DNA from: a virus | Reading direction: 5' to 3' (one strand) | DNA length: 64,000 nucleotides | Virus record (IMG/VR): IMGVR_UViG_3300017977_000066 | Span: 90,897-154,896 of that record | Position numbers and translations under genes: made by a program | The notes under the pieces: generated by a model | What the model was told of the DNA's origin: nothing | The model's database searches: none | The model's input: only the letters and a program-made list of their open reading frames with translations | Part shown: in pieces, positions 1 through 64,000 of the stretch | Position numbering within the stretch: position 1 is the stretch's first letter | Layout: every line of letters begins with the position of its first letter

Positions 1-2
1 TA

Positions 3-755
3 TTTAAAACTATCAGAGGTGAAGATGCGGTAGCTATAGATATGAGACCATTTATGAAGTCTAAACTAGTAGACATGATAACTGTTAGAGAGAAGCTACA
101 AGATAAGTATAATGGTATGCTCATGCTCTATAGGCTTATATTAACTAAGTTATTATTAGATGGTGAAACATTCTTGTTAGGGTCTCTACATAACCCTACC
201 ATGGAAGCTTTTAGTTCTATAGTTAAAACTACAACTTCTATGTTACTATATGACGAAAGTATTAAAGAGCCTGTAGAGTTAGTATCTGATCTACATTTTA
301 TATCTATGGATATGACTGAAGATGTTAAGGATAAAACTAAGATCATAGAGTTATTACCTAGAGATAAAGTAGCTAAGATACTAAAAGGTGATTATAGCTA
401 TATCTATAATAAAATACTAGATGATACTATAACACTACCTAGTACTACTATAGGTAGTTTAACCACTAATATACGAGAAGCTATAAATAATAAGAGAGCT
501 AAGGGTTTAACAGCTGATATTCTTATGCAATCTTTATCTAGAGGGTTCTATAGTCTAGATAGTAGAGATCTTGCTATAGCTATGGTAGAAGATAAACCTA
601 CTTTAACTGCATTACTATATATGACTATAACTGAAAGCATTAATTCTAAAGGTGCATTTAATAAAGTTATACATGGTAATAGTAGATTTATTAAACCAAA
701 AGAGTTCGCTAAATCTTTTTTAAATATTGTAAATTCACAATTAGTAGATGGGTAG
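3..755 (+). CDS. Hypothetical protein, 5'-truncated by window edge (position of phiKZ gp49-like gene upstream of DNA polymerase)
   Basis: Frame of ORF 42..755 is open back to position 3; phage-typical codon usage. Confidence 0.7.
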   Translation, partial: FKTIRGEDAVAIDMRPFMKSKLVDMITVREKLQDKYNGMLMLYRLILTKLLLDGETFLLGSLHNPTMEAFSSIVKTTTSMLLYDESIKEPVELVSDLHFISMDMTEDVKDKTKIIELLPRDKVAKILKGDYSYIYNKILDDTITLPSTTIGSLTTNIREAINNKRAKGLTADILMQSLSRGFYSLDSRDLAIAMVEDKPTLTALLYMTITESINSKGAFNKVIHGNSRFIKPKEFAKSFLNIVNSQLVDG

Positions 756-794
756 CTTATGCTACTTGTCTATAGTTCCATTTCTTTTCAGTTA

Positions 795-802
795 CATATT
801 AC
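795..802 (+). promoter_or_regulatory. Early (vRNAP) promoter core, variant CATATTAC
   Basis: T-rich upstream tract, then CATATTACttacatGAGC; matches repeated motif and phiKZ early consensus TATATTAC. Confidence 0.7.
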
Positions 803-848
803 TTACATGAGCCTAGAGTTCTAATAAAAACAAAACAAGGAGTTGCAA

Positions 849-1223
849 ATGTTAGATTTTACATCACTGGTTGAAGAAGCTCTTTTTTCAAGAGCCTCTG
901 ATGTCAAGCAAGAGTTTTTTATTGATGTTGGTTATTCTAATCTTATAAAGGTTTCTTTTGCGACTGAAGGATATATCTTAACTTTAGTTAGAGATGATGA
1001 AAACTTATCAACACTGATTAGATGTGTTCATAATGAGATAGAGTTAAACTATCTCTTAAAAGAGTTATTTGGAGTAGAGTTAGCAGATGATATCGCTCGT
1101 ACACTTGGTCTTATAAGCCAAGGTTTAAACGGGATGTATTTAGCTACCAGAGTGGTTAGCCGAAGGGCATTAAATTCAACTCTTAAAGAAAACTATATAA
1201 AGGCTTGGGAAAGAGTAGCTTAG
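849..1223 (+). CDS. Hypothetical early protein
   Basis: AAGGAG SD before ATG 849; downstream of early promoter. Confidence 0.75.
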   Translation: MLDFTSLVEEALFSRASDVKQEFFIDVGYSNLIKVSFATEGYILTLVRDDENLSTLIRCVHNEIELNYLLKELFGVELADDIARTLGLISQGLNGMYLATRVVSRRALNSTLKENYIKAWERVA

Positions 1224-1288
1224 GCTATTATTTTTTTTATTTACTTTCCTATCTATCGTTCTTACCATGAGAATATTAGGAGGATGAT

Positions 1289-3469
1289 ATGGAATTAAAG
1301 GAAGATGCCACAGAGTATTTTAAGTTTAAACCAGAGGAGTATAAGAGAGATGTTAGCCCTTTAAAACACTATATGGATATCTCTAGTTTTGTATTAGAGA
1401 AGATGAACCATACTAGAGAACCTAAGGCTAGTATAAAAGAGTATATAAAAGAAAAACAGAGATTTAGTAACCCACTAGTATATTTCAAGCAGAGAGATAT
1501 GGATGGCAAGATAAGTAAACAAGCAGTTGGACTTAAGGATTATCTAGATGATGTTGTAAGAGATAAGAATATCATAGTGCCATCATTCACTGTCTACTTC
1601 CCACCATCTAAGAAACCCTCACTTCACTCTGAGTTCATGGATGTGAATACTAAAGAGAGATCTGTACATAAGAAGCTAGCCTTTAAGTATAAGATGGGTA
1701 AGATGTGGGATAAGTTTAATTACCACAATACCATACAGAAGACTAAGAAGATATTTAATAATAGTTTATCAGGAGCTTATGCTTCAGCAGGTACTATATT
1801 AAATAACCCTAGTAGTCACTATACTCTAACTAGTATAACAAGAGCTATCTCTGGTATAGGTAACGCAGTATCGGAATCTCTTATCATAGGCAATAGACAC
1901 TATAGGAACCCTGATGTCATGATAGCCCACCTAGCTACTATAGCTCAGAATGCAGATCTTACTAAGATAGAGTATGTTGTTAATAAATATCATTTAGCAA
2001 CACCAGATGCTCCTGAGGTTATGAACTACTTATTAAGAAGTAGTGCTAAGTACTGGAAAGATACTGAAAAAGAACTTGTTATTTTTAATTTCTTAAAATC
2101 ACTTAGTAAATATGAAAGAGCTGCTGTACTATACCATATAGATCTTAATGCGATTAGAGAGTTCAATGATACTTTCATGAGGAGAGTTATAGGTAAGTTC
2201 CTTAACTATGAAGATAAGCATCATGACGAAGCTACTTCTAATAAGATCATAGATGCTGCTTCAGAGATGACTCGTAGTATATCTATCTATAGTTTATCAG
2301 ATAGCCTTAAAGGTAAGGTTAAGGGTAAAGGTGATTATACTAAAGAAGATCTATCTAGTCTAGCTTCTCTTATAGAGCATACTGAACAACTTCTAAAATA
2401 CCTAGGAGAGATCGTAAATGCATTCTTCATAACAGATGTAGTACCTGCTAATATATCTAGGATAAAAGATATGGTTAGAGAGGTTATCGTATTATCAGAT
2501 ACAGATAGTACATGCGCTAGTTATGAAGACTGGCCTACTTGGTATTTTGGTAAGAGAACATTAGACTCTAAAGCTATCTCTATAAGTAGTCTTATACTAT
2601 TCATTAACTCTGAAGTTATGGATCACTTCATCAAACTCTTCGCTGTTAACCTTAATATCAGTTACGAGAAAGCCCAGATACTAGAGATGAAGTCAGAGTT
2701 CATGTTCAAACTTTTTGTTGCTACTAATGTAAGTAAACACTACTATGCAACTACTGATATACAAGAAGGTAATATCTTTGATCCTGAATCCCTACATGAT
2801 ATCTTAGAGAAGAAAGGTGTTAATCTTATCGTACCTAATGCATATGGTCCTATAAGGAAACTCATAGATGATGTTATGGTAGGTATCATGCATGATGTAG
2901 GTACCTTAGGTACCATAGAGCTTACTAAGTATCTTAAGATAGTATTAGGGGCTGAACAACTTATCATCAGTAAGATTAAAGATGCCTCTCCAGATATATT
3001 TAAGACAGAGAAGATCAAAGATGGGAGTGTTTATAAGAACGAACCAGCTAAGTCTCCTTTCTTACATTATCTATTTTGGAATGATATCTTCGGTAGTAAA
3101 TATGGTAAAGCTCCTGACCCTACTTATATGGCTATTAAGGTACCACTTAAGATCAACACTAAGAAAGATATGTCTGACTTCATAGAGAACTTAACCGACC
3201 CTGTATTAAGGGATAAGATAAAAGAGTTCTTAAAAAAATACAATAAAGACTATATAGGTGTTCTAAGGCTACCTCTTATAAAGGTATACGAGCATGGTAT
3301 ACCACCTATCTTCAAAGACTGGATAGATATAAAACGAGTTGTTAAAGATAACTGTAATGCACTTTATATAGTACTAGAGACCATAGGGTATTTTATTAAG
3401 CCTGATGAGATACTGAGTGACCGTGAGTTAAAATTAATAGAGCATAAGGAAATAATAGATGAAAGATAA
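1289..3469 (+). CDS. B-family DNA polymerase, polymerase-domain half (phiKZ gp50-like)
   Basis: Motif B KIFNNSLSG, motif C SDTDS, KKGV; lacks exonuclease and motif A, which are in 60409..62061. Confidence 0.9.
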   Translation: MELKEDATEYFKFKPEEYKRDVSPLKHYMDISSFVLEKMNHTREPKASIKEYIKEKQRFSNPLVYFKQRDMDGKISKQAVGLKDYLDDVVRDKNIIVPSFTVYFPPSKKPSLHSEFMDVNTKERSVHKKLAFKYKMGKMWDKFNYHNTIQKTKKIFNNSLSGAYASAGTILNNPSSHYTLTSITRAISGIGNAVSESLIIGNRHYRNPDVMIAHLATIAQNADLTKIEYVVNKYHLATPDAPEVMNYLLRSSAKYWKDTEKELVIFNFLKSLSKYERAAVLYHIDLNAIREFNDTFMRRVIGKFLNYEDKHHDEATSNKIIDAASEMTRSISIYSLSDSLKGKVKGKGDYTKEDLSSLASLIEHTEQLLKYLGEIVNAFFITDVVPANISRIKDMVREVIVLSDTDSTCASYEDWPTWYFGKRTLDSKAISISSLILFINSEVMDHFIKLFAVNLNISYEKAQILEMKSEFMFKLFVATNVSKHYYATTDIQEGNIFDPESLHDILEKKGVNLIVPNAYGPIRKLIDDVMVGIMHDVGTLGTIELTKYLKIVLGAEQLIISKIKDASPDIFKTEKIKDGSVYKNEPAKSPFLHYLFWNDIFGSKYGKAPDPTYMAIKVPLKINTKKDMSDFIENLTDPVLRDKIKEFLKKYNKDYIGVLRLPLIKVYEHGIPPIFKDWIDIKRVVKDNCNALYIVLETIGYFIKPDEILSDRELKLIEHKEIIDER

Positions 3470-4007
3470 ACGAGTTATAGCATTAGCAGCATATGCTAGA
3501 TGTGGTAAGAACTATGTAGCTTCTAAGTTAAAAGAAGTTTACGAACAACAAGGGTTAGTAGTAGAAGAAATAGCATTTGCGGATTCTTTAAAAACTATAA
3601 CAGCTGGTATAGTTGATGAGGATGTTACCATATTGGACACTATGAAAAATAATGATGAAAAGATTTGCATACATTATGAACAAGTGCTAGTTAGAGACAT
3701 GCTTACAAGAGTAGCAGCTGGTATTAAGAAGGTAGATGAAAGTTTCTTTGCTAGAGAGACTTTAACCAGGGTTAACAATTCTACTGCAGATATTATTATC
3801 ATAACTGACCTTAGATTCCTAATAGAAGAGGACATGCTTAAGACTAGTTATCCAGCATCTAAGATCATAAAGATAACTAGAGATAGTAAAGCTTGTAAAA
3901 AGAGATCTGGTGATGTAGAGGTAGATCTTTTAAAACACGATATGGTTTACATTAACGATAGTACTGTTAATATTGGTGAGCTTATAGCCAGTATAGAAAA
4001 TAATTAG
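3459..4007 (+). CDS. Deoxynucleoside monophosphate kinase (T4 gp1-like)
   Basis: P-loop AYARCGKN, AFADSLK, IITDLRF-x-x-E. Confidence 0.85.
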   Translation: MKDKRVIALAAYARCGKNYVASKLKEVYEQQGLVVEEIAFADSLKTITAGIVDEDVTILDTMKNNDEKICIHYEQVLVRDMLTRVAAGIKKVDESFFARETLTRVNNSTADIIIITDLRFLIEEDMLKTSYPASKIIKITRDSKACKKRSGDVEVDLLKHDMVYINDSTVNIGELIASIENN

Positions 4008-4027
4008 ATTCACATATTTTATAATTT

Positions 4028-4035
4028 TATATCAC
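4028..4035 (+). promoter_or_regulatory. Early promoter core, variant TATATCAC
   Basis: Same context as other copies (TATATCACtaatacGAGA plus hairpin). Confidence 0.6.
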
Positions 4036-4089
4036 TAATACGAGACTAAGGTTAAATACTTAGCTCTAATATAAACAAAGGGATTACCT

Positions 4090-4572
4090 ATGAGACAATT
4101 TGATGCTAAATTAGAAATAAACGGAAGTAGTTTTAAAGTGAGAACTTTAGATACAGTTTTACTAGCAAAGGCTACATGTGGAAACAAAGAAGAGCTGGAG
4201 GAGAAGATAAGTGAAGAGACTATCGAACATTGTACTGATGAACAGATAGTTATTAGGATAGCTTTTAACATAATACCATATATCCAGCTAGATGTATCTG
4301 AAGAAACTACTCTTAGAGTATTTAACCTCATGATCGATGTCATTAATATCCTTATGAAAGGCGATGGTGCTACTTTAGCTGAGACTAAAGAGTGTAATAA
4401 TGTACTAGACCTTATAGAATGCTTCGTATTGAGATTACAACACATAGAAGATTCTGATATCTATGATGATAAAGCTGAAGAAAGATACCTACCTAACTAC
4501 TTAGAAGCAGCTAGAGCTTTTGATGAGAAGAGAGATCTTGAAAGCTACTATGAGGTAACTAAACATTTCTAA
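4090..4572 (+). CDS. Hypothetical early protein
   Basis: 160-aa ORF with AAAGGGA SD. Confidence 0.75.
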   Translation: MRQFDAKLEINGSSFKVRTLDTVLLAKATCGNKEELEEKISEETIEHCTDEQIVIRIAFNIIPYIQLDVSEETTLRVFNLMIDVINILMKGDGATLAETKECNNVLDLIECFVLRLQHIEDSDIYDDKAEERYLPNYLEAARAFDEKRDLESYYEVTKHF

Positions 4573-4574
4573 CA

Positions 4575-4602
4575 TACATAGTAACCCATGGGTTACTATG
4601 TA
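4575..4602. terminator. Perfect 28-bp palindrome between convergent genes (likely bidirectional terminator)
   Basis: tacatagtaacccatgggttactatgta followed by a T-run. Confidence 0.75.
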
Positions 4603-4610
4603 CATCTTTT

Positions 4611-4988
4611 TTAGTATTCTATATGGTAACCATCTTCACTATCATCATATATTATCTTACATATCTTATTACCAGTGTTGTCTATAAGATAGTTCTCTTT
4701 GATAACAGTATCGTTAAGCTTAGCTATATACCAATCACTATCGTAAACTTTACCCATGTTCTCACTATGTATCTTACACCTAACATATAGCTTAGTATTC
4801 TCATCATACATACCAGGACCATCTATCCTATATAGGGAACTGAACCATACTTCTACATTATCTCTATATTCAGATACTTCATCTACCATGATAGTAAACT
4901 CTTCATCTAGTGCTACTTGCCAACTAACAGCTACTACACCACTAACATCATTAGCCTTCACATAATCCTTCACATAGAACTTAGCCAT
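4611..4988 (-). CDS. Putative virion protein with FN3/Ig-like motif
   Basis: VSWQVALDEEF...LYVRCK resembles motifs in 43757..44674 and 62159..62905; SD TAAGGAG. Confidence 0.65.
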   Translation of the reverse strand: MAKFYVKDYVKANDVSGVVAVSWQVALDEEFTIMVDEVSEYRDNVEVWFSSLYRIDGPGMYDENTKLYVRCKIHSENMGKVYDSDWYIAKLNDTVIKENYLIDNTGNKICKIIYDDSEDGYHIEY

Positions 4989-5055
4989 ATGATACTCCTT
5001 ATTTTAAGTTCAAGTTAAAACTACTCATATATGTTTCCATTTCTTTTTTCAGTTA

Positions 5056-5063
5056 TATATTAC
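5056..5063 (+). promoter_or_regulatory. Early promoter core TATATTAC
   Basis: ttttttcagttaTATATTACttatgtGAAC. Confidence 0.7.
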
Positions 5064-5096
5064 TTATGTGAACTTAGAAATTTAAAGGAGTATAAA

Positions 5097-5220
5097 ATGC
5101 TAAAAAATACTATAGGAAGAACTCCATAACCCAAGTGAGGAGTTAGTATGTGAGGCTACTAAGCCGTACTTATCAGATCCAACTTGGCAAAATCTTAAGA
5201 AGGTAGCGGTTGTTTTCTAA
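5097..5220 (+). pseudogene. Decayed early gene or minigene
   Basis: Strong SD AAAGGAG and ATG give only MLKNTIGRTP*; a protein-like frame EELHNPSEELVCEATKPYLSDPTWQNLKKVAVVF follows out of frame. Confidence 0.4.
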
Positions 5221-5300
5221 CACTGCCCTTAAGGGGTTTTTTATTTAATAAAAACACTCTACTATTTTTTTCTTTGAAATATATATAAAAAGGATACCGC

Positions 5301-6767
5301 ATGCTAAAAGCAGGAACAGAGAGCATTATGTTACAGAAAGATACTAGGTTCTTAAAGAGCCTAGAAAGAGATATAGAAGAGACCAATGATATCATTAACA
5401 TAAGCTTACCAGACATAGTAGCTAGTAATGAAAATGATAGTAAGTCTTTTAAAGAGTATGATGCCTATAAGAGAAGCCTTAAAGCCAAGTTATTCGATAA
5501 GGTAACTAAGAGTATGTCTAAGACTCTAGGTAGTAGATTCGGCATCACATTTGAGCTAAAGAATACTTATAGTACTGGAGACTTAGTTAAGATAAACATA
5601 CCACCTCTTAATAGCAAAGTCTTAAGTTCAGCTATGAGTGATCTAGATAGTTTATTCCCTAAGAAGCAAACTAGTTCCATACTATGGAATGTAGTAGCTA
5701 ATAAAAATGAACAGATGCTATATAGTAACCTAAAAGATATTAAAGAAGCTATACAAACAAACAAGTTCCAGTTAGACCTTAAGCATGCTAAGATAAAAGG
5801 ATTAGACCATACTACTATAAGTATTAAAGTAAACTTCTTAAGAGCTGCTATGTTAAGACTTAATCCAGGCGAAGTAGCTTCTCTTATACTACAGAAGATA
5901 GGTGTTCTATTTACTCATCTAGAGTACATGTATACTACTACTAACAATAACTTTGTATTACTAGATACATTCTTAACAGAGAGATTTACTAAACAGACTC
6001 CAGCTTTAGATGCCATTAAGATAGCTATAGATAAAACAGATGCTGATGTTAAGGTAGATACCAGTTCTCCAGTAGCATTCTTAAATACCCTAGATATCTA
6101 TATGCTAAGGACTTATAGATTCGATGCTAGTAAGAAAAGTATTAAGATAGACTATGAAACTTTAAGTGATCAATTTGTATCACTATTTGGATATGGCTCT
6201 GATCTAGCTAATGCTATTATAAAAGCTAAGACATCTGCAACAGTTGCTCCTGATGGTAATACTAACTTGGGTATAACTACATTAGTATTCTTACTTAAGA
6301 CATATATTTATCTAAGCATGTTCATCATGAGTCTTTTATTTTTCTCTGTATTTGGTTTAGTAGCTATCTTAATAGCAGCAGGGTTAGTAGCTTTCAAGAT
6401 GGTTATCTCTTTTATCTTAGACATCATAGCCTCCATACTAAACGCTTTCTTCTCTACTGATGTAGAAACTGATGTTACTAGTAATGAGATGGTAACTAGA
6501 CTTAACAGAATAAAGCTAGATGTTATAAAGCAACTAAGAACAGAAGCTGATGGGAGTAAGGCAGACCAAGCTATATTAGTATCACAGATAGATGAGATCA
6601 AGCATAGTATAGATTTCGTTAAAGAGAAGACTGGGTTGCTATATGAGTATGGCGAAAAGACAGCTAACTATAAGAATGAAGATACTATGCAACTACAAAA
6701 TGAATTCATTGAACAGCTCTCTGAGAACGAGCTACACTTCTTTAAAGCTAAATTTAAAAACACATAA
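5301..6767 (+). CDS. Virion (inner-head) protein with long hydrophobic segment (phiKZ gp84/86-like position)
   Basis: N-terminal AGTE protease-like site; SDQFVSLFGYG motif; ~60-aa hydrophobic stretch; gene order. Confidence 0.65.
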   Translation: MLKAGTESIMLQKDTRFLKSLERDIEETNDIINISLPDIVASNENDSKSFKEYDAYKRSLKAKLFDKVTKSMSKTLGSRFGITFELKNTYSTGDLVKINIPPLNSKVLSSAMSDLDSLFPKKQTSSILWNVVANKNEQMLYSNLKDIKEAIQTNKFQLDLKHAKIKGLDHTTISIKVNFLRAAMLRLNPGEVASLILQKIGVLFTHLEYMYTTTNNNFVLLDTFLTERFTKQTPALDAIKIAIDKTDADVKVDTSSPVAFLNTLDIYMLRTYRFDASKKSIKIDYETLSDQFVSLFGYGSDLANAIIKAKTSATVAPDGNTNLGITTLVFLLKTYIYLSMFIMSLLFFSVFGLVAILIAAGLVAFKMVISFILDIIASILNAFFSTDVETDVTSNEMVTRLNRIKLDVIKQLRTEADGSKADQAILVSQIDEIKHSIDFVKEKTGLLYEYGEKTANYKNEDTMQLQNEFIEQLSENELHFFKAKFKNT

Positions 6768-6778
6768 AGGAAAAGTAA

Positions 6779-7234
6779 ATGATAAAGTATAAAAACATGG
6801 AGCTAGATATTAACTCCATTAGCGAGGACTTCACTAATATGTTCCTAGGTGCATCTAAGATGCTTAAATCCAACCACCCTAACTTAGACGTTATGCCTGT
6901 AAGTAAAAGTAAGAGTGTGTTAACAGGAGTTGTATTAGCTATCGTAGATAGTATAACTATAGATGCTACTGACATAGTTGATATGGAGGTGTCTACAGCT
7001 AGAAGATTAACTAACATGTTAAGTAACTCTATAACATTAGCTATATTAGAAAGAAATGTTATAGATACTAAGTTTGTTAATACATTAACAAAAGATACTC
7101 TTATGCTTAAGCTAGATATGCTATTAGGTAACACTAGAACTGTAGATATTACTATGGGATATAAAACAAAACCCCAAGATGAAGATATCGTTAGAAATAT
7201 TGTTCTAAAAGAGTACAATGAGTTCTCGGATTAA
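6779..7234 (+). CDS. Hypothetical protein
   Basis: 151-aa ORF with AAAGGA SD, co-oriented with upstream gene. Confidence 0.7.
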   Translation: MIKYKNMELDINSISEDFTNMFLGASKMLKSNHPNLDVMPVSKSKSVLTGVVLAIVDSITIDATDIVDMEVSTARRLTNMLSNSITLAILERNVIDTKFVNTLTKDTLMLKLDMLLGNTRTVDITMGYKTKPQDEDIVRNIVLKEYNEFSD

Positions 7235-7241
7235 AATAAGT

Positions 7242-7275
7242 ACATGTATACCTAGCTATAGCTAGGTATACATGT
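7242..7275. terminator. Perfect 34-bp palindrome between convergent genes
   Basis: acatgtatacctagctatagctaggtatacatgt. Confidence 0.75.
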
Positions 7276-7276
7276 T

Positions 7277-10123
7277 TTATATTTTCATTACTACGATATC
7301 AACATCGGAGGCTACTACAAGAGTACCATCAGCTTGCTTAATAAGTTTCTTATTGATGATGAACTTAGAACTATCTTTAACATAGTTAAGAACAGTTATA
7401 ACATTATCTGGAGATATGTCAGTAAGCTTAACTGATAACACATCAGTACCTATGACAGTTTGTATCTCGTTCTCTATACTAGCTATAGTAGTTGGCTTTA
7501 ATAACTCTTTCTGTAGTGTAAGGGTTATAAGTTTCTTTATAGCAGTAGTTATGACAAAAGTAACTTCTTTATGTATATATAATATAACCTTAGGTTTTAT
7601 GAAGTTATCGAAGGCTACATTAACATAGTTAATATTAAGAGTAACTTTATCTAAGTTGTTATAAGGCATGTACTTAATAGTAGTGTTGTCTAAAAGATAA
7701 TCATTAGCGACATCTAACTCATCAGTTATGACATTAGTAAGTTCTTTAAAATAACCTATCCTATACTCTTTATAGACCCTATCTGTAACTCTTAAGAAGT
7801 AATCCTCTATAAGTAACATATTAGGAACATGGATGATGCCATAAGTGTTGTCTATGATAGGAGTTTGATTCTCATCTAACATGACCTCACCTTCTTTATG
7901 TAACATTATAACATCGCCCTGATCATCTAAGACAGGATCTCCTTTAGTATGTTTAACTACCAACTCTACGTCATCATTAGTACCATCATTATTAGTATCT
8001 ATATAGTTAAGCTTAACAGTACCATCATCATCTAACTCATATACTGTCTCTGTATAGGTTAGTATAACATCAGCATCATAAGTCTTGAACTTCCTAGAGG
8101 TATAGTCTAGTCTATAGTTAGAGAATAAATGTTTTAAAGCTATACCGAATGTTAATGTAGCTGACTCTTGATAGAATACTGTCTTAGGAGTCTCTAAAAC
8201 TACTAGTGTGTTATCTACATTAGTACTGAGCCCATCTTCTGTACTATAGAACACTGCAGTTAATGAAGAATCTAAAGCTAAGGATACTCTTAATAAATCA
8301 CCACGCATAGTAGTGAATGTTACCTTATCATCAGCATCTATATAGCCATCTGTATATAGATCATACTTAACAAAGATCCTACCATTAAGTATGCTAGTAT
8401 TTCCTTTTATAACGAACTTACTACCATTAAGAGTAGTATACACTAGTTCGGAAGAGAACTTGCTTAGGTCTAGGTTAAATAGCCAATCGTCAGGCTGTAG
8501 TTCATATGTTAGTACATACTTGTCTAGCTCATATGTTAGACTTCTATCTAATATGGTTAAGAAGGTATCTAGTAGATCATTAATATATAATGTATCAGCG
8601 TTTGTTATACTTAACTGGTTAACATCATAAGCTCTTATAAACAATCCATTTTTATTATCTAGAACATATTTATAGATATTAAAGAAATACTTATTTTTAT
8701 TATACTCTACGATATCGGTACTGGCTACATCTTTTATAGTAGCTGCTTCACTAGTAGTCATAGCTACTGTAGAACCATTTATATATTTAAAGAACTGATA
8801 AGGCTCTATAATAACATGTGTATCATTACTCTTGATCTTCTCACTGTTGATAGTAGGTAGGTATAACTTAACATCATCATAGAACTCATCCATAGATGTA
8901 AATAGATCGTAGTCTAGACTACCTAGAGTCTTATTAACCATAAGCTCTCTTTCAAATATAGTATTAAATGTACCAGTATAGTTAAACCCGTATTTCTTTA
9001 TCTTCTCTTTTATCTCATATGTAGTTATAGGGAGCTTGTTATCTCCAGTACTACTATCTATGACCCTATCTTTAAGCTCTTGAAATGTTATCTCATCTCG
9101 TCCACCATATGTATATGTACTAGCTGTTATAAGGTAGTTGATGTTCTTTATACCAGTTATCCTAGGATCTTCTGTATCAGGAAGTGTTATAGTAAACGTG
9201 AACTCAGAGCTACTACTCTTAACCAGAGGTTCTACTATGTTACCTAGTGAAGTATAAATATCAGATTCTACATAACTAGAGATCATGTTGTTGAACATAT
9301 ATATAGATGGTACTTCTATAAGAACTCTGTTATCTAGAGGTTTGATTAGCATAGTAGGAGTACTAGGATTATAAACGAAGTTACTATATGTCTTATCAAG
9401 CTCTATGATAGAACCATCAGGAGTACTTATAGTTTTAGATGTTAGATATACATATCTCTCAGCATCATTAAGCACTATCTCAGAAACAAAAGGAGAGCCT
9501 TTTATGATAGTTTCGTTATGGGTATACTTCTTGATCTGCTGTAGTTCCATATCTAAGAATACCCACTCTTGCCCATCATCGTCAGTTACTAGATTACTGT
9601 TAATAACTTCACCACTATTATAGCTTATGTCTAATGTGTTAAACATGAACTTAGCAAATGTCTTACCATTAGCATAGCTTCTCACTAAGATATCATTCAG
9701 TAATGTAAATGTTATATCGTTAATAAGTATAAAGCTATACTTAGGTAATATGATATCAGTAAAGTTATTTCCATTATGACCAAATGTTAGCATATCTTTT
9801 TTATTTATCATGAAGTTAAATTTAGCTTTACTAGGTATAGCAAAAACATCATTAAGCTCATCATTAGTTAGATGGTGATAAAGTTCTTCTTTACTAGTAG
9901 CCAGATAGGGATACATGTTCCTCATACTTGCACTTACTTCATTAGTTATGGCAGAGCTTAAAGCAGCCATGTTCTCTTGTAAAAATGTAAATGGGTTACT
10001 AGGGTCAGGTAACTCTACAACTCCATTTAAACCTTTATCTATACGATCCATACTATCTACCATGATGAGATTGGGATCATAGATGTATTTAGTTAATTCT
10101 TTCTTTTCAGTTTCACTTAGCAT
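7277..10123 (-). CDS. Virion baseplate wedge-like protein (phiKZ gp87-like)
   Basis: 948 aa; DPSNPFTFL, YPYLATSKEELYHHL, GGRDEITF, HTKGDPVLD motifs; gene order. Confidence 0.75.
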   Translation of the reverse strand: MLSETEKKELTKYIYDPNLIMVDSMDRIDKGLNGVVELPDPSNPFTFLQENMAALSSAITNEVSASMRNMYPYLATSKEELYHHLTNDELNDVFAIPSKAKFNFMINKKDMLTFGHNGNNFTDIILPKYSFILINDITFTLLNDILVRSYANGKTFAKFMFNTLDISYNSGEVINSNLVTDDDGQEWVFLDMELQQIKKYTHNETIIKGSPFVSEIVLNDAERYVYLTSKTISTPDGSIIELDKTYSNFVYNPSTPTMLIKPLDNRVLIEVPSIYMFNNMISSYVESDIYTSLGNIVEPLVKSSSSEFTFTITLPDTEDPRITGIKNINYLITASTYTYGGRDEITFQELKDRVIDSSTGDNKLPITTYEIKEKIKKYGFNYTGTFNTIFERELMVNKTLGSLDYDLFTSMDEFYDDVKLYLPTINSEKIKSNDTHVIIEPYQFFKYINGSTVAMTTSEAATIKDVASTDIVEYNKNKYFFNIYKYVLDNKNGLFIRAYDVNQLSITNADTLYINDLLDTFLTILDRSLTYELDKYVLTYELQPDDWLFNLDLSKFSSELVYTTLNGSKFVIKGNTSILNGRIFVKYDLYTDGYIDADDKVTFTTMRGDLLRVSLALDSSLTAVFYSTEDGLSTNVDNTLVVLETPKTVFYQESATLTFGIALKHLFSNYRLDYTSRKFKTYDADVILTYTETVYELDDDGTVKLNYIDTNNDGTNDDVELVVKHTKGDPVLDDQGDVIMLHKEGEVMLDENQTPIIDNTYGIIHVPNMLLIEDYFLRVTDRVYKEYRIGYFKELTNVITDELDVANDYLLDNTTIKYMPYNNLDKVTLNINYVNVAFDNFIKPKVILYIHKEVTFVITTAIKKLITLTLQKELLKPTTIASIENEIQTVIGTDVLSVKLTDISPDNVITVLNYVKDSSKFIINKKLIKQADGTLVVASDVDIVVMKI

Positions 10124-10137
10124 AACTTATCCTTATT

Positions 10138-11313
10138 TTAATTTAGTGCGAAAGGGTCTTGGTTAAGACCTAAGACATCGTTGAGATTATCACTTTGTGT
10201 GTTATCCGTGAGACCGAACTGTGATGGCGGTGCTATAGGCTTATCCTCTTTAAGAGCATCCTCTTTACCAGCATCTATGAAATTCCTATAGCTAGCACTA
10301 TCTTTACTTATCAACCATACCAATTCAAATGTCTCTAGATTTATGACGGGATAGCCTCTAAAATCAAATGTCTTAAGCAGGTCATATGCTATAGGAACCA
10401 TCCTAGTAGGACTACCAGTTAAGAAGTTCTTAACATCAGGATGAAAAGTAGCTGCTAGTTTATTAAAGTCTAAGAGATATCTACTGTAGTTATATCTAGC
10501 TCCCATACAAGTAAAATTAATATTAATGTCATTAGTCTGCTCGTTATATGGCTTATCTCTACTATAGTCAGCATACTTACCACTAGGCCATGTATTAGGA
10601 AAACTAGCCCCTGTTACAAATGACTTAATTATGAATCTATTAGACTTGTCTAATGTGAACTTATATATCCTAGTGTTATAATCAAACTCATTCTCAGTTA
10701 TGAAGTCTAGATATGGATATACCATACCCTCAAATTCTAGTGATGAGTATTGGCCCCATTTTTCAAAGAGTGTAGATATAGGTTCGTTAATGAAGTTCTT
10801 AAATGTAGCACTTAATGAGAAGACATCGTTTATCTCGAACGTACCATCTATCATGGCTATCTGTTCTTTCCTTAACCCAGCTTTAGAAGTAAAAGTAGGA
10901 ACTGTACTATCTGGCCATCCAGACAGGTTAGTTAAGGTGTTGGTTAGTATAGGTATAAAAGGCATATGCTTATCTACAAAAGGACAGTCTATTTTTTCTG
11001 TACTATAGAACTCACTATTTAGCTCATAAGGGCATCTTGGATCTAATGTAACCCTAACGAATCTGTTAACAGTGTTAGGATTATCATCTAGGAGATTCTC
11101 TAAAAAATTACTATTCCTTATATTACTAGTCTGCATGTTTAGCTGTGGCCTAGTAAAGAACACTATACCTTGGCTCTCTTGGTTAGATTCTAATGATGGT
11201 AGTTGTTGACCATGACTAAAACCATATAGTGCATTACCTACTACTTTATCATTAGGTTTATTCTCAGAGGTATCCATAACCTCATTAATATTAATACGTT
11301 TTTTCATACTCAA
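10138..11313 (-). CDS. Virion tail/baseplate protein (phiKZ gp88-like)
   Basis: GIVFFTRPQLN, LSGWPD, DYNTRIY motifs; gene order. Confidence 0.75.
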   Translation of the reverse strand: MSMKKRININEVMDTSENKPNDKVVGNALYGFSHGQQLPSLESNQESQGIVFFTRPQLNMQTSNIRNSNFLENLLDDNPNTVNRFVRVTLDPRCPYELNSEFYSTEKIDCPFVDKHMPFIPILTNTLTNLSGWPDSTVPTFTSKAGLRKEQIAMIDGTFEINDVFSLSATFKNFINEPISTLFEKWGQYSSLEFEGMVYPYLDFITENEFDYNTRIYKFTLDKSNRFIIKSFVTGASFPNTWPSGKYADYSRDKPYNEQTNDININFTCMGARYNYSRYLLDFNKLAATFHPDVKNFLTGSPTRMVPIAYDLLKTFDFRGYPVINLETFELVWLISKDSASYRNFIDAGKEDALKEDKPIAPPSQFGLTDNTQSDNLNDVLGLNQDPFALN

Positions 11314-11401
11314 ATCCTCATTTTTTTCAAGTTAACATCTCCCATATAAAAGATAGGCTCAAGCATTTGTTTGAAAAATGAAATTCAGCAAGGAGTTAAC
11401 C

Positions 11402-12661
11402 ATGACGGGTAATGCTTTAAGTAAAAGCCTATTAGTTATAGGTAATGTAATCAAAAACACAATCAACGACGAAGAGGATCTTTTAAAACTAGAACCCGAT
11501 GTAGTTACATCTGGTAAAATAACTAGACTTATGTCTAAGTTCATCATGACACCTAACATCATCATAGATAAAGACCTTAGTTATATCGACCAGTCTAACC
11601 TAGATAAGGTTATTAAAACAGAGATAAACTTATTCACAGGTATCGTTACTAATGCTTTCCAAGTACTAGCTAGTGTATATGGTTCAGAACCTAGTGTTAT
11701 AATAGAGAAGTTAGGTAGAGACTCTAATAAAGATTATCTGTCTGATATCAACCGTGTTAGAGATTTGATAGATGGCATAGAAAGCTTCGATTATGTAGCT
11801 GATGCTCTTTTCAATACCGATGGTATCTTGCCTATAGCTGGTGTAGAAGCTACCCAAGGGGGTAGAAACGTTAGACGTAATAATGGTAAAGGTGGAGCAC
11901 ATGTGCATATTAAGCCTAACATTAATGTTAAACCTAACATTAATATAGCTGCTAATAAAAAAGAGGGTGGTAATAAAAAAGACCCTATCAATAACACTGG
12001 TGATGTTACTGCTCAGAAACTTCATAAAGATGCTAATGGCTTTATGAATGTCTATAATATAGAACTTAACCTCACTACCGCTAAAGGTGAACAGAGAGTT
12101 ATAACCATCCCTATCATCATTTATCCTAACATCACTTATACAGATGCTAATACATTAGTAGGTAACATGTTAGATTCCGATGTAGATAAAGGTTTCTTAG
12201 ATAGAATAGACCAATACAGAGCTGGACTAGTTTCACTTTCAGATATTATATTCGCTACAGATTTAGTTAAGAAATATAGAGATAAGAAAATAACTAACCA
12301 AAATGAGGTAGCTTCTTATCTTAATGCTGTTGATAAAACAACTACAGTTAAAGAACTCTTACATAATAAGAAAAGCTTCTCTAGAAACTATAATATCTAC
12401 ATCTTCGATATAAACAAGAAACCTCTTGTAGAGAAACAAGTTAAAGGTTCTCTATTTAAGAACAGGTATAAAGATAAACTTATGAATTCACTTTCGGCCT
12501 TCTCTATTTGTTTTGTAGATGATGCTAAAGAAGAAGTAGTTAACTATGTAGATGACATACCTGGTTTTAGTGCATTAAGTTATAAGATGCTATCTAAGGA
12601 TAAAAATGATGATGTTAACAGTATCATGAAAGATCTTTTCAATGGCAAACAACCTTTTTAA
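11402..12661 (+). CDS. Inner-head protein (phiKZ gp89-like)
   Basis: SD AAGGAG before ATG 11402; DRIDQYRAGL..SDIIFATDLV motif; IAGVE cleavage-like site. Confidence 0.7.
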   Translation: MTGNALSKSLLVIGNVIKNTINDEEDLLKLEPDVVTSGKITRLMSKFIMTPNIIIDKDLSYIDQSNLDKVIKTEINLFTGIVTNAFQVLASVYGSEPSVIIEKLGRDSNKDYLSDINRVRDLIDGIESFDYVADALFNTDGILPIAGVEATQGGRNVRRNNGKGGAHVHIKPNINVKPNINIAANKKEGGNKKDPINNTGDVTAQKLHKDANGFMNVYNIELNLTTAKGEQRVITIPIIIYPNITYTDANTLVGNMLDSDVDKGFLDRIDQYRAGLVSLSDIIFATDLVKKYRDKKITNQNEVASYLNAVDKTTTVKELLHNKKSFSRNYNIYIFDINKKPLVEKQVKGSLFKNRYKDKLMNSLSAFSICFVDDAKEEVVNYVDDIPGFSALSYKMLSKDKNDDVNSIMKDLFNGKQPF

Positions 12662-12672
12662 TGGAGTAAAAG

Positions 12673-13626
12673 ATGAGCAAACATGTAAAGAAAAAATTAG
12701 AAACATTGTATATAGAAAGAGATCAGCTTCTAGAGGTACTTAATGAGGTAGAGAAGAACATAGGTACTTCTACTATACCTACTTTAAAAAGCACTCTAGA
12801 TATAGTTAAGGGAACTAAAGTTCTTAAAGAGAGTATTTTATTTTCAGAAATGAAATTAAGAAATGATGAGGATTTCTTTAAGAGACTCATTAGTGTTACT
12901 ATTAAGTACTCCAAAATACTTCCTGTATTAAAGAATAAGGTTAATGAAGAGTTACCTGATACATTCGGTTCTAATACTAGTAATGTTAATATTAAGATAG
13001 CCTTATCATTAGTTAGTGAAGGTATCTTCTTAGCTGATAATGTAACAGACATAGTATCCTATATCATAAATACTTACTATACTAAGTCTGGTACTGAGCT
13101 AGAGTCTGGTTATAATCATAAGCTAGGGCATACTCTCATAAACCTTATAAAGCTTATACCCGAGTTAGAAAAAGCTAATCTTAGTGAGATAGTAGATATC
13201 ATCGGTAATGTACCTACTATAAACACATTAAGAAAAGAGACTAAGTCAGTTATACCTACTGATGTAGTTATAGGTTTTATTAGTAATACTTTTAAAATAA
13301 AAGGTGCTTATACTCTAACTTACATTAAGAGATCATTACGTTTTATTAATTTTAAAAAAGAGAATAAGACTAGAAAGATAAGTATAGCTGGTAAGAGTTT
13401 TATAGGTAATCCTGTTTATCACATAAGACTTTTTCTAATCGACTTAGAAGAGTTAAGATTTGAAAGACTTAAAGATAGTAGAAGACTTATGGAACTTAGA
13501 GTTTTAGAACTTAGACAGAAACAGCAGTCTGGGGTTACTGATGAAAAAGTTACAACAGCTATAAAGTATTATGAAGAAAAACTTAATAAGTTAGATATGA
13601 AAATAGAGAGATACCTTAGAGGGTAA
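12673..13626 (+). CDS. Inner-head protein (phiKZ gp90-like)
   Basis: GNPVYHIRL...MELRVLEL...IKYYEEKLNKLDMKI C-terminal motif. Confidence 0.75.
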   Translation: MSKHVKKKLETLYIERDQLLEVLNEVEKNIGTSTIPTLKSTLDIVKGTKVLKESILFSEMKLRNDEDFFKRLISVTIKYSKILPVLKNKVNEELPDTFGSNTSNVNIKIALSLVSEGIFLADNVTDIVSYIINTYYTKSGTELESGYNHKLGHTLINLIKLIPELEKANLSEIVDIIGNVPTINTLRKETKSVIPTDVVIGFISNTFKIKGAYTLTYIKRSLRFINFKKENKTRKISIAGKSFIGNPVYHIRLFLIDLEELRFERLKDSRRLMELRVLELRQKQQSGVTDEKVTTAIKYYEEKLNKLDMKIERYLRG

Positions 13627-13656
13627 TCTCTTTATTACATTTTTAAGGAGAAATAA

Positions 13657-15405
13657 ATGTATGTGGTAACAAAAGAAGATGGTAATAATAGTAATTTTAC
13701 TAGTACATGTGAAGATGGTTATAGTTGTGACCCTTCTACTATGTATGAGGAGATAACTAAGGTAGATGTTATGGTTAACACACTGAATGTTAAGAAGCAC
13801 GCATTAGAGTCATCATTAGCGCTATTTAACAGAGTAGATGATGATGAGGAATATGTTAACATGTATGCTGCTTCTGAAGCTATGGTATATGCTAGGTTAG
13901 CAGATGTGGCTGATGATATAACAGTAGGTGCTGAAGGGTTCTTTAATGTTGTCTATAAGGTCATAGCAGCTATATTTAAATCTATCATATCCCTTATATC
14001 TAAGATCATAAAGTTCATAAGCAGCATCTTTAAAGCTATCTTTGGTTTTCTGAACCATGATGATGTAACAACTTCTAAAGGTAGAGAAGATAAATTAGAC
14101 ATCGTGAAGGATAAGTTTAAAGATACTATAGACGAGTTCGTTAAGCTTAAATCTGAAGGTTATAAGGTATCTGAAATCTATACTAAGAGCCAAGAAGCAG
14201 TTATAGAAGCTTCTATAGCTAAAATAATCGATATGGTTAATAAAAACCTACCTTTAAAAGCTTATAAAAATGGCATAGGTGCTGATAACACAGTCAGTCT
14301 AACATCTGTTATATCTGCATATCAGAAGTACATTAATGGTATAGATAATGTATCTAACCTACTAGGTAACAAAACATTCATAGACACATTAAGTATAGGT
14401 GTACTAGAGTTCAAGCATAAGAGTAAAACTGATAGGATAAGTAGTACTAATATATCCGATATCGTTAAAAACATTATGGAGGCTATACATAACGTTGACC
14501 TTAACAATCCTAATTTAAGTGATGATCACGCTTACCCTGTAACTTCTCCTGATATAGCTAGCTTGCATACTCTTGTAGAAGCTGTTACTGAAAAGATAAA
14601 TATCGTTGCTAAAAATCCATTCGCTGGTCTGTCTGCACATGTAAATTTACATACTACAACTGAGCTTAGAAAAGAGGTTATTAATGAGCTTTTCATAGAT
14701 GACAAAAACACTAATGCTGCTTTAATAGCTATAACTCCTAAGAAGGCTTATGTATTAAGTACTACAGAGAAAGATAAAGCTACTCTAGATGATATCGTTA
14801 GACAACTAAAAAAGGCGTCTGAAGATCTAAGTGAGCATGTACATGATAATGATAGTACGATGCTAGAGATACTAAGTGAGCTAGCTTCTATCATTAAACT
14901 TATAGCTGATAATGTTACTGTAAAATTAGAAGTCATTGCTATGGATAATATAGTAGCCCTAGATGATGTTAATGCTACTGGCGTTAATACCGATGACTTA
15001 GATTATATAGACTCTACATTCACCATGAAAGGTAATACCATTATAGCAGATGCGTTTAGACTATACACTAGAGAGCTTAATCTTACTAACACATTAAAAA
15101 AAGCTAAAGATACTATGGAAGCATTAGAATATGGATTCAAAGCTGAAGAGAAGAAATTAAAAGCTTTAGAAAAAGATATTAAAGATATTTTAAATAATGG
15201 CGATAAGAAAACTAGTTTAGGTAATAGTGTTAATAGTTTAGTAAATAGTGTAAACTTTGTATCTACTGCATATGCCCATAATGTTAAATCATTAACTACT
15301 CTCATAGGCGATGCTACTATTAGTTATAATAACTCTAAGTTCACTGACATCTGCTCAGAGATATTAAAGTTATATCGTAACAGATTAGTTAACATACAAC
15401 TATAG
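13657..15405 (+). CDS. Inner-head/ejection protein (phiKZ gp93-family-like)
   Basis: Acidic propeptide ending VGAE, then amphipathic helix GFFNVVYKVIAAIFKSIIS. Confidence 0.65.
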   Translation: MYVVTKEDGNNSNFTSTCEDGYSCDPSTMYEEITKVDVMVNTLNVKKHALESSLALFNRVDDDEEYVNMYAASEAMVYARLADVADDITVGAEGFFNVVYKVIAAIFKSIISLISKIIKFISSIFKAIFGFLNHDDVTTSKGREDKLDIVKDKFKDTIDEFVKLKSEGYKVSEIYTKSQEAVIEASIAKIIDMVNKNLPLKAYKNGIGADNTVSLTSVISAYQKYINGIDNVSNLLGNKTFIDTLSIGVLEFKHKSKTDRISSTNISDIVKNIMEAIHNVDLNNPNLSDDHAYPVTSPDIASLHTLVEAVTEKINIVAKNPFAGLSAHVNLHTTTELRKEVINELFIDDKNTNAALIAITPKKAYVLSTTEKDKATLDDIVRQLKKASEDLSEHVHDNDSTMLEILSELASIIKLIADNVTVKLEVIAMDNIVALDDVNATGVNTDDLDYIDSTFTMKGNTIIADAFRLYTRELNLTNTLKKAKDTMEALEYGFKAEEKKLKALEKDIKDILNNGDKKTSLGNSVNSLVNSVNFVSTAYAHNVKSLTTLIGDATISYNNSKFTDICSEILKLYRNRLVNIQL

Positions 15406-15580
15406 TATATACTAAGTACTCTAGGGTACTTGGTAGCTTTATTTTGCATAGTTAATATATTATGAGATAGAACTATAAAGAAAATAAAGTGGAACTATAC
15501 CTATACGGGCATACATATAACTATGCGAGTGTACTGCACTTAAAACATTTTATAAAAATAAAAATATGAAGGATTTCATT

Positions 15581-17017
15581 ATGGGTTTCAAAATTGACTT
15601 AGGTTTAAATGAAAAAAGAGAAAGAAATACAACTGTAGATGTGGTTGCTGCTGCTGAGGCTATGAATGCTGCTGAGATGAGTCTTGTTAAATGTGAGACT
15701 GAAAAGGCTATCGTAGTTGCTGCTGCTGAGAACCTTGAGAGAGGTGTTCAACTTTCACAAGCTATCGCTGAAAAAACACAAGATGAAGGTGTTGCATTGG
15801 CTGTTGGTAATGAAGCATTAGTTGCATCTATGAGAATGTTAGGTCAAGCATCTGTTGGTGAATCACTTACTGCTGGTACTGAATCATTTACTGCTGGTGT
15901 AGAGGCTTCTGAGGGTATGCTTAAGAAGATGATCGATAAAGCTAAAGAGTATGCTAAAAAAGTATGGGATTTTATCCGTAACTTAATTGCTAAAGTTGTA
16001 AAATGGGTTAAGGCTCTTTTTGGTAAAGGTGATGATACTGCTACACAACTTAAAGAACTTCTTAAAAAAGCTAAAGATGACAAGCGCACTAAGCTTAATA
16101 CTAGCGAGTTCGATACTACTACTGCAACTAGACTTATTAAACAAGTTAAATATATCGCTAAACTTCGTGGTGACAAAGGTGTCGATGAGACTGCAGTTAT
16201 GGATAATCTAGGTGTCCTTTCTAAAGGCATATCTGCGGTTAAAGAGTTATCACTTAAAGATGCTTTAGGTGGGACTATGATAACAGAGGCTACTGCTGCT
16301 ATTGAAAACGCTGATGATAACATTACTTTAGATTCTTTAAAAAATAGTATTATTAGTGATATAGATATTCTGGATGAGAAAAATCAAGGTAAAATTCAAT
16401 TCACTGATGAACTTAAAAATGACCAAGATATGATTGAAGAAGAGTTAGATTCAGATATTGAAACTGCTATGGTTATGCCTTTATTTTTGGGTGCTGATTC
16501 TTTATCTGTTCTAGTTATCTACACTAATATCGATGATGCTACTATGTCTGATTTTAAAGCTGCTACTAAAATTGGTAAAGAAGCTGTTGATGTTGCTAAA
16601 AAAGCAGTCGATGGTATTAAAGTTAAAGTTATTACTATATCTCCGAGTTATGATGATGTAAAAGAGTATGAAGGTAAAATGGAGCCTATCCCATTTAACT
16701 CTGCTGATAACATCGTTAAAAAATTAGAAAAAGTTACTAAAAATGCAGATACGATAGCTAACAAATTAGAAAAAAATGCTGATAAAGTAGCTAAAGAGTT
16801 TAATAAAGCTTTAGATGATCTTGAAAAAACTGAGGCTGTTAAAAATAACACACCAGGTGTTAAAGGTTCTTTAGTACAACTTACTCGTTCACTAATTAAT
16901 CTTGCTGAAAAATCAACACAAGAAGTTGCTAAACACATGGCTTCACAAATTAGAGAAGCTGCTCGTCCTAAATGGGGTGATATCGTTAAAGAGTCTATTA
17001 GACTATACGAAAAATAG
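15581..17017 (+). CDS. Abundant inner-head/ejection protein (phiKZ gp93/gp162-family-like)
   Basis: Multiple A/G-x-E sites, then KVWDFIRNLIAKVVKWVKALF helix; high-expression codon usage; SD AAGGA before ATG 15581. Confidence 0.7.
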   Translation: MGFKIDLGLNEKRERNTTVDVVAAAEAMNAAEMSLVKCETEKAIVVAAAENLERGVQLSQAIAEKTQDEGVALAVGNEALVASMRMLGQASVGESLTAGTESFTAGVEASEGMLKKMIDKAKEYAKKVWDFIRNLIAKVVKWVKALFGKGDDTATQLKELLKKAKDDKRTKLNTSEFDTTTATRLIKQVKYIAKLRGDKGVDETAVMDNLGVLSKGISAVKELSLKDALGGTMITEATAAIENADDNITLDSLKNSIISDIDILDEKNQGKIQFTDELKNDQDMIEEELDSDIETAMVMPLFLGADSLSVLVIYTNIDDATMSDFKAATKIGKEAVDVAKKAVDGIKVKVITISPSYDDVKEYEGKMEPIPFNSADNIVKKLEKVTKNADTIANKLEKNADKVAKEFNKALDDLEKTEAVKNNTPGVKGSLVQLTRSLINLAEKSTQEVAKHMASQIREAARPKWGDIVKESIRLYEK

Positions 17018-17117
17018 TCTTAGCTATTAATAAGTCATTAGCCTTATGGCTAGTGGCTTATGACTTTAATAAGTTTTACAGATTTTCTTTTGAATTTAAT
17101 TATAAAGGATATATACT

Positions 17118-17648
17118 ATGGTAAATATAACACTAAATAAGGAAGAGAGAGTAGGAACTGATATCAGATATTACGATACTGCATTATACAACATGCTAGT
17201 AGGTACAGGAGACATCCCTAGTGGGGTAGATGGTCTTAACCTAGTTAACCAGTATAAGAACAAAACTATAAGCAATGATAACACTATGTTATCAGACGTA
17301 CTTAAAGAAGCTAATAGTACTACTAGAGTTCATGAGGGACGATACTATGCTATCAGAACCGTATCTCTATTAGTAGACTTCTTTAATACTAAACCTAACT
17401 ATAAGGCTAATGCCGATACTTATAAATATGGATTAGCAGAACTTGTAAGAGAAAAAATGGCTGGTTATTACGTAGATGAGGAAGAAGCAGATGGTATCGT
17501 ACTCAGAGGTAAGATAGATTTTAATAAGACATTACAGCCTCATGCTGATATGGATATCTTAACTGCTATCTCTATACTATACTCTACCATAGGTTTCCCA
17601 GCAGCTATTTTACTTATTAGATCCATCCATACCCTACATAGGGGTTAA
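17118..17648 (+). CDS. Hypothetical virion-module protein
   Basis: 176-aa ORF with SD AAAGGA. Confidence 0.7.
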   Translation: MVNITLNKEERVGTDIRYYDTALYNMLVGTGDIPSGVDGLNLVNQYKNKTISNDNTMLSDVLKEANSTTRVHEGRYYAIRTVSLLVDFFNTKPNYKANADTYKYGLAELVREKMAGYYVDEEEADGIVLRGKIDFNKTLQPHADMDILTAISILYSTIGFPAAILLIRSIHTLHRG

Positions 17649-17650
17649 CC

Positions 17651-19030
17651 ATGCTTACAAGATTAGTTATGGTAGACGGTATAGAGCAGACTATCATAGC
17701 TCCCATAGTTAAAGATGTTGTTAAGGACATACAAGATAAGTTCATCAAAGACGAGCATGTTAAAGTGTATACTAGTAGCTTCTATGAAGAAGATAATGTA
17801 GAGGTAGGCGATCATGTCACTACTAATGAGATAGGTAAATCTAAATTATTCGTTAACTTCGAGTATGAGGATAATGAAGAGATGTCTTATAGCCCTAGCA
17901 TGTATCGAGCTAAAGATAAGATAATCTTATTAGATAAGCAGACAGGGTTTAGTTTAAGACCTATATCTACTAATACTACTCTTACACTTACATTTAGCTA
18001 TAAGAATAAATCTAAAGTATCTGTACAGAGAGTTATTAATAAGCTTAAGAACTTCTTTAAATTTACAGGGCATACATTAGTACATAGTCTTACTTATAGC
18101 TATCTGTTCCCTGATGTACTTATGAGTCTTATGAGTAATGTATCTTCTTTAAAAGGTAACAGTAATGTCTTTGATTTTATAGACGATGCTGCTGTATATA
18201 ACTTTGATTATGCTGTTAAGAGAGGTTCTGATTTTAAGGTACCTAGTTTTAGAGGTAAGGCTGCCGGAGTTATGGGTGTTATGGAAGGTGATGGTTCTTC
18301 TCTTAAGATAAGTAAAGAAGAGGAGTTATATACCCTAGAGTTCTCTTATAACATAACATTCGATAAGCCTAATGCTTTAGCTGTGCATTATCCTATAACA
18401 GTTAACAACTTACCCATAGATAATAGTTGGCTTCCTAAGGAGTCTATAGTTAAATCTAGAGAGAGAAGCTCTGGAGCTTTTGATATTAATAGGATCATAA
18501 AGGATAAGTTCCGCACTGGAGATATTCAGAATGATATACTTATAAGAGTACCAGATTATGATCAGTTCACACCTAGTCTGAATCACAATGGCACTATGCT
18601 AACTTTACTATCCATATTAATACAACTAGATCCAGATGAGCCTGAACTCTTATTAGACTTAAACGATCTTGCTTATATAGGGATACCTGATTTCGTTATA
18701 GTTTATATGAAAAAAGCTGGTATAAAAGATTTCTTTAAACTAGGTTCTTCATTATTCTATTTCATGCTTTTTGAAAACAACTATATAAAAGATAAAGATA
18801 TGTCCAAGAATGCTGATGATCAGATAGTAGCTACTAAGCCACTAGATACTACTAAGACTTATCACTTAGTAGCTAATGTCTTAGTTAACAGAAGATTCTT
18901 AAGATTCTCTCATCATCCTGAAAGTATCGCTATGGTTGAAGCTATAGAGGTTATGAGGAAGATGGGTATAGAGTTCAAAGATGATACATTTGCCTTAGTA
19001 CAAGATGGTAGAAATACGAATGATTTTTAA
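17651..19030 (+). CDS. Virion structural protein (phiKZ gp98-like)
   Basis: FDKPNALAVHYPITVNN and RVPDYDQF motifs; gene order. Confidence 0.65.
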   Translation: MLTRLVMVDGIEQTIIAPIVKDVVKDIQDKFIKDEHVKVYTSSFYEEDNVEVGDHVTTNEIGKSKLFVNFEYEDNEEMSYSPSMYRAKDKIILLDKQTGFSLRPISTNTTLTLTFSYKNKSKVSVQRVINKLKNFFKFTGHTLVHSLTYSYLFPDVLMSLMSNVSSLKGNSNVFDFIDDAAVYNFDYAVKRGSDFKVPSFRGKAAGVMGVMEGDGSSLKISKEEELYTLEFSYNITFDKPNALAVHYPITVNNLPIDNSWLPKESIVKSRERSSGAFDINRIIKDKFRTGDIQNDILIRVPDYDQFTPSLNHNGTMLTLLSILIQLDPDEPELLLDLNDLAYIGIPDFVIVYMKKAGIKDFFKLGSSLFYFMLFENNYIKDKDMSKNADDQIVATKPLDTTKTYHLVANVLVNRRFLRFSHHPESIAMVEAIEVMRKMGIEFKDDTFALVQDGRNTNDF

Positions 19031-19109
19031 AATAGAAGTATATAGGTTTTTACCTATATGCTTTCTTGAACTCTAATTTTTGTTTGAATAATAAATATAA
19101 GGATATGTC

Positions 19110-20372
19110 ATGGCTATTTTCGGTGTTAATAAAGAAATAAATAGTAATATAGAAAGAAAAGAAGAATCATCCATAGTACCGCATTATGAATCAGATGCTG
19201 TAGATACTAGGCTGGTAGCTACCGTAGCAGGTCAAGCTTGGCCAGTTACATATTTTCATAGGTTGGTAGATGACAACATGAGTGTGACAGCTTATGACCC
19301 TAACCTTAATATAACACTACAGGATTATAACAGGATAGATGACTTCATCATTAAAGTTGATTCTGCTATACCAGTAGGTACTCCAGATGGCATGTCTGGT
19401 GATGGTATCATAGATGTTAATTTTGTACCTAACCCTAATGATCTGTTCTTAGTTAAGTCTCCAGATGGTAGAGTTTTTATATATGTCATAAATGCTATCA
19501 GTAGGATCAACTACAACGAGAGTTATCTGTTTAAGATAGAATATAACATACAGTCAGAAATAACTAATCCTAGTGATCCTATACTAACTAAACTTATGGG
19601 TGCTACTACTAATGAATTTGTTTATAATAAAGATTTCAGGATCAATGATGATAAGCCAGTTTATAGTAAAGCAGAATTTGATGTAAGAGAGAGATACCTA
19701 TTATACATAGAGACACTCATGAATGACTGGACCGAGAACTTTATAGTACAAGATAACAAATCCTATATGTCTTATAAAGCTGGTGATAATATAATATTTG
19801 ATCCTAATATGGAAGCCTTCATCAAGAGCACTATAGGTATCAGTAACTTACCGTCTATAGTTAAATTATTATCTCTAGATGTTGATGTTAGTATCTTAGA
19901 TACGTTCCTTAGGAATGATGTTATCTTTAATAGGATAAAACAGTATACACTTCTAAACAAGATAGGAAGCTATGGTAACAACCCATACCTATTTACTATA
20001 TCATATACTGGTATAAACAAAGTCTTAGCTTTAACTAGCATAGAAGATGATACTAATGTTAGTAACAATGAAGTTGTTAATGAGTTGTTCCCTAAGGTAG
20101 ACAATAAGTTCTATATATTTAGAGAGTATATCTATCTAGTATTAAGAGGTAGCGATATAACACTATTTAAAGATAACCTAACAACATTTGAAAATATGGT
20201 GTTAAGTATGGTTACTGGTAATATATTAGCAGATGCTGATATAGAGCTTATCTATAAAAATATCATGCAGCTAGATGAACAAGAGAGATTTTACTTCATG
20301 CCTATATTTGCTTATATGCTTAGATATACATTAGAAGTTCATACCGTAGAGTTCATAAGTAGTAGGAGTTGA
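19110..20372 (+). CDS. Virion structural protein (phiKZ gp99-like)
   Basis: VAGQAWPVTYF, PNPNDLF, ERFYFMPI motifs; gene order. Confidence 0.7.
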   Translation: MAIFGVNKEINSNIERKEESSIVPHYESDAVDTRLVATVAGQAWPVTYFHRLVDDNMSVTAYDPNLNITLQDYNRIDDFIIKVDSAIPVGTPDGMSGDGIIDVNFVPNPNDLFLVKSPDGRVFIYVINAISRINYNESYLFKIEYNIQSEITNPSDPILTKLMGATTNEFVYNKDFRINDDKPVYSKAEFDVRERYLLYIETLMNDWTENFIVQDNKSYMSYKAGDNIIFDPNMEAFIKSTIGISNLPSIVKLLSLDVDVSILDTFLRNDVIFNRIKQYTLLNKIGSYGNNPYLFTISYTGINKVLALTSIEDDTNVSNNEVVNELFPKVDNKFYIFREYIYLVLRGSDITLFKDNLTTFENMVLSMVTGNILADADIELIYKNIMQLDEQERFYFMPIFAYMLRYTLEVHTVEFISSRS

Positions 20373-20373
20373 T

Positions 20374-20985
20374 ATGGATGCTTCTACACTAACCTTTAAT
20401 AGAGTAACTGTACAGTCTATCATAGAGGATCTACATGGTAAGAAGATAACGGTCATCGTACCTGCAGCAGCACTCTATAGTGATGATGAACTAACTGCTC
20501 AAAATGAGCCTACTATGTTCATGGATAATGCTCCTATAAGATCTAAATCTAGCATGGGTAACGAAGTAACATATACTGGTACTAGTGCTAGTATAGTAGA
20601 CAATGAGATTAACAATAACTCTTCTAACAATAAGACTACTGTTAGGCTATCATTATCAGTAGTTATAGACCTTTATCATAAGCAGTTCTCTATTTATATA
20701 CCTAAGCATAATAATGACCTCATCAAGCTTGTAGACTTCATCAACGACATATTAAACAGATTAGAGAATAGTAGTGATGGCAGAGCTAATGAGATGTTCG
20801 AGTATATAGATGAGTTTTATAAAGTAGTTATAAAGAATCAGAAATCTAATATATCTAAGAAACTATCTTTAGATGCTATGTACCTACCAGACATGAAACC
20901 TGTAGTAGGATTCACTAGTAACACATTAGAAGAGGATGCTATCAATACTGCTACTTTTATAGATATAGACAGCATAACAGTTTAG
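20374..20985 (+). CDS. Hypothetical protein (phiKZ gp100-like position)
   Basis: 203-aa ORF coupled to neighbours. Confidence 0.65.
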   Translation: MDASTLTFNRVTVQSIIEDLHGKKITVIVPAAALYSDDELTAQNEPTMFMDNAPIRSKSSMGNEVTYTGTSASIVDNEINNNSSNNKTTVRLSLSVVIDLYHKQFSIYIPKHNNDLIKLVDFINDILNRLENSSDGRANEMFEYIDEFYKVVIKNQKSNISKKLSLDAMYLPDMKPVVGFTSNTLEEDAINTATFIDIDSITV

Positions 20986-20993
20986 GAGTTAGC

Positions 20994-22304
20994 ATGGCTA
21001 AAACATTACCCATAACATTAGACAACGAAGTAAATGATCTCTTAACCAAGTCTAAAGAGTTCATCATGCCAGAGCCAACACTTATCATACATACAGAAGA
21101 TGGTGATGTGACTATAGTACATTTTAATAGCATAGATGTAGAACGTAACTACACTACTAACTTATCAGATATAATATATGTTAACTTTAATGCAGGTCTT
21201 GGTTTTGCTAGTAAGGTTCTATATAAGCATAGAGATAAACTAGAAGCTACCGTTAAGCTAAAGTTCTCTAATAAGAAGATACAACAGAGAAGATTCAAAT
21301 TTGTACTCATGACTAAGTTCGAGGATATACATGATAGCTCCATGAGTAAGATAAGTCAAGAAGACCTTGATACCCAGGATTATATAGAGATAAAAGCACA
21401 ATGTATAGATACTAAGCTTCTTAAGTTCAAGAATGAATATGTAGAAGGTATCTTCCATGATATGGATCTCAGGAAAGTAATGAAGAATATTTTCAGTAAG
21501 AAGATGAGAGAGGCTGGTACTGATAGCTACATCAATGTCTATGTTCCTAAGAATGTGAAGAGCTATGAGAATATCTTCATAGAGCCATTCACTAAGTTTG
21601 TAAGACTACCATTTATATTTCAGAATGATAAGTATGGTCTTTATGATCATGGTGCTGGTATATACTTCAGTAATATCTCAGAAGCTAGCGAGTCTAAATA
21701 TGATGTAGATATATTCCCTATATTTGATTATGAGAGGTTCGATGCTGAGGCTAAGAGACCTAAGCTTATTATCATAAATCCTACTAAGTCACATATGAGT
21801 AAACATGAGATAGATTTCTACTATAAAGATGGCATCTATAAATCATTAGTATCTAATGTTAAGTTCCAGCATGATAGCGAGGATAAGAGATATGATACTG
21901 GTAATGGTTTCATCATAGAGGATTCTGGTAACACCATCAACCAGAGTCTACTTGATATAAAAGACGATATAGTAAAATATGCAAATGACCAATCTTTCTC
22001 TATAACCAAGCTAGATGAAACTAGGAGTTATAATAATCTAGTAGAGACAGGCGGAGATGATAATCTCTATAAATATAATAGCACTCTTAATAGGCTACAA
22101 GGTGTTATAGGTAGTGTCATGTTACCTAAGGTTAATCCCGAGATCATTTATCCAGGCATGCCTTTTAAATACATGTTCAACAAGGATGGTAAGGTTGCTT
22201 CTACTACAGGAGTCGTACAAGGATTACAATATAGCTATGACTTCATCAATAAGACTACAGTTGTCATGCTGGTATGTATATTTAAGAGATTAATAAAGGA
22301 ATGA
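20994..22304 (+). CDS. Virion baseplate hub-like protein (phiKZ gp101-like)
   Basis: ERNYTTNLSDII, YGLYDHGAGIY, IIYPGMP motifs. Confidence 0.65.
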   Translation: MAKTLPITLDNEVNDLLTKSKEFIMPEPTLIIHTEDGDVTIVHFNSIDVERNYTTNLSDIIYVNFNAGLGFASKVLYKHRDKLEATVKLKFSNKKIQQRRFKFVLMTKFEDIHDSSMSKISQEDLDTQDYIEIKAQCIDTKLLKFKNEYVEGIFHDMDLRKVMKNIFSKKMREAGTDSYINVYVPKNVKSYENIFIEPFTKFVRLPFIFQNDKYGLYDHGAGIYFSNISEASESKYDVDIFPIFDYERFDAEAKRPKLIIINPTKSHMSKHEIDFYYKDGIYKSLVSNVKFQHDSEDKRYDTGNGFIIEDSGNTINQSLLDIKDDIVKYANDQSFSITKLDETRSYNNLVETGGDDNLYKYNSTLNRLQGVIGSVMLPKVNPEIIYPGMPFKYMFNKDGKVASTTGVVQGLQYSYDFINKTTVVMLVCIFKRLIKE

Positions 22305-22305
22305 T

Positions 22306-22638
22306 ATGTTAAAATTTGTAGGTGATAATAGACACTTTACCATCATAGTTAAGAGTGAGAAGGAACTACTTGATGTTATGAATCTTAAGCTAAGCATGCT
22401 TCTTAACGAAGATAATATGGATATATATAGTAAGGTCTATAAGACTAAGATGTATGAGACTATCTTAGAGAACATCATCATGGAAGAGCTAGCTAAAGCC
22501 AATGTAATAACTGAGAAGAATAAGTCCTATATATTTTCGCTATTACTACAGGATGAGAAGTATCAGTATCTGGTAGCTAATCTAGAACTAGGAGACCAAG
22601 ATAAAGGTCTTATAATAAACAAAACGTTACAAAACTAA
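22306..22638 (+). CDS. Hypothetical protein
   Basis: 110-aa ORF with SD AAAGGA. Confidence 0.7.
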   Translation: MLKFVGDNRHFTIIVKSEKELLDVMNLKLSMLLNEDNMDIYSKVYKTKMYETILENIIMEELAKANVITEKNKSYIFSLLLQDEKYQYLVANLELGDQDKGLIINKTLQN

Positions 22639-22639
22639 T

Positions 22640-22665
22640 CATATGGTAGAACTTTCTACCATATG
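22640..22665. terminator. Hairpin between convergent genes
   Basis: catatggtaga-actt-tctaccatatg. Confidence 0.7.
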
Positions 22666-22667
22666 TA

Positions 22668-23270
22668 TTAAAATTCTAATTCGTCTAGAAAGTCATCATC
22701 GTTGCTGTTGATGCTGTTAGTTTCAGTAGCTTCTTTAATACTACTATCTTTATTTATTCTGTTTTTATAGTACTCATAGAACTCAGTACTATATTTTCTA
22801 TATTCAGCTAGCTTCTCACCATCTTTAGACATACCTTTTACAACAGCCTTAGTTACTGCTTTTAAATTAATGTCAGCTGCTCTAGGATTGGATTCTTTTA
22901 CCTGCTCGAACGAAACTATAGCATTCCTTAGTTTAGCCTTTTCTAGCCCCTCTATGTTAGTACTAGTTATCATAGGAGGAAGTTTGAAGATAATTTTACT
23001 AGCATCATTATCATCTACTACTAAAATCGTAGTCCTATATCCACCTACAAGATCTTTTAAGTTATTAATGAATACCATGTTATTAGCATCATTATGTTCT
23101 AGCTCTTTTAGTATATAAGGGAGTAGATAAATTTCAAAAGTAGATAAGCTTATTTTAGCTTCATCTATATCTATGTCTTTGAAGCTCTTACTAAGTTCAG
23201 CTATCTCAGACATCTCCTCTGCTTGATTGTTCTCTACTATTTGTTGCATCTCTTCGTCTGGCTTAAACAT
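22668..23270 (-). CDS. Conserved phiKZ-like hypothetical protein
   Basis: FEIYLLP...VVDD...FKLPP motif; overlaps upstream gene. Confidence 0.7.
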   Translation of the reverse strand: MFKPDEEMQQIVENNQAEEMSEIAELSKSFKDIDIDEAKISLSTFEIYLLPYILKELEHNDANNMVFINNLKDLVGGYRTTILVVDDNDASKIIFKLPPMITSTNIEGLEKAKLRNAIVSFEQVKESNPRAADINLKAVTKAVVKGMSKDGEKLAEYRKYSTEFYEYYKNRINKDSSIKEATETNSINSNDDDFLDELEF

Positions 23271-23685
23271 TATCTGCTCCTAAGAAATATTCTATTTTTT
23301 TATCTATATTGGTTATATCGCCTTTATCTACTAACGCTGATTTAGATAACGTATGTACGATACCATCTACTGTAATTTTTATGTCTATGTTAACTCTGTA
23401 GTTAGTTTTATCAACTGTTTTGTTAGTAGTTTGTACACTAGTTATAACTTCAACTTCTTTCCAGTACCTACCATACATAGTAACTAGTGTATCTCTTACA
23501 CTAACCTCTAACTTCTCCATATCAGGACCAGCATCTCTTATAAGATATGGTAAGCTAGATATCTCTGTATAAAATAGTTTGGTCTGCGAATATTCTGATA
23601 ATAAGAAGTACTCGAATAACTTATTTATCATGAGGTCTACATCAGCCACATAACCGTCTAATGTTAGTGTTGGTACTTGCTTCAT
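23263..23685 (-). CDS. Conserved phiKZ-like protein (possible gp25/sheath-initiator-like)
   Basis: VPTLTLDGYV...YFLLSEYSQT motif. Confidence 0.6.
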   Translation of the reverse strand: MKQVPTLTLDGYVADVDLMINKLFEYFLLSEYSQTKLFYTEISSLPYLIRDAGPDMEKLEVSVRDTLVTMYGRYWKEVEVITSVQTTNKTVDKTNYRVNIDIKITVDGIVHTLSKSALVDKGDITNIDKKIEYFLGADNV

Positions 23686-23724
23686 TAATAACTCCTATTA
23701 TAAATTTCAAAACAAAGGATATGC

Positions 23725-24813
23725 ATGTTAAAAGCATTGATATTATCAGATATACATCTAGGGCATGATGTTAATAAAACAGAAGATATTATATTTAATC
23801 TTAAGAGGTTTTTTATAACTTATGATAAAGATATAAAACTACTAGATGTTATATTCATCTCAGGAGACATATTTGACCAATTACTTCCTAGTAATGGTAT
23901 TGATATGCAGATTATATATTTATGGCTTGTAGAGCTTGTGAAGGGGTGTGAGAAGTATGGTATAAGTTTAAGGATACTAGAAGGAACTCCAGGGCATGAT
24001 TGGAAACAGTTTAATCTATTCTATAGTATGCTTAAGAAATTACTTCCAGAGGCTGATATCAAGTATTTCGATACACTATATATAGACTACGATGATATAA
24101 CAAGAAAACATATACTCTATATACCAGATGAGTGGAAACCTACTGCAGAAGAGATATTCCAAGCAGCTAAACAAAAGCTACAAGATGAACATCTAGATAG
24201 TGTAGACATGATTATCATGCATGGAGCTTTTAGTTACCAGTTACCAGACTTCATAGAGAACACATTAGACCCTGAGAAATTTCTCTCACTAACAGATGGG
24301 CCTATAGTAGTAGGACACGTACATAGACACTCTAAGTATAAGAACATTATAGTACCAGGAAGCTTCGATGCGTTAACACATGATGATGATTATAGGAGAG
24401 AGAAGAAAGGGGGGTTACTTCTTAATATCAAAGAGGATAACAGCTATACCTTTAAGTTCCTACAGAATAAGCATGCTTTAAAGTTCATAAGCATAAATGT
24501 TAAAGATAAGACTATAGATAAATTAACTAAAGAATTAGATAAGTTCAAGAACACTACCATAAGGGTTAGGCTACTAGTAGATAATGATAGCCAGCTGACT
24601 AAGAACCTAGAAGAGCTTAAGTATAAGTATCCAGAGCTTAACCTCGTGATCAAGAAGGCTAAAGGTATGAAAAAAGATGATGTTGTTAATAAGGTAGTTA
24701 AGAAGCTTAATATCATCAAGCTTGATAGAGAAGCTATATCTAAGTATATAGATGATAAAGATAAGAATCCTAAGGTTACTGCTACTCTTATGGAACTTAT
24801 GGATTCTTTATAA
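23725..24813 (+). CDS. SbcD/Mre11-like metallophosphoesterase nuclease
   Basis: SDIHLG, GDIFD, GTPGHD, MHG, GHVH, PGSFD motifs. Confidence 0.9.
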   Translation: MLKALILSDIHLGHDVNKTEDIIFNLKRFFITYDKDIKLLDVIFISGDIFDQLLPSNGIDMQIIYLWLVELVKGCEKYGISLRILEGTPGHDWKQFNLFYSMLKKLLPEADIKYFDTLYIDYDDITRKHILYIPDEWKPTAEEIFQAAKQKLQDEHLDSVDMIIMHGAFSYQLPDFIENTLDPEKFLSLTDGPIVVGHVHRHSKYKNIIVPGSFDALTHDDDYRREKKGGLLLNIKEDNSYTFKFLQNKHALKFISINVKDKTIDKLTKELDKFKNTTIRVRLLVDNDSQLTKNLEELKYKYPELNLVIKKAKGMKKDDVVNKVVKKLNIIKLDREAISKYIDDKDKNPKVTATLMELMDSL

Positions 24814-24873
24814 TATATACTTTTTAACATCTCTTAACTGTAATGAAAATAAAAAACATAAAAAGGATAGAAA

Positions 24874-25518
24874 ATGAATGTAAATGTATTATTAAGCAGG
24901 TTAGCTTTATATAGGGAAGTAGATAAAAATACTCTACATGCACTAGGACTAGGAGTTTATAAAAATACTCTTAGAGTTTATATTAAAGAGTCTCCTAAAG
25001 AAAATGTTAGAGATAACAAGTTAGTGTTTAACTTCGGTCTTGTGCATATGAATGCTAGGCTCATAGCTGCTGAGTTACAGACTCTTAATGATCAAAAAGA
25101 GGGTTACAACAAAGCTTTTGCTCTATATGGTAGGAAGTTCGAGAACAACCAACCAGTTGAGAATGAGAGAGTTCTTACAGCTACCATAGGTGTTGCTAGA
25201 TCTAAAAACAAAGAGGGTGATGTTGTTAATATCTTATATGTTACTAACACTGCTGGTACTAAGTATATCTTCACTCTTTTACCAACTCCATATGTAGATG
25301 TTATAGAAGATGGCAAGCTAGTATCCGATAAGAAAAAACTTAGTGTCATATGGACTAAAGCTTATAGTGATACATTTAATGCTGTATTAAACAAGATACC
25401 TGAGGCTATAGCACAAGAGAGACCTAGTACATCTAACAATAGCTCTTATGGTAACCAATCTAACCCTAATGCTAAACCTACATTAGTGAGCGGTACCGAT
25501 CTACTTGATGACCTATAA
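24874..25518 (+). CDS. Candidate ChmC-like (Whirly-fold) nucleic-acid-binding protein
   Basis: Beta-rich core, S/N/Q-rich disordered tail ending DLLDDL; lies in the SbcD-gp68-PicA block. Confidence 0.45.
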   Translation: MNVNVLLSRLALYREVDKNTLHALGLGVYKNTLRVYIKESPKENVRDNKLVFNFGLVHMNARLIAAELQTLNDQKEGYNKAFALYGRKFENNQPVENERVLTATIGVARSKNKEGDVVNILYVTNTAGTKYIFTLLPTPYVDVIEDGKLVSDKKKLSVIWTKAYSDTFNAVLNKIPEAIAQERPSTSNNSSYGNQSNPNAKPTLVSGTDLLDDL

Positions 25519-25574
25519 CACATATAGATGGACTCTATGAGTCTGTCTATATACTTTCATACTTTTTTTACTTG

Positions 25575-25582
25575 TATATTAC
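25575..25582 (+). promoter_or_regulatory. Early promoter core TATATTAC
   Basis: ttttttacttgTATATTACtaatatGAGC. Confidence 0.75.
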
Positions 25583-25626
25583 TAATATGAGCCAAAAGCT
25601 CTAATAAAAATTAAGGAGGCTGATAA

Positions 25627-26133
25627 ATGCCTAATGTAAGAGAAAAATTCGATATCATCAAGCCTGTAAAACTATTTTCTATAGACAATGACTCTGGTAA
25701 AGAACGATATGTTTTTAAGGGTCTAGACGGTAGAATATATTATGTGGACAGAAAAGATCCAGGAGTAGCTTGTGGTAGACTTAAGCTAGGGGATGTTATC
25801 TTAGTATGGGTTATAAAAGAGTTAACTACTTATGGGTTCATCCGTGTAGAGGTAAATGGTATGTTCATCAGTGAGTATATAGCAAGCTTCCCTAATCTGA
25901 GTGCAGATGATCTGTTCGATGAAGATGGTAAGAGAACAGAGTTACTTTATATATCTAACTATGTTAAGTTCTCTGATATAAGCTATGAGCAAGACATCAT
26001 CAAGAACCATAAGCACATAGATACATTATCTAACTTTGAAGGTACTGAGCAGTCAGAGCAAGTTGTAGGTGCTACTAGAGCATTATCATATTTATACTAT
26101 AAACACATAGAAGGAGTAGGCTATGGAAAATAA
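25627..26133 (+). CDS. Early protein with possible TRAM/S1-like OB-fold N-terminus
   Basis: GRIYYVD...LKLGDVILVWVIKELTTYGFIRV. Confidence 0.55.
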   Translation: MPNVREKFDIIKPVKLFSIDNDSGKERYVFKGLDGRIYYVDRKDPGVACGRLKLGDVILVWVIKELTTYGFIRVEVNGMFISEYIASFPNLSADDLFDEDGKRTELLYISNYVKFSDISYEQDIIKNHKHIDTLSNFEGTEQSEQVVGATRALSYLYYKHIEGVGYGK

Positions 26134-26569
26134 GAAGATCATGAGTGACCAAGCTATAACAATAGGGGCTATATTACATAACCTCATGTTCCAAACAGAT
26201 AAGAGTGAGCCTAAAGCTAAGATACCTAGAAAAGCTATCATACGTTCAGTCAAAACTACATTGGCTACAAGAAGATCTGTAGAGTATGAGAAGTTCAATG
26301 AGCTAGTATATGGTTCGGCTCCTATTATGGGTGAGGCTAGAAACAATATGCTCCTAGGTGGTAAGCTTTTAGATCCGTTCATGTCACCGGATATCTTCTT
26401 GAAGTTCCTTAAATTCCGTTATCCTCATATCTTCAATGAGCTCGGTGTTAAAGAGTCTGACATACATAGATATAGTGCTGAGATATCTGAAAATGTACCA
26501 GTCATGGCTACTATAGTTTTCGTTAACAGGATCTTTGACGCTATGGATAAATATGGCATCAGTGCTTAA
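26123..26569 (+). CDS. Hypothetical protein
   Basis: 148-aa ORF with SD AAGGAG, overlaps neighbours. Confidence 0.7.
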   Translation: MENKKIMSDQAITIGAILHNLMFQTDKSEPKAKIPRKAIIRSVKTTLATRRSVEYEKFNELVYGSAPIMGEARNNMLLGGKLLDPFMSPDIFLKFLKFRYPHIFNELGVKESDIHRYSAEISENVPVMATIVFVNRIFDAMDKYGISA

Positions 26570-27392
26570 ATTACAAACCGAAGCTATCAGCACTGGCTTC
26601 GGATGTAACATATCATCTGGTATCATACTGGAGAAACTAGTAGAGGATAAACCTAAGAAGCTTCCTATTTATTTTAATGTAAAAACATTATTCAGGAACT
26701 ACATAGGATGTTTAGACGGTAATGCTGATGCTAAGATAAAAGCTCTTAAGAATCATGTAAGCGCCAGACCTGTTATAAATGGGTTTATAGACGATACTAA
26801 ACTGCTCATCAATGGGTTCCTAGACTCAGGCTTCGAGTTACACTTCTATAACATAGATTATAAGCCATTCTTAAAGAATGTTTTAAATGCTAGGAAAGAA
26901 GAAGAGTTCAAGGGTCTAAAGTCAGTAGTTAGGAAGATAGAGAAGTTCGCTATAACAGAAGTTAAAAGGAACTTCCCTGGTATATATATAGAGTATAAAA
27001 ACCCTAAGCTAAAAGGTAAAGTACCTAAAGAGATCTATGTGGTAACCCATATAGGTATAGAATTATTAAACTTCGTAGGTAATGTTAAAGTAAAACTTAT
27101 AGAGTCTCATACCGGGGTTATAAAAGAGTCTACCGAGTGGTATTCTAAGTATGCTAAAATAGGTAACAGGAAGATGTCCGTATTTCCACTAGATGAATTA
27201 CTATATAATATACTAGGTGATAATGATTATGTTAAGCAGGGTGATATTAAGCTAAGGAAACATCTTTATAACATAGCTGTCGAGATGGCCTGGAGTGGTT
27301 TTATGCTACCTAACGAGATAGAAGTTAATTTAAGAAATAAAGATCCTTTACTATTAAATGGATTGAAATCTAGGTACAAAAAATATTTCTAA
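26553..27392 (+). CDS. Conserved phiKZ-like protein (gp66-like, PIN/nuclease-like)
   Basis: FNVKTLFRN, VTH, LIESHTG..K...WYSK motifs. Confidence 0.65.
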   Translation: MASVLKLQTEAISTGFGCNISSGIILEKLVEDKPKKLPIYFNVKTLFRNYIGCLDGNADAKIKALKNHVSARPVINGFIDDTKLLINGFLDSGFELHFYNIDYKPFLKNVLNARKEEEFKGLKSVVRKIEKFAITEVKRNFPGIYIEYKNPKLKGKVPKEIYVVTHIGIELLNFVGNVKVKLIESHTGVIKESTEWYSKYAKIGNRKMSVFPLDELLYNILGDNDYVKQGDIKLRKHLYNIAVEMAWSGFMLPNEIEVNLRNKDPLLLNGLKSRYKKYF

Positions 27393-27408
27393 TCAAAAAG
27401 GAAAGTAA

Positions 27409-28023
27409 ATGTCATTATTCATCTGTAACAACTGTGGGTGTGTTGAAAACTCTGCATTAATACATAGTGGCTTAGATGCTACGAGAGCTGATATGTTATG
27501 TAGTGAGTGCGAAAGTGGTAGCTGGCATGGAGAGTTTGATAAGCGAGCTGCTAAGCCTATCGAACTCTTAGTTAGTAAATTCTCTCCATTAGGCTATATA
27601 ACACCATATGACCATGTTGTTAAACTGGTTAAATCTGAATTAGTCCCATCTGGCTATAATGTAGACCCTGTCATCTATGAGTTCATATCACAGTCCAAAG
27701 GACATATACTAGAGCATCCGTTATATAAAACTTATGTACAGAATAAAGATACATTTGTTTATGATGTAGTAGGTACACTATATGTTATAGAAGATCTTTT
27801 AAATCCTACTGAAACTGAAGAGAAGATAATAAGAGAAGCCAGGATAAATGCTACTGGTAAAGCTCTTGTAAATACTGGAGATGACTCATTACTAATGATG
27901 ACAGAACCTAAGCCTTCTGTAAGAAGAAGAGATCTCTTAAGTCAAGAAGAGCAAGATGATAGAATAGAAGCTGCTAAGAAGAAGAGAGAGAAACGAGAAC
28001 TTAAAAGAAAAAAACCAGGATAG
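27409..28023 (+). CDS. Zn-finger hypothetical protein
   Basis: MSLFICNNCGCVENS...LCSECESGSWHGEF; basic C-terminus. Confidence 0.7.
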   Translation: MSLFICNNCGCVENSALIHSGLDATRADMLCSECESGSWHGEFDKRAAKPIELLVSKFSPLGYITPYDHVVKLVKSELVPSGYNVDPVIYEFISQSKGHILEHPLYKTYVQNKDTFVYDVVGTLYVIEDLLNPTETEEKIIREARINATGKALVNTGDDSLLMMTEPKPSVRRRDLLSQEEQDDRIEAAKKKREKRELKRKKPG

Positions 28024-28052
28024 GGTACTCCTATCTTGGTATATATTTTTTT

Positions 28053-28088
28053 TTTCATTTCTTTTATAATCATATATTACTCATATGA
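28053..28088 (+). promoter_or_regulatory. Early promoter; 36 bp identical to 33813..33848
   Basis: tttcatttcttttataatcaTATATTACtcatatga. Confidence 0.8.
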
Positions 28089-28122
28089 CCAAATAGGTCT
28101 AATAAATATAACAGGAGATATA

Positions 28123-29724
28123 ATGGAAACATATACTATAATCAACAATGACATAGATGCGGAAGTCATAGTTAAAGATAGTAAAGGTAATGAAGTAGAT
28201 CTATGGCTAGAGACTATAGTTAATAGAAGACTTCGTACTGGATTAGAGCCAGGTGGTATGTTCGTCATCTTGAATAAATACATAGATCATAAAGGTAAAG
28301 ATTTTAGAGATAAACTTTATCGCTTAAATGCAGAGGGTAAGAATATCATAGTACCATATCTGACTAAGGATACTGACATAGTTCCCTTTAAGGTAGTACA
28401 TAACATCTTAGATATGTTTAATATCAACGATGTAAAAGATTTCATTAAAAAATCTGGTTTAGTAACATCTCCTACAACTCTACCAGATGTCTATGATATT
28501 AACATAGAGATAGATGAGAGAGGTAGTAGATCTCAGACTTATCTAAAAGAGGATTACTATGACCTTATAGCTCTTATAACTATCTTAAAAGCTACTATAG
28601 GGTTAGTAGGAGAGTATGCTAGTGTTAGAGATACTGTACTTAGTAAGACTACTTATAAAGAGTACATACTTCTTAACTTCTATAGATCACACCCTATCTT
28701 TAATACAGATCCATTTGTTAAACTACATAGCTCCATTAATAAGCTAGTAGATAGGCTTTTCAAAGATACTGAGAAGACAGCTGTAAGGGTCATAGACACT
28801 GGGCTAAGTAAAGAGAACATGCCACTACACATACTAGCTTTAGTTACTATACAGAAGTTATTAGTGAATGATGAGTTAACTGACGATGATACTAAACATA
28901 CCGTTACTAAGATATATAGCTATGCTTCTGATAAGCTTAAGCTAAAAGATAACAACAATAGTAAGTATAGGATCAAATACTTTTCTGAAGAGGAGGCCGA
29001 TGGTTCTGAATCAGAGTCCATCTTAGAGAGTTATCGTAAGAACTCTGATGTTACTCCTGGCCATGTGGAAGAGTTTGAATCTGCTGTATCTGATATGTAT
29101 CATATGGCTAGGCTAATAAATATAAAAGCTAGTGATAAAGAACTTACTACTCTTAGACATGCTATGGAAGAGCTAAATGATAAATTACCTATATACCAAT
29201 GTGCAGTCATGGCTTCTTGGGTTCTAAAAGGTGTAGTTGAAGTCAGATCCCTTAAACACTTAAGTCTTAACAGTGTCATCAACATCATCACCCTAGCCAC
29301 CATGTGGTGTATAGAGAATGATAACAAAGACATGGCATTAGTATTATCTTGTTATAGCATCGAGTCTAATGCTACTAGAGTTAACTTCTCATTAAGGAAT
29401 AAGATAACTGTGGAGTATAAAGAGAAGTTAAAAGAGTTATTCCCTTATGAGAGAGTTGCTGTTATTAATGGCTCATTATCTACTATAAACTTTGTAGAAG
29501 AGACACTTAATAATGTCAGTAAGAAACTCATGGGGTACCGTATGATGTCAGTACTTCCTGATGAGACATTAGAAAGAATAACTGGTAGTAACTTAAGGAG
29601 TATAAAAGTTCCTGAAGCTATAAGAACCATCTCTGCTAAATATGTAGTAGATATAGAAGAGCAGTATAAAGAGAGATTGAAAGCAAGAGCTTCTGTTCTA
29701 GAAGAGTTAGGTTTTAATGTTTAG
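28123..29724 (+). CDS. nvRNAP promoter-specificity subunit (phiKZ gp68-like)
   Basis: QTYLKEDYYDLIAL, SILESYR, LFPY motifs; SD AGGAG before ATG 28123; gene order. Confidence 0.8.
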   Translation: METYTIINNDIDAEVIVKDSKGNEVDLWLETIVNRRLRTGLEPGGMFVILNKYIDHKGKDFRDKLYRLNAEGKNIIVPYLTKDTDIVPFKVVHNILDMFNINDVKDFIKKSGLVTSPTTLPDVYDINIEIDERGSRSQTYLKEDYYDLIALITILKATIGLVGEYASVRDTVLSKTTYKEYILLNFYRSHPIFNTDPFVKLHSSINKLVDRLFKDTEKTAVRVIDTGLSKENMPLHILALVTIQKLLVNDELTDDDTKHTVTKIYSYASDKLKLKDNNNSKYRIKYFSEEEADGSESESILESYRKNSDVTPGHVEEFESAVSDMYHMARLINIKASDKELTTLRHAMEELNDKLPIYQCAVMASWVLKGVVEVRSLKHLSLNSVINIITLATMWCIENDNKDMALVLSCYSIESNATRVNFSLRNKITVEYKEKLKELFPYERVAVINGSLSTINFVEETLNNVSKKLMGYRMMSVLPDETLERITGSNLRSIKVPEAIRTISAKYVVDIEEQYKERLKARASVLEELGFNV

Positions 29725-29769
29725 TCTATCTCGACTAAACAGATCTGATTTTCATTTCTTTTTTAGCTT

Positions 29770-29777
29770 TATATTAC
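29770..29777 (+). promoter_or_regulatory. Early promoter core TATATTAC
   Basis: ttttagcttTATATTACttataaGAGT. Confidence 0.75.
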
Positions 29778-29832
29778 TTATAAGAGTCTAAGACAATTAT
29801 ACTTAGCTTAAATAATAAAAACAGGAGAAAAC

Positions 29833-31380
29833 ATGTATCGTAATGGTAATGCATATGGTAATACACAAGCCACTAATGTGGTGATGAAGAAGTTTTTCTT
29901 GATAGAATCAGATGGCTATCAAGACCAATATATAAGACCTTATAACATGGAAGCTGGTTATGAAGATCTCAATAAGGTTAAAGATATAGTTACAAGATCA
30001 GTACAGCTTAACAGTGTAGGTAATATAGGACAAGAGGTTAGCAATAGTATCTCTAATATACTTACACCATCTAGTATGGTTATAGGTGCGGCTAATATAG
30101 CTGGTGAGGGCTGGGGTTCTAAGAGATTTAAATTTGTGATGCTCATAGAGGAGTCTAGTAATACTAGTAACTCAGTCATCATCAACTATGTACAAGGTTA
30201 TACGGATCAGTTAGGCATCAGCTATAAAGATACACTAGATCCTAACATGAGATTCTTTGTTAATACTGTTAATGTATTAAGGAAGACATTTGATAGGAAT
30301 ACTGGTGGGTTTAGTATCGTACCTGTAAAATCCTATAACTCTGTACATGATGAGTTAAACATGCTGGATTATGCGGATACAAGATTCGTTCCTAACTCAG
30401 GACCATCTTATACACCAGATCATGAAGCATTAAAGTTAGCTAGACCCGAAGATATCTTAGTTAATGCATCTACTCTATCGGCTGCAGATAGCGACACCAT
30501 GATATTCTCATCAGTGGGTACTGTTAATAACTTTAACATAGTAGATAATGAAGACATATTGCCAACTCAGCATCTATCCAAAACTATCTCTAGCGCTGTT
30601 AGTAACTCTATGAATGATTCTGCATTTACAGATGATGTAGATATGTATGGTAATCTACAGAATAGTAATGTTATTAATGCTATGTTAGGTGATACACTAA
30701 GTTGTAGTGCAGAGCAGATAACCATCTTCAAAATGATCTTAAGGACTACAGGCTCGCTTAGACCTAATATGTCACTGTCAGAGATCAACGATATGTTCGC
30801 TCCGGCTCCAGTAGTACCAGATGTTATGCTTGGTAACGATGTGGCTATAAGAACTGGTGGTACAACTACACCCTATGAGCTATCTGGTACTGAAACTGAA
30901 AATACATATGGTGCTGATATAGAGACTAGAAAATCTGTCTTAGTACATGAAGCTGTTATAACAACTCTTAACGATTCGCTACTATCACATATAGTGTTCG
31001 AGATAGACAACATGACAGGCCAGCCTTTGTGTAACATCTTACATGCTGGTTCAGAGATAGAAGGTCTTAATACTATAGCATATAGTAATAAGTTCACAAG
31101 CATGTTCATGAGTAGGATATGGAATAGCTTATCTGAGAACAATATGATACAAGTTAAGATATTAGTTTCATCATTGTTAGTATCCGATACTACCATCTCT
31201 ATATCTATAGATGGTAGACCTCCAGTGGTATATAGATATCCTACATTTGCTAATAGTAAGTATCTACCTATTATCATGAATAACGAGAACCTAGACGATC
31301 TTAGTAGATCTTATACTACAGTTATATCTGAAGCTATAACCTCTAGTAAAGAAGCTATGAGTAATGCTTCTAGATTTTAA
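29833..31380 (+). CDS. Phage-nucleus import factor PicA/Imp1 homolog (phiKZ gp69-like)
   Basis: GWGSKRFKF, QGYTD, DPNMRFFVN, RPEDI, PTFA motifs; directly after gp68-like gene. Confidence 0.7.
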   Translation: MYRNGNAYGNTQATNVVMKKFFLIESDGYQDQYIRPYNMEAGYEDLNKVKDIVTRSVQLNSVGNIGQEVSNSISNILTPSSMVIGAANIAGEGWGSKRFKFVMLIEESSNTSNSVIINYVQGYTDQLGISYKDTLDPNMRFFVNTVNVLRKTFDRNTGGFSIVPVKSYNSVHDELNMLDYADTRFVPNSGPSYTPDHEALKLARPEDILVNASTLSAADSDTMIFSSVGTVNNFNIVDNEDILPTQHLSKTISSAVSNSMNDSAFTDDVDMYGNLQNSNVINAMLGDTLSCSAEQITIFKMILRTTGSLRPNMSLSEINDMFAPAPVVPDVMLGNDVAIRTGGTTTPYELSGTETENTYGADIETRKSVLVHEAVITTLNDSLLSHIVFEIDNMTGQPLCNILHAGSEIEGLNTIAYSNKFTSMFMSRIWNSLSENNMIQVKILVSSLLVSDTTISISIDGRPPVVYRYPTFANSKYLPIIMNNENLDDLSRSYTTVISEAITSSKEAMSNASRF

Positions 31381-31404
31381 AAAAAAAAACAAAAGGAATT
31401 AAAA

Positions 31405-32787
31405 ATGGTTAAAGTTGAGAAATTTTATGCAGGTCTATTAGACATGCTTAATCTTAAGATGGATAACAGCGGTACTATCATGATAAATCATGGTGGCGTG
31501 GATACACCTATATTAGTAAATGGGCTAGAGATGGTTCTACCTACTACTATGAATATTAAAGAGGCTGTAGTTATTAAAGATGGTGTACCTACTCCAAATA
31601 AGTATATATTCAACCCTCTAAGTGAGTCTGTAGTAAGTGGGAGTAACGAGTCTCTTAATAAGTTCAAGATGATACTAGAGCTTAAGCTACTAGGTACTAT
31701 ATTTGCTATAGGTGAGAACCTGTTTAGCATACTATCTGATAAAGATGTTGAAGTTAACGATATCATCATCAGCAAGTACTTAGTGAAGCTTAACAGATTC
31801 AAGACTTCAGGTGTTAGACAGATGATAGATGGTAAGACAGTTAGTGTTTGGGCAGACCTCTATAATAATGTCATAACTAAATTTGATAAAGATAAGTTCC
31901 TATCTCTTTATATTAAGAAAGGTGGGCTCTTAGACTCTGTTAAATATAATCGTTTAGGTGTTATAACATTCCCATTTATAGAGGCTTTAGATAAACATGC
32001 TGTTAAAGATGGTAAGTTCATGGATGTTAGTATCAGAAATAAAGATAAGAGTGCTATCGTAAGTCTCTTCGAGTTCCTATTCTGGGATAAAGAAGAGTTA
32101 TTAAATGGTAAACAATATGGTAGCCTTAATAAGATATCTCCTAGCATGCATACATTACTCATGATGTATAATGATATCTATGACTCGTTAAAAGATATAT
32201 TAGCCTCACTAGGTGAGTTAGACATGGATGCCAATATCAAAGAGATGATAACACTTAAACCTTTGCCTTTTAACATAGCTACTCTATCTGACATCATAGA
32301 AGATCTAAGCACTGATGTTAAACAGATACCAGCAGTTGGTGATGTAACAGCTATGCAGAACTTCGGTAAAACACAAGAGCCTGTTAGTAACCAACAAGCT
32401 ATTACACAGCAAGTTGAAGAAGCCCCTAAGAGTTATAGTAACCCATGGGATAAGTTAGCTTCTGAAGGTAATAGAAGACCTACTGCACAGGCTAACCCAT
32501 TACCACTCATGCAAGGCACTCCCATAAATGCTAGCTCTCCAGTTATGCAGACACCTGTAACACAACCAATGACCAACCCTCCTTTATATGGACAACAACA
32601 AATAGGTTATGGTAACCAACAACCTGTATATATGAACCAACAACAGCAACAACAACAGTATGGCGGACCATCAGTTAGACAGATCAACCCTATGAGCAAC
32701 CAGCCAGTTTATGGTAACAACACGGGCATGCAGCAACATGTACCCATGATGCATGGACAACAAATATCTTCAGACCCTTGGGTATGA
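31405..32787 (+). CDS. phiKZ gp70-like protein with Q/P/M-rich disordered tail
   Basis: FNPLSESVVSGSNES motif; low-complexity C-terminal ~140 aa with Q7. Confidence 0.7.
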   Translation: MVKVEKFYAGLLDMLNLKMDNSGTIMINHGGVDTPILVNGLEMVLPTTMNIKEAVVIKDGVPTPNKYIFNPLSESVVSGSNESLNKFKMILELKLLGTIFAIGENLFSILSDKDVEVNDIIISKYLVKLNRFKTSGVRQMIDGKTVSVWADLYNNVITKFDKDKFLSLYIKKGGLLDSVKYNRLGVITFPFIEALDKHAVKDGKFMDVSIRNKDKSAIVSLFEFLFWDKEELLNGKQYGSLNKISPSMHTLLMMYNDIYDSLKDILASLGELDMDANIKEMITLKPLPFNIATLSDIIEDLSTDVKQIPAVGDVTAMQNFGKTQEPVSNQQAITQQVEEAPKSYSNPWDKLASEGNRRPTAQANPLPLMQGTPINASSPVMQTPVTQPMTNPPLYGQQQIGYGNQQPVYMNQQQQQQQYGGPSVRQINPMSNQPVYGNNTGMQQHVPMMHGQQISSDPWV

Positions 32788-32790
32788 TGC

Positions 32791-32829
32791 ATGATAGGTT
32801 AGCATATGCTAACCTATCATTTTTTTTTT
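32791..32829 (+). terminator. Perfect 30-bp palindrome plus T-run
   Basis: atgataggttagcatatgctaacctatcat followed by T9. Confidence 0.8.
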
Positions 32830-32873
32830 AGTTCAGCTTCGATGGCTTGAATAACCAATCACTAGGAGTTAAC

Positions 32874-33224
32874 ATGGCTTCCGTTTTAGAACTGTTAGAT
32901 AGCGATACTATGGGTATCAGTAAAGATAATATACATGATGTCCTTTCATTAATAAAAGGTAGTGGTTTTAGTAGCAACCTTATAACTACTATGGTAGACC
33001 CAGTAGATGCTAGGAGATATAAAGGTAATTTCTTTGGTCTCTTAAAGAATGTCTTAGGTGTACCTAACTCTGCTATATACATGAACATTATATTAAATGG
33101 CTATGACTCATCACTAGACTATGAAGGTAAACTACACATCAGCCTTCTCAGTAACGATGTAGCACAGAGTATCATGATCTACCTACAAGAAGAAAAAACA
33201 ATAAAAGCTAACATAGGATTTTAG
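32874..33224 (+). CDS. Conserved phiKZ-like small protein
   Basis: RYKGNFFGLL..LGVP...ILNGY motif; SD AGGAG before ATG 32874. Confidence 0.7.
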   Translation: MASVLELLDSDTMGISKDNIHDVLSLIKGSGFSSNLITTMVDPVDARRYKGNFFGLLKNVLGVPNSAIYMNIILNGYDSSLDYEGKLHISLLSNDVAQSIMIYLQEEKTIKANIGF

Positions 33225-33231
33225 TCCTATG

Positions 33232-33747
33232 TTAGCTTTCTAATCTTGTAACGTTGTTTTCTAGTTTTTCTATATCTTTTCTTATATGTGTTAACTCATA
33301 TGTAGCTATACTCTTAATCTCATTCTCAAGACTCATTAACTTACTAGCATTATCAGAACCCACATCTCTAACATCATCTACTTTACTATATACCTTATCA
33401 AGGGCCTCAAAATTATCTTTTCTAACAGCCTCTAGTTTAATACTAAGTTTTTCAGAATAGCTACTCTTTAAAGTAGATAGCTCATTAACTAGGTTTTTAA
33501 CTTCATTTTGTAATTTTGTATCCAGTAAAACAACCGTATCAGCTACTTCTTTATTTCTAGAGTTAACTTCTTTCTCATACTCTTTTTTTAATGTATTTAT
33601 TTCACTATATAAGGAATCTATGTTAGAACTGTTTTTCTTAGCTATTAATGTATTTTTCTCAGAGTCACTCTTAACTTTAAAAAATACAGCTAACCCAGAT
33701 ACTACTGCTACTATTATAGATATAAATGTACTACTCTCGAATACCAT
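33232..33747 (-). CDS. Single-TM membrane-anchored coiled-coil protein
   Basis: N-terminal FISIIVAVVSGLAVFF, then heptad-rich helix. Confidence 0.7.
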   Translation of the reverse strand: MVFESSTFISIIVAVVSGLAVFFKVKSDSEKNTLIAKKNSSNIDSLYSEINTLKKEYEKEVNSRNKEVADTVVLLDTKLQNEVKNLVNELSTLKSSYSEKLSIKLEAVRKDNFEALDKVYSKVDDVRDVGSDNASKLMSLENEIKSIATYELTHIRKDIEKLENNVTRLES

Positions 33748-33812
33748 GTTATCCCCCTCTTATATTTATTTAATTCAACAAATTAAAGCATCTGCTTATA
33801 CTTTTTTTATAC

Positions 33813-33848
33813 TTTCATTTCTTTTATAATCATATATTACTCATATGA
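33813..33848 (+). promoter_or_regulatory. Early promoter; 36 bp identical to 28053..28088
   Basis: Exact repeat upstream of nvRNAP beta-C gene. Confidence 0.8.
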
Positions 33849-33895
33849 GCTCAGGACTTAAAACCCTAGCTATAATAAAAAAACAGGAGTAATAA

Positions 33896-35122
33896 ATGTT
33901 AGAACAAAACATACCGTATCTAAATGAAGTAAAACATAACTTCATAGAGCAAGATCCGAACTACCAGTTAGATGCTAAATATTTTAGTGCATCAGCTATG
34001 AACTCATTCGCAGATCACTCTAGTTCATCAAGATCAGTGATGTTCTCATCTCACATGTCACAACCAGTAGTTATAGACGACCCAGATATCAACATGGTGC
34101 AGTCAGGATTAGAATATGACTTCGCTAAGTATACCATATCTAAGTATGTAGATAACCCATCTGAAGTAGTAGCCATAATAAAGAGATATAGATCTCTAGA
34201 TAGGAACGATGAGTCTAGTACCGCAGAAACTATTGTTATGTTCAAAGATTTAACTACGGGTGTACTAGATGCTTTAGAGATACCTACCTTTAATAAATTA
34301 CACCCATATTTTGGATATAAGTTCAATACTGAGAAGCTATCGGAGTTATCTATAGGTGATACTATAACTAGTGATGATAAACTAGGAGCCTCACCTTCTA
34401 ACATAGGTGATCATGACTATGGTTATGGTAAAGACTTAAATGTAATACAGATGACCATACCAGCTGTTGATGAAGATGGTTTTGTTATAAGTGAATCTTG
34501 TGCTAAGAAATTCCAGTTCAGTGTTTTTGATACTAGAACCATAGAAGTAGGTGAGTCTAGTTTTCTACTAAACCTGTATGGAGAAGATGGTGAGTATAAA
34601 CCATTACCAGATATAGGTGAAAAGATAAGTGATACTGGAGCTATAGCCGTTATAAGGAACTATGATGAAGATTTCTCACCTGTAGCTATGGGTATAGAAG
34701 ATGTTAAGAAGTTTAACCCTATATTCGATAAGGCTGTATATGGTAGACATCCTAGATCTACTATAGTTGACATCAAGATCCATAAGAACAACAAGAGGAA
34801 GAAAACACTTCCTACTGGTACTGAGAAGTATTGTGAGGAGTATAGCGATAAGCTAGTTAACTTCTACCAGCAGATCATCAACACCTATGATAGTATTAAT
34901 GATGCTAACAAAAGATCGTTAGGTAGAGAGGTGGAAGTTGGTAATACTTTATACACACTATTATCAGAAGCATATGGTGTAACTGAAGCTAGTAAACCAA
35001 ATTCAAAACTACGTTATAAATATAGAAAAGATAATGTAGATCTGTATAGAATAGAAGTCACTACTGAGACTCATTTCGATAGGCTGTTTATAGGAGCAAA
35101 GATTACAGATAATATAGGAGGC
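33896..35122 (+). CDS. nvRNAP beta subunit C-terminal part, exon 1 (phiKZ gp71-73-like)
   Basis: SSSRSVMFSSHMSQ, EDGFVISES; ends GAKITDNIGG, the first half of GDKxxGRHGNKG. Confidence 0.9.
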
Positions 35123-35750
35123 GATTTATTAACGGATTAGTTAGGTGTTGATTTGTACATATATAGATGTTCTATACGGGATAAACTTTGAATACTAAAA
35201 CCTATTTTAGGGGTAGGATGTTTAAAGCTGTATACAGCATGCATGTAACTTGTATAAATAAATGTTAACTAACTGTTAAAATATTACCAGCTTAGGTAGA
35301 GATGCTTAAGTTAAAATCTTGCTAATGACGGGAAGCGACTAAAGATCCATATACTAACCGAACCTGGGAAACCAGATTAATAGAGTTCGGGGCATAGTTA
35401 ACTACTATGGTATAGTAAAAAGTATGGATATGGTATTAAGTTACCAGTGCAGACGATCACTCTACTTGACTAACACTTAAAGTATGACATAACATGTACA
35501 ATGCGTAATCCGCAGCGAAGACCCTAACTCTATTAAAGACACGGGTTGTGCTCAACGACTAAGGGATTTTCCACCCTGTAGGACCCAAGTGGGTAGACAT
35601 AAGTCTTTAAATCGAAATGCTAGAGATCCTAACCTGTAATATAAGTAGTGTTATGCTTAGGAAGGATCTAGATATAGTCTGGACATGTATGGAAAGCATA
35701 CAGAAGTTCATAAGAGAACTGGTTCATCTAACGAATGGGCTGAACACACG
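35123..35750 (+). ncRNA. Group I self-splicing intron (IA-like), no intact endonuclease ORF
   Basis: P AATGACGGGAAG 35324-35, Q AATCCGCAGC 35507-16, R GCTCAACGACTA 35550-61, S AGATATAGTC 35670-79; P2 with GAGA tetraloop; P7.1/7.2-like hairpins; omega G at 35750; removal restores GG|KGTI in frame. Confidence 0.92.
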
Positions 35751-36764
35751 AAAGGAACGATCGTAGACATCTTACCTGATGATAAGATGCCTAGAGATAA
35801 ATTTGGGAATGTAGCAGACATCATCATAGATCCAAAATCTACCATATCTAGACTTAATATAGGCAGACTTTATGAGATGTATACTAAGGCTTCTATAGTT
35901 AAGGTATCTGCTATGATAAAACACGAGGTGTCTAAGATATCTAAGAAGTTAGACTTGGACGAGTTAAAAGATGAAGACATCTATAGCATATATGATATCA
36001 TCATAGACTACCTATCTATATACGACAATGACTATACTAAAGTCATCATAGCTGTTAAACAAGAGAAAGATCTTGATGCTATGCTATCCGTCATAAGTGA
36101 AGCTGTAACAGATAAGCTAAGAGTATATCTTCCATTAGATAACACTAAGAGGAAGTATGAGATAGTTAATGATATAGAATTAAGTAAATATGCCCCTATA
36201 AATGATAAAGTGTATATGGATGCTAGCATGACTACTGAGTCTGTAGACCCTATGCTCATAACTCCATTATACATGTTCATGCTTAGTAAGATAGCTGACT
36301 CTACATTAGCATCTGCTTCTAGTAAAGTAAATCACTTTGGTTTACCTGTAGTTGCTAATAAGACTGATAAGTTTGATTTCCCACATAAGAACTCTCCTGG
36401 TAGATTCTTAGGAGAGACTGAGCTTAGAATATTATCTGCTTATACAGATCCTAAATTTGTAGCTGAGTATAGGGATAGGAATGCTAATGTTAATACCCAT
36501 AGGGAAGTCTATAAGAATCTACTCTCTGCTGACAAGCCTACTAATGTAGAAACTTTAGTAGATCGTAGTAAACATCCTTATGGTAGAGATCGCGCATTAG
36601 AGATACTTATGTCTCTATGGAACAGCGCTGGTTTTACATTAGGGCATGTGGAAGATAAACATCCTGATTATGAGTATGTAGGACAAACTGATGATGGGAT
36701 CATAGGTGCGGGGGAATTGGTTTCTATGTCTGATATAGATATAGAGAATGAAGATGAAAATTAA
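35751..36764 (+). CDS. nvRNAP beta subunit C-terminal part, exon 2
   Basis: KGTIVDILPDDKMP, ADIIIDP, SRLNIGRLYE, RFLGETE; spliced product 746 aa. Confidence 0.9.
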   Translation, partial: KGTIVDILPDDKMPRDKFGNVADIIIDPKSTISRLNIGRLYEMYTKASIVKVSAMIKHEVSKISKKLDLDELKDEDIYSIYDIIIDYLSIYDNDYTKVIIAVKQEKDLDAMLSVISEAVTDKLRVYLPLDNTKRKYEIVNDIELSKYAPINDKVYMDASMTTESVDPMLITPLYMFMLSKIADSTLASASSKVNHFGLPVVANKTDKFDFPHKNSPGRFLGETELRILSAYTDPKFVAEYRDRNANVNTHREVYKNLLSADKPTNVETLVDRSKHPYGRDRALEILMSLWNSAGFTLGHVEDKHPDYEYVGQTDDGIIGAGELVSMSDIDIENEDEN

Positions 36765-36770
36765 GGAGAT

Positions 36771-38813
36771 GTGATGGTTAATGTCCATAACATATTAAAG
36801 TACGATAGAACGAAAATCTTAGATCTAAAAGATAACCTTAACATCATGTTCGATGATGGTGTATCTGTCTATGATGCTTCTTATAAGAAGGTTATCATGT
36901 TCAGGTATATACTGGACTTCATAAGCAGATACGATATAAGCATAACATCTGATCTTTGGATAGATAACAATGCTAAGAATGGGTTGTTTACAAGTGGCAC
37001 TTATCTTAACATCTATAGTAATATATTTAAGACCATAGTTAAGAGGCAGATCCAGTTGGAACAATCTAACAGCATCATGCATCCTCTTCTTATAGATATG
37101 TATACTGCTATAACAAGAGTGAACGCTGTACTAGTTAGTAAGTTCGCTAACTACTCTGTATCTACTAGTATATTAGATATCTTAGAGATACAGTATAACA
37201 AAGAGCTCTTGGATGCATTAATAGTATCTAACGAGAAGAAGAGTGTACCTGCTGTTAATGAGACTTATAATGTAGTAGATAAGATCATGAAGTATGAGGA
37301 GTATAAATATAACCCTATCAATTTGTTCTACACATCTGGTATCGTTAGTATAGATCAGATCAAACAGCTATTAGGAAGTAGGGGTTTTATAACAGAGATA
37401 GATAGTAAAGTATTCTCAGTACCTATGACTAATAGTTTTGCATTAGGGTTCAAGAATCCTTATGAAGCTGCCATAGAATCTAGAGCTGGTGCTAAAGCTT
37501 TATTCCTAGCTAGTAAAGCTATACAAGATTCTGAGTATATGTCTAGAGAGCTTCAGTTAGTAACCATGGTTATAGAAGGTATCTATCTAGGAGATTGTGG
37601 TAATCCATCATATATAAAATACTTTGTTAAGCCTAAGGAGTATGATAATGATGGTAAGGAGGTTTATAATGGAGATATAAAACTTCTTATAGGTAAGCAT
37701 TATAAGATAGATGATGACTCTCCTGAGTCTATCATAGACGGTACTGAAGAGCATTTAGCTGGTAAGTTCATATTACTTAGATTTGCAGCATCATGTGGAC
37801 TTAAACATAAGAACAAGATATGTAGTGCTTGTGCAGGTGAGCTAACTGAAACTGTATTTAGCCATCAGAACTTAGGTAACTTATCTACTGTTAACCTAAC
37901 TTCTAAACTATCGCAATCTTTATTAAGCGCTAAGCACTTATTGAAATCAGCTTCAGCATCTACAACATCATTACCAGCAGTTGCTAAGAAACATTTCCTT
38001 ATTAAGAACAGTGGTCCTTATATTAACAATGTGTTCTTTAAGGCTAATGTAATTAATAAGAAAGTTAAGAAAGTATATCTTAAGATAAAGCAATCTGAAG
38101 CTTGGGGTTTAAGTAGCATCATGGATATAAAAGATCTGTTCTCTATTAATATAGCTAAGATAACTAGGTTATCAGAGTTGGTATTAACTACAGATCCAGA
38201 AGATGCTAGTAGTGATATAACATTACCAGTTAAAGCAGGTGCTAAATATGCTCACTTAACTATGTATGCATTATCACATATCATCAATCATGGTTATGAT
38301 GTATTCGATGAAGAGTATTTTATCATAGATATCAATGATTTCTCTACCGCCTCTCCGTTGTTTAAATATGACGATGTGGAATTTGATTTCTCTGCACTAG
38401 GTAAAGAAGTTAAAAGGCTACTTAAGACTAGGAGTTATAAGTATGTTAATGATAAGATAAGATCTGAATATACCGCCGATGTTCTAGTACAGAGACTATT
38501 CGATCTCATTAACAAGAAGCTTAATATTAACATCACCATCTTAGAGGTCATAGCTTATGCTTTTACAGTACAAAATCTTAATGAGCTTAACTATGACTTA
38601 GGTAGGAATGCAACTACTAAAAATATAGTTGGGTTCAAAGAGGCCATCAACTTTAGAAGTATAGGAGCATCATATGGTTGGGATGCGCTACAGCAGAAGA
38701 TACTTAATCCTACACTCTATATAGCCGACAATAAACCCGATCATCCGCTAGATACTATATTTGCACCTAATGAGGTAGTTAATAAGTTCCTAAAAGAGCC
38801 AGCTAATAGATAA
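36771..38813 (+). CDS. nvRNAP beta' subunit C-terminal part (phiKZ gp74-like)
   Basis: RGFITEID, ESRAGAKAL, SEYMSRELQL, DCG, Zn site C..ICSACAG, SQSLLSAKH. Confidence 0.9.
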   Translation: MMVNVHNILKYDRTKILDLKDNLNIMFDDGVSVYDASYKKVIMFRYILDFISRYDISITSDLWIDNNAKNGLFTSGTYLNIYSNIFKTIVKRQIQLEQSNSIMHPLLIDMYTAITRVNAVLVSKFANYSVSTSILDILEIQYNKELLDALIVSNEKKSVPAVNETYNVVDKIMKYEEYKYNPINLFYTSGIVSIDQIKQLLGSRGFITEIDSKVFSVPMTNSFALGFKNPYEAAIESRAGAKALFLASKAIQDSEYMSRELQLVTMVIEGIYLGDCGNPSYIKYFVKPKEYDNDGKEVYNGDIKLLIGKHYKIDDDSPESIIDGTEEHLAGKFILLRFAASCGLKHKNKICSACAGELTETVFSHQNLGNLSTVNLTSKLSQSLLSAKHLLKSASASTTSLPAVAKKHFLIKNSGPYINNVFFKANVINKKVKKVYLKIKQSEAWGLSSIMDIKDLFSINIAKITRLSELVLTTDPEDASSDITLPVKAGAKYAHLTMYALSHIINHGYDVFDEEYFIIDINDFSTASPLFKYDDVEFDFSALGKEVKRLLKTRSYKYVNDKIRSEYTADVLVQRLFDLINKKLNINITILEVIAYAFTVQNLNELNYDLGRNATTKNIVGFKEAINFRSIGASYGWDALQQKILNPTLYIADNKPDHPLDTIFAPNEVVNKFLKEPANR

Positions 38814-38911
38814 CATCATACATGGGTAAATTACATTACCCATGTATATATGCTTTTTTATTTTATATTTTGAATATTTTTTACTAAGATATTAAATGTA
38901 AGCTATAAAGG

Positions 38912-39280
38912 ATGACCATGGATGAAGAGTGCGATTTTGGCAATATGTCAAAGACTATAGATGATAGAGAGACGATGCTTAAGTATTCGTTATTTTTTAT
39001 TTTAGGAACTAACATAGGTATCTTTATGATGATATGCCTACTGTTTAATAACATAGAGTATAACTCAGTAATGCTTATGATAACTTTACTAGCTATAGAT
39101 GTTGTAGCTGCTGTTAGAATCTATTATGCTATTTATAAAGGAAATAAATTAAAAACATTTTTAAAGGAGTACAAGGAATGTAACTCTGAAGATAGAGTTA
39201 AGAAATTCTTTAGGATTATCATATATGTTATTCTAAATGTGCCCTCTTATAAGAAGTTTCTTAAGAAGGATCAGATATGA
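38912..39280 (+). CDS. Small two-TM membrane protein
   Basis: Two hydrophobic helices, basic C-terminus. Confidence 0.65.
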   Translation: MTMDEECDFGNMSKTIDDRETMLKYSLFFILGTNIGIFMMICLLFNNIEYNSVMLMITLLAIDVVAAVRIYYAIYKGNKLKTFLKEYKECNSEDRVKKFFRIIIYVILNVPSYKKFLKKDQI

Positions 39281-39753
39281 TGTTTTGTGTAAGAAAAATA
39301 AATGCTTGTATAAAGAAGAATCATGGCGAGAAAATCCTAGATGCCTTAGACTACATCATAACAGACTTAAAGTATACTGGTAAAATGGTATGGTTGAGAC
39401 TAATGGTAATGATGGTTTTAGCTGCTGTTATAGCAGGTGCATATCAAGGCGAACGGTTCAGCTTAACCGATGCTTATATAGCATTAGGTATATTGTCAAT
39501 TATGTTTCTTAGTAGCCTTATGAAACTCTCACATGTTAAACGGATAAAGAGTATAACTATTATTTATCTAGACGATGTTAGTATATTACTTAATGACAGC
39601 ACCTTGGACGAAGCTACATTACGACTTCGTATAGATAGCTTAACTAGAGTATACTCTAATGAGCTAGAAGCTATAAACAATATAGACGTATCTACATTAT
39701 TAGATGCCGCTTTTAATAAGAATAAACATGATCTACATCTCATACTGTCATAG
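39277..39753 (+). CDS. Small two-TM membrane protein
   Basis: Two hydrophobic helices; ATGA overlap with upstream gene. Confidence 0.65.
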   Translation: MMFCVRKINACIKKNHGEKILDALDYIITDLKYTGKMVWLRLMVMMVLAAVIAGAYQGERFSLTDAYIALGILSIMFLSSLMKLSHVKRIKSITIIYLDDVSILLNDSTLDEATLRLRIDSLTRVYSNELEAINNIDVSTLLDAAFNKNKHDLHLILS

Positions 39754-39790
39754 ACTAATGTCTATGGTGGTATCGTTTACTTTTTAAGCT

Positions 39791-39798
39791 TATATTAC
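39791..39798 (+). promoter_or_regulatory. Early promoter core TATATTAC
   Basis: tttttaagctTATATTACtaatatGACC. Confidence 0.75.
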
Positions 39799-39853
39799 TA
39801 ATATGACCAACTAGCTATAACTATATACAAGTAGCTATAAAAAAGGATGACAT

Positions 39854-41401
39854 ATGATAAGGATAGATAAATTTAAACAATATTTAACTATAACCTCTCT
39901 AACATTTTCTAAACTTTTATTTACCTTATATGATTTTAATAAGTCGCTCACTACTTATAAGATGGATATAAAGAGAAAGAACTATAGAGAGAAACCAGTT
40001 CTAACTAAGGAGATAGATAAGAAGTTCTTCATACTAGAGACAGAGAACCCATCTATACCTGATAGCAAGAACCAGATAAGATATAACATATCGCTATTAG
40101 ATACTTTATTAGAGTATCTAGGAGAGCGCGGCATAGATACATCTACTATAAAGATAGTAGAACATGAGTGTTATGTATTCGATCCTATAGAGATAAAACA
40201 TAATCCTGACTATACTCCAAGACCCTATCAGCAAAAATGTGCTGATACTACTGTTAAGTGGGATAAGAACAGCATCCTATATAACATAGGTACTGGTCTA
40301 GGTAAGACATTTATATCTATGTACACTATGAGCCTTATGAAGAAACGATTCAGTGTTATAGTACTACCTAGATATATAGAGAAGTGGATAGGAGATGTAA
40401 CCCATCTTACCGATATCAAGAGGGAGGAGATATTAGTGATACAAGGTAGTAAGGCTCTTATAGATATGTTATTAACTCCTGTAGATGAGCTTAAGCATTA
40501 TAAGGCCTCTATCATCAGTCTTAAGTCTTATACTCTATTCATCAAGAATTACTTAGAACATACATTACCTAGTATAGAGGGGTTAACACCTGATAATGTT
40601 TTTAAACATCTCTCTACAGAGATAGTAGTTAGTGATGAGTCACATCAAGAATACTTCAGAGTTAATGAAGTTAGCTTATTTGGTAACCTTAGATTAGTGA
40701 TAGGGTTAACAGCTACACTATTAAGTAAAGATGAAGATATGGAGAGGATGTACCAGTTATTATTTCCAGATAAGCATAGGATAACTAATATCATCCCTGT
40801 AGATAAATACATACTAGTTTATGCTATCAGATATACATTCCAGAATAAGAATAGGATAAGATACAAAACCCAGTTCGGTTATAACCATGCTACATTTGAA
40901 TCCTCATTATTTAAGCAGAGTGTTATAAGGAATAACTATTTTAAGATGGTGAGTCTGTTCTTAGAGAAGAGTTATCTTATCCGAAGAGATAAAGGTGACA
41001 AAGCTTTAGTGTTTTTCGGTACTGTAGATATGTGTTCTAAGTTCATAGAGTTCCTATCTAGTGATAATAAATATGGTGGTTTAAATATCAACAAGTATAC
41101 CCAAGAGGACGACTACTCTATTATAGGTGAGAGCGATATTATAGCTAGTACTATAGGTAGCTCTGGTACAGCTTTAGATATACCTAACCTTATAACCGTA
41201 TTACAAACAGTATCGGTAGGTTCCTACCAAGCTAATATACAAACCTTAGGTAGACTAAGGAAACAAGAGAAAGATACCTTATTCATATACTTCTATAGCT
41301 CTGACATACCATCGCAGATAAAACATAGTAGTACTAGATATAAGCTATTCAGAAATAAAGTCAAGCAGATAACATCTGTATCATATAGAGACTATGTATA
41401 A
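39854..41401 (+). CDS. SF2 DNA helicase (UvsW-like; phiKZ gp75-like)
   Basis: PRPYQ, GTGLGKT, DESH, TAT, QTLGRLR. Confidence 0.9.
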   Translation: MIRIDKFKQYLTITSLTFSKLLFTLYDFNKSLTTYKMDIKRKNYREKPVLTKEIDKKFFILETENPSIPDSKNQIRYNISLLDTLLEYLGERGIDTSTIKIVEHECYVFDPIEIKHNPDYTPRPYQQKCADTTVKWDKNSILYNIGTGLGKTFISMYTMSLMKKRFSVIVLPRYIEKWIGDVTHLTDIKREEILVIQGSKALIDMLLTPVDELKHYKASIISLKSYTLFIKNYLEHTLPSIEGLTPDNVFKHLSTEIVVSDESHQEYFRVNEVSLFGNLRLVIGLTATLLSKDEDMERMYQLLFPDKHRITNIIPVDKYILVYAIRYTFQNKNRIRYKTQFGYNHATFESSLFKQSVIRNNYFKMVSLFLEKSYLIRRDKGDKALVFFGTVDMCSKFIEFLSSDNKYGGLNINKYTQEDDYSIIGESDIIASTIGSSGTALDIPNLITVLQTVSVGSYQANIQTLGRLRKQEKDTLFIYFYSSDIPSQIKHSSTRYKLFRNKVKQITSVSYRDYV

Positions 41402-41429
41402 CTACATGGATTAATCCATGTAGTTATAC
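41396..41429. terminator. Perfect 34-bp palindrome
   Basis: gtataactacatggattaatccatgtagttatac. Confidence 0.7.
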
Positions 41430-41485
41430 TCTTTTACTGTTACCGATTTTTTATTTTGATAAATTACATTACATAAGGATAGGAT

Positions 41486-41998
41486 ATGTCTAGGATAAGT
41501 GAGTATACACAAAATGAGATAGATAAGATAAACACCGATAGGAATGCTAATAGGACAGTTAAGTACTTCTTCACATCTGAAGACATAGTAAATATGAAGG
41601 GTTATATAAATGAAGATAATAATCCTAGTATAACTGGATTAGTACAATACTTCAATGCTAAGATAGAGTATAATAGAATAGCTGATATACTAGAACAGAT
41701 AATACTTAATGGTGTTAATATATTACCTAAAGTAGCATTTAAACCTATAACAGAAGCTTGTGCTGTAGTAGATGGTAAGTTTACACTAACTAATGCTCCT
41801 TATGAGATGGATGGCTTCTTCTTCTTGAACAATCTAGTAGTTATGAAGAATGAAGATGGTAGCTTTGATTTCTATATGGATGTAGTAGTAGATGCTGAAT
41901 CTAAGGTATGTACTATAAATACCGATAAGGATGGCATAGTCACTGTTTCTTATTTTATAATGAATACAGGTGCTACTAGTATATTTACTCCTAGCTAG
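41486..41998 (+). CDS. Putative virion protein; C-terminal beta domain resembles 42073..42891
   Basis: Shared ...PY...V.YF end motif. Confidence 0.65.
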   Translation: MSRISEYTQNEIDKINTDRNANRTVKYFFTSEDIVNMKGYINEDNNPSITGLVQYFNAKIEYNRIADILEQIILNGVNILPKVAFKPITEACAVVDGKFTLTNAPYEMDGFFFLNNLVVMKNEDGSFDFYMDVVVDAESKVCTINTDKDGIVTVSYFIMNTGATSIFTPS

Positions 41999-42072
41999 GC
42001 GTATAGTTTTTTATTCTATATTATGATATACTTTTTATGGTATACAAAAACTAAAATCGTAAAGGATTTAAA

Positions 42073-42891
42073 ATGGGTAGAATTATATTTAAAAAAGATG
42101 TTGATCAGGACATACTTATTGATGGGCTACAAAGTGGTAAGGTAGATCTTACTGCTTACAACTCTGCTATGAATGATGTGAGTAATCAGTTCACTACATT
42201 ACGTAATGACATGAATACTGGCGACACTGATGCTAGAGCTTATACTGATACTGTTAAACAAGCACTAATCGATAATGAGATTCAAGCTACTGTTGATGAT
42301 ATCGCGCTTATCAATGCCGATGCTCTTACAACTGGTTCTGTAGATAACAAAATCAAAACTGCTTTTGATTCTATTGTAAATGGTGCTCCAGAAGCATACG
42401 ATACATTACAAGAGCTATTGTCTCTTATCAATTCTGATAGTACAGATCTTAATGGCCTTATCACACAGCTTAATACTAAAGTAGACGACATCGTTGGTAC
42501 TGCGAGTGTTGATTGGGATACACTAGGAGAAATCGAAACTTCTACTAAAGCTATCCAAACTTCATTACAAAACCAAATTGATAGTCTTAACTCAGGTACT
42601 AGTGACCTTGGTAACTCTATCCCTGTTTACAAATATGACGATGAGTTAGCTATCGATAGTAGTAATAATATTATCGTATCTCTTGTACCATATGGTGATG
42701 TAATGTCTAGACGTGCTACCGTTTACTCTGTAGATGCTGCTACTGGTGACATCACTATCCAAGGTATTTATAGCATTACTGTAGATACTAACGATACTAC
42801 TGGTAAAACTTTACATGTTGAAACTACTGACGACCAAAGCTCTTATAAAGCTAGTGTCGAGTACTTCTACAGAGCTATCGATAACGCATAG
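42073..42891 (+). CDS. Putative fibre/decoration protein (trimeric coiled coil)
   Basis: IVNGAPEAYDTLQEL and IVGTASVDWDTLGEI repeats typical of phage fibre shafts; high-expression codons. Confidence 0.65.
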   Translation: MGRIIFKKDVDQDILIDGLQSGKVDLTAYNSAMNDVSNQFTTLRNDMNTGDTDARAYTDTVKQALIDNEIQATVDDIALINADALTTGSVDNKIKTAFDSIVNGAPEAYDTLQELLSLINSDSTDLNGLITQLNTKVDDIVGTASVDWDTLGEIETSTKAIQTSLQNQIDSLNSGTSDLGNSIPVYKYDDELAIDSSNNIIVSLVPYGDVMSRRATVYSVDAATGDITIQGIYSITVDTNDTTGKTLHVETTDDQSSYKASVEYFYRAIDNA

Positions 42892-43000
42892 TAACTGTTC
42901 AGGTATAAGTAAGTTATCAAAACTTCACATAGTGGTAGGTTATACCTACTACTATGTTACCATCTTACCGTCATCAGTGGGTTCATTTGCTTTTTAACTT

Positions 43001-43008
43001 TATATTAC
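43001..43008 (+). promoter_or_regulatory. Early promoter core TATATTAC
   Basis: tttttaacttTATATTACttatatGAGC. Confidence 0.75.
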
Positions 43009-43063
43009 TTATATGAGCCTAGGACTTCATTGTCTTAGCATTATTAAAGTAACAGGAGGTAAA

Positions 43064-43681
43064 GTGAGAGCTAATATAATAAGAGTACCTAACCCAGACA
43101 TGGCATATATGTTAACATCTGGGGCTCAGCAAACACAGCAAGCAGCGGAATACTTTAAACAAGGTTATGAAAGTTTCACTGACAGGATGTCGTCTCTTGG
43201 TCAGGATTTTGCTAATGGTGTAAGCAATATGTTTAACTACTATAACGATAGCAGTATTATACAGAGTACTAAAGAGTTATTAACTACATCTGGTCTTATA
43301 ACTGGTGAAGATGTTATCTATAGACTAGGTGATGATAGCATACATAATCCAGGGTATTTGATGCGAAGATATATTATGGCTGAACCTAGTATGTACGATA
43401 AGTATGCTAACAATCGTTGTAGTGGTTATGAAGATGAGTGGTTCAACCCTGAGCCTTATGAAAAAGTAGCTACTATGAGAGAGGATTATCTTAATGTAAC
43501 TGAAGGGTTAATACAGTATGATGAGGATGATCATTCTTATACTACATTTACTTCTACAGAAGATGGTAATAACTTAAGTGTTATAGATAGGTTCACTATA
43601 CAAGATGCTTGGGATATAGTAAGAGACAAGATGATACATAATATAGATCCATCAGATATGGAGATGGGTGAACTTGGTTGA
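43064..43681 (+). CDS. Conserved phiKZ-like hypothetical protein
   Basis: GTG start after AGGAGG; MRRYIMAEP...GY...DY..V.EG...DPS motif. Confidence 0.75.
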   Translation: MRANIIRVPNPDMAYMLTSGAQQTQQAAEYFKQGYESFTDRMSSLGQDFANGVSNMFNYYNDSSIIQSTKELLTTSGLITGEDVIYRLGDDSIHNPGYLMRRYIMAEPSMYDKYANNRCSGYEDEWFNPEPYEKVATMREDYLNVTEGLIQYDEDDHSYTTFTSTEDGNNLSVIDRFTIQDAWDIVRDKMIHNIDPSDMEMGELG

Positions 43682-43756
43682 TGAGTAGGGCATATTAGCC
43701 TTACCCATAACTTCTCACTCCTTTTTTTATTTGATAAAACAAATAAGGATACCAAT

Positions 43757-44674
43757 ATGATTATACTTTATATACCTAATATAGAGATACCAACTGACAT
43801 AGGTTATGTTCATACTCATACTGACTGGATGATAGCTACCTCTCCTCTATTCAGAGATGCCGATATAGTTAAACAATCTTTGTCTGATGATGTACACTTA
43901 ACCTCTATAACTATGGATGTAGATGTAGCCCCAGGAACTATGCTATATGCTAGAGCTAGGGTTATATGTAATATAGCTATCTTCGAGTGGTCTAACATAG
44001 ATGTTATTAATGTAGAAGATTTTGTTAATGTATCTTTCGAATATCCCATCCCATCTAAAGTTATTAAACCTTTACTAACATTAGACTTCGATAAGAGTAA
44101 CTTCCCTACAACTATGTTCACTATAGATACTGGTAACATGCATAGTACTGGTAATGCTGATCTTGTAGAGACTACTTATATCATAACTGATATAGATGGC
44201 ACACCATATTACTTCGATGCTACTAGAGATAATGTTACTAAGAAACTAGTTAATGAAGTAGTGTTACCAGAAGATAAACTCTATATCATATCTGCTGCAT
44301 TTAAGAGTAGTAGTAATGATGTTAGTACCATGGCTAGTGAACTTGTATATGTTAAGCCTGTGCCTGGTGTAAACATCAGGACTACTATAGATAACATAGA
44401 TACATCTGTAGATGTTCCATTAGCTATCGATGACATTAATGCTTTTAAATCTATGGAAGTAGTTATTTATGGTGCTGGTGTTGATGTTAAAGAGGAGTTA
44501 TTCCGTACTACACAAGAGTCCATGTCTATAGTAGTACCTAAAGAAACATTCACTGATTATATGTCTTCTGTTATCATGATAGGTATAGAAGTTACTTATA
44601 GTGATGATACTAAGTCTGGTATGAAATATTACCCAGCTACCATACTTATAGATCTTAATAATACCCCATCTTAA
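43757..44674 (+). CDS. Virion protein with FN3/Ig-like repeats
   Basis: HTHTDWMIATSPLF...LYARAR...EWS; paralogous to 62159..62905. Confidence 0.65.
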   Translation: MIILYIPNIEIPTDIGYVHTHTDWMIATSPLFRDADIVKQSLSDDVHLTSITMDVDVAPGTMLYARARVICNIAIFEWSNIDVINVEDFVNVSFEYPIPSKVIKPLLTLDFDKSNFPTTMFTIDTGNMHSTGNADLVETTYIITDIDGTPYYFDATRDNVTKKLVNEVVLPEDKLYIISAAFKSSSNDVSTMASELVYVKPVPGVNIRTTIDNIDTSVDVPLAIDDINAFKSMEVVIYGAGVDVKEELFRTTQESMSIVVPKETFTDYMSSVIMIGIEVTYSDDTKSGMKYYPATILIDLNNTPS

Positions 44675-44799
44675 GTGTCCAACTGTAACTCTTAAGACTA
44701 GTAAAACAAAAGCATGCTAAGGGCTTCCTTAGTATGTTCTTTATTTTTTTACACCTTGGTAAAATATTGAAATTATAAAAAAACAAAAAGGATTAGTCT

Positions 44800-46287
44800 A
44801 TGCACATAGAAACTCTTATAAAGTTATTAATATTACTTTTATCCGAGTATAAAGTTTCAGGAAGATTAGACTCCGTAGCACTAGCTAAGAAAGTTCTAGA
44901 AGAAACTACTATTAATAAGAAAGCCAAAGTATTCAACGATGATACTGAACTCATAGTTAAGCTAAGAGAACTTATAACTAGTATCATAGAGGAGCAGATA
45001 ACTCCTAATGAAGAACTACTACTTAGTATAGAACTCATGCTTACTGATAAGCCCATGCTTACTAAAGTCATAAGCAAGTATGTAGATAGAAGGGATCAGA
45101 ACAGAGTCATCAGTAATCTACTAGTAGAACTTAATGCTAAAGTTAAGCAGATGGGTGCTAAGAGATTACTTCAGAAAGCATTAGCATTAGTAGCCAGTAA
45201 TAACACAGATACTGATACAGTATTAGAGTCGCTTATAGATAACCTTACTGATGTTAAGACTATGAGGGATATAACTAATCCTGCTATAGTGGATAAGATA
45301 GACTTCAGTGATGAGAATAGCATCAAAGATGCTGCTGATAGAGCGGCTCAGTTAGTCACTGGTGGTGATGCTCTACAAACAGGATGGGCTTGTCTTAACA
45401 AGATGACTCAAGGTGGATTCAGAAGAGGAGAGACAGTTTGTGTTGGTGCATTACCACATAACTATAAATCTAGTTTTACTAAATCTGTTTTCATGCAAAT
45501 AGCTACTCTTAATAAGCCAGTACCTGATAATGTTAATAAGATACCTACATTACTATTAATAAGCTTAGAGGAAGAGGTTGATAATATCATGTCTTTTTTC
45601 TATCTGTATCTTAAGCATACTGTAAATGGTATTACTTTTAACAATAAAGAACAAAAGAACTTAGACCCAGTAGACATGAGGAACTATGTTACAGAGCACC
45701 TAGCTAAGGCTAGTGGTTATCATATAGAAGTTCTTAGATTCAAACCCGAGATGCTTACTTATAGCGTTCTATTTAATGCTGTAGATATGCTAGAGAAACA
45801 AAACTATGAGATCCATGGTTTATTCCTAGACTACGCTAAGAAGATGAATAGAGCTGGATGTAAATCTACTGGTCCTATGGGAACTGATCTCTTAGATCTA
45901 TTTAGTAGACTTCGTAATAGATTCTCTGCTAGTAATACATTGTTCTTTACTCCACACCAACTTAGTACTGGAGCTAAACAGCTATTAAGAAATGGTATGC
46001 CTCCACTAGAGTTTGTTAAAGCCATACAAGGTGGCGGTTACTATGCCGACTCTTCTCAGATAGACCAAGAGTTAGATCTTGAGTTGTTTATACATATAGT
46101 TAAAGTAGGTAGTGACTCATTCCTATCTATACAACGAGGTAAACATAGGATACCTACAGTTATCTCTACTGCTGATAAATATGCTTTGTTAGAGTTCGCT
46201 GATGAGTATAGTCCTATCAGAGGTGATAGTGAGAATTATAAAGCTTGTAAGAAAGAAGCTAAGAGTGATGATGAATTTGATTTTTAA
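44800..46287 (+). CDS. DnaB-like replicative helicase (phiKZ gp118-like)
   Basis: GGFRRGE, Walker A variant GALPHNYKS, SLEE, FLDY, TPHQLS, RGKHR. Confidence 0.9.
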   Translation: MHIETLIKLLILLLSEYKVSGRLDSVALAKKVLEETTINKKAKVFNDDTELIVKLRELITSIIEEQITPNEELLLSIELMLTDKPMLTKVISKYVDRRDQNRVISNLLVELNAKVKQMGAKRLLQKALALVASNNTDTDTVLESLIDNLTDVKTMRDITNPAIVDKIDFSDENSIKDAADRAAQLVTGGDALQTGWACLNKMTQGGFRRGETVCVGALPHNYKSSFTKSVFMQIATLNKPVPDNVNKIPTLLLISLEEEVDNIMSFFYLYLKHTVNGITFNNKEQKNLDPVDMRNYVTEHLAKASGYHIEVLRFKPEMLTYSVLFNAVDMLEKQNYEIHGLFLDYAKKMNRAGCKSTGPMGTDLLDLFSRLRNRFSASNTLFFTPHQLSTGAKQLLRNGMPPLEFVKAIQGGGYYADSSQIDQELDLELFIHIVKVGSDSFLSIQRGKHRIPTVISTADKYALLEFADEYSPIRGDSENYKACKKEAKSDDEFDF

Positions 46288-46364
46288 TAAGTTATAGGTT
46301 CTTTAGCCTATAACTTAGGTTATGACTTTTCTTTGAAATTATAACACAATAAAAAGGATCTAAA

Positions 46365-47108
46365 ATGTCAGAAAAAAACATTATAGTATTACCAGATACT
46401 ATAGAAAATAAGAAAGTAGACATCACTATCTGTTTAACAGTATTACTTAACCATGAGTATGACTTCTACAACATCAATGGTGGGTTAGAGTTAACAGATG
46501 ATGACAAGAACCATATAGAGTATCATCTAGATACATTAGCTATATATGTTAGTCCTAAGTATATAGAGCTTATTATCAATGATAGTTTAAGTCTTTATTA
46601 TAATACACTCGTAGTTGCATTGTTTAGTAGTGATGCTAGTGAGATAAAAATAGATAGAGAGGCCATGACTGCTAGAAATAAACAACTACTAGCTATCAGA
46701 GCTATAAAGAAAGTTTATAAAGACATGGTAGGTGACACTGATACACATGATGATTCTACATTACCTACTATAGTAAAGAACCTTATAAAGTCACCTATGA
46801 ATTTAAATACTATACATGAATCTGATAAGATAGTGATAGCATTTGTAGACATGGAAGGTCTGTTAGATACAGCTAGATTCCTTAATATTAAAATAGTCGA
46901 TATAGCTAATGGTATTAATGGTGATAAAAATGTACCCATTTTATTACTTGAACAAATAAGAATATTGAAAGGAACAGTAGAAGTATACCTTAGTACATTA
47001 GAAAAATGTAATCTTAACGTAAGAGTAAACGACAGATTCAGTGAACAATTTGCTAACTTAAACAATGTCTATCTCCATCTTTTAAATAAGATAACTAATG
47101 AGCAATAA
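46365..47108 (+). CDS. Hypothetical protein upstream of major capsid gene
   Basis: 247-aa ORF with SD AAAGGA. Confidence 0.7.
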   Translation: MSEKNIIVLPDTIENKKVDITICLTVLLNHEYDFYNINGGLELTDDDKNHIEYHLDTLAIYVSPKYIELIINDSLSLYYNTLVVALFSSDASEIKIDREAMTARNKQLLAIRAIKKVYKDMVGDTDTHDDSTLPTIVKNLIKSPMNLNTIHESDKIVIAFVDMEGLLDTARFLNIKIVDIANGINGDKNVPILLLEQIRILKGTVEVYLSTLEKCNLNVRVNDRFSEQFANLNNVYLHLLNKITNEQ

Positions 47109-47179
47109 CCAGGTCTTATAACGGACATAAATATATGTCGATTACAAAAAATAAAATAAAAGAAAATAAGGATTTTTTC

Positions 47180-49312
47180 ATGAATAGCATTAAAAATATC
47201 GTTGGATCATTAAAAGCACACTTAGCTGTAGATGATTCTTATAAAAACATCGTAGCTGGAATGGAGTCTAAAGACCCTATTCTTAACCAAAATGCATCTG
47301 AAAAAGCAGATACATTAGCATTATCAGTAAAAGCAGCATTTGATGATGTTGTAGTTGGTAATGAAGATGCTAGCGCTATGCAACTTACAGATGTACAAAT
47401 TCAAGCTGCAAAAGCTGTTGCTTCTTATGCAGTAGAGCCTGTTACTACACTTGAAAGATTTGCTGCTGGTAGAACTCCAGTTGAAGCTGGTGTTGAATCT
47501 ATCAATATCGATACTACTGCTTTCACAGGTGACGTTGTTACTTCTGAAGAGTTCAAAGCTGGTGTTGAAGCATTTGATGGTCAAGTACTTTCTAACTCGC
47601 TATACTTCTCTGTAGCTTACAATGCGTTAGCTATTAAACAAGATGCTGTAGTTGAACTTTTCTATCCTGTTATCGTTATCGACCCTAGCCAAAACGGTGC
47701 AACTGTTACAGCTAAGATCACTAACATCATGCAAGCTACTAAAAGAGATATCTCTGGTAGACCAACTAACTTCAAACGTGAATCTTTAATTAAAAAATTA
47801 AATGAAACTTCACTATTTACTTTAGATGCTAATAGATTATTCCCTGTTAAAAGAGATGAGTCTTTAGATAACCTTCTTGTAGTAACTGGTGTAGATGGTT
47901 TAGTTAAAAAACAAGAAGTACTTGATGGTGTCTCTATCGACACTGCTCCACTTTTAACTAACAAATCTATCGATATCCTTTCTATAGCTCAATCTGATGA
48001 ACTTATCTCTTTAGGTTACATGGATGAAACTGATGCTCTTAATGGTTCTGTAAATATCTCTAGTCTTTACTTTAAACTAACTGGTAAAGATAGTGCTGGT
48101 AATGATGTAACTGAATATATGGAAAAAACTCTTAAAGGTCTTCCTGCTACATTCACTTATACTCCAACTGGTTCTTCTAGAGAGTTACAACTAGACTATA
48201 AAACAACATCTATGGCTATGGTTGGTGGTAGTATCACTAAAGTGGACGGAACTCCAACAGCTATCGCTGATCTTGCTGACGTTCCTGCTGGTTATACTAT
48301 CAAACTTGCTGTTAATATCAAAGGTGATGGTAATACTCAAGATGGTACTCTCGCTGTATATCCTACTGTTCTTGAACTTAACAGTATCCTTAATGCAAGT
48401 GGTGTAGAACTTCCTGAAGATGATACTACATATATCGCTGTTAAAGCTATCATCGATGCTGCAAGTATCGAAGGTTATGATGCTGAAGCATATGCTGCTA
48501 ATACGAATGCTAGATTCCGTGGTAAACTTTTAACTAACAACACTTACACTTATGCGTATACTGTTCCAGTTAGAACTAAAATTAGAGAAATTGTTTCTAC
48601 TGTAAATGCTGGTGCTGAAGCTGATGCATCTGGTATCCTTGCACAAGTAGATTTTACTAAGCGTGCTATGGGTAAACTAGGTCTTACTGAACTTAACAAT
48701 ACTGCTGCTGTTCTAGATACTGTTAGTGGCGACACTGATGATTTCGGTATCAGTACTAAACTTGTTAACAAGTATCTTTACAAAGGTGTTATTGATTTCA
48801 GTACTGGTATTAACAGTATTAAGTCTTCTGAGCGTGAAGATGATATCGCTGGTTCTTTAAGATTAACTCTTAGAAATGCTGCTATCTCTATGTATAACGA
48901 CTCTAACTACGCTTATGCGTTTGATGCTGTATATCCTGGTGTTAAACCAACAGTTATCATCGGTACTGATTATAACACTGCTAGATTCTTAACTAGCTTC
49001 GAGGATGAGATCTTTAACTATGTTGTTAAAGCTAGTAATGATAGTCTTATCCAAGGTAAACTATTTATGTCTTTTGGTGTTATGGGTGCTACTAGAAATA
49101 AAGAAGCTAACATGCTTAACTTTGGTGTGTGTTTCTGGTCTCCTGAAGTTGTTGTGTCTCTACAAAGAAATGAAAATGGACGTGTAGCACAAGAAACTAT
49201 CACATTACCAAGATTTAAACACCAAACTTTTATGCCTATACTATCTGTATTTGAAGTATCTGGTATCGAAGCTGCAAGTGGTAAACAAGCTATCGATTTT
49301 AACCAAATCTAA
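47180..49312 (+). CDS. Major capsid protein (phiKZ gp120-like)
   Basis: AGVE|AFDG maturation-like site, QDAVVELFYP, NxRFRG, LNFG, LPRFKH..MPIL motifs; strongest high-expression codon bias; SD before ATG 47180. Confidence 0.9.
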   Translation: MNSIKNIVGSLKAHLAVDDSYKNIVAGMESKDPILNQNASEKADTLALSVKAAFDDVVVGNEDASAMQLTDVQIQAAKAVASYAVEPVTTLERFAAGRTPVEAGVESINIDTTAFTGDVVTSEEFKAGVEAFDGQVLSNSLYFSVAYNALAIKQDAVVELFYPVIVIDPSQNGATVTAKITNIMQATKRDISGRPTNFKRESLIKKLNETSLFTLDANRLFPVKRDESLDNLLVVTGVDGLVKKQEVLDGVSIDTAPLLTNKSIDILSIAQSDELISLGYMDETDALNGSVNISSLYFKLTGKDSAGNDVTEYMEKTLKGLPATFTYTPTGSSRELQLDYKTTSMAMVGGSITKVDGTPTAIADLADVPAGYTIKLAVNIKGDGNTQDGTLAVYPTVLELNSILNASGVELPEDDTTYIAVKAIIDAASIEGYDAEAYAANTNARFRGKLLTNNTYTYAYTVPVRTKIREIVSTVNAGAEADASGILAQVDFTKRAMGKLGLTELNNTAAVLDTVSGDTDDFGISTKLVNKYLYKGVIDFSTGINSIKSSEREDDIAGSLRLTLRNAAISMYNDSNYAYAFDAVYPGVKPTVIIGTDYNTARFLTSFEDEIFNYVVKASNDSLIQGKLFMSFGVMGATRNKEANMLNFGVCFWSPEVVVSLQRNENGRVAQETITLPRFKHQTFMPILSVFEVSGIEAASGKQAIDFNQI

Positions 49313-49417
49313 TCGCTTAACTAGCTTACTATAGTCTAGCCTTATGGTTAGGCTATAGATAGCTTTTTTAACTTACTATTATTAAATGAAACTAAATTTT
49401 AACATAAAGGAAATACC

Positions 49418-50008
49418 ATGGCAAAACGTCGTGCTAAAGTAGAAGATACTACACCTAAAGAAAATGAGCAAGTTGCTCCTGAGGTAAAAGAAGAAGTCCC
49501 TGAAGTTGCTCCTGAGGTAAAAGAAGAAGTTAAAGCTCCTGTTACTAAAGTTGTTAGCTTAGAAGATCTCATAGCTAGTGCTAAAGAAGATGCTGAACTT
49601 AAAGCTGTTGCTAATAGTATAGAAAGATATATCAAAGTTGTATATGGTACACATGCTTCTAATGGTGACATGGTTGCTAATATGTCTCATGAGCTATTTG
49701 TTACTATCAACAATGTTATGAGTATAGCTGACTATAAAACATTTAAAAAACAATTTGATTTTATTAACAAGTTGTTCCTATTAGGTACTAATGGTAAATT
49801 CTCACCAGTAGCTTTATCTAGATATGACTTCAACTGGGGTTTTGGTACTGATAAGAGACATAAGTACATTCAACTAGTAGAGTTCTTATCTTCTATGGCA
49901 AACGTTAACAAACGCAAGTCTACAATAGCTAGAATTAATGTAGATGCTATAACTAACATGCTTCCTAAAGATGCTGTTAAAAATGTAGTTAGATATTACA
50001 ACATGTAA
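49418..50008 (+). CDS. Hypothetical protein with E/K/P/V-rich N-terminal repeat (phiKZ gp121-like position)
   Basis: 196 aa; high-expression codons. Confidence 0.7.
   Translation: MAKRRAKVEDTTPKENEQVAPEVKEEVPEVAPEVKEEVKAPVTKVVSLEDLIASAKEDAELKAVANSIERYIKVVYGTHASNGDMVANMSHELFVTINNVMSIADYKTFKKQFDFINKLFLLGTNGKFSPVALSRYDFNWGFGTDKRHKYIQLVEFLSSMANVNKRKSTIARINVDAITNMLPKDAVKNVVRYYNM
49470..49530 (+). repeat. 28-bp direct repeat, period 33 (VAPEVKEEV x2)
   Basis: aagttgctcctgaggtaaaagaagaagt at 49470 and 49503. Confidence 0.9.
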
Positions 50009-50017
50009 TGAAACTTA

Positions 50018-50047
50018 GAGTATATGTAGGTTAACCTACATATACTC
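50018..50047. terminator. Perfect 30-bp palindrome
   Basis: gagtatatgtaggttaacctacatatactc. Confidence 0.7.
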
Positions 50048-50063
50048 ATACTTTTTTCACTTT

Positions 50064-50071
50064 TATATTAC
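50064..50071 (+). promoter_or_regulatory. Early promoter core TATATTAC
   Basis: ttttttcacttTTATATTACttatatGG. Confidence 0.75.
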
Positions 50072-50113
50072 TTATATGGTCTAGAGCTAATAATAAGTAA
50101 TGTAGGAGTCTTT

Positions 50114-51145
50114 ATGTTAAAGGTATTGAAGAAAGAAGAAGGTACTGGAGTACTAATAGAAGAGGAGAAGTTCGACGATAAGATTTTTTCTAGTGACGGT
50201 ATAAGATTTAGTAACAATATAGACGATGATCCTGGGTATAAGAGACCAGCCATCAAGACTTGGATATACAAGAACATAACAGATGTAGAGAGTAAAGATG
50301 ATTATTGGGTAGACAATGGAGGCATGCCATTACCAGCTGAGTATAAGGATAGCTTAAACTCTTTGAATGGTGGTGGTAAGAAAGGGGTTTATATCATAAA
50401 CTCCTATAGCATACCATTAAGTAACATAAAGGTTCTAGAGTTCCTAGTTCCTGTAATAAGAGGTAAGCTCTCGTTCCTCTCACATGAGGTTAGAGAGAGC
50501 ATAGTACATAAGATAAGAACCAGACTCACAGAGTATAATTCTGGGGGAGACTTTAAATTTAGAATAGTTACTTATATAAGTAAAGAGCTCTATGATAAGT
50601 ATGATGTTATCTCACTTGGTAATGTCAGAACTTCTAAGAGTTTAGATGACCTGTACGATCAGAGACTAACTACTACTATAGATAAAAATATAACTTCTGA
50701 GGAGTTAACTGCTAGTAGTATAGCTGTAGTCATGGAGTATGCACACCCTACTGAAGGTGTTATAGAACTAGATATATGTGGGAGTAGCATGAAGCTAAAC
50801 TCTACACAAACCATAGGGGAGCCTAGTCTTAATGTTAGCACATATAGCTATGATAAGATAGGTAATGCGAGAAAAATAGCTGGTACCAATATAACTGGTA
50901 CTGAGCTTGATAACATAAAGATGTTCCATGAAGATAATAAGGAACTTACTACTAAGATAATAGACCATGAGAACTCAATGATGAACGCAGTTGCAGACCT
51001 TGTTAAAGTAGCAACTGAAAATGATATCAGCATGCATAAATTATTAGCACAGGAAGGTAAGAGTTTAGCAGCTGCATATGGAGTAGATAAAGATCAGATG
51101 TCATTAGCTAAAGAAGGCATCAAACTTGTAGGAGGATTTCTATAG
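50114..51145 (+). CDS. Hypothetical early protein (phiKZ gp122-like position)
   Basis: 343-aa ORF with SD AGGAG. Confidence 0.7.
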   Translation: MLKVLKKEEGTGVLIEEEKFDDKIFSSDGIRFSNNIDDDPGYKRPAIKTWIYKNITDVESKDDYWVDNGGMPLPAEYKDSLNSLNGGGKKGVYIINSYSIPLSNIKVLEFLVPVIRGKLSFLSHEVRESIVHKIRTRLTEYNSGGDFKFRIVTYISKELYDKYDVISLGNVRTSKSLDDLYDQRLTTTIDKNITSEELTASSIAVVMEYAHPTEGVIELDICGSSMKLNSTQTIGEPSLNVSTYSYDKIGNARKIAGTNITGTELDNIKMFHEDNKELTTKIIDHENSMMNAVADLVKVATENDISMHKLLAQEGKSLAAAYGVDKDQMSLAKEGIKLVGGFL

Positions 51146-51170
51146 CCTCCTTATTACTTAAGGAATAAAA

Positions 51171-51449
51171 ATGTACGATGAAGGGACGGTAGTGAAGAAG
51201 ACATTAGTAAGATTAGGGGAGCTTAATACTGAGCTTAATGTAACACTTAAGCTAGTTAAGAGAGAAACTAAATTAAATACTTTTATAGTAAGGTGTAATG
51301 AATATCCTACATATGAGTATATAGTAGCTTATGAGAAGAAGAACCCTTTCTATAGCAATAACTTATTAGTATCAGATATAGAAGATGATCATACTTTAAG
51401 TAAACTAAAGAATGATTTAAGTAATTTCATACTAGCTAGTATAGACTAG
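51171..51449 (+). CDS. Hypothetical protein
   Basis: 92-aa ORF with SD AAGGA. Confidence 0.65.
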   Translation: MYDEGTVVKKTLVRLGELNTELNVTLKLVKRETKLNTFIVRCNEYPTYEYIVAYEKKNPFYSNNLLVSDIEDDHTLSKLKNDLSNFILASID

Positions 51450-51486
51450 TTAGTATATATAATTTTTTTCATTTATTTTTTACTTG

Positions 51487-51494
51487 TATATTAC
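51487..51494 (+). promoter_or_regulatory. Early promoter core TATATTAC
   Basis: ttttttacttgTATATTACtaatatGAGC, identical core region to the 25575 copy. Confidence 0.75.
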
Positions 51495-51550
51495 TAATAT
51501 GAGCTTAAGACTTCGCTATCTTAGCTATATTAAAAAAACAGGAGTAATAT

Positions 51551-53263
51551 ATGAACGACGTTCTTCAGAGAGTGTTAGAGAGGACTGATAGGAACAGACC
51601 TAATAAGTGCATATTACAAGGAGACATATCTAGAGAGAATGTAGAGATCTTACCAGAGTATCTATCTAAGGTCATAGAGTCTGCTGTATCTACATTACCA
51701 CCAGAAGCTAACTTTAGATATATGGGCTATAGGAAGCTAACTCCTATAGAGGATTTCTACCACACTATCAATGCTAGTATAAGTAAGAACCTAGTGGATC
51801 TATCTAGGAACTCACTATTTAAGATAGAACTAGGTTTCCAATATGGAGACATAGAGATAAAGAGGATATTATCATTACCTTATGTAGACAAAGGCGGGTT
51901 CTTAAAACTATCTGATGCCAACTATGCACTAGTACCAGTATTATCCTCATACCCAGTAGCACCCTCACCATCTGAGTTATTTATAAGATTACTTAGAGAT
52001 AAGCTTATCATCAAGAAGATGAGAAGAAATGTTTATGTTAATGGAGTTAAGACACCATTAGATGTATACCATAGCAAGACTTATAAGCTTATCAGCAAGG
52101 TTAACAACATCATACCTATAGCTTTATATCCGTTAATAAAATATGGCTTTAAAGATACGTTTAAAGAGCTTATGAATACAGAGCCACTAGTATTATTTGG
52201 AGATGAGGATATAAGTAAGTATCTAGATGAGTATGATGTTTATCAATCATTAGGAGTCAGACCTAGAGCCATACATGTTAATGTTTATATACCACATACT
52301 ATAAGGATACTTGTTAAGAAATCTGAAACTACACCAGCTGTAAGATCTTATATAGGATCATTAATCTATAGCTTCGATATGAGTCCAGAGTTCGCTATGG
52401 AACTTAAGAAGGTTATAGGTAAGAAGAAAGTACATGGTACTGACATCAACCTAGACAACATAGATGAAGAGACCCTATACTGGATAACTCTATTAGGTAA
52501 GATCATATTTAAAAATAAGTATACCTTAGACAGGATACAAATAGACATGTTAGAGCATATTAATATACTTAATAACTATCTAGATAACATCATTAAAGAT
52601 AGGCTTAAAGAGACAGGTATCATACTTGATGACTTCTATAGTTTACTACACTGGTCAGTAGTTAACTTCGATGAGTATGTTAGGATGTATGAGTCCCATA
52701 CTAGTGATCTTGCTAATCGCTATCTAGACATGCCTTACTATGTCTTATATAAACATATAGAAGGAGCTAACAAAGCTTTTCTAGAGCTTAAGAGGAACTT
52801 GGTTAAGAAGACTCTAACTGAGAAGGATATCCATAAGGTATTTAATGATTTCTTAAGTACTAAGAAGATATTCGGTTTAATAAGCTCTAGTGGACTTAAC
52901 CTATCTCTTATACCTATAGATGTCACAGGTGATCAGTTCTATTGGAAAGTAACTTCCATACTAAGTGATCAAGCACAAGGTCAAGGTGTTATCAGAAGCA
53001 AGAGGGAAGCATTCCCCCCTAACACTAGGAAACTTAGAGCTGAAGATCTTATTTTAGGTTCCATGTCTCACTTACCTAAGAAGACTCCATCTCCTAGATT
53101 TAGACTTAATATCAATGCTGATGTTGATCTACATACTGGTAAACTATTACTTACTGAAAAAGATAAGTATTTTATCAACAAGACTGACGCTATGCTTAAT
53201 GCTAAACATGAGGGCGCTGATATAAAAGAGATGACTAACGAGATAGATGTAAAAGATATGTAA
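51551..53263 (+). CDS. nvRNAP beta subunit N-terminal part (phiKZ gp123-like)
   Basis: LPYVDKGG...PVLS, FIRLLRDKL, WITLLG, LPKKTPS...RLN motifs; gene order after capsid block. Confidence 0.85.
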   Translation: MNDVLQRVLERTDRNRPNKCILQGDISRENVEILPEYLSKVIESAVSTLPPEANFRYMGYRKLTPIEDFYHTINASISKNLVDLSRNSLFKIELGFQYGDIEIKRILSLPYVDKGGFLKLSDANYALVPVLSSYPVAPSPSELFIRLLRDKLIIKKMRRNVYVNGVKTPLDVYHSKTYKLISKVNNIIPIALYPLIKYGFKDTFKELMNTEPLVLFGDEDISKYLDEYDVYQSLGVRPRAIHVNVYIPHTIRILVKKSETTPAVRSYIGSLIYSFDMSPEFAMELKKVIGKKKVHGTDINLDNIDEETLYWITLLGKIIFKNKYTLDRIQIDMLEHINILNNYLDNIIKDRLKETGIILDDFYSLLHWSVVNFDEYVRMYESHTSDLANRYLDMPYYVLYKHIEGANKAFLELKRNLVKKTLTEKDIHKVFNDFLSTKKIFGLISSSGLNLSLIPIDVTGDQFYWKVTSILSDQAQGQGVIRSKREAFPPNTRKLRAEDLILGSMSHLPKKTPSPRFRLNINADVDLHTGKLLLTEKDKYFINKTDAMLNAKHEGADIKEMTNEIDVKDM

Positions 53264-53274
53264 AAGTAACTATG

Positions 53275-53300
53275 CCATAGTAACCTTTTGGTTACTATGG
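53275..53300. terminator. Hairpin between convergent genes
   Basis: ccatagtaacc-tttt-ggttactatgg. Confidence 0.75.
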
Positions 53301-54014
53301 TTAGCTGTTTTTGTTTATGAAAGCTTCTATATACACTTTCCTTATATGGAAGTGTTGCACAGGTATGCTTGTAACATCTATATATGGCTTATATAGTTCG
53401 TTAACAGACTGAAGCATAGTCTCTATATCTTTTTCTTTTTTAACACTCAGAGGCTTCATAAGCATCGCTGGTATGTATAGTTTAGTTTCATTAGCCTGAC
53501 CATCCGATAACCCTATATGATATTCTAACCACTCCATGCCATCATACATGATCATGACATTATATTTGTTATCAGCATAGCTTAGAGTTAACTCAGTAGG
53601 TTTTAGATAGATGAACTCTATATTAACAAAATCGCTAAGAACACTTATGAAGATGGCATTGGCTAGTTGGTTCTTCATATGGTCACTTAGAGTATAAGGA
53701 TAAGTATTAACTTCTAATGTTACTACACCAGAGTCATTAGTCTCTATGAGCTTACTTAGTAACATATTAATCTCCACACTAGCAACCTCTAAGACATTAC
53801 TAGCGAATGACTCAGTCAGCTTAGTACTAAGATCTACATGTTTAAAATATGCTAATATATCATTAGAGAGATAGTCATACTCTTCATATACTCTGTTAAT
53901 ATAGTTATCATCACGAACAGCTCGTATAGCTAACTTCTTATCTAATAAAGCTATAGTAGTTAGTCTAGTATCTAAGACATCTCTTAACTCTATATATAAA
54001 GTACTGTTAAGCAT
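53301..54014 (-). CDS. Conserved phiKZ-like HAD-fold-like protein
   Basis: LYIELRDVLDTR, VNTYPYTLS, MYDGMEWL motifs. Confidence 0.65.
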   Translation of the reverse strand: MLNSTLYIELRDVLDTRLTTIALLDKKLAIRAVRDDNYINRVYEEYDYLSNDILAYFKHVDLSTKLTESFASNVLEVASVEINMLLSKLIETNDSGVVTLEVNTYPYTLSDHMKNQLANAIFISVLSDFVNIEFIYLKPTELTLSYADNKYNVMIMYDGMEWLEYHIGLSDGQANETKLYIPAMLMKPLSVKKEKDIETMLQSVNELYKPYIDVTSIPVQHFHIRKVYIEAFINKNS

Positions 54015-54023
54015 GGTTCCTCC

Positions 54024-54587
54024 TTAAAACTTATACAAGTTATTATTATTATTTTCTATCTCAGCTTCTACTAGTGTAGCATCTACATTATCAGTATCAT
54101 TCTTAAGATCTAGATACTCTAACATAAGCATCTGTTCTTTCCTAGTCATATTCATGAACTCTGTATATGAGATACCTGTAGTCTTATAGATATCTAGTCT
54201 GATGAAGTTCTCGAATAGCTCGAATGTATTAGCTATGTTAAATGATTCGAAGTTCTTAGAGTATTTAACTGTATCTAAGTTGTCTATATTACTAACCTTA
54301 TAACCTAGTATAACATTAGTTATTTTTTTATTTAGGATCTCTGCATCCAAGTAGCTACAATGTATTTTTTTAGGTAGCATTTTTTTAACATGCGATAAAT
54401 AGTTCCTGAAGACCTCTAATGGGTTCAAATCCATTAAAGATCTCATTTTTACTAGAACATGGTTCTTAACATCGTATTTATCAAAATGTTCGTGATAGAT
54501 GGAACGGAGCTTTAGATATCTGTCTCGCTCTCTTTTTCCTTTTGGTATCTGTCCATCACTTTCTCGTATCTCGAATGCAGTAGGATA
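54024..54587 (-). CDS. T4 gp51/tail-chaperone-T-like segment, probably translated by -1 frameshift from upstream gene
   Basis: GISYTEFMNMTRKEQMLMLEYL; frame open from slippery T7 to stop; no SD before ATG 54446. Confidence 0.7.
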   Translation of the reverse strand, partial: YPTAFEIRESDGQIPKGKRERDRYLKLRSIYHEHFDKYDVKNHVLVKMRSLMDLNPLEVFRNYLSHVKKMLPKKIHCSYLDAEILNKKITNVILGYKVSNIDNLDTVKYSKNFESFNIANTFELFENFIRLDIYKTTGISYTEFMNMTRKEQMLMLEYLDLKNDTDNVDATLVEAEIENNNNNLYKF

Positions 54588-56017
54588 AAAAAATACTCGA
54601 ACACCGCCAATGGTATAAGCTCGTGTTTAGATTGCGCTATATTACAAGACTCACATCTGAAGTTAGGTATACCTACTATAGATACTAAACTGTTATCTAT
54701 ATAAGCATGGATATCTGCTAAGAACTTAGTTCTAGTGTCATCGTTGCTAACCATGGTATTAAGAGCTTCTTTTATATCTTCTATAGAAGTAAGCTTAGCA
54801 TCGTCTATCTTAATGGATTTTATATAGTGGATATAAAGTTGTAGATAGTAAGATTTAACTAATAGCTCTTCAGCATCTTCTGGTTTATCTACATGAGTAC
54901 TCTCTTTAAGTATCTGATTAGCATTATGTCTAAGAGTACTGATAAAGTCTTTACCAGCTTCTAGATAGTAGCTTATATTAGGAGATTGGAAAGTAACATC
55001 TACTGTTAAAGATTCATCTTCATATGGTAATGTAAACGTCTCTATGACTTCACCGTTAGTAGGTAGTGTTTTCTGATACTCTATAACATCTTCTATAGAT
55101 ACTGTCTTAGGGTTAGTTTTGTTCATCTGCTGGATGTGTTTAGGAGTTAACTTAGTTAAGTCTTCCCACTGTAGTTCATCTAGAGCAAGCTTGACTCTTT
55201 TAACATTATTACAAGCCGGCTTACCATCTTTAAGCTTAGTGTCATTAGAGCACGGGATAACAGCATTAAAACCATTAGGGAATATACTCATAGCTATATT
55301 AATAGCGACTGCATTAACATCATTAATATGGATGTAATCTAGGATGTCTTGATCATCGCCTATATCTAAACTACTAGCTATTATCTTACCTCTAAAATGT
55401 TTGAAGATAACTTCTGTAAATATAACAGAGTAGTTACTAAATATCAGTGTGTTAGTAGCTTTACCTATACGAGTAAGCTCTTCAGTTATCTCTAACTCTA
55501 ATCTTAAGATCTCTTCGTCTGTAAGAGGAGCCATAGTAATATAGAAACCGCTATGCCATAATGCGATATTAACATGGCTACCAAGACCACTAGCTTGTTT
55601 AAGTTTAAGTAGCGCGGCTTTACCAGAAGATACTTTCTTATTAAACTTAAGAGCTTTAGAGTGTAAAGGTTTTTCACCATCTACTTTATTAGTGAAGCTA
55701 ACCATATCTTCACGATAACCAGTATCTTCACTCTCTATAAAACCTTTGTTGTTTCGTTGTAAGATGATGGATACCTGTTCATCTTCAGTTAGATCTTCTA
55801 GCTCTATGTCATCTACAGTGTCTTTGATAGTTTTTCTACTAGCAGATGGAGCTGGTCTAGGCTCTTTAAGTTTAGAAATCTCTTTAGCATCTATAGCCTC
55901 ACCATCATCGAAGACCTCTTCTAACATCTTCTGGTTCTCATCTTGTTCAGGAACCTCTTTAGCAGGAACTTCATTAACTACTTCTTCAGTAGTTTCTACT
56001 TCTTTTTTATCAGACAT
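54512..56017 (-). CDS. T4 gp26/tail-chaperone-G-like protein (phiKZ gp77-like)
   Basis: ALWHSGF motif; C-terminal RCESC...EYFF resembling gp26-family CxxC...FF. Confidence 0.65.
   Translation of the reverse strand: MSDKKEVETTEEVVNEVPAKEVPEQDENQKMLEEVFDDGEAIDAKEISKLKEPRPAPSASRKTIKDTVDDIELEDLTEDEQVSIILQRNNKGFIESEDTGYREDMVSFTNKVDGEKPLHSKALKFNKKVSSGKAALLKLKQASGLGSHVNIALWHSGFYITMAPLTDEEILRLELEITEELTRIGKATNTLIFSNYSVIFTEVIFKHFRGKIIASSLDIGDDQDILDYIHINDVNAVAINIAMSIFPNGFNAVIPCSNDTKLKDGKPACNNVKRVKLALDELQWEDLTKLTPKHIQQMNKTNPKTVSIEDVIEYQKTLPTNGEVIETFTLPYEDESLTVDVTFQSPNISYYLEAGKDFISTLRHNANQILKESTHVDKPEDAEELLVKSYYLQLYIHYIKSIKIDDAKLTSIEDIKEALNTMVSNDDTRTKFLADIHAYIDNSLVSIVGIPNFRCESCNIAQSKHELIPLAVFEYFFILLHSRYEKVMDRYQKEKESETDI
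54587..54608 (-). promoter_or_regulatory. -1 frameshift signal: GGCGGUG, 8-nt spacer, U UUU UUU
   Basis: Minus strand ttGGCGGTGttcgagtaTTTTTTTatc; heptamer in X XXY YYZ phase. Confidence 0.7.
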
Positions 56018-56025
56018 GATGTCTC

Positions 56026-56520
56026 CTATTTTTCTTCAGTAGGCTTTTCAGCTTCTTGTTTAGCAACTTCAGCTCTTATTAAACCTAATAGATGTGTCTC
56101 TATAGACTCGAATGTAGTTTGTATCTTCTCATGTAGGCCACTATAAGCAACTACTACAGTAACATATAGTTGTTGTTGTTTATCATCATTAACATCTACA
56201 TCACCTACATATGCGTTATAGGCAGTACTACCATTTTTTAATTTATTAGACTCACTGTGAGTACCTAAGATATTGATAAGCTCTTGCGAGTAGTCTGTTA
56301 GTGATTTTATAGCACCTACATAAGTAGTAGCGATCTCTCTATTGGACTCTATAATAGATCCAAAAGTCTCACCAGTATTTTTAGTTACATTTAGAGACTG
56401 TTCTAAAAAACCCTTGATTTCATTATACATAGATATAAGCTCATCCCACTTAACAACTTCTTTCTCATTGATAGCAGGAATCTCGATACCAGCTTCTTTA
56501 TTAACTTTATTCTCGGACAT
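56026..56520 (-). CDS. Hypothetical helical protein
   Basis: 164-aa ORF with SD TAAGGA. Confidence 0.7.
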   Translation of the reverse strand: MSENKVNKEAGIEIPAINEKEVVKWDELISMYNEIKGFLEQSLNVTKNTGETFGSIIESNREIATTYVGAIKSLTDYSQELINILGTHSESNKLKNGSTAYNAYVGDVDVNDDKQQQLYVTVVVAYSGLHEKIQTTFESIETHLLGLIRAEVAKQEAEKPTEEK

Positions 56521-56607
56521 GTTTTTTTCCTTATGTTATTTTTCTTCAGATAAATGAATATCTTACATAAAAATGATACTTTATTGAATAAACAATAAGG
56601 ATATATT

Positions 56608-57522
56608 ATGGATAATGTTTTACTAGGTTATTTACAGAATACTATAAGTAGTGAAAGGGTAGCTACAATAACTTCGCTTTATGATTTACTACATGAGGCA
56701 GCTGTAGATAATACTATAGATCTGATAGATGCCATAGGTGCTAAGGATACTTTAGATGTTGATACTGGTAGTGTTGGTAATGAAGTAGAGTTGCTATTAA
56801 AAGAGGGTTTGATAGCATATTTAAAACATATAGGTATATTAGTAGATGAAGAGGTTCTTGTCTCTACATCTCTTCATAAACTTGTAGCATTTATGGATGC
56901 ACTTAAACATATATCAGAGTTAGATGTAGACCAAGCTGAGTATATCTTAGATAACATAGATGTAGAAGAGACTGACGAAGTAGGGACTTTATTCTTTATA
57001 TTAAGCAATACTGATAATACTTTAGATGCAGAGTTATATTTTAATCTTGTTACTGATGTAGTACCTACTACTTTAAAAGTATTATTGCTAGCTATTAATA
57101 CTATAGTAGAAACCATAGGTGTAGAAGATGAAGATGATGTACAACCTGATGCTAAAGTATTAGACATGCTTCATGAGGAGTTAGAGTTAAGTGTTATGCC
57201 TGATCTATTAAATGACATCATAGGTGATAGAGTTAATACAATATCTAGGATAGGAAATAACTTCACTGATATGAGGTCTAGTATATTTAAGAAACTTAAC
57301 TTCTTCGCTAAAGAGCTAGGGTTCGAAAAGAGAGTTGTAAATAAATACATAGTAGACCTAGTCTTATTATATGCATTCAGTAATAATACCTATAATGATC
57401 TGGTACTAGACCTATATGATAAGTGTAGTGACAAGCATGATTTTAGAGGTGTTATTAATAAAACCATAGCATTGTTTATAGAGTTAGGTATTATAGAGAA
57501 TAAAGGTGATATAGATGAATAA
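56608..57522 (+). CDS. Hypothetical acidic protein (phiKZ gp79-like position)
   Basis: 304 aa; overlaps vRNAP subunit gene. Confidence 0.7.
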   Translation: MDNVLLGYLQNTISSERVATITSLYDLLHEAAVDNTIDLIDAIGAKDTLDVDTGSVGNEVELLLKEGLIAYLKHIGILVDEEVLVSTSLHKLVAFMDALKHISELDVDQAEYILDNIDVEETDEVGTLFFILSNTDNTLDAELYFNLVTDVVPTTLKVLLLAINTIVETIGVEDEDDVQPDAKVLDMLHEELELSVMPDLLNDIIGDRVNTISRIGNNFTDMRSSIFKKLNFFAKELGFEKRVVNKYIVDLVLLYAFSNNTYNDLVLDLYDKCSDKHDFRGVINKTIALFIELGIIENKGDIDE

Positions 57523-58798
57523 TTTTAATATTAAAGAGTTCCTAAGATATAGTTTTAAAAACAACTTACCTACAGAACTAAATTGGGTTATAGGGTTATT
57601 TGCTACTATGGCTGAATCTGATTTTGAGAACAAGTTCTTTATTATAAAAAATAAAGAGTTCTACGGTAAGACTGATGATGGTGAGTTATTATTAGTTAAA
57701 AACTACACCAAACCAGTATTATTAGCTAGTGATACTATAGATGTGGAGAAAGGTTTTATCTGTAACATAGATAATAATATAACTACTACATATGGTAGAC
57801 TAGTTATGAACTACCTTATAGGATGCCATGCTTTTAATGGTAAGATAAATTTTATCAATGAGAAGTTCACTATTAAAGACATAGAGAAGAAGTATGTTAC
57901 TAAATCACTTACTGATGATGCCAATGATACAAATGGTATATCTGTAGATGAGTTCAAAGAGTTTCTAGATGTGGGTCTATATATAGAGAGCTTCAGTAAG
58001 TATCTAAGCATAGCTATAACTGAGAAATCAGCTCTGCCTCCTAAAGGTCTAGATAAGTTTAAAAAAGATACTCTTAAACTCATGAAAGATAAGTATGGAG
58101 AAGATTTTGCTAAGAACCCCATAGCTATAGCTGAACTAGAGAAACTTATGTTAGACTTTGATGACGACTACCTTAAAGATGATCCAGCCTATGGTAAGCT
58201 CATGTCTGGTAAAGTCACTAACATGGCTAGGAAGAAGATGTTCCTATTATTTGGTATAGGTAATAGTTTTGAAGAAGCTCCTGATGGTATATTAGATTCT
58301 TTACAAGAGGGCTGGGACCTAGACCCTAAGAAACTTACCGCATATGCTAATGATAGTAGAAGTGGTTCTTATGGTCGTGGTAAAGAGACTAGTCAGGGTG
58401 GTGTTATGGCTAAGGTTTCATTAAGAGCTACATCTGACATTAAGATAGAGAAAACAGATTGTGGTACCAAGATGGGTAGACCAGTTCGTATAACTGCTGA
58501 GAATTATAATAGGTATATAAAACGTTATATGATAGGAGTCAATGGTAAACCTGAACCTCTTACTGAAGATAAGTTAAAGTCTCTTGTAAATAAAATCATC
58601 TATCTAAGGACTCCACTGTACTGTCATCTAGATACTAACTACTGTAGTACTTGTGCTGGTGAAAACATAAGTGATTATGAGAATGGGGTTTCATTACTAG
58701 TATCAGGTGCTAGTGGTAAAGTACTCGATATCTCTTTAAAAGCTTTCCATGGTAATAGCTTAACCATCGGTACATTAGACCTTAGTACCATACATTAA
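57515..58798 (+). CDS. Virion RNAP beta' middle subunit (phiKZ gp80-like)
   Basis: TTYGR, ARKKMF, SLQEGW, RSGSYGRGKETSQGG, DCGT, LRTPLYC..CSTCAG, LKAFH. Confidence 0.9.
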   Translation: MNNFNIKEFLRYSFKNNLPTELNWVIGLFATMAESDFENKFFIIKNKEFYGKTDDGELLLVKNYTKPVLLASDTIDVEKGFICNIDNNITTTYGRLVMNYLIGCHAFNGKINFINEKFTIKDIEKKYVTKSLTDDANDTNGISVDEFKEFLDVGLYIESFSKYLSIAITEKSALPPKGLDKFKKDTLKLMKDKYGEDFAKNPIAIAELEKLMLDFDDDYLKDDPAYGKLMSGKVTNMARKKMFLLFGIGNSFEEAPDGILDSLQEGWDLDPKKLTAYANDSRSGSYGRGKETSQGGVMAKVSLRATSDIKIEKTDCGTKMGRPVRITAENYNRYIKRYMIGVNGKPEPLTEDKLKSLVNKIIYLRTPLYCHLDTNYCSTCAGENISDYENGVSLLVSGASGKVLDISLKAFHGNSLTIGTLDLSTIH

Positions 58799-58820
58799 AG
58801 TTTCATATATTTTTTAGTAT

Positions 58821-58828
58821 TATATTAC
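58821..58828 (+). promoter_or_regulatory. Early promoter core TATATTAC
   Basis: tttttagtatTATATTACttatatGAAC. Confidence 0.75.
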
Positions 58829-58917
58829 TTATATGAACCTGTAACACACAGTGAAATAGCGATATATTGAATAAAAAAAAACAAGTAAGTCTAATCTTAC
58901 TTATAAAAGGAATGATG

Positions 58918-59679
58918 ATGGAAAATAATGAAGAGGATTTCTTAGGAGACTTACTACCAGCTTCTAGTAAAAAAGAGGATGATTTTTTAGATGGCATCAA
59001 TGCTACTACTGAAACGTCTAAGAAAACTGACTTCTCTAGTAAGAAGAGTAAGTTCACTAATGTTAGAGGTAAGAATGATATCAACCTCTGGGATAAGCCA
59101 GTTGTGCAACCAGCTGTTTTAGATACCAATAAATTTAAAACTGAAACTAATTATGCTACTATAGTATTACCTAACCCTACATACCAGCCAACTGAACAAG
59201 AGATGCTTAAGTTCAAGAAACTTTTAACATCTTTAAAAGCTAAAGAGTATAAGATAAGAGTTATCTGTAACTTTGTTAAAGCTATAAGAGAGACTCTGAT
59301 AGAGACTATGGGTATGGAGAACATCACATTCATAACACCTTGGAAAAGCTACTGTAAAGAAGATACTAAGACAGAGATGTTTATGCCTAGTGACGATAAC
59401 ATCAGAGCTGCTGCTAACTACTTCAAGAACTTCCATAAGTTCAACCCTTCTTTACAATTAATAGTAACTGGTATCTTCAGTTCTTGCTTCGGTCTTGAAA
59501 ACAATGAGCCTAGTAATATGATCATCATGTGCGATCCTTTCTATGATGGTAAGAAGTTAGACTTCACTAAGTCTAAGGATAGTAGTAATTACATCTTCTT
59601 ATCTAGAACACTAGAGCTAAACGTTTATAACATTTACAAAGATGAAGACTATGTTAGTGCTATGAAATTAGTTAACTAA
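58918..59679 (+). CDS. Divergent DprA-like/SLOG-family protein
   Basis: FITPWKSY, FGLENNEPSNMIIMCDP, LNVYNI recall the phage DprA-like pattern IYLPW..F / LG.DL..PS.FVICWTP. Confidence 0.5.
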   Translation: MENNEEDFLGDLLPASSKKEDDFLDGINATTETSKKTDFSSKKSKFTNVRGKNDINLWDKPVVQPAVLDTNKFKTETNYATIVLPNPTYQPTEQEMLKFKKLLTSLKAKEYKIRVICNFVKAIRETLIETMGMENITFITPWKSYCKEDTKTEMFMPSDDNIRAAANYFKNFHKFNPSLQLIVTGIFSSCFGLENNEPSNMIIMCDPFYDGKKLDFTKSKDSSNYIFLSRTLELNVYNIYKDEDYVSAMKLVN

Positions 59680-59689
59680 AAAAAAAAAC

Positions 59690-60033
59690 TGGATGAGTGG
59701 TTCATGCATGCTATATTTTTGTCGCGCGATAAGTATAGCGGTAGTCATGTTTGGGAAAACTAACTGTCATTCCTACGGTTAGTGTGTAGTTAAAAACGGG
59801 ATCTGCACATCAGGCTTTATTGCTTGCTAATATATATGAGTTCGTCTTGTTACCTCCTTATGATGGGACTTACTTGTGACTTTTGTTTCCATATACATTT
59901 TGTTGTTCCAAATATGTATATTGCTACCTTTTTTCTAATTTACAAGTGTTCCGCAAATATCACTTGTAGATAGTCTATTTATGCAATGCTAGCTTTTTAG
60001 CTAGTGTTGTTTGGATAGTTATTGTTTTTTTTT
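59690..60033 (+). ncRNA. Candidate structured ncRNA or long 3' UTR of tandem hairpins ending in a terminator
   Basis: At least six hairpins whose mismatches are G.U on the + strand; T10 run at the end; no ORF. Confidence 0.55.
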
Positions 60034-60056
60034 TAGTATCTGAATATGTATGGCCA

Positions 60057-60064
60057 TATATTAC
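60057..60064 (+). promoter_or_regulatory. Early promoter core TATATTAC
   Basis: caTATATTACttatacGAGC plus hairpin. Confidence 0.65.
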
Positions 60065-60097
60065 TTATACGAGCCTAAGGTTATTACTTAGCTTAAT

Positions 60098-60365
60098 ATG
60101 AACAAGGGGGGGTCTTAAATGACTCGCATGACATAGCTATGTCTAAAGGGCTGTTTAACCTAAGTGATAGATAAGTGGTGCTAAATATGAAGATATGGAA
60201 GAAGTACTAACATTAACTTTAGCTTATACTACTGATATCATAAATGCCTTAGACGAGAGAGCAGAAGGTAATTTAGATCAGTTAGGATTATTATGTAAGG
60301 GTAATGGTATGTTAGAATTAAATATGGCCAACAAGTACATAGATAGAAAAACAAATAACGATTAG
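60098..60365 (+). pseudogene. Frameshifted early gene remnant (C-terminal 56-aa frame MEEVLTL...TNND)
   Basis: Protein-like pieces in different frames; G7 run at 60106-60112. Confidence 0.4.
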
Positions 60366-60408
60366 TATAAGAAGAACCATAATAGGTTCTTCTTATCATT
60401 CTTTTTTT

Positions 60409-62061
60409 TTATTTTACATTTTCTATAAGTTCATATAAGCTAGGCATATTGAACATATGTGTACAATACTCGATAGCATTAGTTCTACCATAACTAATGT
60501 CTATATTAAACTTCTTAAAAGAGTCCTTATCAAGATCCCCTATCTTATATATCTCTCTATGAGTAGTTGCTGTAGATATATTAGCAGCCGCTGTAGCACT
60601 AGGATATGCGGATGTAATATCTAAGTCATATATAAGAGTTCTTATGTTAGTATTTATGTTGGTAAGTTCGCCATCTACTTTTATATATTTATTTTTACTA
60701 TCTTCTATATAATGGCTTATAAGAGTTATAACCCAACCATCTAATCCTAGTATCTTATCATTCTCATTAGAGTAAGCTTTAACGCCTAAGACTTTCTTAT
60801 GTTCCAGGTAGAATATAAACATAGCGTCTACGATCTTACGAGGACCTGAGTTAAATACATCACTATGACTGATGCCTGATAATAAAGGCAATGAGATGGA
60901 TAGATCGTTGGTCTTCATCTCCATAGCGAATAGTGACATAACATCCCATATATTATAGATAATATATTCTAATGGTTTACTCTTAACCATCATGATATGC
61001 CACTCTAGCCCTCTGTATTTTTCATCTACAGTATCATCGAATTTTAGCTTACCACTGATGCCTTCTTTTTTTAAGATATTATCTAGACTATAACCACCTG
61101 GTGTAGTAGCGGTACCAACCCTTATGAATCTATGAGCTGCCATAGCATCCAATATGGTATAGTTAGCAGTACACTTAATGGTGTTCCAGATATCTTCTGG
61201 ACTTAGACTCATCTCTCTACCAGCTTCAGTTATCTTCTTAGCTCTCCCCTCTCTAAATTCAAAATACTTATACTCTTCTGGTATCTCATCATAGTGAAAT
61301 ATGGAAGCAGGATCTACTTGTCTCTCTTGTAGCTTATCTAAGATCTCTGTTATATCATACTTAACATTCCATGCTGCTAATGTATCTATATCCGAGTAGT
61401 TAGCTGTTTGGAATATGAATCTTATCATATCTATCTCATCATCGAAGAACTTAAGTTCTAACTTAACATTGTTCTTGAGTGACTCTCCATCATCAGGTAC
61501 ATATCTAGTATAGAGTTCTTGTAGTCTATCCTTATTAAGCTTAGTATCATCTACGAAGCTTTTTAAGATAGCTGTTACAACTTTACCTTTAGTGATAAGA
61601 GAGATAAGTATGATATCATTCTTTAAGGTATCTACTTCTATATCGAAGAACCCTATCCTATCTGGAGATGGATCTCTGTTTAGTTTTTTATTATAGACAT
61701 GCTTCAAGATGGTTCTAGAGTCAGTATCTAGTCCATATACATATGGAGACTCTTTTATCCGTCTTGGATCTGTTATACCTATATACCTAGAGCCTAGTCT
61801 TCTAGATACACTCTTATAAAGAGAGCTCTGAGTAGAAGTGAACATATCTACTCTATTTAAGTCTTCATACTCTAGCTTATCTATATATTTCTGATAGATA
61901 GGTTTGGTAACCCAGAAGGGCCTTTTAAAGTCTTTTATAACTCTGATGTTATCCTCATAAACACCATCTTTATATTTTACTTCTTTTACTATATGAATAT
62001 CATCCCCTACCTCTCTAAATGAGAAGTAATTCACTATCTTAGCTTCTACTTGTTCTCCCAT
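60409..62061 (-). CDS. B-family DNA polymerase, exonuclease plus motif A half (phiKZ gp82-like)
   Basis: ExoI FFDIE, ExoII AWNVKYD, ExoIII YNIWD, motif A DLDITSAYPS. Confidence 0.9.
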   Translation of the reverse strand: MGEQVEAKIVNYFSFREVGDDIHIVKEVKYKDGVYEDNIRVIKDFKRPFWVTKPIYQKYIDKLEYEDLNRVDMFTSTQSSLYKSVSRRLGSRYIGITDPRRIKESPYVYGLDTDSRTILKHVYNKKLNRDPSPDRIGFFDIEVDTLKNDIILISLITKGKVVTAILKSFVDDTKLNKDRLQELYTRYVPDDGESLKNNVKLELKFFDDEIDMIRFIFQTANYSDIDTLAAWNVKYDITEILDKLQERQVDPASIFHYDEIPEEYKYFEFREGRAKKITEAGREMSLSPEDIWNTIKCTANYTILDAMAAHRFIRVGTATTPGGYSLDNILKKEGISGKLKFDDTVDEKYRGLEWHIMMVKSKPLEYIIYNIWDVMSLFAMEMKTNDLSISLPLLSGISHSDVFNSGPRKIVDAMFIFYLEHKKVLGVKAYSNENDKILGLDGWVITLISHYIEDSKNKYIKVDGELTNINTNIRTLIYDLDITSAYPSATAAANISTATTHREIYKIGDLDKDSFKKFNIDISYGRTNAIEYCTHMFNMPSLYELIENVK

Positions 62062-62158
62062 AATACTGCTCCTTATGCAATTAATCTCAAATATGTAAAA
62101 AAAGAGCTAATGTTAATTTGAACATATGAGTACATAAATTAAATAACAAGGATAAGAT

Positions 62159-62905
62159 ATGGCGATCAGCAATATTTCTATACGATCCATAAGCCTGCCT
62201 AATGGTAAGGAGATAGGGTCTACTAGCTATCAAGTATCTAGTAGTGGTCTATTTGAAACAGATGACATCATCATCGATATCGAGAATGATACAGAGAATA
62301 TATATAGTAAATCTTTCGATTTAGATTACACTACATTTGCAGTGTACTATGCTAGGATAAAACTAAACTTCACTGATGGTAGTTTCTATGGTTGGACTAA
62401 GCCTATCATGCTTACTAAAGATGGTGATAGCTATAGTTATAATAATACCATTATAGTAACACCAGAGTTAACTATAGATAGCGATGTTAACAATTGTGAG
62501 TTAGGAGGGTTCAAGATCTATGGTAGTGAGTTTAAAGTTTTTGATGGAGGTAGTTTACATAAATATACAGATTGGAAAATAAAGGATGCACTTGGTGACG
62601 TAGTCTTCATGTCTGAAAAAGATAAAGATAACTTAACTAGCATCAGGATGCCCCATGGTAAGTTTACTCCTAATGGTATCTACCTTATAGAGGCTAGTTA
62701 TGTTAGTAGTGATAACAACAGAAGTAATGTTGGTAGATTATACCTTAAAACATCTGGTATAGCTCTAGATGAAACTGTAGTTGGATATGATGATACTACT
62801 AGAGCAGTAGGCTATGGTGACGACTTGATGCAAGCTTACAATAGCTTGTTACAACAATATGTCAACCACCTAGCTCTAGAAGATCAAAGATGTAGTCAAA
62901 AATAA
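62159..62905 (+). CDS. Virion protein with FN3/Ig-like repeats
   Basis: STSYQVS..F, YYARIK...GWT, HKYTDWKI; paralog of 43757..44674. Confidence 0.65.
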   Translation: MAISNISIRSISLPNGKEIGSTSYQVSSSGLFETDDIIIDIENDTENIYSKSFDLDYTTFAVYYARIKLNFTDGSFYGWTKPIMLTKDGDSYSYNNTIIVTPELTIDSDVNNCELGGFKIYGSEFKVFDGGSLHKYTDWKIKDALGDVVFMSEKDKDNLTSIRMPHGKFTPNGIYLIEASYVSSDNNRSNVGRLYLKTSGIALDETVVGYDDTTRAVGYGDDLMQAYNSLLQQYVNHLALEDQRCSQK

Positions 62906-62925
62906 AAAAAAAAAGGAAAGAAACT

Positions 62926-63810
62926 ATGAAATTAGATTATGAAATATCGGATTTTACTCTAAGAAATTTACTAGGCCAGTTTAATGCAATTTTTGGTCCT
63001 GATAATATCGGTATAACTTATAGTGTTATGGATGCTGATGGTAATACTTCTACTGTAGATGTCGATAGTTGGAAGAAAATAAAGAGTGAGGTTAGAACTG
63101 ATTTAGAGCCTTTGGCTAATATAAACGCCATGTTGTTAAACTATATTAGCTTCACAGATAATATAGCTACTATAAGTGGTACTATAGACGAAACTAAAAT
63201 TGGTGATAATAAATTAGTACTTGGAAAAGATACTAAAGGTATTTATACTAAAAATCAATATGGTGGTATGGTTAAAAGCTTAGACAGTGGTACTATAGCT
63301 GATGAGTTTTTAAAGTTATTGAAAAATGGTGAGCAGATAATTTTTGGTAACGGTATTCCTTTAAATACTGTTGGTACTGATGATGCTTTATACATAGACA
63401 TCGGTGGTAGAAATATACTATATAAGAAAAATGGTTCATGGGTTAGCATCATAGTAGTTATGAATAAAACTGAAACCCCTATAGTATCTGGTGTTACAGA
63501 TATACTAGAACTGGATACTAAAACATTTAATATAACTAACTTCGACAACACTATCACATATGATGTTTATGTAACATCTGGAGAGGCTACCGTTAACATA
63601 AATGATGGTACCATAACATATATAGCTGGAAGTGTTAATAGTGACTATTCTGCAAGATTAGAGATAACCGGTATTAAAGAAGGGTTATTAAGAAGTGAGG
63701 TGGGTGTATATAATTTTACTGTTAACAACATCCCTACAGATGTAGATGATGCTATCATTGATAATGCTTTTAGTTCTAATGCCGATATTAGTACTGGTAT
63801 ACAATTTTAA
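62926..63810 (+). CDS. Putative tail fibre/receptor-binding protein
   Basis: GNGIPLNTVGTDDALYID...LYKKNGSW fibre motif; C-terminal Ig-like domain. Confidence 0.6.
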   Translation: MKLDYEISDFTLRNLLGQFNAIFGPDNIGITYSVMDADGNTSTVDVDSWKKIKSEVRTDLEPLANINAMLLNYISFTDNIATISGTIDETKIGDNKLVLGKDTKGIYTKNQYGGMVKSLDSGTIADEFLKLLKNGEQIIFGNGIPLNTVGTDDALYIDIGGRNILYKKNGSWVSIIVVMNKTETPIVSGVTDILELDTKTFNITNFDNTITYDVYVTSGEATVNINDGTITYIAGSVNSDYSARLEITGIKEGLLRSEVGVYNFTVNNIPTDVDDAIIDNAFSSNADISTGIQF

Positions 63811-63825
63811 TATAGGAAATAAAAA

Positions 63826-64000
63826 ATGAAAAGTTTAATAAATGGTTCTAATTTTATAGAAAAAAGTGTTGTGCAAAATAGTGGTGAAACTGATTGGTTA
63901 GATTATATGGCTACTACATTACCATATAGACCTGAGAGTATAAAAGTAGATGCTAATAGCAGCTCTACTAGTCTAATATATAAAAATGACAACGCTACTG
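63826..64000 (+). CDS. Partial CDS running off the window (MKSLINGSNF...)
   Basis: SD AGGA, open to end. Confidence 0.6.
   Translation, partial: MKSLINGSNFIEKSVVQNSGETDWLDYMATTLPYRPESIKVDANSSSTSLIYKNDNAT

Follow-up and report, generated by a model that had tools for sequence, protein, structure and literature searches.

Organization of the gp77 locus

The window, by which we mean the whole 64,000-nucleotide stretch of DNA analyzed here, is syntenic with phiKZ gp74–gp82 and carries major head, RNAP and DNAP genes of the phiKZ type, consistent with its original assignment to a phiKZ-like phage. Gene A, on the minus strand (Table 1), matches phrog_4585 with an E-value of 2.8e-68 in a profile search, shows the synteny of phiKZ gp78–gp77–gp76.4, and belongs to the phiKZ gp77 family. 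Its nearest relatives share 69% and 63% identity with it, and tblastn of gene A retrieved 143 jumbo-phage records. Megablast of the locus against GenBank phages returned zero matches. A search of viral contigs with the single gene A protein also returned nothing, whereas an alignment used as the query did retrieve related loci. Proteins called gp77 in the literature on other phages are different proteins, namely the Goslar capsid decorator, the PCH45 small terminase and a PhiPA3 vRNAP subunit.

Table 1. Features of the gene A locus, with positions given in window coordinates
Feature	Position	Strand	Description
Gene A (phiKZ gp77 family, phrog_4585)	54512–56017	−	501-aa ORF; zero-frame product
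Slippery heptamer T TTT TTT	54587–54593	−	In phase: last base of Y475, then F476 and F477
Dual-coding overlap	54512–54586	−	24 zero-frame codons plus stop; frame 0, ILLHSRYEKVMDRYQKEKESETDI*; frame −1, YPTAFEIRESDGQIPKGKRERDRY
Linker past the gene A stop	54447–54511	−	−1 frame open; without ATG, GTG, TTG or SD
Downstream ORF called from its own ATG	54024–54446	−	140 aa; C-terminal part of the B extension; phrog_12109 family, phiKZ PHIKZ076.4
Complete −1 frame, stop to stop	54024–54626	−	Open
Predicted trans-frame product	A residues 1–477 (56017–54587) + 187 residues (54587 to 54027)	−	664 aa

Shortly before its stop, gene A reads GAG TAT TTT TTT ATC, with the T7 run appearing as A7 on the plus strand at 54587–54593. 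The −1 frame becomes open after a TAA at 54627–54629, 13 codons before the T7 run, and meets its next stop at 54024–54026. It reads YPTAFEIRESDGQIPKGKRERDRYLKLRSIYHEHFDKYDVKNHVLVK and continues into the ORF that has been called from the ATG at 54446. Over the 47 codons that separate the T7 run from this ATG, the −1 frame contains zero ATG, GTG or TTG codons, and nothing SD-like lies within 16 nt of the ATG itself. The predicted fusion junction peptide is ...EYFFYPTAFEIR. On re-reading the sequence, the in-phase T7 heptamer, the open −1 frame and the SD-less downstream ATG were all found as first described, and the product sizes that had been given, 501 and ~664 aa, are correct (477 + 187 = 664). 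For phiKZ, the corresponding predicted products are 533 and ~687 aa. The overlap had also been called rich in GC and CpG; here the enrichment is modest, with a GC content of 0.42 vs 0.34 in the gene A body and 3 CpG in 72 nt vs 1.5 per 100 nt.

Conservation of the frame arrangement and the slippery site

Our comparison took in all related loci in which gene A is complete; there are about 115, of which 100 are distinct, including phiKZ (gp77 plus PHIKZ076.4), FLC9, AgentSmith and Kodama. In 100/100 distinct loci, the downstream ORF lies in the −1 frame and this frame is open across the gene A stop. Among the loci with a complete gene A, the −1 frame opens 2–73 codons before the T run (155 in one locus) and extends 123–190 codons beyond the stop of gene A; the +1 frame meets a stop within a few codons in most loci. 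The distance from the slip site to the gene A stop is 24 codons in the window and 11–37 codons in relatives. Synonymous resampling gave an expectation of ~0.43 per locus for an open overlap, as against 100/100 observed, with a product of ~1e-60, and chance openness of the start-less linker gave a product of ~1e-196; both products assume independent loci, and as the loci are related this independence is overstated. The frame arrangement is far above chance.

An in-phase T TTT TTN heptamer, conforming to the X XXY YYZ pattern, is present in the window and kept in 93 of the 100 distinct loci. The base preceding the Phe codons is T in 93% of loci (34% background), though the residue to which it belongs varies over 12 amino acids, and the first Phe codon is TTT in 95% (49% background). 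This preference for TTT holds in most of the 36 loci where gene A uses TTT for <35% of its Phe codons. Three loci have the second Phe replaced by Leu (TTA or TTG) with the T run intact, and an imperfect heptamer (G TTT TTT, G GTT TTT or A CTT TTT) occurs in 7/100, the G GTT TTT form in three. Over the 100 loci, the T run measures 5 (4 loci), 6 (17), 7 (63) or 8 (16) nucleotides, and none is longer.

This comparative test strongly supports the central claim of the original prediction, a −1 frameshift that joins the two ORFs into products of 501 and 664 aa; in the alignment of the orthologous gene pair, both the slippery heptamer and the open −1 frame recur. From the sequence pattern, it is probable that a programmed −1 shift at the T7 run yields the 664-aa fusion besides the 501-aa protein, and that gene A and the downstream ORF constitute one recoded gene.

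Possible ribosomal or transcriptional origin of the predicted fusion

The same 664-aa fusion could be produced by transcriptional slippage, in which the RNA polymerase of the phage or its host stutters at the T7 run, so that a fraction of transcripts carries an extra U and is then translated normally. An inserted U and a ribosomal slip give one and the same protein and are alike in sequence, what is conserved is a homopolymer of 5–8 T, and phiKZ-like phages possess multisubunit RNA polymerases of their own. Moreover, neither the RNA structure nor the SD-like stimulator that is typical of efficient ribosomal frameshifting is conserved. The word GGCGGTG is indeed located 8 nt upstream of the heptamer in the window, as had been pointed out, but the dnaX-like stimulatory role proposed for it is not upheld, with an upstream SD-like word in 22% of loci vs 15% at control positions. 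Downstream of the site, the mean folding z is ~0 over 99 loci (−0.57 in the window), and RNA structure was not detected. In view of the lack of a conserved upstream SD-like element, the efficiency of the slip may be low. A stimulatory element is not obligatory for −1 frameshifting; lambda G/GT is not known to have one.

Efficient polymerase slippage, however, requires runs of about 8–9 or more, whereas 84 of the 100 runs have at most 7 T, and 21 of these have 5–6. The run never exceeds 8, although a longer one would favor stuttering. In addition, the in-phase X XXY YYZ rule fits 93% of the loci, and the three G GTT TTT exceptions resemble the T7 gene 10 site. On balance, transcriptional slippage is an improbable source of the fusion, and the run lengths and the phase of the heptamer indicate that the slip is most likely ribosomal.

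Coding character of the overlap and the start-less linker

The zero-frame tail of gene A, EYFFILLHSRYEKVM, is conserved among its relatives as well, suggesting that both products are under selection. The atypical codons ATC CTA CTG of the overlap are retained by relatives of 43–62% identity, and the 'YP' of the −1 frame is retained in about two thirds of loci. In the start-less linker, differences between related pairs are distributed over the three −1-frame codon positions as 66/45/139, mostly at third positions; by this measure, the linker shows the evolutionary pattern expected of a region that codes in the −1 frame. A conserved motif, H..FG, is located in the linker in most relatives, and in 84 of 98 loci no canonical start (ATG, GTG, TTG) precedes it. 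In 14 of the 98, including phiKZ, the first 55–85 codons are without a canonical start, and an SD is found in almost none.

Searching a 50% identity library with the B family matched 1868 clusters, and the family is put at at least 1,200 clusters. The best 150 of the 1868 clusters are all short with scattered N-termini, gene callers having started the protein anywhere from profile position 1 to 55.

These data bear on a reading of the locus as two independent genes, in which B would be translated from the ATG at 54446, from a non-canonical start or by termination-reinitiation, and the open frame upstream would be functionless. The two ORFs are annotated separately in every record examined, the window does offer an ATG, and T4 gene 26 uses an internal AUU start, which indicates that unusual starts occur in the family. 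Yet the ATG at 54446 lacks an SD and is without a conserved counterpart in relatives. Called N-termini spread over 55 profile positions, and 14 loci have no canonical start for 55–85 codons. Furthermore, the linker ahead of any start is conserved as protein with a third-position bias, and reinitiation requires neither a T run nor a −1 frame open upstream of the gene A stop, yet that frame is open in all 100 loci. We consider two independent genes very unlikely.

A homopolymer error in sequencing or assembly, the true gene being a single 664-aa ORF or having its stop elsewhere, is scarcely credible: although some sequencing chemistries are error-prone at homopolymers, the identical −1 offset is shared by 100 distinct loci, phiKZ among them, that derive from numerous independent assemblies and isolates, the zero-frame tail is conserved as protein with a stop 11–37 codons past the run in all, and an in-frame A–B fusion is absent both from the close relatives of gene A (n = 16, 449–517 aa) and from the best 150 of the 1868 B-family clusters. 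None was found among longer proteins either, which is weak evidence. BFVD matches of 686–687 aa (phiEaH2, ctLnO19) were considered as A–B fusions and rejected; phrog_8054 (693 positions) matches gene A at positions 298–652, so the extra length is N-terminal. The findings that had been named in advance as contradicting a frameshift were orthologues without a slippery site and with an independent start for the downstream gene, or an error in the T7 run. Instead, the orthologues do have the site (93/100), mostly without an independent start, and conservation effectively refutes the error.

Relationship of the predicted products to T4 gp26 and gp51

The two ORFs had been described as a gp26/gp51-like pair. 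T4 gp26 and gp51, of 208 and 249 aa, belong to PF12322 (T4_baseplate)/phrog_150. Foldseek comparison of the gene A model (pLDDT 77) with BFVD matched about ten T4-like proteins annotated as 'baseplate hub subunit' or 'assembly' (E 1e-5 to 2e-3), and hub matches of this type had TM-scores of 0.42–0.55, normalized to target length and based on predicted structures only. One of 44 gene A family members matched phrog_150 (E 3e-4), and one of 44 gave PF12322 at E 0.018, under the Pfam threshold. In hhalign, the gene A profile aligned with T4 gp26 at a probability of 26% over the C-terminal 40 columns only, where the CPxC...FFELL of gp26 is matched to CPxC...FFxLL in gene A, ending three residues past the slip-site FF. 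A PDB sequence search with the gene A profile returned nothing, and Foldseek plus VIA-align of the model against the PDB gave no meaningful match, the best being helical fragments with a Z of 5.5, and no gp26 or gp51 chain. Judged by the BFVD models, the gene A product may be a remote structural relative of the T4 gp26/gp51 baseplate-hub assembly family, and to that extent the upstream half of the description is retained.

The downstream half is not. The B model is helical (pLDDT 80), and Foldseek against BFVD returned jumbo-phage orthologues only. The hhalign probability of the B profile against T4 gp51 and gp26 was under 1%, and phrog_634 was matched by just 1 of 78 B members (E 8e-4), with no reliable similarity to gp51. 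We rejected the identification of B as gp51-like as unsupported by its hhalign probability against gp51 (<1%); the B extension is without known relatives.

Proposed recoding and comparison with known systems

Based on these data, we propose a plausible scheme for expression of the locus. Most ribosomes would translate gene A in frame 0 to the stop at 54512 and release the 501-aa protein. A fraction would move back by one base at U UUU UUU, where tRNA-Phe in the P and A sites would re-pair with UUU, and would then read YPTAFEIR..., bypass the zero-frame stop and add 187 residues to give the 664-aa protein. This longer form would have its first 477 residues in common with the 501-aa form, followed by a helical C-terminal domain. 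As with lambda G/GT and T7 gene 10, the slippery run itself is apparently the entire signal. On the model of these two systems, and given the remote kinship of gene A with T4 gp26/gp51, we propose that the two forms act jointly at a fixed ratio in assembly of the tail or baseplate hub, with the B domain as an extra binding module.

Frameshifts of −1 in tail chaperone genes are exemplified by lambda gpG/gpGT, P2 E/E+E' and Mu. Their conservation in the tail assembly chaperone genes of long-tailed phages was reportedly described by Levin, Hendrix and Casjens in 1993, a study cited in PMC8570332, and by Xu, Hendrix and Duda in 2004. The predicted gp77 shift resembles that of lambda G/GT in that the −1 slip would fall only a few codons short of the upstream ORF's stop and would generate two forms with the same N-terminal part, one of them short and the other extended at its C-terminus. 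Neither case needs a strong stimulatory structure, both arrangements have persisted in phages that are very divergent, and a role in tail morphogenesis is likely. In contrast, gp77 is without sequence or fold similarity to the G/GT chaperones: tail-chaperone families in Pfam and PHROG gave no match to A or B, and the best Foldseek row for a 'tail assembly chaperone' had an E-value of 0.93. Its products of 501 and 664 aa are far larger than those of lambda G/GT, which are ~140 and ~280 aa, and its run is U-only rather than G GGA AAG. While lambda G/GT lies between the tail tube and tape measure genes, gp77 sits among polymerase genes, its neighbors being homologues of phiKZ gp78, gp79, a virion RNAP subunit and polymerases; a placement of the lambda G/GT tail-chaperone type is not borne out.

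T7 gene 10 (10A/10B), in which a −1 frameshift occurs at G GUU UUC, is similar to gp77 as a phage structural-gene −1 shift on a U-rich run, involving tRNA-Phe near the end of an ORF and adding a C-terminal extension. It differs in encoding a capsid protein with a short extension and unrelated sequence, and its site is restricted to T7-like phages, whereas that of gp77 extends across a whole jumbo-phage lineage. Escherichia coli dnaX (tau/gamma), with A AAA AAG, an upstream SD and a downstream hairpin, likewise slips by −1 on a homopolymer-like heptamer. The dnaX shift, however, truncates the protein, whereas the gp77 shift would extend it, and at gp77 we found neither conservation of the window's GGCGGTG nor a hairpin.

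With respect to T4, a short protein and its longer paralogue (gp26 and gp51) parallel the short and long forms predicted for the gp77 locus. Nonetheless, T4 encodes gp26 and gp51 in distinct genes that lie on opposite strands, have TTC TTT and lack a slippery run. Gene A is over twice their length, and no relationship could be demonstrated between the B extension and the additional C-terminal part of T4 gp51.

Implications for phiKZ-like phages

We found no description of a gp77 frameshift in the literature on phiKZ, jumbo phages and Chimalliviridae or in the genome records examined, which agrees with the original statement that no report was known for this gene pair. If the frameshift reading is correct, every phiKZ-like genome record mis-annotates this locus, with the B domain either shortened by the choice of an arbitrary ATG within it or treated as a 'non-coding' gap, which measures 219 nt in phiKZ and ~320 nt in both SL2 and Churi. 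A simple rule would then apply: phrog_4585 genes should be joined to the −1 ORF at the T run of the xFF motif. The gp77 family would also become a second, non-homologous gene family among the few cases of recoding that are conserved in phage tail morphogenesis.

More tentatively, the gp77 pair could be the jumbo-phage counterpart of T4 gp26 (short) and gp51 (longer). Baseplate-hub assembly in contractile-tailed phages might then depend on two forms of one chaperone, short and extended, in a defined ratio like that of lambda G and GT; T4 would provide these forms by two genes and phiKZ-like phages by one recoded gene. We regard this reading as possible though doubtful. Were it true, it would connect the G/GT principle with T4 gp26 and gp51, whose roles have long lacked an explanation, and it suggests why T4 might possess two paralogous hub-assembly proteins. 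In addition, every phiKZ-like phage would then have, in gp77 and gp77-76.4, morphogenesis factors that are unannotated and probably essential.

Retention of the frameshift across the lineage at 20–30% protein identity suggests a requirement for both products and probably for their ratio. The nucleus-forming phiKZ-like phages are intensely studied as therapy candidates and as a model for cell biology, and the predicted frameshift provides a testable handle on the function of gp77 in these phages.

A conserved putative slip site and an open −1 frame in the gp77 family

Gene A, the 501-aa ORF of the phiKZ gp77 family, reads ...GAG TAT TTT TTT ATC CTA... on the minus strand, and re-reading of the window sequence bore out the original prediction as to the T7 run, its phase, the −1 frame, the downstream ATG and the product sizes. 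Translation in frame 0 is predicted to yield 501 aa, and a −1 shift 477 + 187 = 664 aa, the added part being termed B. The 47 codons from the T run to the ATG of the 140-aa ORF, the annotated C-terminal portion of B, contain no ATG, GTG or TTG, and no SD-like sequence was found at that ATG in the window.

Features of the gene A locus in the window and the annotated gaps after gp77 in related phages
Feature	Position	Strand	Remark
Gene A ORF, 501 aa	54512..56017	minus	ORF reading
Slippery heptamer T TTT TTT, in phase, Y475-F476-F477	54587-54593 (plus-strand A7)	minus	sequence
TAA preceding the −1-frame opening	54627-54629	minus	13 codons 5' of the T run
Stop terminating the −1 frame	54024-54026	minus	187 open codons past the slip site
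Downstream ORF, 140 aa	54024..54446	minus	ATG traversed by the open −1 frame
164-aa gene adjoining gene A	56026-56520	minus	phiKZ gp78 position; order kept in relatives; no family match
237-aa flanking gene, phrog_3328	53301-54014	minus	function not known for family; order kept in relatives
'Intergenic gap' after gp77, phiKZ	L125:7108-7327		219-324 nt across the three phages
'Intergenic gap' after gp77, SL2	L124:7143-7467		
'Intergenic gap' after gp77, Churi	L126:3608-3932		

For comparison, 120 loci were taken from metagenome and IMG/VR contigs and six from GenBank (FLC9, AgentSmith, Kodama and phiKZ among them); about 115 have a complete gene A, and 100 of these are distinct once duplicates are removed. 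In 100/100 distinct loci the −1 frame continues uninterrupted past the gene A stop. Throughout the loci with complete gene A, it opens 2-73 codons 5' of the T run, apart from one locus with 155, and extends 123-190 codons beyond the gene A stop; in most loci a stop closes the +1 frame after a few codons. The T run falls on one conserved xFF motif, positioned 11-37 codons 5' of the gene A stop, as T TTT TTT (65 loci), T TTT TTC (25), T TTT TTA or TTG (3), G TTT TTT (2), G GTT TTT (3) or A CTT TTT (2). The universally open frame and the conserved heptamer strongly support the predicted −1 frameshift.

T precedes the two codons in 93% of cases, against a background of 34% T at third positions, and is kept though the residue before Phe-Phe varies over 12 amino acids. 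The first slip-site codon is TTT in 95% (background TTT share, 49%); in 36 loci TTT makes up less than 35% of gene A Phe codons (0% in some), and most of these still have the full T run. Three loci retain the run with the second Phe replaced by Leu (TTA/TTG). Judged by codon comparison, the slip site is conserved at the nucleotide level, beyond Phe-Phe alone. A GC-rich subgroup of IMG/VR jumbo-phage contigs (L110, L115 and L120, ~3580-3700) reads TCG GTT TTT NNN, a G GTT TTT site like the G GUU UUC of T7 gene 10, and no longer encodes the second Phe (VFT, VFS, VFI). Loci L073 and L079 read CAA CTT TTT ATT, with a T run of five only.

Evidence for translation of the trans-frame region

Four lines of sequence evidence say that the trans-frame region is translated. 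When synonymous codons of the zero-frame tail were resampled with each gene's own codon usage, the −1 overlap stayed open in ~43% of trials per locus, compared with 100/100 observed; probability products assume independent loci, and the loci are partly related. Within gene A, ~12% of codons in the −1 frame are stops; from the gene A stop to the earliest canonical start, a distance with a median of 21.5 codons and a maximum of 141, no locus has any. When the −1 products were aligned, two elements proved conserved: YP following the slip site, and an H-x-x-x-x-F-G motif shortly past the gene A stop. No ATG, GTG or TTG lies 5' of this motif in 84/98 loci; 14 loci, including phiKZ and AgentSmith, have no canonical start for 55-85 codons, and almost no candidate B start has an SD. 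Consistent with this absence, among 1868 clusters that match the B profile, the best 150 have called starts scattered over profile positions 1-55. Across 11 pairs of moderately related loci, differences in the start-less linker number 66/45/139 at codon positions 1/2/3 of the −1 frame, and the codon changes comprise 92 synonymous and 83 non-synonymous ones, which is a coding-type pattern.

Within the window clade, the overlap retains atypical codons (ATC CTA CTG CAT TC(G/A) ... TAC GAG) at 43-62% protein identity, as expected of dual coding. Relatives of gene A also preserve the zero-frame tail EYFFILLHSRYEKVM, which forms part of a predicted C-terminal helix in the gene A model. Conservation of this tail, together with coding in the trans-frame region, points to selection on both products.

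Probable slippage mechanism and alternatives

The site is as expected if two tRNA-Phe slip together on U UUU UUY. No stimulator was found: predicted folding of the 60 nt 3' of the site is no stronger than elsewhere in the gene (mean z ~0 over 99 loci; z −0.57 for the window). The SD-like GGCGGTG does lie in the window, yet its proposed role as a dnaX-like stimulator finds no support in relatives, where such words show hardly any enrichment upstream (22% vs 15% at control positions). Lambda G/GT and T7 gene 10 likewise are not known to depend on a strong stimulator. The identical protein would result if RNA polymerase inserted one U (UAU UUU UUU UAU CCU); such insertion is less likely than ribosomal slippage because the T runs are short (84% ≤7, none >8) and follow the in-phase heptamer rule. 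Assembly error in the T run is excluded by the identical −1 offset in 100 distinct loci, the conserved zero-frame tail and stop, and the lack of any A-B fused form among close gene A relatives, the best 150 of 1868 B clusters and longer proteins.

Gene identity and annotation

Profile search placed gene A in phrog_4585 (E 2.8e-68). The downstream ORF of the window matches phrog_12109 weakly; 70/78 of its relatives match this family (best E 4e-65). By tblastn, 143 GenBank phage records carry gene A, every one at <30% identity and all from jumbo phages, with Pseudomonas, Serratia, Erwinia, Ralstonia, Vibrio, Burkholderia and Bacillus as hosts. Nearer relatives (33-69% identity) come from metagenomes only; each is 449-517 aa long and none is an A-B fusion. 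The phiKZ equivalent is gp77, followed by PHIKZ076.4. Synteny with phiKZ gp74-gp82 and the gene content of the window (DnaB-like helicase, phiKZ-type major head protein, polymerase, virion RNAP beta subunit and DNA polymerase) identify the phage, on sequence grounds, as phiKZ-like. FLC9, Kodama and AgentSmith have genes of 137-192 aa, similar in size to the 164-aa gene, 5' of gene A.

None of the GenBank records examined joins gene A to the downstream ORF. The phiKZ record has the 80-aa PHIKZ076.4 after a 219-nt gap, and those of SL2 and Churi just a 45-aa ORF after about 320 nt. The −1 frame runs open through this Phikzvirus gap, where it specifies the conserved N-terminal portion of B; in phiKZ the first 71 codons of that frame lack ATG, GTG and TTG. 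We found no description of a gp77-family frameshift in the full-text literature searched, which was largely that outside subscription journals.

Kinship and proposed function of the two products

The original prediction also regarded the two ORFs as a gp26/gp51-like chaperone pair, which the comparisons bear out only in part. In T4, gp26 has a paralogue, gp51, with ~45 additional C-terminal residues; PF12322 and phrog_150 each include the two proteins. The gene A model (pLDDT 77, pTM 0.76) has no meaningful match in the PDB; in BFVD, jumbo-phage orthologues rank first, followed by ~10 T4-like entries (220-290 aa, E 1e-5 to 2e-3) labelled 'baseplate hub subunit', 'hub assembly chaperone' or 'hub assembly protein'. 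Sequence links to the gp26/gp51 family are weak: one gene A relative matches phrog_150 (E 3e-4) and one PF12322 (E 0.018), no family threshold being passed, and hhalign pairs the gene A CPxC...IPLDV..FFxLL with CPECGK...FFELL-stop at the extreme C-terminus of T4 gp26 (probability 26%). Gene A is thus plausibly a large, remote member of this superfamily, whereas a relationship of B to gp51 was not demonstrable; the B part is a predicted helical domain (pLDDT 80) whose model matched orthologues alone in BFVD. T4 gp26 (L127:5803-5870, minus) ends ...CPECGKTHAHVIRGLKEFFELL-stop, three residues past the FF aligned with the slip-site FF. Unlike the gp77 family, T4 gene 26 has TTC TTT there and no −1 ORF behind.

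Close gene A relatives share four invariant cysteines (C256, C269, C455, C458); a CxxC among them directly precedes the slip-site motif, and the set suggests a putative zinc-binding site. CPxC is also present in T4 gp26 and gp51. The gene A model matches a 290-aa protein of Leptospira phage LE4 (A0A343LED6, E 3e-4), and the next accession (A0A343LED7, 71 aa) is among weak B-model matches (E 1.7); from these modelled LE4 proteins, the A/B pair may extend to smaller, non-jumbo myoviruses.

The locus was rejected as a lambda-type tail assembly chaperone gene: it has no homology to such genes, which sit between tube and tape-measure genes, unlike the gene A locus. By analogy, we infer that the short and long forms would act together, in a set ratio, when the hub or tail is assembled, and that the B domain would be an additional binding module carried by the long form.

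What the first reader, a model, noticed from the sequence alone, without database searches (positions are those of the whole stretch)
59690..60033. Multi-hairpin non-coding RNA candidate displaying anti-Shine-Dalgarno-like loops
Seen: ~340 nt without an ORF in a gene-dense genome, made of tandem hairpins at 59710-39, 59760-82, 59783-809, 59844-69, 59891-921 and 59939-70, then a terminator hairpin and T10. Stem mismatches are G.U on the + strand and would be A.C on the - strand, so the folded strand is +. Loops and linkers are pyrimidine-rich: CAUUCCU, ACCUCCUUA (matching the canonical 16S anti-SD tail), UUGUUCC, GUUCC and UUUCCAU. UCAUUCCU is complementary to the upstream gene's own SD/start AGGAAUGA (58908-15). 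UUACCUCCU is complementary to AGGAGGUAA (43054-62). Inference: an early phage sRNA or 3' UTR that occludes ribosome-binding sites or titrates an RNA-binding protein. The matches are short and may be chance.
Basis: partly seen in the sequence, partly recalled or inferred. Interest (0 to 1): 0.75.

Follow-up and report, generated by a model that had tools for sequence, protein, structure and literature searches.

The report
Orphan folded RNA in jumbo phage
The 355 gene-free bases at the end of an early transcript of an uncultured phiKZ-like giant phage fold into an unusually stable multi-hairpin RNA. Its open loops carry UCC / anti-ribosome-site motifs, but it matches no catalogued RNA family and none of the relatives I could read has it, so the idea that it blocks ribosome-binding sites remains untested.

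Summary
Window 59680-60034 has no credible ORF. On the + strand it folds at -106.4 kcal/mol (z -6.9 against shuffles), lower than all 1288 same-size windows of the 155-kb contig, and the fold is unusually well defined. The - strand folds far worse, because 22 of 119 pairs are G.U. A phiKZ-type early promoter sits at 58801-58839 and drives a 254-aa ORF. The RNA follows that ORF's stop codon and ends at a strong hairpin plus U10, so it is a long 3'UTR or a 3'UTR-derived sRNA.

Four of nine hairpin loops carry UCC, against 0.24 expected. One loop holds a 9-mer identical to the E. coli-type 16S 3' tail. The match to the upstream gene's own RBS is at chance level (P 0.22). Pairing to the phage's start sites overall is no better than for shuffled RNA.

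No homologue was found in Rfam, in phage records, by pattern scans of three collections, or by a covariance model run on four relatives. Relatives at about 50% identity carry protein genes, or an unrelated folded gap, at this slot.

Earlier notes of this scan describe about 340-nt anti-SD-loop RNAs beside the DNA polymerase gene of other jumbo phages. Whether they are homologous to this RNA is untested. Function remains inferred.

The parts
58801..58839 (+). phiKZ-type early (virion RNAP) promoter: T-rich upstream block plus TATATTAC core at 58821-58833. It is the likely start of the transcript that carries the RNA.
   Evidence: One of 11 near-identical + strand copies in the window. The core is 14-fold enriched upstream of genes. 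The motif is given as the phiKZ promoter in PMC7058600, Table 2.
58915..59679 (+). 254-aa early ORF of unknown function; the start may be 58915 or 58918. It has a weak SLOG/DprA-like Rossmann fold. The RNA begins at its stop codon.
   Evidence: Homologues at 95, 71, 62, 54 and 33% identity. No Pfam or PHROG hit. Fold hints only.
59676..59687 (+). A-run, with the CU of the stop-codon region. It can pair with the terminal U10 (60025-60036) and close the whole RNA.
   Evidence: A 13-nt perfect inverted repeat; paired in the MFE. It is low-complexity, so the weight is small.
59710..59739 (+). Hairpin H1
   Evidence: -8.5 kcal/mol, z -1.8.
59740..59928 (+). Five-way junction domain closed by 59740-56 / 59906-28. 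It holds H2 59759-83 (loop 59768-74 with UCC), H3 59784-808, H4 59811-26, H5 59836-77 (loop 59853-60, the 16S-tail-like motif) and a weak hairpin at 59878-904 (loop with UCC).
   Evidence: Pair probabilities are near 1. The domain has z -4.3 on + and is much weaker on -.
59938..59971 (+). Hairpin H6: 11 bp with a 12-nt loop starting with UUCC.
   Evidence: -10.3 kcal/mol, z -5.5.
59975..60034 (+). Terminator: a 7+12-bp hairpin (59975-60018), then a U-rich spacer and U10 (60025-60034).
   Evidence: -21.1 kcal/mol, z -6.9. The simple scanner missed it because of an internal 1x1 loop. Function is inferred.
60057..60396 (+). Next, separate early cassette: a TATATTAC core without the upstream block, a structured leader, an orphan 56-aa ORF (60195-60365) and a bidirectional terminator (60367-96). 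It bounds the RNA on the right.
   Evidence: The ORF has no homologue other than itself.

Best explanation
The stretch is the 3' part of an early phage messenger. Transcription starts at the TATATTAC promoter at 58821 and runs through the 254-aa ORF. It continues for about 355 nt and stops at the hairpin plus U10 at 59975-60034.

This tail folds into a defined body: H1, a five-way junction with H2 to H5, H6, and the terminator. It is kept either as a long 3'UTR or, after cleavage, as a stable 3'UTR-derived small RNA.

Its open loops present UCC-type pyrimidine words. The H5 loop carries a copy of the 16S anti-Shine-Dalgarno tail. The most likely action is base pairing of these loops with GGA / Shine-Dalgarno sequences of messengers, which would hinder ribosome binding and perhaps invite a double-strand RNase. 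The targets would be phage genes with the CAUAAGGAG-type start site, and possibly host genes. This is how the C-rich loops of staphylococcal RNAIII / RsaE and the icaR 3'UTR work.

Shown: the fold, the strand, the lack of a coding frame, the promoter and terminator context, the UCC enrichment in loops, and the complementarity to RBS words. Inferred: transcription, processing, and every step of the mechanism.
For: - Fold and strand.
- It has the most negative energy per nt of all 11 gaps of 200 nt or more in the contig, beyond the group I intron.
- Early promoter family, and no promoter word inside the RNA.
- UCC in 4 of 9 hairpin loops against 0.24 expected.
- The loop bases of H2 and H5 have unpaired probability of 0.9 or more.
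- The 9-mer identical to the E. coli-type 16S 3' end has P about 0.0005.
- 36 of 152 start regions have 7 nt or more complementary to the H5 loop region, against 2.4% of random windows. The commonest RBS 9-mer of the phage (ACATAAGGA, 7 of 123) is its mirror.
- The SD of the early gene at 43066 is a perfect 9-nt match.
- Working precedents: PMC3868564 (icaR 3'UTR anti-SD) and PMC2790875 (unpaired UCC-rich motifs of the Rsa RNAs and RNAIII).
Against: - There is no expression data.
- No homologue was found, so there is no covariation and no test of loop conservation.
- Relatives with about 50% identical polymerase lack the RNA at the slot.
- Duplex energies to 152 start regions are not better than for shuffled RNA.
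- The own-RBS match is at chance level.
- Any CCUCC word matches many SDs by construction, so the 24% figure mostly reflects SD enrichment in start regions.
- After correcting for the 60% G+U content the fold is only z -2.2 against native windows.
- The motif tests were chosen after seeing the motifs.
Confidence: 0.35

Rival explanations
1. A purely cis-acting 3' end. The hairpin stack protects the early messenger from 3' exonucleases and insulates it from the next early promoter at 60057. The loop motifs have no trans function.
For: It shares promoter and terminator with the ORF and has no promoter of its own. A terminator directly followed by a promoter fits the self-contained early cassettes seen elsewhere in this genome. 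Target pairing is not better than for shuffles.
Against: One terminator hairpin would be enough for protection. 355 nt with a five-way junction and a very low ensemble diversity is more than other units of this genome carry; only about 10 gaps exceed 200 nt. UCC enrichment in loops is not explained.
Confidence: 0.25
2. A protein-binding RNA, acting as decoy or scaffold. The repeated UUCC-containing loops are sites for a phage or host RNA-binding protein, possibly the product of the upstream ORF.
For: Four loops share UUCC / CUCC. Three share a longer GUU(U)CC...A(A)AUAU pattern. The upstream protein has a weak SLOG/DprA-like nucleic-acid-binding fold.
Against: No protein partner is identified. 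The fold hits are weak (E 3e-3 to 1e-2, pLDDT 63). Homologues of the ORF in G004 and G006 come without the RNA.
Confidence: 0.15
3. No RNA function. The stretch is a decaying or recently acquired filler in a variable slot, or a DNA-level site (origin or protein-loading site) next to the polymerase gene.
For: The slot between the 254-aa gene and the polymerase gene differs in every relative read: four genes in G004, two in G006, and an unrelated folded gap in G005. The RNA is an orphan.
Against: No trace of the relatives' genes is left in it. It has no repeats elsewhere in the genome. The strong + / - asymmetry through G.U pairs points to RNA rather than DNA. GC equals the genome mean, so there is no AT-rich unwinding block.
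Confidence: 0.17
4. The functional strand is the - strand. Its hairpin loops would display GGA words, as in CsrB / RsmZ-type sponges that titrate CsrA-family proteins.
For: The reverse complements of the UCC loops are GGA loops. Several hairpins still form on the - strand (H6 -7.8, 59891-921 -7.8 kcal/mol). An A-run at the left end would read as a U-run.
Against: The - strand fold is weak (z -2.5). All 11 early promoters are on the + strand, and no promoter word points leftwards into the region. The hairpin before the left-end U-run has only 4 bp.
Confidence: 0.05
5. It encodes a small hydrophobic protein, in the 45-49-codon frame 59824/59836-59973.
For: An open frame exists.
Against: It has no SD and a TTG or unsupported ATG start. 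It has no homologue, and the frame is not even on record as a called gene for this contig. U-rich sequence gives hydrophobic frames by itself. The frame runs through the most stable stems.
Confidence: 0.03

Closest known systems
icaR mRNA 3'UTR of Staphylococcus aureus (PMC3868564)
   Same: It is a long 3'UTR behind a short ORF, in a low-GC system with strong SDs. It carries an unpaired pyrimidine anti-SD word that can pair with an RBS, in cis or in trans, blocking ribosomes and creating an RNase III substrate.
   Different: There the pairing with the gene's own SD was shown by compensatory mutations. Here the own-RBS match is at chance level, and the better matches are to other genes. The motif is UCC / CCUCC rather than UCCCC. 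This is a phage, not a chromosome.
RNAIII (RF00503) and the RsaE/RoxS-type sRNAs with C-rich loops (PMC2790875, PMC2837412)
   Same: They are multi-hairpin RNAs ending in a terminator, with several unpaired C-rich words in hairpin loops that bind SD sequences of targets.
   Different: No sequence or structure match to any Rfam model, these included. No promoter of its own is recognisable. The loops are U-rich with CC rather than CCC.
3'UTR-derived sRNAs of bacteria that share the mRNA terminator (CpxQ, SroC type; from my own knowledge)
   Same: The position directly after a stop codon, the shared intrinsic terminator, and the lack of an own promoter.
   Different: Those are 50-150 nt and Hfq-dependent, with a mapped RNase E 5' end. 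This one is about 355 nt, and processing is unknown.
sRNAs mapped in jumbo phages phiKZ and 201phi2-1 (PMC11512511, PMC8244752)
   Same: Non-coding transcripts of phiKZ-like phages found between genes, with function unknown.
   Different: Those are under 250 nt, mostly arise by premature termination in 5'UTRs, and were found by transcript mapping. This one lies 3' of an ORF, is larger, and rests on sequence alone.
About 340- to 540-nt folded RNAs with anti-SD loops beside the DNA polymerase gene of other nucleus-forming jumbo phages
   Same: The size, the neighbourhood of the polymerase gene, the exposed loop that mirrors the phage's own RBS word, and the absence from Rfam.
   Different: Homology was not shown. 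A look-up by sequence found no look-alike, and I could not read those sequences. Here the RNA lies 3' of the polymerase gene on the opposite strand.
CsrB / RsmZ sponge RNAs
   Same: A chain of hairpins with a short repeated word in the loops.
   Different: Their word is GGA on the transcribed strand. Here GGA appears only on the poorly folding - strand, which lacks a promoter.

Membership tests
Any Rfam 15 family (incl. RNAIII RF00503, GOLLD, ROOL, pRNA, CRISPR-DR, tRNA/tmRNA) | Score at or above the family's gathering threshold | tested here: not met
   The only hit in the window is the group I intron at 35267-35703. With E up to 10 on 59500-60400, only noise of 20 bits or less appears. ARAGORN finds nothing.
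phiKZ-type early transcription unit | TATATTAC promoter core with a conserved upstream block, on the strand of the element | tested here: met
   The core at 58821-58833 is an exact copy of the window consensus and has the T-rich upstream block. The motif is documented for phiKZ.
phiKZ-type early transcription unit | Transcript detected early in infection | not testable with these tools
   This is an uncultured IMG/VR contig and no RNA data are held.
3'UTR-derived sRNA / long regulatory 3'UTR | Begins after a stop codon, has no promoter of its own, and ends at the mRNA's intrinsic terminator | tested here: met
   The stop codon is at 59677-79. No TATATTAC or TTTGAA word lies in 59680-60034.
3'UTR-derived sRNA / long regulatory 3'UTR | Seed region and structure conserved among relatives | tested here: inconclusive
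   It is absent from G001 and G004-G006 (slots).
Anti-SD base-pairing regulators (RNAIII / RsaE / icaR type) | Unpaired C/U-rich word in loops, complementary to SD sequences | tested here: met
   The loops at 59768-74 and 59853-60 are unpaired with probability of 0.9 or more. UCC is enriched in loops.
Anti-SD base-pairing regulators (RNAIII / RsaE / icaR type) | Pairing to targets better than chance, and an effect on translation | tested here: not met
   Duplex energies to 152 start regions are not better than for shuffles (P 0.08-0.37). The own-RBS match has P 0.22. The effect on translation cannot be tested here.
CsrA-sponge RNAs (CsrB/RsmZ type) | Multiple GGA words in hairpin loops of the transcribed strand | tested here: not met
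   The + strand shows UCC, not GGA. GGA loops exist only on the - strand, which folds poorly and has no promoter.
Intrinsic terminator | GC-containing hairpin directly followed by a U tract | tested here: met
   The hairpin is 59975-60018. It is followed by a 16-nt tail with 13 U, including U10. The simple scanner did not list it.

The most novel reading that the evidence does not exclude
This RNA would be one member of a so far undescribed class of jumbo-phage regulators. These would be large, early-made, folded RNAs placed next to the DNA polymerase gene. They would display a mimic of the ribosome's anti-Shine-Dalgarno tail and mirror the phage's own RBS word. They would either time translation of a set of phage genes or compete with ribosomes for host and phage start sites. 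The class would be analogous rather than sequence-conserved, which would explain why relatives carry unrelated folded RNAs or genes in the same slot.
Probability: 0.2. Interest if true: 0.75.

Novelty: new variant of a known kind. Interest (0 to 1): 0.45.

Why it matters
Very few phage-encoded regulatory RNAs of lytic phages have a known job. For phiKZ-like giant phages only short, uncharacterised candidates have been mapped (PMC11512511, PMC8244752). A large early RNA that shows ribosome-site mimics would point to translational timing by RNA in phages that already separate transcription from translation. It would also give a simple handle, loop mutants, to test that idea. As it stands, this is a well-folded orphan with no expression or conservation evidence, so its value is as a candidate, not a result.

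Tried and rejected
- Known families: Rfam at gathering and at E up to 10, and tRNA/tmRNA, gave nothing.
- DNA similarity to 50,697 phage records: none.
- Second copy or repeat family in the contig: none.
- Relatives through the 254-aa protein, the RNAP beta piece and the polymerase, as single sequences, in IMG/VR: none.
- Relatives through alignment A1 in IMG/VR, JGI metagenomes and GTDB genomes: none confirmed.
- Trick of searching a spurious 49-aa frame of the RNA, to recover relatives' sequence through called ORFs: no candidate.
- Loop-anchored and exact patterns in viral, metagenome and genome collections: 0 hits.
- Single-sequence covariance model of the junction domain on G000, G001 and G004-G006: only itself.
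- Decayed gene: tblastn with the six proteins that fill the slot in G004 and G006 gave nothing.
- MITE-like insertion: the 13-nt terminal inverted repeat is an A-run / T-run without a target duplication. Rejected.
- Internal promoter: there is a TATATTGC word at 59915, but it lacks the upstream block and has the invariant A changed. Sigma-70-like sites number fewer than in shuffles. Rejected.
- Gene-free stretch before the polymerase gene of G004: not structured (z -0.5 / -1.5).
- Resemblance of H2 to 16S helix 45: 6 of 8 positions on each arm, not independent of each other, and no SSU hit in Rfam. Rejected as chance.
- Cultured relatives: none for the 254-aa protein. The best polymerase hit is 34% identical (Bacillus phage AgentSmith).

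Full report
WHERE IT IS. The window is the last 64 kb of a 154,896-bp IMG/VR contig with 33% GC, estimated 58% complete. The phage is phiKZ-like. It has a split multisubunit RNA polymerase: 57515-58798 matches PHROG 2962 and phiKZ gp80. It has a T4-like DNA polymerase on the - strand at 60409-62061 and a group I intron. The nearest cultured phages share only about 30% protein identity.

THE OBSERVATION. Between the stop codon of a 254-aa ORF (58915-59679) and the next ORF (60195) there are 515 bases without a credible frame. The first 355 of them, 59680-60034, are the finding.

The + strand folds at -106.4 kcal/mol. Shuffles give -75.5 +/- 4.5, so z is -6.86. The - strand gives only -64.8, z -2.5. 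The difference comes from G.U pairs, which make up 22 of the 119 pairs.

Against the genome itself the picture is more sober but still positive.
- None of 1288 + strand windows of the same length folds as low. After regression on GC and on the unusually high G+U content (60%), z is -2.2.
- At the 150-nt scale the region ranks 137 of 3091.
- Its energy per nucleotide is the most negative of all gaps of 200 nt or more, beyond the group I intron.
- The fold is unusually unambiguous. Ensemble diversity is 30, against 96 +/- 24 for shuffles and 93 +/- 24 for native windows, and none of 80 controls fell below 48.

ANATOMY.
- An A-run at the stop codon can pair with the terminal U10.
- H1 is 59710-39.
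- A five-way junction is closed by a 17-bp long-range stem (59740-56 / 59906-28). It holds H2 (59759-83, 7-nt loop), H3, H4 and H5 (59836-77, 8-nt loop).
- H6 is 59938-71.
- A 19-bp hairpin (59975-60018) is followed by a U-rich tail with U10.
- Single hairpins reach z values from -1.8 to -6.9.

TRANSCRIPTION CONTEXT. Eleven near-identical promoter blocks lie in the window, all on the + strand. Each has a T-rich upstream element and the core TATATTAC, followed by a conserved leader. The core is 14-fold enriched upstream of genes in the contig, and it is the published phiKZ promoter word (PMC7058600).

One copy sits at 58801-58839, in front of the 254-aa ORF. Another core, without the upstream block, sits at 60057, just after the U10. 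It heads a separate small cassette with an orphan 56-aa ORF and a terminator.

Neither this word nor the second enriched word (TTTGAA) occurs inside 59680-60034. So the RNA is most simply the 3' end of the early ORF's transcript. Transcription itself is inferred.

THE LOOPS. Unpaired bases are 67% pyrimidine. UCC occurs five times, against 2.2 expected. It lies in four of the nine hairpin loops, against 0.24 expected, and no shuffle out of 150 reached three. This test was framed after seeing the motif.

The H5 loop plus one closing base spells the 9-mer of the E. coli-type 16S 3' end. That has P about 0.0005 in shuffles, and it occurs only once on this strand of the contig.

The phage's start regions use AAGGA(G/T/A). 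Their commonest 9-mer is ACATAAGGA, and the H5 loop region is its mirror. 36 of 152 start regions have 7 or more complementary bases, against 2.4% of random windows.

Much of this follows simply from carrying a CCUCC word.
- Over all 152 start regions, duplex energies are not better than for dinucleotide shuffles of the RNA (P 0.08 to 0.37).
- The 8-mer match to the gene's own RBS appears in 22% of shuffles.

CONSERVATION. This is the weak point. No Rfam family, tRNA or tmRNA matches. No DNA match exists in phage records, and there is no second copy in the genome.

The 254-aa protein has homologues at 95, 71, 62, 54 and 33% identity.

Through the promoter word and an alignment of the polymerase I reached IMG/VR relatives with 50-55% identical polymerase.
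- In G004, four protein genes lie between the ORF homologue and the polymerase gene.
- In G006, two ORFs fill the slot.
- In G005, the slot is a 351-nt gap that is also strongly folded (z about -5 on both strands) but unrelated in sequence.

No trace of the relatives' genes is left in our RNA. A covariance model of the junction domain finds only itself, and four pattern scans found nothing. So the RNA is an orphan in a variable slot, and its stems and loops cannot yet be tested by covariation.

WHAT IT MOST LIKELY IS. It is a real + strand structured RNA (my estimate about 0.8), made as the tail of an early messenger (about 0.7). For function I commit to SD / GGA pairing by the exposed UCC and anti-SD loops. 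The models are the icaR 3'UTR (PMC3868564) and the C-rich loops of RNAIII and the Rsa RNAs (PMC2790875). My confidence in this is only about 0.35.

The rivals are:
- a purely protective and insulating 3' end;
- a protein-binding decoy;
- filler or a DNA-level site;
- a - strand GGA sponge;
- a small hydrophobic ORF.

The last two are unlikely.

RELATION TO EARLIER NOTES OF THIS SCAN. Other agents reported folded RNAs of about 340 to 540 nt with an RBS-mirroring loop beside the polymerase gene of other nucleus-forming jumbo phages, some with covariation. They also reported a 'swappable' structured-RNA cassette in a rumen jumbo phage. The size, the neighbourhood and the loop logic agree with what I see here. 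However, a look-up by sequence found no look-alike, and I could not read those sequences. I therefore treat them as an untested lead. Notes on this genome's early promoters and early cassettes agree.

VERDICT. This is a new variant of a known kind: a long regulatory 3'UTR or 3'UTR-derived sRNA with anti-SD loops, here in a giant phage. Interest is moderate. The fold is convincing and the loop pattern is suggestive, but there is no transcript, no homologue and no target evidence.

Noticed in passing
window 58915-59679: The 254-aa early protein has no Pfam or PHROG family. Its C-terminal 180 residues model as a Rossmann-like alpha/beta domain whose weak best matches are DprA, YpsA and the Moco carrier protein (SLOG-type folds). 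The first 70 residues are disordered. It has a conserved TPWKSYC motif.
   Followed up: partly
window 60037-60400: A separate early cassette: a TATATTAC core at 60057 that lacks the usual T-rich upstream block, a 125-nt leader with the usual 5' hairpin, a 56-aa ORF with a poor SD and no homologue except itself (seen on 3 contigs), and a bidirectional terminator shared with the polymerase gene.
   Followed up: partly
whole contig G000 (start regions of 123 genes): The commonest RBS 9-mer is ACATAAGGA (7 genes). CATAAGGA is present in 10 start regions and only 23 times in the contig on both strands. So a subset of genes shares an extended start-site signature beyond the SD core.
   Followed up: partly
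L021:9624-9974 (IMGVR_UViG_3300026518_000015): The closest readable relative (55% identical polymerase) has a 351-nt gap at the same slot, 3' of the polymerase gene. It folds strongly on both strands (z -5.1 and -4.8) but shows no sequence similarity to the RNA studied here.
   Followed up: partly
window 59936-59971 (H6): From memory only: the 3' arm of H6 ends in UUGUAGAU and its 5' side starts with UAAUUU. This recalls the 3' handle of Cas12a CRISPR repeats, but the stem is 11 bp with a 12-nt loop and the 5' part is out of register. No CRISPR-DR family of Rfam matched. It is a lead for an RNA anti-CRISPR reading and was not tested further.
   Followed up: no
window 59796-59802 and 59768-59774: The GGGAU in the 13-nt loop of H3 could form a 5-bp kissing contact with the AUUCC of the H2 loop. 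If so, some UCC loops may serve tertiary structure rather than being free for targets.
   Followed up: no
contig G000 45903-46968 (outside the window): This is the largest gene-free gap of the contig (1066 nt). It has the strongest local folding on both strands in the sliding-window scan.
   Followed up: no
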